DNA of 30,691 nucleotides, from positions 1 through 30,691 of the forward strand of contig JBDSIW010000190.1 of assembly GCA_039917795.1 (NCBI GenBank). The letters are read 5' to 3'. The notes under the pieces are model-generated. The model had not been told where the DNA came from. It saw only the letters and a list, made by a program, of their open reading frames with translations, and made no database searches. Numbering within the stretch: position 1 is the first letter of the stretch; the number at the start of each line of letters is the position of its first letter. Shown here piece after piece: positions 1 to 30,691 of this stretch. Position numbers and translations under genes: made by a program. The stretch comes from Verrucomicrobiota bacterium. Lineage in GTDB: Bacteria; Verrucomicrobiota; Verrucomicrobiia; Limisphaerales; CANJXF01.

Positions 1-2
1 TA

Positions 3-311
3 AAACCGTCCTGCGGCTGGAGCCAGGGAGTGCGGGCCATCATGAAAAAATACGACCTTCCCTTTGAAGATCGCGACATTATCAATGACCATGTGCAGCG
101 TCAGGAAATGATCGAGAAGAGCGGGCAAATGCTGAGCCCTTGCGTGGAAATCAATGGGCAAATGCTCCCCGATATCAGCGGTGAAGAAGTGGAATCCTAT
201 CTTTTGTCCAACAAGCTGGTGGGGACGAATGACCGTCAGCCCGACGCCCCCATCAACCAGCCTTGTGCTCATGAAATGCCGCAAGCCGCTCCGCTGGAAT
301 TCAGGCGGTAA
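3..311 (+). CDS. Glutaredoxin-family protein with CGWS active-site motif (5'-truncated by window edge)
   Basis: The frame is open upstream of the tracked GTG at 30. Nt 3-29 read KPSCGWSQG, continuing VRAIMKKYDLPFEDRDII...EMIEKSGQMLSPCVEING. This is a thioredoxin-fold Grx pattern with a monothiol CxxS motif and a cis-Pro-like SPCV segment. Stop TAA at 309-311. Confidence 0.85.
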   Translation, partial: KPSCGWSQGVRAIMKKYDLPFEDRDIINDHVQRQEMIEKSGQMLSPCVEINGQMLPDISGEEVESYLLSNKLVGTNDRQPDAPINQPCAHEMPQAAPLEFRR

Positions 312-325
312 GAGGAGTTTCGAAT

Positions 326-363
326 AAAAAAACGCGAAGGTGTGAGCCTTCGCGTTTTTGTTT
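326..363. terminator. Bidirectional rho-independent terminator
   Basis: AACGCGAAGG (331-340), 6-nt loop, CCTTCGCGTT (347-356): a perfect 10-bp stem. It is flanked by an A-run (326-332) and a T-rich run (355-363) and lies between two convergent genes. Confidence 0.85.
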
Positions 364-374
364 GTGATCGCAGA

Positions 375-1088
375 TTACTTCGACTTCATCAGAATCTCTT
401 TAAGCTCAGGCACATCTTTCTTCGCTTCTTTCCAAGCGGCCTTTTCGTCGGACGGAAGGCGCTTCACCATCACGTTGCGATACTGAACTTCGCTGCCCTG
501 GTTGTGTTGCTGAAAAGCCAGATGTCCGCTCGTCATTGTGTGATTTTCGTCCACGAAGTCGGTGACAATTTTGTCGTTCACTTTGATGATGATGCGGTTG
601 CCAATGGCGATGATGTGTTGCGTCCACCAGGTGTCATCCTGGATGAGTTGTTCCCGCACCGCGACGGGGAGGGGTTGAAATTTTCTTTCCGCGGCATTGT
701 AGAGGGAGCCGGTCTTTTGCGGGTCGGGACTGGTGTTCTCGACTTGCGCTTCATATCCTTCCGGCCAGCCTTTCCCGTATTTCGCGCGAAAATACATTCC
801 GCTATTGCCGCTGTGGTTTAGTTTCACCTCTACCTTGAATTCAAGGTTCGTGTAAACGTTTGGACTGAACAAATGGCTTCTCTCGCCGGAACCTTTGAGA
901 ACGCCATCCTCCATCTTCCATTCACCCGCGTCCGGCGCGGTCCAGCCGCTCAGGGTTTTTCCGTCGAACAATTTGACCCAGCCATTTTTTTCCGGTTTTT
1001 CCGGAACCGCCGCAGGTTCCGTCTGGGCCGAAAGGTTGAGGCAAAAAAGTGATACGGTGATCAGTGACGACAAAAGAGTTTTTGACAT
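375..1088 (-). CDS. Exported DUF1080 (3-keto-disaccharide hydrolase-like, ConA fold) protein
   Basis: Signal peptide MSKTLLSSLITVSLFCLNLSAQ. Family motifs GWVKLFDGKTLSGW, GNSGMYFR, YEAQV, KTGSLY, GHLAFQQH, VQYRNVMVKRL. ATG at 1088 preferred over TTG at 1109. Confidence 0.9.
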   Translation of the reverse strand: MSKTLLSSLITVSLFCLNLSAQTEPAAVPEKPEKNGWVKLFDGKTLSGWTAPDAGEWKMEDGVLKGSGERSHLFSPNVYTNLEFKVEVKLNHSGNSGMYFRAKYGKGWPEGYEAQVENTSPDPQKTGSLYNAAERKFQPLPVAVREQLIQDDTWWTQHIIAIGNRIIIKVNDKIVTDFVDENHTMTSGHLAFQQHNQGSEVQYRNVMVKRLPSDEKAAWKEAKKDVPELKEILMKSK

Positions 1089-1214
1089 AGTTTTAAGTTG
1101 CTTGCCCAAAGTTTTAACAGAAGGACTCGCTTTGACAATCGCGATTATGAATACGGGATTTCTTCAACCCGATTGAACCTCGACACACTCCACGCTCCCT
1201 CACTATTTTTGGCC

Positions 1215-2063
1215 ATGCGAATCATGCGTACCATCGCGGCCATGCAGTCGCTGGCAAAAAAAAGCAGGATACGAGGCGTGTCTATTGGATTCGTTCCCAC
1301 GATGGGCTACCTGCACGCGGGGCATATCAGTTTGGTGAGTCGGGCGCGCAAGGCGATTGGAAATAAGGGATTGGTGGTGGTGAGCATTTACGTGAACCCG
1401 ACTCAATTTGCGCCAACCGAAGATCTCGCCAAATACCCGCGCGATTTCAACCAGGACAAAAAACTTTGTCGCGCCGCAGGCGTGGACGTTTTATTCGCCC
1501 CGACCGACCACGAAATGTATCCCGCCGACTTCAGCACCTACGTGAGCGAGGAAAAACTTTCCCGCGGCATGGAGGGCGCATCGCGGCCCACTCATTTCCG
1601 CGGCGTGACCACAATCGTGGCAAAGCTCTTCAATATTGTGTTGCCTGATGTCTCGGTGTTTGGCGCGAAGGATTTTCAACAAGCGGCGGTTGTGCAGCGC
1701 ATGCAGCGCGATTTGAATTTTCCAGGGAAAACCGTAGTTGCTCCTACCTATCGTGAGCCGGACGGCCTCGCCTTGAGTTCACGCAATAGATATCTTTCGC
1801 CAGTCGAGCGACAGCAAGCGACCATTCTCTGGCGCGCAATGCAGGACGCCCGCCAAAAAGTAAAAACCGGCTCTATTCCGGCGAAAAAATTGAAGGATGA
1901 AATCCAAAAGTTGGTTTCATCTGAAGCCGGGGCGAAATTGGATTACGTGGAGTTTTTCCATCCGGAAACGCTGGAAACTATTTCAGCGCCCCGCCGCGGA
2001 ACGCAAATGGCATTGGCCGTCCGGTTTGGCAAAACCCGGCTGATCGACAATTCCCGACTTTGA
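1215..2063 (+). CDS. panC: Pantoate--beta-alanine ligase
   Basis: Motifs GFVPTMGYLHAGHISLV (HIGH-like), SIYVNPTQF, RPTHFRGVTTIVAKLFNIV, FGAKDFQQ, REPDGLALSSRN, TRLIDN. Start set at ATG 1215 (MRIMRT). Confidence 0.97.
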   Translation: MRIMRTIAAMQSLAKKSRIRGVSIGFVPTMGYLHAGHISLVSRARKAIGNKGLVVVSIYVNPTQFAPTEDLAKYPRDFNQDKKLCRAAGVDVLFAPTDHEMYPADFSTYVSEEKLSRGMEGASRPTHFRGVTTIVAKLFNIVLPDVSVFGAKDFQQAAVVQRMQRDLNFPGKTVVAPTYREPDGLALSSRNRYLSPVERQQATILWRAMQDARQKVKTGSIPAKKLKDEIQKLVSSEAGAKLDYVEFFHPETLETISAPRRGTQMALAVRFGKTRLIDNSRL

Positions 2064-2548
2064 TTAAGCGTTCCGGAAAAAAATCGAGCAAGATGCTTTA
2101 CCTGATTGGCGGGCTGAAGATTTTCAAGGGGATTCTTCTGCTGGCCTTTGCCCTGGCGGCTTTCAAGTTGATCGGGAAAAATCTGTCGGAAGAGGTCAGA
2201 CGGCTCGCGGAGAAGTTCTTCTTTGATCCGGACAACAAATACCTTTTGAAGGCCCTGCAAAAAGTTTCCGGGCTCGATCAAAGGAAATTGTCGCTCTTGA
2301 GCGCGGGAACTTTTATTTACGCGGCTTTGTTTTTTGCAGAGGGAATAGGCTTGCTGTTGCAAAAAACATGGGGCGAATACCTGACGGTCATTGTCACGTC
2401 ATCATTTTTGCCGTTCGAGATTTTTGAACTGGCCAATAAGTTCAGCGCAGTGAAGACGACAGTGCTGATTTTAAATGTCGCCATTGTCATTTACTTGATT
2501 TGGCGTTTGTATCACGAGAAGCAAAATAGAAAAACGTGCCGCACTTGA
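2060..2548 (+). CDS. DUF2127-family integral membrane protein
   Basis: About four hydrophobic segments. [12 protein letters not shown]...[36 protein letters not shown] matches the DUF2127 pattern. 4-nt TTGA overlap with the panC stop. Confidence 0.8.
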
Positions 2549-4143
2549 AACAATTCGACTTCCTGGTTCTGGGCAGTGGCATCGCGGGACTTTCCTTCGC
2601 CCTCAAGGTTGCGTCGCGAGGACGGGTGGCCATCGTCACCAAGAAATCCCGCGCGGAGTCCAATACCAATTATGCGCAGGGCGGAATTGCGGCCGTCACG
2701 AGCAAAGAGGATTCGTTCGAGGCTCACGTGCGCGACACACTTGAGGCTGGCGCTGGGCTGTGCAAGGAATCCGTCGTTCGCACCATCGTCGAGGAAGGCC
2801 CTGCCCGTATCGCAGAATTGATCGAACTAGGCATGCGCTTTTCCGAGCGCGAGATCCCCCAGTCCGGCGGCGCGAAGGAATTAGATCTTGGCCGCGAGGG
2901 CGGGCATTCCAAGCGTAGAATCCTCCACGCCAAGGACGTGACCGGCCGCGAAATTGAGGCCGCCCTGCTGGCCGCGATCGCCGCCCAGTCCAATATCGAA
3001 GTCTTTGAAAACCATTTTGTGATTGATCTGATCACCAGTCAGAAACTTGGTTATGTCGGGAAAAACCGCTGCCTTGGCGCCTACGTGTTGGAGAACGAAA
3101 CCGGGCAGGTGGATACGTTTGCGGCGGGCACCATCCTCCTGGCCACGGGTGGCTGCGGAAAAGTTTATCTCTACACAACGAACCCGGATATCGCCACGGG
3201 CGACGGTGTGGCGATGGCCTACCGCGCGGGCGCGGCGATTGCGAACATGGAGTTCATTCAGTTCCACCCGACTTGCCTTTTCCATCCGAAGACAAAGTCA
3301 TTTCTCATCAGCGAAGCGGTCCGAGGAGAGGGCGGAGTTTTGAAAAACTTCGAGGGCTTTGAGTTCATGGATAAAGCGCATCCGCTCAAATCCCTTGCGC
3401 TCCGGGACATCGTTGCGCGGGCCATTGACGCAGAGATGAAACGCACTGGCGCCGACCATGTTTGTTTGGATATCACGCATCAACCGGCTGGGTTCATTAT
3501 CGAACGGTTTCCGAACATCTACCAAACCTGTTTGCAGTACGGGATCGACATCACGAAGGAGTCAATCCCAGTGGTGCCGGCGGCGCATTATCAATGCGGC
3601 GGCGTGCTGACCACGATCGATGGCGAAACCGAGATCGGAGGATTGTTCGCGGTCGGGGAAGTGGCTTGCACGGGCTTGCACGGCGCAAATCGGCTGGCGA
3701 GCAACTCATTGCTGGAAGCGCTGGTTTGCGCACATCGGGCCGCGGAGAAAACCATTTCGATTCCAGGCCCGCAAAATAAATTTTCCATTCCAGAATGGCA
3801 GGCAGGCGACGCTCACGATTTGGACGAGCTGGTGGTGGTCTCCCACAATTGGAACGAGATTCGCCGATTGATGTGGGATTACGTCGGAATCGTGCGCACG
3901 AACAAGCGTTTGCAACGAGCCGCGTCGCGCATCGCGAACCTGCAGGATGAAATTCAAGAGTACTATTGGGATTTCCGCGTCACCAGCGACTTGCTTGAGC
4001 TGCGCAATATCGCGACGGTCGCGGAACTGATCATTCGATCGGCACTGCAACGCCCGGAGAGCCGCGGGTTGAATTACAATTTGGATTTCCCCGATGCCGA
4101 CCCGGAATATTCCCAGCGAGATACCGTTCTGCGTCGGGTTTGA
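2536..4143 (+). CDS. nadB: L-aspartate oxidase
   Basis: FAD-binding [92 protein letters not shown] start overlaps the DUF2127 end by 13 nt. Confidence 0.95.
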
Positions 4144-4331
4144 AGCGCTTCGCGGAGTCGACGCTTGGTTGCCGCCAACCGCGTTGCCGTCGGTGAATTT
4201 TCAGATGATTTCTCCTGCCACTTCTCGTAACGTCCGGCCATGATCACGCTGACGTTTCCATTCTTGCGCTCAATCTCATCTCGGAGATTTCCTTCCGTTT
4301 CGACGGGTTGGCGAATTAACTAAACGACAAA

Positions 4332-5777
4332 ATGATGCGAATGCTTTGCCAGAAACCCGGGGTCGTTATCTGCATCCTCATGAACCTCACGATGAGCCAA
4401 TCAAAATATCAAACACCGGAAATCAAACTCACGGTTCCGTCCTCCATCCTGGATTCTTCGGGCGAGGAAAAGCAGGTCACGCGCGGTCCCGGCGGACGAA
4501 TCCTCACCAATACCCGAGTTTGGTCTCCGGACGGAGAATGGATCGTTTACGATACGCGCAGCGATGCCGCGGGCGAGGGTTTCAACGGTGACTTCGTTCG
4601 CATGGTCAACGTGCGAACTGGCGAAGTGCGCGACTTATACCAATCGAAAAATGGTGCGCACTGCGGCGTGGTGACATTTCATCCGCGCGAAGAAAAAGTC
4701 GTTTTCATTCTCGGGCCGGAAAACCCGACGCCCGATTGGACGTATGGAATGTTCCATCGCCAGGGTCTGATCGTGAGCGCGAAGAGTGATGCCGGGATCA
4801 ATCGTGCCATTAACCTCGATGCGCGCGACCTGACGCCGCCCTTTACGCCCGGGGCTTTGCGGGGCGGTTCGCATGTTCACGTGTGGGACGCAGCGGGAGA
4901 CTGGGTGAGTTTTACCTATGAAGATCACCTCCTGGCACAATTCAAGGAGGCGACAGCGCAAAACGATATTAATCTTCGCAACGTCGCGGTCAGCTTGCCG
5001 GGTCGAGCAGTGCGGGTCAGCAGAGATCACCCCCGAAATCACGATGGTGCGGCATTCAGTGTCGTGGTGACGCGGACGACGGCCCATCCCAAGCCGGGCT
5101 CGGACGAAATCAAGAAGGCCTACGAGGAAGCTTGGGTGGGGGAGCGGGGTTACGTTCGACGAGACGGAACGCGTCAACGTCGCGCCTTGGCCTTTCAAGG
5201 CGATGTGTTGACTGAGGATGGGAAAACAATTTCGGAAGTATTCCTGGTCGATTTGCCCGACGATCTGACGCATCCGAGCGAAGGTCCTTTGGCTGGAACC
5301 GAAACAAAAATGCCTTGCCCGCCGAAAGGTTGCGCCCAGCGTCGGCTCACTTTCACGGCGAAGCGAAAATTTCCCGGCTTGCAAGGTCCGCGCCAATGGC
5401 TGCGCAGTTCGCCGGACGGATCGCACATCGCATTCCTGATGAAAGACGATGAAGGCGTCGCGCAATTGTGGACCGTTTCGCCTAACGGCGGGGAACCGAA
5501 ACAAATAACACGAAACGAATGGGGTATCGCGTCGTCATTCACCTGGAGTCCCGATGGAAAGCGACTGACGCACGTGTTGGACAATACCGTTTGCGTCACC
5601 GAGTTGGCTGCGGGAAAAACCATTCGCCTGACGCCGCGCACAGATGACGCGACCGCACCGCGATCCGAAGCCTGCGTGTTTTCTCCCAATGGAAAACAGA
5701 TCGCCTACCTGCGCCGGATCGTGGACGCGGGCCAGGTCTCCAACCAAATCTTCGTGGTCGCTGTGGCGAATCCGTGA
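4332..5777 (+). CDS. yidR: DUF3748 / YidR-like TolB-type beta-propeller protein
   Basis: LTNTRVWSPDGEWIVYD, GPENPTPDW, DARDLTPPFTPGALRGGSHVHVW, PGSDEIKKAYEEAWVG, QRRLTFT, IAFLMKDDEGVAQLWTVSPNGGEPKQIT closely follow E. coli YidR as I recall it. The start is uncertain (4332, 4380 or 4392). Confidence 0.85.
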   Translation: MMRMLCQKPGVVICILMNLTMSQSKYQTPEIKLTVPSSILDSSGEEKQVTRGPGGRILTNTRVWSPDGEWIVYDTRSDAAGEGFNGDFVRMVNVRTGEVRDLYQSKNGAHCGVVTFHPREEKVVFILGPENPTPDWTYGMFHRQGLIVSAKSDAGINRAINLDARDLTPPFTPGALRGGSHVHVWDAAGDWVSFTYEDHLLAQFKEATAQNDINLRNVAVSLPGRAVRVSRDHPRNHDGAAFSVVVTRTTAHPKPGSDEIKKAYEEAWVGERGYVRRDGTRQRRALAFQGDVLTEDGKTISEVFLVDLPDDLTHPSEGPLAGTETKMPCPPKGCAQRRLTFTAKRKFPGLQGPRQWLRSSPDGSHIAFLMKDDEGVAQLWTVSPNGGEPKQITRNEWGIASSFTWSPDGKRLTHVLDNTVCVTELAAGKTIRLTPRTDDATAPRSEACVFSPNGKQIAYLRRIVDAGQVSNQIFVVAVANP

Positions 5778-5802
5778 CGCGCCCTTCTGTTTGTATTTAC
5801 CA

Positions 5803-8800
5803 ATGAAAAAATTCTCTCTGATGGTTTTCCTGGCGGTCGCACTTCGAGGAGCGAGTTCAGCGGAAGCCGCGCTCACGGCTGCTCCAGCCGAATATGAACT
5901 GTTGGCCCATACAAATTTGGTCGCGTGGTGCATCGTTCCATTTGACGCAAAGAAACGCGGGCCCGAGGAGCGCGCGACGATGCTGGAGAAACTTGGCTTC
6001 CGGTTTTTCGCCTACGATTACCGCGCGGAACACATTCCCACGTTCGACGCCGAAATGGACGCGCTGCAAAGGCACGGAATCCAATTGACGGCGTGGTGGT
6101 TTCCGGGGGTGATGAATGACGAGGCCCGGCTCATCCTCGACGTCCTGCATCGACACAAGATCCGCGCGCAGCTTTGGGTGACGAGCGGGGGCGCGCCCGT
6201 AAAGTCCGCCGCGGAACAAAACGCCCGCGTTAAAGCAGAAGCGAAAAACATCCAGGCGATTGCAGAAGCGGCGGCGAAAGCGGGTTGCACCGTCGCGCTC
6301 TACAATCACGAGAACTGGTTCGGCGAACCGGAAAACCAGATTCAGATCATCGAGCAGTTGAAGCGCGATGGCGTGACGAACGTGGGCATTGTTTACAACC
6401 TTCATCACGGACACGATCACGTCGATCGACTGCCCGCGTTGTTGCAGCAAATGAAGCCTTACTTGCTTGCGCTCAACCTCAATGGCATGACCAAAAACGG
6501 CGACCAGCTTGGGAAGAAAATTTTACCGCTCGGGCAAGGCGAACTCGATTTGAGTTTGCTCCGGATGATTCGCGACAGCGGCTGGCGCGGCCCGATCGGC
6601 TTGCTGAATCACACCGATGAAGATGCCGAGGCGCGCCTGCGCGACAACCTCGACGGTCTCGATTGGCTGGTTCGGCAAATCGATGGCCAGCCGCCAGGGC
6701 CAAGACCCGTTCCGCGCAGCTGGCATGAACCCGCACCGCCCGGTTCGCCAAAAAAAACCAGCTGGCAGGTTTCTCTCGCACCCGCATTTAGCCAGGCGCT
6801 CAGCGGAGGAATTATGTTCGAGGGCAAACCCGAATATCGTGCGCGGCCCATCACGATCGAATGCCGCGCGAGACTGGACGGCTTTTCCAGATTCAATATT
6901 CTCGTGGCGTCCGACACGAAAGCGTCCGCTGAACATTGGGAACTTTATTCTTTCGCGGGAACGGGCGCTCTCAGTCTTTACCAACCCGGGCGCGGCGGAA
7001 ACGTCAGTGCTGAGATCAATATCTGCGACGGCCAGTGGCATTATCTCGCCGCGATCATCGAAGAGAAACGTGTTCGGCTTTTTGTGGACGGCAAGCTTGT
7101 GAAGGACGCCGTCGCGACTCCGCTGACCGGCACGCCGATTCCCGGTGGCTTCGCCATTGGCACGCTGGTCGAGGGCGGCATCGGTTGCGATGGGCTGGTG
7201 GACGACGTCCGTCTTTCGCGCGGCGCACGGGAAATCGTCAGCGTGCGGAATAATCCTTTGGCCCGCGACGATCAAACGATCGGGCTCTGGAACTTCGACG
7301 ATCTAAAACCTTCAACCTCGGGAGAGCTCGATCCGTGGGCGATTGAGAACGCCCACGCCCGCGCGGCCTTGCCGGAATTTCAGGAAATACCAGCCGCCAC
7401 ACTGGACGAGCTCACGCCAGCGCAAGATGTACCGGGGACGGGAACCATCACGAACTGGCACCGCTCACTCGGGGACGCAACCTCCAGTCGCTTCTCAGCG
7501 TTAAACCAGATCAACAGCGAAAATGTCCACCGCCTGGAAGTCGCGTGGACCTACCACTCGAAAGACGGGACCGGGAACATTCAGTGCAATCCAATCATCG
7601 TGAATGGCGTTATGTTTGCTCCGACGGCGGGACATTTTGTGGTCGCGGTCAACGCCGAAACGGGGGAGGAGATTTGGCGCTTCAAGCCGGAAATAAAAAC
7701 GGGCGCAATGCGGCAGGAGGATCCACCCGCCCGGCGCGGCTTGATTTTTTGGCCCGGCAACAACAAGGATTCGCCCAGAATTCTTTTCACTAGCGGCAAC
7801 TGGATTTACGCGCTGGATCCAAAAACTGGGAAGCCAGTGGAAGCGTTCGGCGACAAGGGGCGCACCTTTTTGCCCGCGGGCGGAACAGTGGCGGGGGCAA
7901 TTTTTAAAAATTTTCTCGTCGTTCCAGGATTCAATCGCGACGTGTTCGGCTACGACGTCAGGTCTGGCGAACTGCTTTGGACATTTCACACCATTCCGCA
8001 TACGGGTGAGTACGGTCGAGAGACCTGGAGCGGGGCGGGGGAGGGCGCGAACTGCTGGGGTGGCATGGCGCTGGACGAGCAGCGCGGGATTGCATTTATT
8101 TCCACGGGTTCACCCAAGCCGAATTTCACGGGCGGGTCTTATCGCGGTGAGAACATTTTTGCCAATTGTCTTCTGGCCCTCGATGTCGCGACCGGAATAC
8201 GGCTCTGGCATTTTCAGGAAATCCGCCACGACATTTGGGACCTGGATATTCCGGCACCGCCGAATCTCGTCACCCTCACCCGCGAGGGAAAGCGCGTGGA
8301 TGCCGTTGCCCAGGTCACCAAGCTGGGGAACACGCTCCTGCTCGACCGATTGACGGGCAAACCGATTTTTCCCTTTCGTCTCCGGCGCGCGCCCACTTCA
8401 AAATTGCCCGGCGAATGGACTGCGCCTTATCAACCGGACGTGCAAATTCCCGAGCCGTTTGCGCGGCAGGAATTTTCGACCCGCGAAGTGAGTCAGCGCA
8501 GCGACGAAGCACGCGAATACGTTGGAAAGCGTATCGCCAGCGCCAACTTCGGCTGGTTCGAACCATTCCAGGAAGGCAAAGCGACGGTGCTCTACAACAT
8601 TCATGGCGGAGCAGAATGGACGGGGGCCGCGTTTGATCCAGGCAGCGGTTTTCTCTACGTGAGCGCGAACGAAATTCCATGGGCAATCACGGTTTTTCGC
8701 GATGATCCGGAGCTGTCACGGGATTCAGCTGCGCCTACGGCTGGCGAGAAGATTTATCAGCAAACCTGTGGTCCCTGTCACGGGGCCGATCGGATTGGTC

Positions 8801-9432
8801 TGGGCGTTGCGCCGCCTTTGCGCGGACTGCGTCATCGCTTGAAGGAGCCAGAGGTCCTGGCAATCATGAAGTCCGGCCGGAACCTCATGCCCGCGGCGCC
8901 GGCCTTGAGCGACATCGACAAAAAGGCGTTGATGGATTTCTTGTTTCTGCGCGATCGTCCGCTCGGAAAGGAAACTGGAACCCGACCGGAGCGCCCGGCC
9001 TATACGTTTAACGGCTACCCGAAGCTCCTCGATCTTGATGGCTATCCCGGAAACAAACCGCCTTGGGGGACGCTTAATTGCATCGACTTGAACACGGGAA
9101 AAATCCGTTGGAAAATTCCGTTGGGCGAGTATCCCGAACTGACTGCCCAGGGAATTCCTCAAACCGGAACCGAAAATTTCGGCGGCGCCATAGTTACGGC
9201 GGGCGGACTGGTTTTTTGCTCGGGAACAAGGGACCGGAAAATTCGCGCGTTCAACAAAGAGAACGGCAAGGAATTATGGTCGCACACGCTCCCGCTGCAT
9301 GGCACGGCGATCCCGGCTACCTATGAAGTGAATGGAAGGCAGTTCGTTGTTCTTGCCGCGACGGGCGGCGGCAAACTTGGCGGTCCCACCGGCGATGCTT
9401 ATGTCGCGTTCGCCCTGCCGCGAAAACCATAG
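5803..9432 (+). CDS. Exported multidomain quinohemoprotein: divergent xylose-isomerase-like TIM barrel + LamG/ConA-like domain + PQQ glucose-dehydrogenase-type propeller with inserted cytochrome c
   Basis: ATG 5803 gives signal peptide MKKFSLMVFLAVALRGASSAEA (1209 aa). TIM barrel ~5915-6675 (ALYNHENW, ILPLGQGELD). Pro-rich linker. LamG ~6820-7290 (DGQWHYLA, LFVDGKLV, GLVDDVRLS). PQQ region (FSALNQINSENVHRLEVAWTY, ANCWGGMALD, LWHFQEIRHDIWDLDIPAPP, PWGTLNCIDLNTGKIRWKIPLG, GGAIVTAGGLVF, TYEVNGRQFV). Heme motif CGPCH at 8767-8781. Confidence 0.88.
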   Translation: MKKFSLMVFLAVALRGASSAEAALTAAPAEYELLAHTNLVAWCIVPFDAKKRGPEERATMLEKLGFRFFAYDYRAEHIPTFDAEMDALQRHGIQLTAWWFPGVMNDEARLILDVLHRHKIRAQLWVTSGGAPVKSAAEQNARVKAEAKNIQAIAEAAAKAGCTVALYNHENWFGEPENQIQIIEQLKRDGVTNVGIVYNLHHGHDHVDRLPALLQQMKPYLLALNLNGMTKNGDQLGKKILPLGQGELDLSLLRMIRDSGWRGPIGLLNHTDEDAEARLRDNLDGLDWLVRQIDGQPPGPRPVPRSWHEPAPPGSPKKTSWQVSLAPAFSQALSGGIMFEGKPEYRARPITIECRARLDGFSRFNILVASDTKASAEHWELYSFAGTGALSLYQPGRGGNVSAEINICDGQWHYLAAIIEEKRVRLFVDGKLVKDAVATPLTGTPIPGGFAIGTLVEGGIGCDGLVDDVRLSRGAREIVSVRNNPLARDDQTIGLWNFDDLKPSTSGELDPWAIENAHARAALPEFQEIPAATLDELTPAQDVPGTGTITNWHRSLGDATSSRFSALNQINSENVHRLEVAWTYHSKDGTGNIQCNPIIVNGVMFAPTAGHFVVAVNAETGEEIWRFKPEIKTGAMRQEDPPARRGLIFWPGNNKDSPRILFTSGNWIYALDPKTGKPVEAFGDKGRTFLPAGGTVAGAIFKNFLVVPGFNRDVFGYDVRSGELLWTFHTIPHTGEYGRETWSGAGEGANCWGGMALDEQRGIAFISTGSPKPNFTGGSYRGENIFANCLLALDVATGIRLWHFQEIRHDIWDLDIPAPPNLVTLTREGKRVDAVAQVTKLGNTLLLDRLTGKPIFPFRLRRAPTSKLPGEWTAPYQPDVQIPEPFARQEFSTREVSQRSDEAREYVGKRIASANFGWFEPFQEGKATVLYNIHGGAEWTGAAFDPGSGFLYVSANEIPWAITVFRDDPELSRDSAAPTAGEKIYQQTCGPCHGADRIGLGVAPPLRGLRHRLKEPEVLAIMKSGRNLMPAAPALSDIDKKALMDFLFLRDRPLGKETGTRPERPAYTFNGYPKLLDLDGYPGNKPPWGTLNCIDLNTGKIRWKIPLGEYPELTAQGIPQTGTENFGGAIVTAGGLVFCSGTRDRKIRAFNKENGKELWSHTLPLHGTAIPATYEVNGRQFVVLAATGGGKLGGPTGDAYVAFALPRKP

Positions 9433-9478
9433 CCAAGTTGAGGTGAAGGTAAGAGCGAGTTGAGAATTTGACTGCTCT

Positions 9479-9547
9479 GTAGCACCGAAGAAGCGAGCTC
9501 GCGAATGCTTTGGATGGCGAATTCCCGCGCAATCACTTCGGTGGTAC
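9479..9547. repeat. Intergenic inverted repeat (REP-like stem with 45-nt interior)
   Basis: GTAGCACCGAAG (9479-9490) pairs with CTTCGGTGGTAC (9536-9547), 11 of 12 matches. The interior contains the perfect palindrome GCGAGCTCGC. It lies between convergent genes. Confidence 0.5.
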
Positions 9548-9603
9548 CATTTCCCTAACGCCCGGTAGGCATTGCACGTGCCTCAGGAACTGTTCTCCGA
9601 AGT

Positions 9604-10005
9604 TTATTGCGAACGGGTTTTCTCGATGGCGACCAAGTCCGCTTTCGCGCGCGCGTCGCCTTTATCAGCGCGCTGCGCTAAATCCGATGTCAAGGCCATC
9701 ATGGCGCGTTGGACCTTCATTAGTTGCTCAGCACTGGCGCCGTTTGCGCTTTGCGCGGTCTGTAGAGCGATCACGCTGCCCGCGTAATCATTGGCTCGCG
9801 CAGCCGAAAGAGCGCGATCCACCCAAACTTCCGCACTGGCGGTTTGGCCGGGAGCCAAGGAATCCGCCGGCGCGGTGGCTCCCGTCTTCTTGAAAGATTT
9901 CTCCAAGTCGGACAACTCCGATTTCACGTTGGCCTTCTCGCCGCAAGCCGACAACACTAAAACGAGCAGGCCGCAGCAGACTTTGAATCGGGAAATCGAT
10001 TTCAT
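9604..10005 (-). CDS. Hypothetical lipoprotein (helical)
   Basis: Basic N-terminus, hydrophobic core and lipobox LSA-C (Cys21), followed by an Ala-rich, apparently helical mature region. Starts 9 nt after the prepilin-type gene stop on the same strand. Confidence 0.8.
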   Translation of the reverse strand: MKSISRFKVCCGLLVLVLSACGEKANVKSELSDLEKSFKKTGATAPADSLAPGQTASAEVWVDRALSAARANDYAGSVIALQTAQSANGASAEQLMKVQRAMMALTSDLAQRADKGDARAKADLVAIEKTRSQ

Positions 10006-10014
10006 GAAAATTGC

Positions 10015-10800
10015 TCAGCGGCCATTGGCCGAACCGGGATAGCACCAAAGGCTGTTCTTGTTGGTCTCTGCGAGGAGTTGAAAATACTTTTTCCATTTTA
10101 TGAATTCAACGTGGCCATCGATCATCCCCAAGGTGGCGCCAATATTATGGCGCTGGCTTAAGCCTTCCGACGGGCTGCTCGAGCCGTCATTGAAATAGTT
10201 TGGATCGCGCTCGTCGGTTTCCCAAAACAGCATGTCGGTCCCTTTAAAGTTCGAGTTTTTGTAAGTCTTGCCGATGCTCCCCGAAGACCAGTCGAATGCG
10301 CCGTATCCTTTGATCACCACGCCGCTCATGAGGTAGCTGGTGAACTTGATATTCGCCTGCTTGAAAATGACCGTGTTGGTGTTGTGAAGCGGGCACATGT
10401 ATAGTTTCCAACTCTTCAGCGAAGCGAAGAACAGACCGCGCTCAGGACCGTAATAGGGACCACTCCCGACCGGGAGGGTTTCGCCGGGCTTATACAGCCA
10501 ACCCGCTGGAAGCGACGTATCTCTCGACCCGCCCGCCCCGCCGCAGTTCGGCGGCGCAATCCGATCGTTGCTGTCGATCACGTAAAGATTATGCGCCAAG
10601 CCGATCTGTTTCAGATTATTGATGCACGAGGTCCGCTGTGCTTTTTCCTTGGCCTTTGCCAAAGCGGGTAAAAGCAGTCCAGCGAGGATCGCGATGATTG
10701 CGATCACCACTAAAAGCTCGATCAAAGTGAACGCCATCCTTGCGATGCGGAAGGACGATTCTCTGCGGGACCGCTGTAAGAGCAATGGCATCGGTTTCAT
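10015..10800 (-). CDS. Prepilin-type N-terminal cleavage/methylation domain protein with C-terminal H-X9-DG motif (PVC DUF1559-like)
   Basis: A|[46 protein letters not shown] (class III signal, Glu5). C-terminal [15 protein letters not shown] = H-X9-DG. Confidence 0.92.
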
Positions 10801-10827
10801 ATTATAAACCTGCTTGGGATTTAATTT

Positions 10828-10856
10828 AAACTGAGCAGGACGAAAGCCCCTGTCAA
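10828..10856 (-). promoter_or_regulatory. Putative sigma70 promoter for the prepilin-type gene
   Basis: Minus strand: TTGACA (10856-10851), 17-nt spacer, then CAGTTT (10833-10828) as a weak -10, 27 nt upstream of ATG 10800. Confidence 0.45.
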
Positions 10857-10875
10857 GGGTTATGAGCCAACCGCT

Positions 10876-12276
10876 TCAGCGAACGTAAATCGGGTTTGAA
10901 TAAATCCACGGGCGCTCCTCGCCATCGAGTTTCAACCAGCCCTCGACGCGATAAACTCCCGCGGCTTCCAGGACCTGCTCCAGGTGAGCGCCGTCCCGTT
11001 CCGCGATGACTTTTCCGTTTTTTAACAATCGAATGTGACAGGCCACCGGGAAGTTCGCCGAGAGCTTTTGTCCGGGGGCAAATTTCGCTTCGTCACCCAT
11101 GAGCACTTCCGCTGAACCCGTCATTTCATAGGAGAATCCTGTGGCGTCACACATCCAGTCGTGGCTGACATAGGCGCGACCTTGCTGTAGCGCGGATCGA
11201 ATCGCGGGTTCCGACAATTCCGTCGCGAGAATGTGAGTCGCCGAGTTTCGAAACGAGCGGTAATAGGGATCAAGATCCACCCGCGCCAGTTCGTCGCCGG
11301 GCTTCCGGCCTTTCGTCATTTCGAGAATTCCAGAACGCGAATCCGCCGTCGCTTTGCGCATGTCGTCCTCGTTATCGACAATCGTGCCGAACCGCACGGT
11401 CCGTTCGTCCACCATTTTCACGACAAACACCTGGTTGTGATGGCAGTCGTTGGCCGCAACGCCAGTGAGCCGGCGCGTTTGCGTCTCGGCATCCCACTTG
11501 GAAAGGTAACCGTCGAGGTACGTGACTTGGGCGCCGAGCACTTCATCGGGATAAAGACGCAGGTTTTCCTGGAACTCCGCTAGTTCCGCAGGACTGAGCA
11601 TTTTCAACGCGATCGCGATCAACCCCGCCATATCTTTCTTGGCGTCCATGTGACGGTTGTAAATCTCCATCCCGGTCAATCCGTTCATCGAATGGTCAGG
11701 GCGCTCTTCGATATGCGAGAGAAAAATCAATCCGTTGCTGGCCGTGACTGAGGCGATGAGTTCCGCTTCGGGCGATTCCATTCGGTCCATAATCGAGTCC
11801 GACGGATAAACCAGAAATCCTTTCGCCTCCGAACCCGGGATGAACAAAACGCCTTCGTGCATTCCCCGCCAGCTGTCGCGAATAAAATCGCGCGGCGGAC
11901 GAAGGTGATCCGTCAGCATGATTACTTGCACACCCGCCTTTTTCGCGTCGGCGAGCATTTCGGGGCGGGTTCCGCCGGTATGGGCGGAGTCCTCGGCGTG
12001 GGCGTGCAGGATGGCTTTGTAATCGTGCAAACCTCGAAATGGCACAAGCGTACGGCGCTTTTCCTGATAGAGCAGGGCGTCAGCATGGGCGGCCTTCAAG
12101 TGCGCTGGCTTCATCCGCTCAATAGCGGAAAGTTTTTGCACGGGAGAATTCTTCTCAGCAAGCAACGTTTCTCCGGGAATGGGGCAGGCAAAAATGAGCA
12201 GGATAGCGCAAGCAAGGAATAGAATTCGCAAGGGCAGAACTGCATTGGGCGACTTGTTACAAAACCGGTGAATCAC
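10876..12276 (-). CDS. Exported PHP-fold metallohydrolase (CehA/McbA-like)
   Basis: Hydrophobic N-terminal signal (LRILFLACAILLIFAC). PHP metal motifs LHAHAEDSAH, MLTDH, GSE, FLSH, GVAANDCHH. C-terminal GRAYVS...YRVE...WIYSNPIYV is typical of this group. Confidence 0.75.
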   Translation of the reverse strand: MIHRFCNKSPNAVLPLRILFLACAILLIFACPIPGETLLAEKNSPVQKLSAIERMKPAHLKAAHADALLYQEKRRTLVPFRGLHDYKAILHAHAEDSAHTGGTRPEMLADAKKAGVQVIMLTDHLRPPRDFIRDSWRGMHEGVLFIPGSEAKGFLVYPSDSIMDRMESPEAELIASVTASNGLIFLSHIEERPDHSMNGLTGMEIYNRHMDAKKDMAGLIAIALKMLSPAELAEFQENLRLYPDEVLGAQVTYLDGYLSKWDAETQTRRLTGVAANDCHHNQVFVVKMVDERTVRFGTIVDNEDDMRKATADSRSGILEMTKGRKPGDELARVDLDPYYRSFRNSATHILATELSEPAIRSALQQGRAYVSHDWMCDATGFSYEMTGSAEVLMGDEAKFAPGQKLSANFPVACHIRLLKNGKVIAERDGAHLEQVLEAAGVYRVEGWLKLDGEERPWIYSNPIYVR

Positions 12277-12302
12277 GGGTCCACCCTATCGGCGAGATTG
12301 AG

Positions 12303-14174
12303 ATGAGCACAGCCAAAAGGACCGCCGCGAATTTGATTGTCAATTGGTTCGAAGAGGTAAAAGAATCGACCATGCCCGACCTCAAATCCCTCCCGCCTCA
12401 TCTGGTGGGCGGAAACTTCCTGCTCACGGAAACTGATCCCAACCTTGTGTTTACCCCGGAGGATTTGACTTCCGACCAGCGTCTCATGGCGCAGACCGCC
12501 GGCAAATTCATGGAAAAAGATGTCCTCACCCACCTCGAGGCGTTGGAGCATCAGGAGGAAGGTTTGATGCCGAAGATTTTTCGTAAAGCCGGCGAACTTG
12601 GTTTGCTCGGCATGGAAGTGCCCGTTGAATACGACGGTTTGGGGCTCAACAAAACCGGCACCGTTGGAGTCGAGGAACAGTTGACGCGGTTAGGCGGTTT
12701 TGGAGTCACTTGCGGCGCCCATTGCGGCATTGGCACCATGCCATTGCAACATTTCGGAACGGACGCGCAGAAGAAAAAGTATCTCTCGAAACTTGCCACC
12801 GGCGAATGGATGGCGGCCTACGCCTTGAGTGAAACGGGTGCCGGTTCCGATGCCCTCGGCCTTCGCACCAAGGCCACGCTTTCTCCCGACGGCAAAAATT
12901 ATCTCCTGAACGGGACGAAGATGTGGATCTCCAATTCGGCCTGGGCCGATCTCTTTACGATCTTTGCCAAAGTCGATGGGCAACACGTCACTGCTTTTCT
13001 GGTCGAGCGGGATTTTCCTGGCGTTTCCACCGGCAAAGAAGAACACAAACTCGGGATCAAATCCTCCTCGACACGGCGGGTGATCCTGGAAGACGCCGTG
13101 GTGCCCGTGGAAAATCTTTTGGGCGAAGTGGGCAAGGGCGCTTACATCGCTTTTAATATCTTAAACATCGGTCGTTATAAGCTCGGAGCCGGGGCCATTG
13201 GCGGCTCGAAACAAGCGCTCAAAGTCGCCACCGCCTACGCATTGGAACGCCAGCAGTTCGGGAGGCCCATCGCTTCGTTTGGATTGATTCAACACAAGCT
13301 GGCCGAAATGGCCTCTCGAATTTTCGCAGCGGAAAGCACGGTTTATCGCACGGCAGCCATGATCGATGCCGTCCACGCTACGGGTGAAATGATGGACTCG
13401 ATGAGCCCGCCCTTTCCGCGAAGCCTCGATGAATTTGCGCTGGAATGTTCCATCATCAAAGTCGCGTGCAGCGAAATCCTCGACGACGCGGTGGACGAGT
13501 CGCTGCAAATCCACGGCGGGTATGGCTACACGGAAGAATTTCCGGCGGCACGAGCGGTTCGGGATTCCCGGATCAATCGCATTTTCGAAGGGACAAACGA
13601 AATCAACCGGCTTTTCATTCCAGGGCTTCTAATGCGACGCGCCCAGCGCGGACGCTTCCCGCTCGTCGCCGCCATTACGAAAGTGATGGAAGGGCTGCTC
13701 GACCCGATCCTCTCGGATGACTCGTCGCCTGGCGATGAGCTTTCTCCCGCGCGATTCCTCCTCGTCAACGCGAAGAAGCTGGTGCTTTTCGTTTCCGGCG
13801 TGGCGCATCAGAGGTTTGGCGACAAACTGGGCGAGGAACAGGAAATCGTCGCGAGCCTGAGTGACTTGATCATCGACGTTTACCTCGCAGAAAGCGCCTT
13901 GCTCCGGACCTTGAAAGCGCGGCAGGCAACGGGTAATCCGCCTGTGATGACGGACCTTGCTCTTTCTTTTATCAACGACGCGGTCGGACGCCTGGAACAA
14001 AACGCCCGGCGCGCCTTGGCAGCGACTTCCGTGGGCGACGAACTCAAAGCGCAACTGGGGATCGTGCGACGCCTGCTGCGCTGGACACCTTTGAACGGAG
14101 TCGCTGTCGAACGGCGCATCGCGAAACGATTGTGCGAGGTGGGAAGTTATTCAGCCCTCGTCGCTGGGAAATAA
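12303..14174 (+). CDS. Acyl-CoA dehydrogenase (long, FadE/AcdA-type)
   Basis: AYALSETGAGSDA, YLLNGTKMWISN, EEHKLGIKSSST, FNILNIGRYKLG, RQQFGRPIASFGLIQHKLAEM, QIHGGYGY, RDSRINRIFEGTNEINR. An alternative start at 12372 (MPDLKS) is possible. Confidence 0.93.
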   Translation: MSTAKRTAANLIVNWFEEVKESTMPDLKSLPPHLVGGNFLLTETDPNLVFTPEDLTSDQRLMAQTAGKFMEKDVLTHLEALEHQEEGLMPKIFRKAGELGLLGMEVPVEYDGLGLNKTGTVGVEEQLTRLGGFGVTCGAHCGIGTMPLQHFGTDAQKKKYLSKLATGEWMAAYALSETGAGSDALGLRTKATLSPDGKNYLLNGTKMWISNSAWADLFTIFAKVDGQHVTAFLVERDFPGVSTGKEEHKLGIKSSSTRRVILEDAVVPVENLLGEVGKGAYIAFNILNIGRYKLGAGAIGGSKQALKVATAYALERQQFGRPIASFGLIQHKLAEMASRIFAAESTVYRTAAMIDAVHATGEMMDSMSPPFPRSLDEFALECSIIKVACSEILDDAVDESLQIHGGYGYTEEFPAARAVRDSRINRIFEGTNEINRLFIPGLLMRRAQRGRFPLVAAITKVMEGLLDPILSDDSSPGDELSPARFLLVNAKKLVLFVSGVAHQRFGDKLGEEQEIVASLSDLIIDVYLAESALLRTLKARQATGNPPVMTDLALSFINDAVGRLEQNARRALAATSVGDELKAQLGIVRRLLRWTPLNGVAVERRIAKRLCEVGSYSALVAGK

Positions 14175-14177
14175 GAC

Positions 14178-15809
14178 ATGACCTATCCAGATTTAACGCT
14201 GCCTCAACTCCTCGCGCAAACTGCGGCGAAGGTTTCCGATGGCACCGCGCTGTTTTACCTGGGGGCGAAGATTTCTTACGGTCAACTTCTGGATCACTCG
14301 AACCGGCTGGCAGCGGGATTGCAATCCATCGGGGTTGTGAAGGGGGACCGGGTGGCGCTGTTAATGCCGAACTGCCCGCAATTCGTCATCAGTTTTTTTG
14401 GTGCGCTGCGAGCCGGTGGCATCGTCACCGCGACGAGTTCGATGTACACCGCGCGAGAACTGGCTTATCAATGGAACGACGCGGGCGCGACCGTCGTCAT
14501 CGCGGATCGCCGTCTCTATCCCGTGATCAAGGCGGCATTGCCGCAATTGACGACCGTGCGGCATGTCATCCTGACTGGCGTCCGACAATATTCGCATCGC
14601 CATTTTCAGCGGCTCTGCGGGGTTCTCGAATCTTCTCCGTGCGAGAAAAAGGCGCGTGTGGATTCACACGAGAAGAACGGATCATCCAATTATGCAAACG
14701 TCCCGCAGCATCACCATTGGGAGGAATTTCTCCACAGCAAAAATCCTTCGCCAGACGGGCTGACGCAGTCGGACGTCGCATGCCTCCAATACACCGGCGG
14801 CACCACCGGGACGTCCAAAGGCGCGATGTTGACCCACGGCAATCTGGTGATCAACGCGACGCAGGCCAATTGCTGGCTTGGAACCCGTCAGGGCGAAAGG
14901 ATGGTGGCGGCTCTGCCTCTTTTTCACATCTACGCCATGACCTGTGTGATGATCAGTTCGATCATGAATGGCGGGAGCGTGGTCATCCTTCCCAGGTTCG
15001 AGCTGAAAGGGGCGCTGAACGTCATCCGCAAATATCACCCGACCATTTTCCATGGAGTTCCCACCATGTATGTCGCGTTTAACAGCGCGCCCAACGTGGA
15101 GCGTTATGGATTCAATTCGCTGCGCGTTTGCATGAGCGGCGGTGCGCCCTTGCCGGTCGAAGTGCGGCAACGATTCGAGGCGCTTACCGGAGGGAAACTC
15201 GTCGAAGGCTACGGCCTTACCGAAACTTCGCCCGTGACCCACGTTAATCCGCCCGAGGGCTCGCTGAAAGTCGGCAGCATTGGTTTGCCGATTGTGGATA
15301 CCGAAGTCCGCATCATGGACATGGAAACCGGCACGCGCGAAATGCCCGTCGGCGAGATTGGGGAAATTGCGATCCGCGGTCCGCAAGTCATGAAAGGCTA
15401 CTGGCACAAGCCCGAGGAAACCGCAATGGTTCTGCGCGATGGCTGGCTCTTCACTGGCGATGTGGCGCGCAAGGATGCCGACGGCTTTTACTACATTGTC
15501 GATCGCAAGAAAGACCTGATCATCGCCGGTGGCTATAATATTTATCCGCGCGAAGTGGAGGAAGTCTTGTTCGAATGCCCCAAGGTGAAGGAGGCAGGAG
15601 TGGTCGGGGTTCCCGATGGTTACCGCGGCGAAACCGTCAAAGCTTTTGTGGTCTTGAAAGACGGACTGGTCGCGACTCCCGACGAGATCGTCGCCTTTTG
15701 CCGCGAACGTTTGGCGAGCTACAAAGTGCCGCGCCAAGTGGTGTTTCGGGATTCGCTGCCCAAGTCCGGCGTCGGCAAATACCTCCGGCGCGAGCTGCGA
15801 AATTTATAA
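14178..15809 (+). CDS. Long-chain-fatty-acid--CoA ligase (AMP-binding, FadD/LcfA-type)
   Basis: P-loop LQYTGGTTGTSKGAMLTH, LPLFHIY, VEGYGLTETSP, GEIAIRGPQVMKGYW, GWLFTGD, IVDRKKDLII, GYNIYPREVEE, LPKSGVGK. Starts 3 nt after the acyl-CoA dehydrogenase stop. Confidence 0.95.
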   Translation: MTYPDLTLPQLLAQTAAKVSDGTALFYLGAKISYGQLLDHSNRLAAGLQSIGVVKGDRVALLMPNCPQFVISFFGALRAGGIVTATSSMYTARELAYQWNDAGATVVIADRRLYPVIKAALPQLTTVRHVILTGVRQYSHRHFQRLCGVLESSPCEKKARVDSHEKNGSSNYANVPQHHHWEEFLHSKNPSPDGLTQSDVACLQYTGGTTGTSKGAMLTHGNLVINATQANCWLGTRQGERMVAALPLFHIYAMTCVMISSIMNGGSVVILPRFELKGALNVIRKYHPTIFHGVPTMYVAFNSAPNVERYGFNSLRVCMSGGAPLPVEVRQRFEALTGGKLVEGYGLTETSPVTHVNPPEGSLKVGSIGLPIVDTEVRIMDMETGTREMPVGEIGEIAIRGPQVMKGYWHKPEETAMVLRDGWLFTGDVARKDADGFYYIVDRKKDLIIAGGYNIYPREVEEVLFECPKVKEAGVVGVPDGYRGETVKAFVVLKDGLVATPDEIVAFCRERLASYKVPRQVVFRDSLPKSGVGKYLRRELRNL

Positions 15810-15883
15810 TGCACTGGTCCATTTCCGCTTCATCCATTCGCTCGCCTCATCCGCCAGTAATCAATCGCCAAGCCCAAACATCT

Positions 15884-17692
15884 ATGAAAATTGACTGCCG
15901 TTCCGAGCCTGTATCCGCAACAACCTTCCGACTAAACCCACGGCTCATTTCGCTCGGGTTCGCCGTTATGATTGTTTTCTGCGCCACGAAATCCAGTGCT
16001 GAGGTCACCCTCGCCGATCAAGGCAAGAGCAAATACACCATCGTAGTGCCGGCCGACGCCATCGCTTCGGAGCGTTATGCCGCGGAAGAATTGCAACGTT
16101 ACCTCGAAAAAATGAGCGGTGCGAAACTCCCCATCGCGGCCTCTTCGCAAAACTCTTCCGCTCACGAAATCATCCTGGGGGACGATCCGCGACTGGCGCG
16201 TGTCGGCGCGAAGATCGATTACGCAAAACTTGGGCCCGACGGCTTCGTTGTGCGCACCGATGGAAATCGCCTGTTCATTTCGGGAGGCCGGCCGAGAGGG
16301 ACGTTGAACGGGGTTTACACATTGCTTGAGGAAAATCTCGGCGTGCGCTGGTTCACCCCGGAATTGGAAAAAGTTCCAAAACTGGATCGCGTCACTTTGC
16401 CGAAACTGGACGTGACAAAAATTCCGTCGCTCGAAAACCGCGACGTGTTCTGGAGCGAGCCGATGCACAACGTAGATTTCGCCGCGCGCCACCGGCTCAA
16501 CGGCCAGCATTACGGTTTGAAGGAAAAACACGGAGGCGCATTCGCGGTCTGCTTTCCATTTGTCCACAGCTTTGACGCGCTGGTGCCTCCCGAGCTTTTT
16601 AAAGAACACCCGGAATATTTTCCGCTCATCGATGGAAAACGAACGAATGGTTATGTCCAGCGTTGCCTGACGAATCCCGACGTGTTGAAAATTTCAATTG
16701 AGCGCGTGCGTCAATGGATCAAGGAACATCCCGAGGCCACGATCATCAGTGTTTCGCAAAACGACGCGTTCAAGAATTGCCAGTGTGAATTGTGCAAGGC
16801 GATTGACGACGCGGAGGGCAGCCCCGCGGGCTCCCTCTTAAAATTCGTCAACGCCGTGGCCGAGGCTATTGAGAAGGATCATCCCAACGTCCGCATTGAC
16901 ACGCTGGCCTACCAATACACACGCACCGCGCCGAAGACGATTCGCCCGCGGCACAATGTCATCGTCCGGCTTTGCTCGATCGAATGCTGTTTTGCCCACC
17001 CGCTCGAAACCTGCCCGGCTGAGGAGAACCGCCGCTTTCGCGACGATATCATCGCGTGGGGGCGGATCGCGCCGTTGCTTTACGTCTGGGATTACACCAC
17101 CGACTTCGGGCATTACCAGCAACCCTTTCCCAACTTCGATTCGTTGCAGTCCAATGCGCGCTTCTTCGTGCAACACGGCGTAAAAAGTCTGTTCGAGCAG
17201 GGCAATTATTCTGGCGGCGGCGCGGGCGAAATGGAACCGCTGCGCGCTTACCTTCTCGCAAAACTGCTGTGGAATCGCGACGCGGATGTGAAGAAGTTGA
17301 CCGAAGAATTTGCCACCGCCTACTACGGAAACGTTGCGCCGAAAATCCTTTCCTACCTCGACAAAATTCATAGCCCGGTGCGCGAAGGCGGTCTGCATCT
17401 GCATATTTTTAACGGACCCAAATCGCCTTACCTCAACGCCGACGTCATGGACGTTGCAGAGAAAATCCTGGATGAAGCCGAACGCGCGGCGGAAAATGAT
17501 GAGATTCGATTTCGTGTGCAGGCGGCGCGATTGCCGGTTTGGTACGTGAAAATCGCCACGGGCCGTGTGCCCGACGATGCGCGGAAAGATTTGGCAAAAC
17601 GATTTGTTGCGGTCGCACGAAAAGCGGGGGTTTCGAACCTGAGCGAAACCGCCACGTTGTCCGACTGGGCGAAAAAACAGGGAGTCGAATAA
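15884..17692 (+). CDS. DUF4838-domain putative glycoside hydrolase with N-terminal GH20/GH67-like accessory domain
   Basis: N-terminal YAAEELQRYLEKMSGAKLPI...DGFVVRTDGNRLFISGGRPRGTLNGVYTLLEENLGVRWFTP. DUF4838 core CLTNPDV, SVSQND...CQCELC, TLAYQYT, LYVWDY, YLLAKLLWN. The start is uncertain (15809, 15884 or 15968); the signal-like segment ends ...TKSSA|EV. Confidence 0.85.
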   Translation: MKIDCRSEPVSATTFRLNPRLISLGFAVMIVFCATKSSAEVTLADQGKSKYTIVVPADAIASERYAAEELQRYLEKMSGAKLPIAASSQNSSAHEIILGDDPRLARVGAKIDYAKLGPDGFVVRTDGNRLFISGGRPRGTLNGVYTLLEENLGVRWFTPELEKVPKLDRVTLPKLDVTKIPSLENRDVFWSEPMHNVDFAARHRLNGQHYGLKEKHGGAFAVCFPFVHSFDALVPPELFKEHPEYFPLIDGKRTNGYVQRCLTNPDVLKISIERVRQWIKEHPEATIISVSQNDAFKNCQCELCKAIDDAEGSPAGSLLKFVNAVAEAIEKDHPNVRIDTLAYQYTRTAPKTIRPRHNVIVRLCSIECCFAHPLETCPAEENRRFRDDIIAWGRIAPLLYVWDYTTDFGHYQQPFPNFDSLQSNARFFVQHGVKSLFEQGNYSGGGAGEMEPLRAYLLAKLLWNRDADVKKLTEEFATAYYGNVAPKILSYLDKIHSPVREGGLHLHIFNGPKSPYLNADVMDVAEKILDEAERAAENDEIRFRVQAARLPVWYVKIATGRVPDDARKDLAKRFVAVARKAGVSNLSETATLSDWAKKQGVE

Positions 17693-17733
17693 GGCGAGTT
17701 CTGCCGTGAGGTGAAGCGCGAGCGGCAAATCAA

Positions 17734-18765
17734 TTACCGCGATTGGCTCGACGGCGGCTTCAACAATTCTTCGTGAGATAAAACCCGGGGAAGGTTTTTG
17801 GTCGAGCCAGGATTCGAGGCGGCGCGCAACAGATTCATGGCGAACCTTTGCGCCGCAGGATCTGCTGAAATCGACGCTTCGAGATCAAGGTCGCAAACCC
17901 AAAGGCGTCCTCGACCGAGCGGAATTTCAAAGAACACGCTGCGATATTGCTCCGGCAGTTTCTCGGCGGGGATGTAACCATGCGGCGGAATGAACCGAAC
18001 CAGTTCGCGCGCCATCGAGTTGGTTTGGAGCCGATGTGAGGTATCAGCGACAAATACGCGCCAGTCGTCTTTGCGGCCCCACCATTTCAAATCCATCGGC
18101 CTGAGCCCGTCAGCGAGCATCGTTGTCGCGCAAGGCGAGAAGTCCGCAAATTCACCCGGCGCTTTTTTGGCGTCGATCACCTCGGCGGGAAAAAGCTTCG
18201 CCAGCTTTTCTCCTGGCGAAAATACAATCGCGGTGGCGCCCTGTTCAATCGCCACCCGCAAAACGCCGGCGTTCTCCAGGCCAGCAAGGTCGTCATCTTT
18301 GCCTAGCAAAACCAGGCGGGCATTTTGGGGTGGGGAATGAATATCCGGGCCGCCCACGGTTCGCAAGAGGCGGCTTAACTCCGGACCGAGACCGCGGGCG
18401 AACCCCGGCACTGCGGCCTTGTTCGCTGTTGGTGGCGGCCACACCTCGACAAAATCGGTGGTGCGGCTGATTTCCGCAGTGCCACGCAACAGACGGAGAA
18501 CGAGCGCGAACTCGCGACGACCGGCAGAAGGAGGAAAGTCAATTCTGACCGGGACGCGAGCTGTTTCGTAGTAGCGCAACCGGGAAACGCGTCCAATTTC
18601 GGCGACGCTGAATTTCTTCCGGGTCTTGCGATCCACCAGAGTGAGTTCAATGCGGAGGTCGGAAAAATTCTCCTCCGTTTCGCTGTCGTTCGTGATGAAA
18701 ACCGCTGTGTCGATTTCCTCGCCGTCGAAGAAACGCCTCCGGTTGGACTCCAAAGCGAGCCCCAC
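17734..18765 (-). CDS. C-terminal fragment of the disrupted GH2 (Ig-like plus accessory domain)
   Basis: 343-codon ORF starting at GTG immediately after the frameshift site. It may or may not be translated independently. Confidence 0.45.
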   Translation of the reverse strand: MGLALESNRRRFFDGEEIDTAVFITNDSETEENFSDLRIELTLVDRKTRKKFSVAEIGRVSRLRYYETARVPVRIDFPPSAGRREFALVLRLLRGTAEISRTTDFVEVWPPPTANKAAVPGFARGLGPELSRLLRTVGGPDIHSPPQNARLVLLGKDDDLAGLENAGVLRVAIEQGATAIVFSPGEKLAKLFPAEVIDAKKAPGEFADFSPCATTMLADGLRPMDLKWWGRKDDWRVFVADTSHRLQTNSMARELVRFIPPHGYIPAEKLPEQYRSVFFEIPLGRGRLWVCDLDLEASISADPAAQRFAMNLLRAASNPGSTKNLPRVLSHEELLKPPSSQSR

Positions 18766-20450
18766 GCGGGCGCAAACGCCTCGCGGACGGATTCAAGAAC
18801 GGGATACGGCTCGACGCGTTTCGGATCGTAACTGTGCGAGAACCAGGTTTCCGCCGCGAACAACATGAAGCCCGCGGTATTCGTGCCGCGCTCAAATCGC
18901 AATCGCTCGGCCCATCGCTTGGTCACAGCCCGGTGATGTTCCAGGAAAAACCTGGGATCATTTCCAGGGTAAGCGAGATTTCCGACCCAGGCTTGTGGCG
19001 TCAACAAATCGCGCGTGTAACGAAAAACGGGCAGCCCGGTGTCGAGATCAGGGTAGCCGCTGGACATTTCCTGGCCGATGAGCGGGCGGGCGCCGCCGTT
19101 GATTTTGGCTTCTTTCTCGAATTTCGAATCGATCACGAACGCGGAAGGGGCATACCAGTTGTTGTAGCGATGGATGTCGTCCGCGTCGCCGTCGTCGAGG
19201 TGGTTGGGCTGGATCAGGTCGCTGAAAAGTTCCGGCTCGCGCGCGTATTCGGAGGAACAGATTACGGGGCGAGTCGGGTCGAGCGCGCGCGTCTGCTTGA
19301 CCACCTCGGAAAGCTGTCGCCACTTCTCCAGGTTTTTCGAGTCCTTCAGCATCATTTCATTTCCAATCGTGTAGAGCAAAACACTCGGATGATTTCGCGC
19401 GCGTTTCACCACGTCGGCATTTTCCATCAGCCAATGGGCAAAAAGAGCGGGAGGCGTCGCGCCGATTTTGCCCGCCAGCGCCCAGGGACGAATTCCTTCC
19501 AGGCTGACGCCCAACCCGATTTCGTCCGCGGAGTCGAGCCACGCTTCATTCCACGGCGTCGCGTGCGTGCGCGTGATTCGGATATTGGCGTCGTGCAGTT
19601 GCTGAATCAGCTTTCGGGCGAGCGCGGGATCGGATGAATTTTTTCCGTAGGGCAAATGGTTGGCGCCGCGAAGCCAATAAGGTTTGTCGTTGAGAAAGAA
19701 TTGATTTCCGCGGACTGCGAAAGTTCGGAAGCCGACGTTCTCGGTCCACGAATCCACAATGTCACCTGCGTAGGTTTCAAGGGTCAAATTGAGCCGGTAC
19801 AAATTGGGTTCCGCCGGCGTCCAGAGTTTTGGTTTTGCGTCGCGAAGTAAGAGTGTATGGGCGACGCGATTGGTGTTCGCCGCAACGTTCTCCGCGGAAA
19901 CTTCCGTGAAAACCTTGCCCGTTTTTGCTTCCGTCCAGCGCGCTTTTAAAAGGAGAGCGGTGGGGCGTGGAGTGCGCGCCGCACCGGGTGGCGTAGAGTT
20001 GGGTTCAAGAAACTCCGTTTCGACACGCACCTCTGCACCGGTGAGGGAGGGAATAAACCAAACATCGTTGAGCTTCGCCTCGCCTCGTACGACCAGCTTT
20101 ACCGGCTGCCAGATTCCGTGAAGGTCGTAGGCGCGGTTGTTGAAGTTGGGCGAGAGCGGACCGAACATGCCTTTGCTCATGCTCATGACTTTCGAGGCGG
20201 TGAGATTGACCGTCACGGCTTCCCCCATAACGAGCGACGAGGGCGATATCTTTTCCATGGATACAAAAACGGCGATGAGATTGGGCCCGGGCTTTAACTC
20301 GGTCGTGAGGTCGTAGCTGAACCGGCTGAACATCCCGTCGTGCGAGCCGATAAGCTTTCCGTTGCAAAACGTTTTGGAACGCATCGCAACACCGTCGAAC
20401 TCCAGGAAAAGGTGCTTGCCTTTGGGAACCGCAGGAAGATCGAGCCACAA
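18375..20450 (-). CDS. Central GH2 fragment containing the catalytic TIM barrel (last ~130 codons are out-of-frame tail)
   Basis: The translation given in the ORF track matches only the reverse complement (TTG TGG CTC GAT from 20450; TAA at 18377-18375), so the strand is minus. It contains the TIGNE and GQEMSSGY motifs. Confidence 0.55.
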   Translation of the reverse strand: MWLDLPAVPKGKHLFLEFDGVAMRSKTFCNGKLIGSHDGMFSRFSYDLTTELKPGPNLIAVFVSMEKISPSSLVMGEAVTVNLTASKVMSMSKGMFGPLSPNFNNRAYDLHGIWQPVKLVVRGEAKLNDVWFIPSLTGAEVRVETEFLEPNSTPPGAARTPRPTALLLKARWTEAKTGKVFTEVSAENVAANTNRVAHTLLLRDAKPKLWTPAEPNLYRLNLTLETYAGDIVDSWTENVGFRTFAVRGNQFFLNDKPYWLRGANHLPYGKNSSDPALARKLIQQLHDANIRITRTHATPWNEAWLDSADEIGLGVSLEGIRPWALAGKIGATPPALFAHWLMENADVVKRARNHPSVLLYTIGNEMMLKDSKNLEKWRQLSEVVKQTRALDPTRPVICSSEYAREPELFSDLIQPNHLDDGDADDIHRYNNWYAPSAFVIDSKFEKEAKINGGARPLIGQEMSSGYPDLDTGLPVFRYTRDLLTPQAWVGNLAYPGNDPRFFLEHHRAVTKRWAERLRFERGTNTAGFMLFAAETWFSHSYDPKRVEPYPVLESVREAFAPAWGSLWSPTGGVSSTARKSTQRFSSRTTAKRRRIFPTSALNSLWWIARPGRNSASPKLDAFPGCATTKQLASRSELTFLLLPVVASSRSFSVCCVALRKSAAPPILSRCGRHQQRTRPQCRGSPAVSVRS

Positions 20451-20791
20451 ATGATACCAGCCATCCTCGGCGCGATCCGTGTTGAAGCCAAGTTTTTTGA
20501 GCCGCGCGGTCTCAAATTTTTTGAAGTCCTCCGAATCATCCAGCCATTAATGAATGCGATTGAGCAATTGCGGGACACGCACGGGCCGGAATTGCTTTCT
20601 CACTTCGGAGCTTTGCGGACTTTGGTTTGCTCCAATCGCGTAGCCAGGTTGGTAAAGCCAGTCGCCGGTGAGATCGTAGGAACTTCCGGCGCGAAGTTTT
20701 TCCCCTGCCAGATCGATGCGCCCGTCCCGGATGAGGGTTTTTGCGGAGGCAACGCAAGCGACTGCCATCATGCAGAGCAACAGTATTTTTT

Positions 20792-22186
20792 TCATGAACC
20801 TCTGGCTGGAGAAATCTCGAGACGGGCGGGTTGCAATTTCGGCACCAGCAAATGGATCAGGAGCAACGCAACTAAATAGGCCGATCCGGCAATCGCAAAA
20901 ATCCAGGTGTAACTTCCTGTTGCCTGCAAAATTGCGCCGACCAGCAAGGAGATGAACATTCCGCCAATCGCGCCGGCCATTCCGCCGATCCCCACCACCG
21001 ATCCCACCGCTTTGCGCGGGAACATGTCCGAGGTGATCGTGTATAAATTGGCGGACCAGCCCTGGTGCGCGGCGGCGGCGACGCCGAGGATGGCCACCGC
21101 GACCCAAAGGCTTTTTACGTTCGCGGCGAACAGCACCGGCAACACGCACAACGCGCAAACCAGCATGGTGATTTTGCGGGCGCGATTCGCTGTCCAGCCG
21201 CGTTTGATCAACGAGGACGACAACCAGCCTCCACCGATGCTCCCCACATCTGCGAGTAAATAAATGGCGATCAACGGCGGCCCCATAGAACTGACCTTCA
21301 CCTCAACGCCATGTTTCTTGCTCAGGAAATCCGGTACCCAAAACAGATAAAGCCACCATGCGGGATCGGTCAGAAATTTTCCAACGGCGAAGGCCCATGT
21401 TTGCCGGTAGGTCAAAAGTCTCGACCAGCCGATGTGTGCGGGAGGATCCGACGGGTCGCTTTGGATGTGCGCCAGCTCGGCCGGTTGGAGTCGGGGATGA
21501 TTTTGCGGAGGGTGATAAATCGCCAGCCAGCAAACCAGCCAGATAAATCCGAGCAACCCGGTCACGATGAACGCCGCTTTCCAACCCCAGTGCTCGACGA
21601 TCCAAGGCACCAGCAATGGCGTGGCAAGCGCGCCGACATTCGTCCCGGAATTGAAAATACCCGTGGCCAGCGCCCGCTCTTTTCCCGGAAACCATTCCGC
21701 GACCGTTTTGATTGCCGCCGGAAAATTACCCGCCTCGCCCAGTCCAAGGAGAAACCGCGCGATGGCAAAACCAGCGGCCGCTCCCGCAAGTGTCACTATG
21801 GAAAATCCGGTCTTCGCGTCCAGATTTAAAACCGGCAGACGCAACCCCGCCACGCTGTCGGCTCCGGCGTGAGCCATCGCGGCGATGCTCCACAAAACGA
21901 TGGCGATGGCGAAACCCACTCGTGTTCCGACTCGATCCATGAACCGCCCGGCAAAAATGAATCCAATCGCGTAGGCAAACTGAAAGCTGAAAATGATGGA
22001 GGCGTAGATGCGTTCGTCCGACCAGCCAAATTCCTTTTGCAGGGGTCCTTTTAGAATCCCAATGACCTGCCGGTCGATGTAATTAATGGTCGCGGCAAAG
22101 AAAAGCAGGGCGCAAATAATCCAGCGAAAATTACCAATGCGCGGGCCGATCTGCAATTCATCGGGACTCTGAGTCGAGCGGGGCAT
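20792..22186 (-). CDS. MFS transporter, ExuT-like hexuronate (ACS family) permease
   Basis: RWIICALLFFAATINYIDRQVIGIL, GRFMDRVGTR, RFLLGLGEAGNFPAAIKTVAEWFP..ERALATGIFNSGTNVGA, KFLTDPAWWLYLFWVP, AHQGWSANLYTITSDMFP. ATGA overlap (20792-20795) with the GH2 start. Confidence 0.92.
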   Translation of the reverse strand: MPRSTQSPDELQIGPRIGNFRWIICALLFFAATINYIDRQVIGILKGPLQKEFGWSDERIYASIIFSFQFAYAIGFIFAGRFMDRVGTRVGFAIAIVLWSIAAMAHAGADSVAGLRLPVLNLDAKTGFSIVTLAGAAAGFAIARFLLGLGEAGNFPAAIKTVAEWFPGKERALATGIFNSGTNVGALATPLLVPWIVEHWGWKAAFIVTGLLGFIWLVCWLAIYHPPQNHPRLQPAELAHIQSDPSDPPAHIGWSRLLTYRQTWAFAVGKFLTDPAWWLYLFWVPDFLSKKHGVEVKVSSMGPPLIAIYLLADVGSIGGGWLSSSLIKRGWTANRARKITMLVCALCVLPVLFAANVKSLWVAVAILGVAAAAHQGWSANLYTITSDMFPRKAVGSVVGIGGMAGAIGGMFISLLVGAILQATGSYTWIFAIAGSAYLVALLLIHLLVPKLQPARLEISPARGS

Positions 22187-22231
22187 GGTGCAGCTTGTCG
22201 GCGTCGATGGCCCATGGTCAACCCTCTTTCC

Positions 22232-23281
22232 TCAACACGGCGCAGGCCCGCTGGACTGGCGAACGATGAGTTCCTCGGGCACGAGGATGGTCCGATGGCC
22301 AGCGACAAGGTTCTCGCGTTGTTCCGCGATCAAATTCACCGAGCCCTCGGCGACGCGGCGGGCAGACAAGGCAAACGTGGTCAAGGCCGGACGCCAGTAT
22401 TTACCCATGACCGAATCGCCAAAGCCAACCACGGAAAAATCCTCCGGGCAGCGGCGCCCGGCGTCACCAGCAGCGGTAATAACTCCCAGCGCGATCTCGT
22501 CGTTGATGCAAATGGCGGCGGTGACGCTGGCGTCCTGTTGCAGGAGACGCGGAAAACCGCTCAGCCCGCCCTCGAAACCGAACTCCACAATATTCACGAC
22601 TCGAGCCTCGTCGAATTTCAGCCCGGCAGATTCGAGGGCGCGGCGGTAGCCAGCGACTTTGCACAGCGTCGTTTTCGGACGCGTCAATGAATCCGAAATC
22701 AATCCGATGCGGCAATGCCCGAGGTCAATCAGGTGTTTCGTTCCGCGCAGGAAGGCTTCTTCGCGGTCGGGAGTCACCGTGGAAATGTCGGGCGGGCTGT
22801 CCGGCAATAAATCCACGACCGGAACTCCTTCCGCGGCGAGTTGGTTTAAATAGCTCGCTTGCATCGCGGGAGAATCCCACAGCACCAGAATCCCCCCGGC
22901 GTTGTGCAGCATCCGCCGCTTGAGAAATGTTTCCGCCTCGGCGTCGCTGTCGGCGACATGCACGGTCAATTCAAAACCGCGCGCGATCGCCGCCCGGCTG
23001 ATCGCCATGGCGGTGGCGGAGTGCGAGGTGGCGAGATCCCAGGTTACGATCAACAGAATGACCTGGCTCGTGTAACCGCGCTGGAGCGCGCGCCCGATGG
23101 GATTGATCTTGTAACCCAAGCGGTCCACGGCGTCATGCACCCGTTGTTTGGTGGCGTCAGTGATCCGCTGGGCGTGTTCGTTGTCGTTGATGACGTAGGA
23201 GACCGTGGAGAGAGAGACGTTCGCCTCGCGCGCCACGTCTTTGAGCGTCGCCCTGGTTTGTGCAATGCGTTTCAAGGTCAA
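22232..23281 (-). CDS. LacI-family transcriptional regulator
   Basis: HTH TLKDVAREANVSLSTVSYVIN, TKQRVHDAVDRLGY, and a periplasmic-binding-like effector domain (HLIDLGHCRIG, NDEIALG, PEDFSVVGFGD, PALTTF). TTG start (23281 or 23275). Confidence 0.93.
   Translation of the reverse strand: MTLKRIAQTRATLKDVAREANVSLSTVSYVINDNEHAQRITDATKQRVHDAVDRLGYKINPIGRALQRGYTSQVILLIVTWDLATSHSATAMAISRAAIARGFELTVHVADSDAEAETFLKRRMLHNAGGILVLWDSPAMQASYLNQLAAEGVPVVDLLPDSPPDISTVTPDREEAFLRGTKHLIDLGHCRIGLISDSLTRPKTTLCKVAGYRRALESAGLKFDEARVVNIVEFGFEGGLSGFPRLLQQDASVTAAICINDEIALGVITAAGDAGRRCPEDFSVVGFGDSVMGKYWRPALTTFALSARRVAEGSVNLIAEQRENLVAGHRTILVPEELIVRQSSGPAPC
23261..23274. promoter_or_regulatory. Candidate LacI-type operator O1 (TGCAATGCGTTTCA)
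   Basis: Pseudo-palindrome TG-AA-GC-TT-CA with a canonical right half-site CGTTTCA. It overlaps the lacI start region and shares 11 of 14 nt with the site at 23374. Confidence 0.4.
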
Positions 23282-23373
23282 TGATGTCGCGCGATCTTCA
23301 CCCGACGGCCGAGTGAGTGTCCAGAATTAGTTGAGATGGGTAGTTCGTTTCCGCACGGGTTTTCAACGATCAT

Positions 23374-23387
23374 TGCAAGGCGTTCCG
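23374..23387. promoter_or_regulatory. Candidate LacI-type operator O2 (TGCAAGGCGTTCCG)
   Basis: Second copy of TGCAAnGCGTT in the glmS-lacI intergenic region, 113 bp from O1. Confidence 0.35.
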
Positions 23388-23409
23388 TTCGCCGAATCGT
23401 GATGTGGAA

Positions 23410-25287
23410 TTACTCGATGGTTACGCTCTTGGCGAGGTTGCGGGGTTTGTCGATGTCGCAACCGCGCTCGACGGCGATGTAATACGCGAGCAATTGGAGC
23501 GGGATAACACCCAGAAGCGGGAAGAGCGGTTGCAGTGTTTCGGGAAGGTAAATGACGGCGTTGGCGATTTCCGATATGTCCGGATTGCCCGCCGTCGTGA
23601 TCGCGATAATCGGGCCACCGCGCGCCTTGATTACCTCGAGGTTGCTCAAAACTTTTTCGTACATCGCGCCCGTCGGAATCAAGACGACGCACGGGCTGGT
23701 TTCGTCGATCAACGCGATGGGGCCGTGTTTCATTTCCGCGGCGGGATAGCCTTCGGCGTGGATGTAGGAAATCTCCTTGAGCTTCAATGCACCCTCGAGC
23801 GCGACGGGGAAATTGATCAAGCGCCCGAGAAAATAAAAATCGCGAGCGCTGGAATATTTCTTTGCGATTGCTTCAACCTCCTGACAGCGATCGAGGACGG
23901 ACTGTATCTGCCCGGGAATCTTCTGCAGAGCCCGGATAATTTCCAATCCGCGACTGCAAGCGAGCATGCGAATACGGCCCATTAACATTGCGAACAAAAC
24001 AAGCGCGATGACTTGCGACGTGAACGCCTTCGTTGAGGCCACGGCGATTTCCGGCCCGGCGTGAAGGTAAATTCCGCCGTCCGATTCGCGGGCGATGGTG
24101 CTGCCAACCACGTTGCAGATAGCGAGTACTTTGTGGCCGCGGCGTTTGGCTTCGCGCAATCCAGCGAGGGTATCAGCCGTTTCGCCCGACTGCGTGAGCG
24201 CGAGCACGAGGGTGTTTTGCTCAATCGGCGCATTGCGATAACGAAACTCGCTGGCGTATTCGACCTCGGTCGGGATGTGCGCGAACTCCTCGAAAAGGTA
24301 TTCGCCAACCAGCGCGGCGTGCCAGCTCGTGCCGCAGGAAATAATCACAACGCGATCAATCGAGCGCAGTTCGGCGACAGTCATGTTCAGCCCGCCGAAA
24401 TGAGCGGTGCCTTCGTCGATATCCAGACGCCCGCGCATCGCGTTCTCCACGGTGAGGGGTTGTTCGAAAATTTCCTTGAGCATGTGATGGGGAAACGTTC
24501 CCAACTCCGTCGCTTCAGCGTTGAACTCAATCTGGCTGATCTGAACCGCAGCGGTGTCGAGTCCAAGGTTTGTCACCTTGAAACGATCCGCGGTCAGAGT
24601 GACGACGTCGTGATCCTTGAGGTAAACCGCCTGCCGGGTGTGTGCGACAATCGCGCTGGCGTCACTCGCTAGAAAATTTTCACCGCTGCCGACGCCGACG
24701 ATCAGCGGCGAGCCGCGTCGTGCGCCCACGATGGTTTTCGGATCATCCGCGCAAGCGACCGCAATCCCGTAGGTCCCGGTTACCTCGCGCAGGGCGGCAA
24801 TCACGGCGCCTGTCAAAAGCGAACCGTCGGAGAGGGGAACCAAACTATTTTCCTGCTGGGCTGCGATGGTGGCGAAATGTTCGCCGATCAAGTGCGCGAG
24901 AACCTCGGTGTCGGTCGTTGAATGAAATTGGTGACCCGATGCCATGAGCCGTTTCTTCAACAGATCGCTATTTTCGACCACGCCGTTGTGGACAACGCTG
25001 ATGCGCCCGGATTGATCAAGATGCGGATGCGAATTCTCGTCGGACGGTTTGCCGTGCGTGGCCCAACGCGTATGGCCGATGCCGGTTTCCCCCACGACCG
25101 GTTCACTTAACAAAAGCCGGGCAAGACCTTCGTCGATCTTTCCCTTTTTCTTTCGGACTTGTAGCGATTCGTTTCCCAAGACGGCCAGCCCAGCGCTGTC
25201 ATAGCCGCGATATTCCAGGCGGCGCAGTCCTTCAAGGATGATTGGGCCGGCTGGTTGTTTCCCCACGTAACCAATAATGCCGCACAT
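23410..25287 (-). CDS. glmS: Glutamine--fructose-6-phosphate transaminase (isomerizing)
   Basis: N-terminal MCGIIGY, RLEYRGYDSAG, GHTRWATHG, HNGVVEN, TDTEVLAHL, SQSGETAD-like TQSGETADTL, ASTKAFT, LEGALKLKEISYIHAEG, KHGPIAL, DIDKPRNLAKSVTIE. Confidence 0.98.
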   Translation of the reverse strand: MCGIIGYVGKQPAGPIILEGLRRLEYRGYDSAGLAVLGNESLQVRKKKGKIDEGLARLLLSEPVVGETGIGHTRWATHGKPSDENSHPHLDQSGRISVVHNGVVENSDLLKKRLMASGHQFHSTTDTEVLAHLIGEHFATIAAQQENSLVPLSDGSLLTGAVIAALREVTGTYGIAVACADDPKTIVGARRGSPLIVGVGSGENFLASDASAIVAHTRQAVYLKDHDVVTLTADRFKVTNLGLDTAAVQISQIEFNAEATELGTFPHHMLKEIFEQPLTVENAMRGRLDIDEGTAHFGGLNMTVAELRSIDRVVIISCGTSWHAALVGEYLFEEFAHIPTEVEYASEFRYRNAPIEQNTLVLALTQSGETADTLAGLREAKRRGHKVLAICNVVGSTIARESDGGIYLHAGPEIAVASTKAFTSQVIALVLFAMLMGRIRMLACSRGLEIIRALQKIPGQIQSVLDRCQEVEAIAKKYSSARDFYFLGRLINFPVALEGALKLKEISYIHAEGYPAAEMKHGPIALIDETSPCVVLIPTGAMYEKVLSNLEVIKARGGPIIAITTAGNPDISEIANAVIYLPETLQPLFPLLGVIPLQLLAYYIAVERGCDIDKPRNLAKSVTIE

Positions 25288-25436
25288 TTGGATTCAGGTA
25301 TTGTTTTCCCGCGTTTGTCCGGGAAAGAATTAGCACAGATTCACGGTTCGACATTCAATTTTTTTAAAGTAGCTTGCGCTCGCACGTCGCCAAAGTATAG
25401 AAACGACCAGCCCAATTTCCGAAAAAATTTCTCTTT

Positions 25437-26747
25437 ATGGCAGAAAATGTAACGCGAATGTCGCCTAATACCAGCAAGGTTCTTTCTGTAATCATGGGAG
25501 GAGGGCAGGGGTCGCGGCTCTTTCCCTTGACGCGGGATCGCGCCAAACCCGCCGTGCCGCTGGCCGGAAAATATCGGCTGGTTGACATCCCCATTTCCAA
25601 TTGCATCAACTCAAATTTGCGCCGAGTTTATTTGCTGACCCAGTTCAATTCCGCCTCGCTGCACCGCCACATTTCGCAGAGCTACAAGTTCGATCACTTC
25701 ACCGGGGGATTTGTGGAAATCCTCGCGGCGGAACAAACCTTCGGCGACACCTCGTGGTATCAAGGCACGGCGGACGCGGTCCGGAAAAACCTCACCCACT
25801 TTTTGAATCACGATTTCGAATACCTCCTCATTCTGAGCGGCGACCAGTTATATCGGATGGATTTTCGCGACATCGTCGCGCAACACATACAGAGCTCGGC
25901 GGACGTCACCATTGCGACTATCCCGATGCCGCGGAGAGAGGCGCAGGCGCTCGGGATTATGCAGATCGATGCCGAGCGCCGCATCACGCGATTCGTCGAG
26001 AAACCCAAAGAACCCGCGCTACTCGACTCATTGAAATTGGAACGCGATTGGTACCCGAAGCTTCAGATTAAGGGGGATGAGGAATTGTTTCTCGCTTCCA
26101 TGGGAATTTACGTTTTCAACCGCGAAGTTCTGCTCCGGTTGCTGGACAACGAATTTACTGACTTCGGCAAGCACATTATTCCCGGGTCAATCCAGACGCA
26201 CCGGGTTTTTTCCTACGTGTTCCAGGGTTACTGGGAGGACATTGGGACGATCCGTTCCTACTTCGAGGCGAACATCGATCTGGTCTCCGAATTGCCGCGC
26301 TTCAATTTCTTCGACATGAGTTCGCCGATTTTCACACGCCCGCGCTTTTTGCCTGCGTCGAAAATCAATGGCGCGGAAATCAACCACGCAATTATCTCTG
26401 ACGGTTGCATCATCAATCATGCGAAAATCAATCACAGCCTCGTCGGGGTCCGGAGCACCGTCAGCGCGGGCTGCGAATTGACCCGCACGATTTTGATCGG
26501 TTGTGATTATTACGAATCCGAGGTGTCAATCCAGCAATACGAAGAGCAGGGGATGCCACGCATCGGCATTGGAAAAAATACCCGGATTGAAAACGCGATC
26601 ATCGATAAAAACGCGCGCATCGGCGAGAACTGCGTCATCTCGCCGCTGGGAAAACCGGACAACATGGATCACGCGCTGTTCTACATTCGCGACGGCATTG
26701 TCATTATTCCGAAGAACGGAGTCATCCCGCATGGAACGGTTCTTTAA
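25437..26747 (+). CDS. glgC: Glucose-1-phosphate adenylyltransferase (ADP-glucose pyrophosphorylase)
   Basis: [94 protein letters not shown], and a C-terminal beta-helix. Confidence 0.97.
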
Positions 26748-26816
26748 CTGGAATGCCGGAAATCCGACTGGGAAATCAGGAGGGCGAAAATCCCCCCAAA
26801 AAGAAAAACTTCGGAA

Positions 26817-26892
26817 TGGTGGAGCCTATCGGGTTCGAACCGATGACCCCCACAATGCCATTGTGGTGCTCTACCAACTGAGCTAAGACCCC
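26817..26892 (-). tRNA. tRNA-Ala (anticodon GGC)
   Basis: The reverse complement GGGGTCTTAGCTCAGTTGGTAGAGCACCACAATGGCATTGTGGGGGTCATCGGTTCGAACCCGATAGGCTCCACCA (76 nt) folds as a cloverleaf. Anticodon arm CCACA-AT GGC AT-TGTGG, G3:U70 alanine identity pair, encoded CCA. Confidence 0.98.
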
Positions 26893-26908
26893 ATCCGAAG
26901 TGCCGTGC

Positions 26909-26936
26909 AATTTAGTGAGCCGTCCTGCTTTGTCAA
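26909..26936 (-). promoter_or_regulatory. sigma70 promoter of tRNA-Ala
   Basis: Minus strand: TTGACA (26936-26931), 16-nt spacer, TAAATT (26914-26909), then a GC-rich discriminator, 16 nt before the mature 5' end. Confidence 0.7.
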
Positions 26937-27034
26937 GATTACCGATTTGAAGAAAATTGCCGGGCGCAGGTCAGTGATTTTCAACGTTTTTTCGCTGCGA
27001 ACGCGATGTCATCCGGATCGGACCGCTGAGTGAT

Positions 27035-27487
27035 TCATTTAAACGCATCCGGCGGAGGAGCCTGGTTGATGACGAGCCAATAGTATCCGAGTTGCCCGAT
27101 GATTTCGCGAAATTCGGCAAAATCGATTGGCTTCTGAATATAGCTGTTCACCCCTAACTGATACCCTTCCACCATGTCGCGCTGTTGCTTGGAAGATGTC
27201 ATTACCACGACGGGGACTGCCTTCGTGCGCGGGTCCTGTTTTATGGCGCGAAGAACTTCCAAGCCATCCACCTTCGGCAATTTGAGGTCCAGCAAAACGA
27301 CGCGAGGGGGATTCTCGAAGCTGCGGCCGTCGTGGCCATTGCGGCAAAACAGAAAATCCAACGCTTCTTCTCCGTCGCGGGCCACGTGAATTCGATTGGC
27401 AAAGTTGTTTTTCTTCAGGGCGAAGAGCGCCAACTCCAAGTCGTCCGGATTGTCTTCGACCAGCAAAATCTCGATTGCGTTGTTCAT
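27035..27487 (-). CDS. Single-domain response regulator (Rcp1-like receiver)
   Basis: ILLVEDNPDD, VLLDLKLPKVDG (phospho-acceptor Asp), VVVMTSS, GVNSYIQKPIDF. No output domain. Confidence 0.93.
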   Translation of the reverse strand: MNNAIEILLVEDNPDDLELALFALKKNNFANRIHVARDGEEALDFLFCRNGHDGRSFENPPRVVLLDLKLPKVDGLEVLRAIKQDPRTKAVPVVVMTSSKQQRDMVEGYQLGVNSYIQKPIDFAEFREIIGQLGYYWLVINQAPPPDAFK

Positions 27488-27506
27488 GGTATTTTTCGGG
27501 CGGCGG

Positions 27507-29702
27507 CTAGAGTGGGTGCATTCCTTTCAAAGTAAAATAAAAAGTCGCGCCCTTGTCGAGTTCTGCTTCAACCCAAATCCTTCCTTCGTGCAGTTGGATA
27601 ATGCGTTGCACTGTTGCCAGACCCACGCCTGTTCCCTCGAAATCTTCGGCGCGATGCAACCGCTGAAACACCCCGAAAAGTTTATCGGCGTACTTCATAT
27701 TGAAGCCGACGCCATTATCCCGGATAAAAATTGCCAGCTCGCGGCCGACCCTTTTTTGCCCGATCTCGATGACCGCTTTGGGGCGAGTGCGGGTGTATTT
27801 AACCGCGTTGGAAAGCAAGTTGATGAAAACCTGCTTGATCAAACCTGGATCACATTTCAAGGAGGGCAACGCCTCAATCGACCAATTGATCTCTCGACTT
27901 TCATATTCCGGCTTCAGATCGGCAACCACTTCCTCCACTACTGAATTCAAGTCTGTCTCGTCACGGGCGATCTCGACGCGTCCGACCCGGGAAAGATTCA
28001 GCAGATCGTCCACCAACTGGCCCATGTTCTGGACACCGCGCCGGATGCGTTCGATGTAGCGGCGATTCCCGGACGAAATCGTTTCCTTCAATTCGTCCTC
28101 CAAAAGCTGGGCGAAAGCGTCGATGTGCCGGAGCGGGGCGCGCAAATCGTGGGACACCGAATAAGTGAACGCTTCCAGTTCCTGGTTTGTCGCGGCCAGT
28201 TCCGCGGTGCGCTGAATGACGCGTTCTTCCAGTTCCGCGTTCAAGGTGCGAATTTCTTCCTCGGCCCGAATTCGATCCGAGATATCGCGCGAATTAGCCG
28301 AGACACCAATCGTGGCTCCTTCCGCATTTCGAATCGGCGAGAACGTAATCGACACAAAGAAAAAGCTGCCGTCCTTCCGCACCCGCCGGGTTTCGAAGTG
28401 CTCGATCTTTCCTTGTTGCACTCGTTGCAGCGCCTGCACTTCCTCATCGTAGCGGTCCTGTGGAACAATCAGCGTGCTTTTGGAACCGATCGCCTCTTCG
28501 GCGGTGTAACCGAACATTCTCTCCGCGCCCACATTCCAACTTACAATTGTCCCGAATAAATCTTTTCCGACAATTGCGTCATCCGAAGACGAAACGATCG
28601 CGGCCAGCAGCGACAGTCCTTCAGCGGCCTCTTTGGCCTCGGTGACGTCCAGCGTCACCCCTAACAGGCGCACGGCTTTCCCACGCTCGTCGTAAAGTGC
28701 GTTCCCGCGCGAGGCCAGATAATGATAGGATTTATCCGGCCAAAGAACCCGGTACTCCGCCACGAAGTCAGTCTTTTCAGCCAGCGCGCGGTTCGCTAAT
28801 CGGGAGACGGCGGCACGATCCTCGGGGTGAAGATAACCAAGAAACGTTTCAAATCGCCCGTCGAAATCGCCTCGTTTTCGGCCAAATAATTTGTAAAGAA
28901 AATCGTCCCACTCCAGAAAACCGGTTTGCACGTCCCAATCCCACGTGCCGGTCTCAGAGGCTTCCAACGTCAGGCGCAGGCGCTCTTCGCTTTGGCGCAG
29001 CGCGGCATCCCGATCATGAATCTGCATGAGCATGTGGTTGAACGAATCCGTAAAGCTGCCCAGTTCATCCGTGCCGTATTTGCGGGCGCGAACCAGATAA
29101 TTCTTGTTCACCGAAACGGACTTGGCCGTCTCTGCCAGCTCCAATATGGGTTCCGAAATTCCCTTTTGCAGCCAATTGGAGAGCGCGAGCGCAATGAGCA
29201 GCGCCCCGATCATCACCCCGCCCACAATTCCCCCGTAGAGGACCACGCGGCTGTACATAGGGGTGAGGTCCAATTTCAAAAAGAGCGTTCCTTGCCACGC
29301 GTCCCCCTCTCGAACCGGCAAGAAAATCTGAAGCGCGTTTTTCTCGAAACGGTGCCCCTCGGTGCCGGGCTTGGCGGGAAAATCCGAGCGCGGTTGCTCA
29401 GAGGGATACCGGGCCAGTTTGGATCCGTCTTTCTTGTACAGGCAAGCCATCACGATGGACGGTTCAGCTTCGAGCTTGGAAAGAATTTCAGCGCCGACTT
29501 TCTCGTTATCGAAACTCAGCGCGGAGGTACTGTTGGCCGCGATGATCTGGGCTATAGTTGCGGCGTTCTGGAGGATCGTCCGGTGGAAGGTAAAAAGCTC
29601 GTAAGTGATCAGGGTGCCGGAAGTCAGGAGCAACACCACTGTGCTGGTGAGCATGATGACGTAAACCAGCTTGCGTTTGATTGGGACGTTCCGAAGATTC
29701 AT
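27507..29702 (-). CDS. Membrane sensor histidine kinase: TM - CHASE8 (YfiN-type periplasmic domain) - TM - HAMP - PAS - PAS - HisKA - HATPase
   Basis: TM1 LVYVIMLTSTVVLLL. Periplasmic SALSFDNEKVGAEILSKL...ACLYKKDGSKLARY. TM2. HAMP ISEPILELAETAKSVS...DELGSFTDSFNHML. Two PAS domains (GTWDWD...LHPEDR; DAIVGKD...SWNVGAERMFGY). H-box YSVSHDLRAPLRHI (His codon 28151-28149), N-box NLLSNAVKY, DNGVGF, GTGVGLA. Confidence 0.93.
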   Translation of the reverse strand: MNLRNVPIKRKLVYVIMLTSTVVLLLTSGTLITYELFTFHRTILQNAATIAQIIAANSTSALSFDNEKVGAEILSKLEAEPSIVMACLYKKDGSKLARYPSEQPRSDFPAKPGTEGHRFEKNALQIFLPVREGDAWQGTLFLKLDLTPMYSRVVLYGGIVGGVMIGALLIALALSNWLQKGISEPILELAETAKSVSVNKNYLVRARKYGTDELGSFTDSFNHMLMQIHDRDAALRQSEERLRLTLEASETGTWDWDVQTGFLEWDDFLYKLFGRKRGDFDGRFETFLGYLHPEDRAAVSRLANRALAEKTDFVAEYRVLWPDKSYHYLASRGNALYDERGKAVRLLGVTLDVTEAKEAAEGLSLLAAIVSSSDDAIVGKDLFGTIVSWNVGAERMFGYTAEEAIGSKSTLIVPQDRYDEEVQALQRVQQGKIEHFETRRVRKDGSFFFVSITFSPIRNAEGATIGVSANSRDISDRIRAEEEIRTLNAELEERVIQRTAELAATNQELEAFTYSVSHDLRAPLRHIDAFAQLLEDELKETISSGNRRYIERIRRGVQNMGQLVDDLLNLSRVGRVEIARDETDLNSVVEEVVADLKPEYESREINWSIEALPSLKCDPGLIKQVFINLLSNAVKYTRTRPKAVIEIGQKRVGRELAIFIRDNGVGFNMKYADKLFGVFQRLHRAEDFEGTGVGLATVQRIIQLHEGRIWVEAELDKGATFYFTLKGMHPL

Positions 29703-30304
29703 TGCAGGCTCGGGTCGGTCGAAACCACGACTGCAACTTGAAGCAATTTCGAACTGATGCCGAGGTTGGCCGTCTTGGCCGCCTCGAGGTTGATGCGCAA
29801 ACGAATCTTATTGTCAGCGGTGAAAAAACGGATGATTCCTCCCTGCAACGTAAAATTATCAATGTCACTCACCGTCAAGATGCTTCGCTCCTTCATCGCC
29901 GCGAGGATGGATCTCACGCGATCTTTTTCCGAGGCACCCACAAAAAGCACATGGCAATCCTTGATCTCGTTGACGCTCTTAAAATAGCGAATTTCCAGCT
30001 TTCGGTTTTTTACGACTTCGCCTTCGACCGTCTCGTTCAACGTTTTTCCAAAGGGATCATTGCCGAGAATGCCGATGACAATCGGGCTCCGCGCTTCGAC
30101 AAACGCGTTGGACGGCCAATTGACATACTGGACGAAATTATAGAGATAAACCGCTTTGATTTTGTACTCTGGCGCAGTTTCCTGGGCTCGGGCCGTCGCG
30201 CCGAAACCCATCCAGAGCAAGACCACCATGAGGATGCGCCAATAAAGGATGGTAATCTGCAATTGTCGCAGATCCAAGCGGTTTGATTGTTTCAAAACGA
30301 CCAC
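29699..30304 (-). CDS. yfiR: YfiR-family (DUF4154) periplasmic protein
   Basis: Signal peptide ending ...ATARA|QE. EYKIKAVYLYNFVQYVNWP, IVIGILGNDPF, CHVLFVG, ILTVSD, GGIIRF, INLEAAKTANLGISSKLLQVA are hallmark YfiR-family segments. ATGA overlap with the kinase start. Start GTG 30304 or ATG 30229. Confidence 0.9.
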   Translation of the reverse strand: MVVLKQSNRLDLRQLQITILYWRILMVVLLWMGFGATARAQETAPEYKIKAVYLYNFVQYVNWPSNAFVEARSPIVIGILGNDPFGKTLNETVEGEVVKNRKLEIRYFKSVNEIKDCHVLFVGASEKDRVRSILAAMKERSILTVSDIDNFTLQGGIIRFFTADNKIRLRINLEAAKTANLGISSKLLQVAVVVSTDPSLQ

Positions 30305-30691
30305 GTCACCTTTCCGTAAACGCTGCGTTCGATTTGATGTTGGTTCAAGTTGGGATAAGCGAATTGCGCCCGGTGATCGTAAAGGAGATTCTGCCCGACC
30401 AAGGAGAACTCAAGGTTTCTGGTCGCATGCCAGCCGACGCGAACGTCGAGCCCGAAATAGCTTGGAACGTAGCCGACATTTCCGGCTGAGATAAATGTCA
30501 AGCGGTCCACCCAACGCAAACCGGCATCCAGTTCCACGCGCCCGGGCAATTCCATAGACGAGCGAATCGAGAACTGCTGTTCCAGGCCAGAGGTTTCAGC
30601 GATCGCCTTCCCGACATCCACCTTGCCGGGCTTTTCGCGAATGTTTTCTTCAATGAACGAGTAGCCGCCGCGCAGCCGCCACCACGGAGAA
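30292..30691 (-). CDS. TonB-dependent outer-membrane receptor, C-terminal part (5' end outside window)
   Basis: The frame is open to the window edge (SPWWRLRGGYSFIEE...). Amphipathic beta-strands, YVPSYFGLDVRVGW, FSLVGQNLL, and terminal ERSVYGKVTWSF with the C-terminal Phe barrel signature. Confidence 0.85.
   Translation of the reverse strand, partial: SPWWRLRGGYSFIEENIREKPGKVDVGKAIAETSGLEQQFSIRSSMELPGRVELDAGLRWVDRLTFISAGNVGYVPSYFGLDVRVGWHATRNLEFSLVGQNLLYDHRAQFAYPNLNQHQIERSVYGKVTWSF

Follow-up and report, generated by a model that had tools for sequence, protein, structure and literature searches.

An operon for a TonB-dependent receptor, a YfiR-like protein, a CHASE8 histidine kinase and a receiver as a candidate envelope signalling cassette

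TonB-dependent receptors signal inward through sigma/anti-sigma pairs. Four minus-strand genes at one end of a 30,691-nucleotide contig of a Verrucomicrobiota bacterium (JBDSIW010000190.1, the whole of which is called the window here) raise the question of how a receptor of this kind might be connected, through a periplasmic protein of the YfiR type, to a histidine kinase. In the literature we found no experimental description of a widespread route leading from a receptor via a YfiR-type periplasmic protein to a two-component phosphorelay.

Architecture of the operon and its products

Analysis of the open reading frames and of the sequence confirmed the earlier observation of a four-gene operon, in which the receptor, the YfiR-like protein, the kinase and the receiver are encoded in tight coupling, with the following features.

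30292..30691, minus strand: 3' end of the receptor gene, last 132 codons (ORF 30292-30690, open at the contig end; TOL_0244 family)
29699..30304, minus strand: YfiR-like periplasmic protein, 201 aa, GTG start (PF13689; NF053591, TOL_0243 family)
27507..29702, minus strand: sensor histidine kinase, 731 aa (TM1, periplasmic CHASE8, TM2, HAMP, two PAS, HisKA, HATPase_c)
29298..29585, minus strand: CHASE8 sensor domain, kinase residues 40-135 (PF17152, 1.1e-12)
29013..29165, minus strand: HAMP, kinase residues 180-230 (PF00672, 25.0 bits, at the cut-off)
28281..28916, minus strand: cytoplasmic PAS_3, residues 263-349 (PF08447, 2.1e-30), and PAS, residues 366-474 (PF00989, 4.8e-24)
27525..28175, minus strand: kinase core, HisKA 510-573 (PF00512, 2.3e-13) and HATPase_c 618-726 (PF02518, 1e-22)
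27035..27487, minus strand: stand-alone receiver, 150 aa (PF00072, 4.5e-21)

The junctions are as the sequence-only reading had described them, and Pfam agrees with its naming of the YfiR-like protein, the kinase and the receiver. The TGA stop of the receptor gene (30292-30294) and the GTG start of the YfiR-like gene at 30304 produce a 13-nt overlap, while an alternative TTG start at 30295 would give a TTGA overlap with the receptor instead; the YfiR-like and kinase genes share an ATGA at 29699-29702, and a 19-nt gap separates the kinase stop from the receiver ATG. Upstream of the receptor, on another contig of the assembly, C160, lies a divergent TPR gene, and downstream of the receiver a tRNA-Ala gene; these two mark the limits of the operon. 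Between them there is no yfiB-like gene for an OmpA/Pal-like lipoprotein, in agreement with the absence that the sequence-only reading had noted. No DNA-binding regulator is encoded by the operon, and any output would therefore be indirect.

The 132-aa receptor fragment alone has no Pfam match and aligns with positions 481-604 of NF053590 (86.8 bits). Its sequence matches, at 95% identity, the end of a full-length receptor of 652 aa on C160 (L003:18-1976(-)), a contig that dovetails with the end of the window (417 nt overlap, 96% identity). This full-length protein scores 774.4 bits on NF053590 (cut-off 645) and contains a Plug domain (PF07715, residues 66-173) and a barrel (PF00593). Both are present in its AF2 model (pLDDT 91.1, pTM 0.89), where the barrel comprises 23 DSSP strand segments, one of them probably a split strand, a number that does not fix the count at 22 strands. 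Foldseek matches to the model span TM 0.7-0.9 and include BtuB (0.89), Cir (0.82) and FepA, and by its modelled fold the receptor is a canonical transporter. On the full receptor recovered from C160, neither Pfam nor the AF2 model reveals a signalling domain at the N-terminus, of the STN type or any other. In the model, signal peptide and plug are separated by no more than a short stretch of low confidence. The candidate TonB box is a conserved segment before the plug, which includes a short strand (residues 53-55).

The second gene product matches PF13689 (2.2e-46) and NF053591 (177.6 bits; cut-off 125) and probably begins with a signal peptide that is cleaved after ARA at residue 40. When its AF2 model (pLDDT 92) is compared with the PDB by Foldseek, the first 15 matches are all Pseudomonas aeruginosa YfiR (TM 0.69-0.75 by target length, 14-18% identity), the next ones are substrate-binding proteins, including the L-Trp-bound 3lft, and a profile of the family matches YfiR in the PDB at 1.5e-10. 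YfiR itself folds as a one-lobe periplasmic binding protein. In P. aeruginosa YfiR, the disulfides Cys71-Cys110 and Cys145-Cys152 serve folding and redox sensing, vitamin B6 and L-Trp are bound in a pocket formed by L166/I169/V176/P178/L181, and the extended N-terminal loop of YfiB inserts into the hydrophobic pocket (PMC4887326). The best-conserved part of the YfiR-like family is an ISSKLL motif block that aligns with this pocket. The designation YfiR given by the sequence-only reading stands for domain and fold and was rejected for canonical identity, as the protein reaches only 33.9 bits on the canonical model NF053586 (cut-off 85) and its mature form has, in place of the two disulfides, a single cysteine within a CHxLF motif.

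Residues 7-229 of the kinase score 226.2 bits on NF053592 ('sensor histidine kinase, YfiR-like protein-associated'; cut-off 194), and 229.7 bits were obtained in the genome search. Two hydrophobic segments (approximately residues 11-37 and 162-187) flank the CHASE8 domain, for which a search by sequence found no solved homologue. The translation includes the H-box His518 and the N/G boxes, and the receiver has E11, D12, D67, T97 and K119, so that both proteins carry intact HisKA-type two-component motifs. The receiver is Rcp1/CheY-like and lacks an output domain; among solved structures it is closest to 5brj and 5ic5, both single-domain regulators (1e-40), and to RcpA, RcpB and Rcp1, which partner phytochromes (1e-22). 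The adjacency of the two genes suggests putative phosphotransfer from kinase to receiver.

Conservation of the cassette and its neighbourhoods

The sequence-only reading had expected similar clusters in other genomes and had staked its proposal beforehand on a conserved adjacency of the receptor and YfiR genes. Of 80 loci, 64 encode receptor, YfiR-like protein and CHASE8 sensor in this order on one strand, and they represent at least eight phyla (Verrucomicrobiota, Gemmatimonadota, Bacteroidota, Acidobacteriota, Gammaproteobacteria, Planctomycetota, Nitrospirota and Myxococcota); the receptor gene also lies directly upstream in most of 40 loci from relatives. This test thus left the proposal standing. 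The CHASE8 sensor is a more constant partner than the receptor, following the YfiR-like gene in 78 of the 80 loci. Among 35 strong matches to the TOL_0244 receptor family in 41 related genomes, about 27 adjoin a YfiR-like match. Of 120 loci retrieved, 89 could be mapped, and 30 of these have a single-domain receiver downstream. The cassette is known from hundreds of species across many phyla, among them soil, rhizosphere, freshwater and marine bacteria, and is often present in several copies per genome; its absence from all 14 control genomes searched, including E. coli, B. subtilis and Caulobacter, may explain why it has gone unstudied. The locus in the window is thus one clean and complete example of an architecture that is not new.

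All 32 downstream sensors that were scanned are kinases with CHASE8, HAMP and HATPase_c domains, and none of these homologues has a GGDEF or other cyclase domain, in agreement with the earlier proposal that a YfiR/CHASE8-HAMP input is joined here to a histidine kinase. A distant locus of Nitrospiria (L135) has a sensor with GGDEF-EAL.

Within the 120 loci we detected no recurrent gene for an inner-membrane transporter, a binding protein or TonB/ExbBD near the cassette, no recurrent sigma/anti-sigma pair and no OmpA-like (yfiB) cluster. Four loci (L064, L068, L092 and L109) have no adjacent outer-membrane gene at all, and in two unrelated loci, L135 and L043 (Verrucomicrobiota), the place of the receptor is taken by an outer-membrane barrel of the Phenol_MetA_deg type, an assignment that rests on weak Pfam scores (31.6 and 25.0 bits) in these two loci only. 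This barrel family has neither plug nor TonB box.

A possible ligand relay and its alternatives

The first three genes recur together across phyla, and the operon appears to be a self-contained unit for signalling from envelope to cytoplasm. The mechanism that we favour, tentatively, is a ligand relay in which the receptor would act as the entry gate, using TonB energy to bring an extracellular, possibly hydrophobic, compound into the periplasm. By the precedent of YfiR and YfiN, the YfiR-like protein would bind the CHASE8 domain of the kinase and set its activity; the imported compound would act on the YfiR-like protein or on its complex with CHASE8, and the resulting change in kinase activity would alter phosphorylation of the Rcp1-like receiver. 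The ligand would serve as a signal, not as a nutrient.

The sequence-only reading had proposed a more direct mechanism, sequestration or release of YfiR upon ligand binding or import at the receptor. A periplasmic element of the ligand-loaded receptor, such as the conserved N-terminal TonB-box segment, would take hold of the YfiR-like protein or let it go, much as the N-terminal loop of YfiB captures YfiR, and the kinase would thereby be de-represssed. We regard such capture as possible though unlikely. It is consistent with the translational coupling and adjacency of the two genes (64 of 80 loci) and with the conservation, in the YfiR-like family, of the block aligned with the pocket that the outer-membrane-anchored partner occupies in YfiBNR. 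Mean identity to the query among 68 receptor homologues is also higher in the plug (73%) and in the pre-plug segment of about 20 residues (64%) than in the barrel (47%), and an 'LSLEELM.IEV'-like segment recurs in a divergent receptor subtype that adjoins YfiR-like genes. High plug conservation, however, is usual among TonB-dependent receptors, and the receptor is devoid of a signalling extension, which speaks for a relay over capture. The two loci with a barrel devoid of plug and TonB box suggest that the feature retained is an outer-membrane portal and not a TonB-box switch, and the loci that have no adjacent outer-membrane gene likewise count against capture.

The comparative data agree no less well with the ligand relay than with capture, and further observations lead us to prefer it. 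The lack of recurrent transporter, binding-protein, TonB/ExbBD, sigma-pair or OmpA-like genes among the 120 loci suggests that the periplasm is the destination of the ligand. The binding-protein fold, with substrate-binding proteins next in the Foldseek ranking, favours a relay, as does small-molecule binding by the P. aeruginosa YfiR pocket together with the conservation of the aligned block. A further lead comes from proteomics of Thalassolituus oleivorans, where TOL_0244 rose approximately sevenfold on the n-C28 alkane and TOL_0243 was detected only on this substrate, with a signal that was not significant (PMC6304351). Against these points, the translational coupling and near-exclusive co-occurrence of receptor and YfiR-like genes would be expected equally of a direct physical pair, and the aligned pocket residues may be conserved simply as part of the fold core. 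The affinity of P. aeruginosa YfiR for small molecules lies only in the ten-millimolar range (PMC4887326), the presumed binding of the YfiR-like protein to CHASE8 is carried over from a homologue at 14-18% identity, and the alkane lead is a single study of a distant organism.

The YfiR-like protein could also shuttle or bind the substrate of the receptor in the periplasm as an aid to transport, with the kinase only tuning expression of the system. Its one-lobe binding-protein fold and the canonical transporter fold of the receptor would suit this role, which we nevertheless consider very improbable: the near-constant partner of the YfiR-like gene is the CHASE8 sensor and not the receptor, the protein is homologous to a known sensor repressor, and no inner-membrane transporter recurs nearby. 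Somewhat less improbable, but still unlikely to be correct, is co-regulation with no relay: the YfiR-like protein and the kinase would by themselves sense the state of the envelope or periplasm, by analogy with the sensing of redox and envelope stress by YfiR, and the receptor would be co-expressed or a regulated output. P. aeruginosa YfiR is able to act independently of YfiB (PMC4887326), several loci lack the receptor, and the output of an operon that encodes no DNA-binding regulator is in any case indirect. Co-expressed cargo, however, hardly accounts for a receptor family that, in the relatives searched, is rarely found away from YfiR-like genes, or for a fixed gene order with the receptor first, and a protein with one cysteine lacks the redox-sensing disulfides of YfiR.

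Working out the ligand and wiring of the cassette would establish a new class of histidine-kinase input and show that the YfiBNR paradigm reaches beyond c-di-GMP. A bolder and rather doubtful proposal is that TOL_0244-type receptors are true outer-membrane sensors, in which binding of a ligand, perhaps a long-chain hydrophobic compound, controls whether the periplasmic face directly captures or releases the YfiR-like protein and thereby switches the CHASE8 kinase. If true, TonB-dependent cell-surface signalling would have a third mode, used across many phyla, beside sigma/anti-sigma transducers and hybrid two-component sensors.

Comparison with known systems

The closest counterpart is a trio of NCBIfam models, NF053590 (TOL_0244 TonB-dependent receptor), NF053591 (TOL_0243 YfiR-like protein) and NF053592 (YfiR-associated kinase). 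All three proteins exceed the curated cut-offs and their genes are in the same order, making the locus a member. These are annotation models, the first two named from T. oleivorans locus tags, and for the trio we found in the literature no functional study, only the one proteomic observation. The arrangement is hence apparently uncharacterised by experiment, as the sequence-only reading had supposed, but not unrecognised. According to secondary sources, OmpS (B5T_01485) of Alcanivorax dieselolei, an outer-membrane alkane sensor with a TonB-dependent receptor domain, is said to start a signalling cascade; the authors of the T. oleivorans study compare it with TOL_0244, at a reported similarity of only 40.3%.

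Fec-type signalling by TonB-dependent transducers (FecA/FecR/FecI) similarly ties a receptor genetically to a signalling pathway, but the cassette has no STN domain, anti-sigma factor or ECF sigma factor, and with no recurrent sigma or anti-sigma genes in its neighbourhoods the parallel once drawn to Fec is weak. YfiBNR (TpbB/DgcN) of P. aeruginosa and E. coli and HmsCDE of Yersinia are closer, since there too a PF13689 YfiR-fold gene adjoins the gene of a CHASE8-HAMP sensor, and the components are arranged in three tiers, at the outer membrane, in the periplasm and at the inner membrane. In YfiBNR, however, the outer-membrane partner is the OmpA/Pal-like lipoprotein YfiB and the output a GGDEF domain, whereas the cassette has a TonB-dependent receptor, a histidine kinase with a receiver, and a YfiR-like protein that falls below the canonical cut-off and lacks both disulfides.

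In Bacteroides polysaccharide-utilisation loci, SusC-type receptors feed hybrid two-component sensors, and in LuxP-LuxQ and TorT-TorS binding proteins are co-sensors of kinases. The protein families are unrelated, and the cassette has no tied SusD, DNA-binding output or glycan-degrading genes. In these systems a kinase is controlled by a periplasmic sensor domain or an accessory protein that responds to an imported or periplasmic ligand, and they provide the working analogy for the relay proposed here.

Operon anatomy and continuation across the contig junction

ORF calling in the window places four minus-strand ORFs in 27035-30691, followed directly by a tRNA gene on the same strand that forms the 3' boundary of the operon.

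Features of the operon and its 3' boundary
within 27035-30691, minus strand, receptor 3' end: last 132 codons, open at the contig end
within 27035-30691, minus strand, YfiR-like protein: 201 aa, PF13689 (DUF4154/YfiR)
within 27035-30691, minus strand, kinase: 731 aa, Pfam CHASE8, HAMP, PAS_3, PAS, HisKA and HATPase_c
within 27035-30691, minus strand, receiver: 150 aa, Pfam Response_reg
26817-26892, minus strand, tRNA-Ala(GGC): directly 3' of the receiver gene

The tight coupling of the four genes claimed in the sequence-only reading was borne out when all three junctions were re-read from the sequence. With a GTG start at 30304, the YfiR-like ORF overlaps the end of the receptor gene by 13 nt (an alternative TTG start at 30295 produces a TTGA overlap with the receptor); the YfiR-like and kinase genes overlap by an ATGA (29699-29702), and kinase and receiver are 19 nt apart. 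A promoter-like TTGACA-16-TAAATT at 26936-26909 precedes the tRNA gene. In the kinase, the H-box histidine and the N and G boxes are present, and a search of the PDB by sequence found no solved homologue for its residues 1-240. The receiver features E11, D12, D67, T97 and K119, and its nearest solved proteins are single-domain regulators, among them RcpA, RcpB and Rcp1, which partner phytochromes.

The window is the whole of contig C190 in an assembly of 616 contigs that is 76.6% complete, and the 132-aa receptor fragment by itself has no Pfam match. Positions 30275-30691 dovetail with positions 1-417 of the receptor-bearing stretch of a second contig, C160 (417 nt, 96% identity), with the overlap beginning within the YfiR-like start region and the mismatches clustered in about 140 nt; strain heterogeneity is the probable reason why the assembly broke off within the receptor gene. 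On C160 the receptor is complete at 652 aa, its C-terminus is 95% identical to the window fragment and a divergent TPR gene lies 5' of it; profile searches of the contigs found one copy only of each cassette family in the assembly. We take C160 to be either the continuation of the locus or its counterpart from a variant strain.

The remainder of the window holds housekeeping, sugar and fatty-acid genes unrelated to the cassette. Equally unrelated is an unusual fusion at 5644-9432 on the plus strand, a 1262-aa ORF that joins a xylose-isomerase-like TIM barrel, a laminin-G-like domain, a PQQ beta-propeller dehydrogenase and a cytochrome c. Among public sequencing runs, at least part of 27035-30691 occurs in four DNA runs only, all from one rhizosphere/root metagenome study that may be the source sample, and in no RNA run.

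Family membership and conserved gene order

Judged by profile score, the locus is a member of a trio of linked NCBIfam models, all three of which it passes.

NCBIfam models of the trio
NF053590, TOL_0244 family TonB-dependent receptor: 774.4 bits, cut-off 645
NF053591, TOL_0243 family YfiR-like periplasmic protein: 177.6 bits, cut-off 125
NF053592, sensor histidine kinase, YfiR-like protein-associated: 226.2 bits, cut-off 194

The adjacent NCBIfam numbers NF053587, NF053588 and NF053589 were also considered and describe families unrelated to the cassette.

Of 41 genomes from the genus, family and order of the window's genome, 22 have the YfiR-like family above cut-off, and a single genome may contain as many as four or five matches. 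Across the phylum, sampled as 150 high-quality genomes evenly drawn, matches at E <= 1e-30 occur in 11 and above-cut-off matches in 10, concentrated in one family. A locus search in species-level genomes, seeded with the family alignment from the closer set, recovered at least 592 confirmed relatives, the best 80 of which are spread over Verrucomicrobiota, Gemmatimonadota, Bacteroidota, Acidobacteriota, Gammaproteobacteria, Planctomycetota, Nitrospirota and Myxococcota. Among these best 80, a CHASE8-type sensor lies 3' of the YfiR-like gene in 78. In 64 the gene immediately 5' of the YfiR-like gene, in the same orientation, encodes a receptor with 37-57% identity to the one described here; in another two that position is taken by a more divergent receptor, and four have the receptor in divergent orientation. 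The 32 sensors scanned downstream of the YfiR-like gene in relatives each combine CHASE8, HAMP and HATPase_c (11 are hybrid kinases), and GGDEF occurs in none of them. Viewed from the receptor side, about 27 of 35 strong TOL_0244-family matches in relatives adjoin a YfiR-like match.

We also clustered all ORFs of 120 loci, 89 of which had a called YfiR-like ORF around which neighbours could be mapped. Beyond the cassette genes already named, this survey found just two kinds of recurrent neighbour, a single-domain receiver at 30 loci and additional kinases. Genes for TonB/ExbBD, for binding proteins or ABC transporters, for OmpA-like proteins and for sigma/anti-sigma pairs did not recur. In copies from the same genus the receptor (59-67% identical), the YfiR-like protein (51-66%) and CHASE8-HAMP (56-65%) are less conserved than the receiver (85-91%) and the kinase core (71-72%), so the input side evolves faster than the output side.

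Some loci depart from the common arrangement on the outer-membrane side. At two of them a Phenol_MetA_deg-type outer-membrane barrel replaces the receptor directly 5' of the YfiR-like gene, and in a second subtype a divergently transcribed receptor is followed by a large immunoglobulin-like-repeat protein of up to 1202 aa.

Variant loci in other genomes
L135:4759-5847, plus strand, Phenol_MetA_deg-type barrel in a Nitrospiria MAG
L043:1366-2538, plus strand, Phenol_MetA_deg-type barrel in a relative of the window's genome
L023:1019-3652, minus strand, immunoglobulin-repeat subtype
L128:2-3607, minus strand, immunoglobulin-repeat subtype
L116:2822-3457, minus strand, immunoglobulin-repeat subtype

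Instead of a kinase, the Nitrospiria locus has a CHASE8-PAS-GGDEF-EAL sensor. At a few loci the YfiR-like/sensor pair has no outer-membrane gene beside it. As a separate observation, a Steroidobacteraceae MAG (L064:4301-5491, plus strand) places a FIST (NosP-like) gene directly 5' of a YfiR-like/CHASE8 kinase pair with no adjacent receptor.

Structural models and the putative signalling route

The AlphaFold2 model of the YfiR-like protein (pLDDT 92) was compared with the PDB using Foldseek, and P. aeruginosa YfiR accounts for each of the 15 best matches (E about 2e-7; TM 0.69-0.75, normalised to target length), with one-lobe substrate-binding proteins ranking after them. A single-sequence search of the PDB gave no match, and the family profile reaches the PDB YfiR at 1.5e-10. 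However, the window's protein reaches just 33.9 bits on the canonical YfiR model NF053586, where the cut-off is 85, and with a single cysteine in its mature form it has neither of the two P. aeruginosa YfiR disulfides. For these two reasons its sequence assigns it to a sister family of YfiR rather than to YfiR itself.

By Pfam, the receptor on C160 consists solely of a Plug and a TonB-dependent barrel. Its AlphaFold2 model (pLDDT 91, pTM 0.89) runs from a signal peptide through a short low-confidence linker and a short strand at residues 53-55 to the plug and the barrel, for which DSSP assigns 23 strand segments, one probably a split strand. Neither Pfam nor the model contains an N-terminal globular domain. 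Foldseek matches the model to the ordinary transporters BtuB (TM 0.89), Cir, FepA and PirA at 14-18% identity, and such model-based matches say nothing about the substrate.

The anatomy and the conserved linkage are direct observations, and from here on we infer how the components may act together. P. aeruginosa YfiR represses YfiN through the sensor's periplasmic domain, and its YfiB- and YfiN-binding surfaces overlap around a pocket formed by L166/I169/V176/P178/L181, in which vitamin B6 and L-Trp bind as well (PMC4887326). The ISSKLL motif, the best-conserved part of the TOL_0243 family, aligns with this pocket block. By analogy with YfiR-YfiN, the YfiR-like protein would contact the CHASE8 domain of the kinase.

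For the step upstream of this contact we favour, with slightly less than even confidence, a receptor that acts as a gate: it would admit a ligand across the outer membrane, and the admitted ligand would then be sensed in the periplasm. The receptor has no signalling extension and no conserved inner-membrane uptake system lies nearby, both of which agree with such a relay, as do the binding-protein fold of YfiR and the replacement of the receptor by barrels of a family that has neither plug nor TonB box. The sequence-only reading had instead proposed that the receptor, in the place of YfiB, sequesters or releases the YfiR-like protein, which would mean that the two bind directly. This capture is supported by the tight translational coupling of receptor and YfiR-like protein, by their near-exclusive co-occurrence and by a conserved pre-plug segment of the receptor that may be likened to the flexible N-terminal loop of YfiB, and we consider it unlikely. 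The N-terminal motif of the receptor was assessed by eye; one other receptor of the same genome, a single case, has a classic TonB box without this motif.

A lead on the ligand that the gating receptor might admit comes from shotgun proteomics of Thalassolituus oleivorans MIL-1, in which TOL_0244 was up about sevenfold on the n-C28 alkane, with mean spectral counts of 0.82, 7.25 and 1.52 in three supplement columns, 7.25 being n-C28 and the other two n-C14 and Tween 80 in either order (PMC6304351). The adjacent TOL_0243 was detected on n-C28 only, not significantly, and the study authors compared TOL_0244 with OmpS of Alcanivorax dieselolei (PMC6304351). According to secondary sources, OmpS is an outer-membrane receptor that initiates alkane-sensing signalling. 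Besides PMC6304351, we found no further expression data for the TOL_0243/TOL_0244 family. Taken together, the TOL_0244/OmpS alkane lead and the MetA-type barrels suggest that the ligand may be hydrophobic.

Comparison with known systems

Two candidate analogues were rejected. Legionella Lpg0279, a negative regulator 5' of a kinase, is a FIST/NosP protein and not YfiR, and for vpvABC of Vibrio cholerae, VpvA and VpvB were published as hypothetical proteins with no YfiR link given. Our literature search found no study of the YfiR/TonB receptor/CHASE8 kinase arrangement and no experimental characterisation of it. The cassette class represents an attractive, testable signalling route, to which the present copy brings no new architecture. 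Because features that define canonical YfiBNR and Fec-type systems were tested for and are absent, the locus is neither of these; it resembles a YfiBNR variant whose outer-membrane partner is of another kind and whose predicted output is a phosphorelay.
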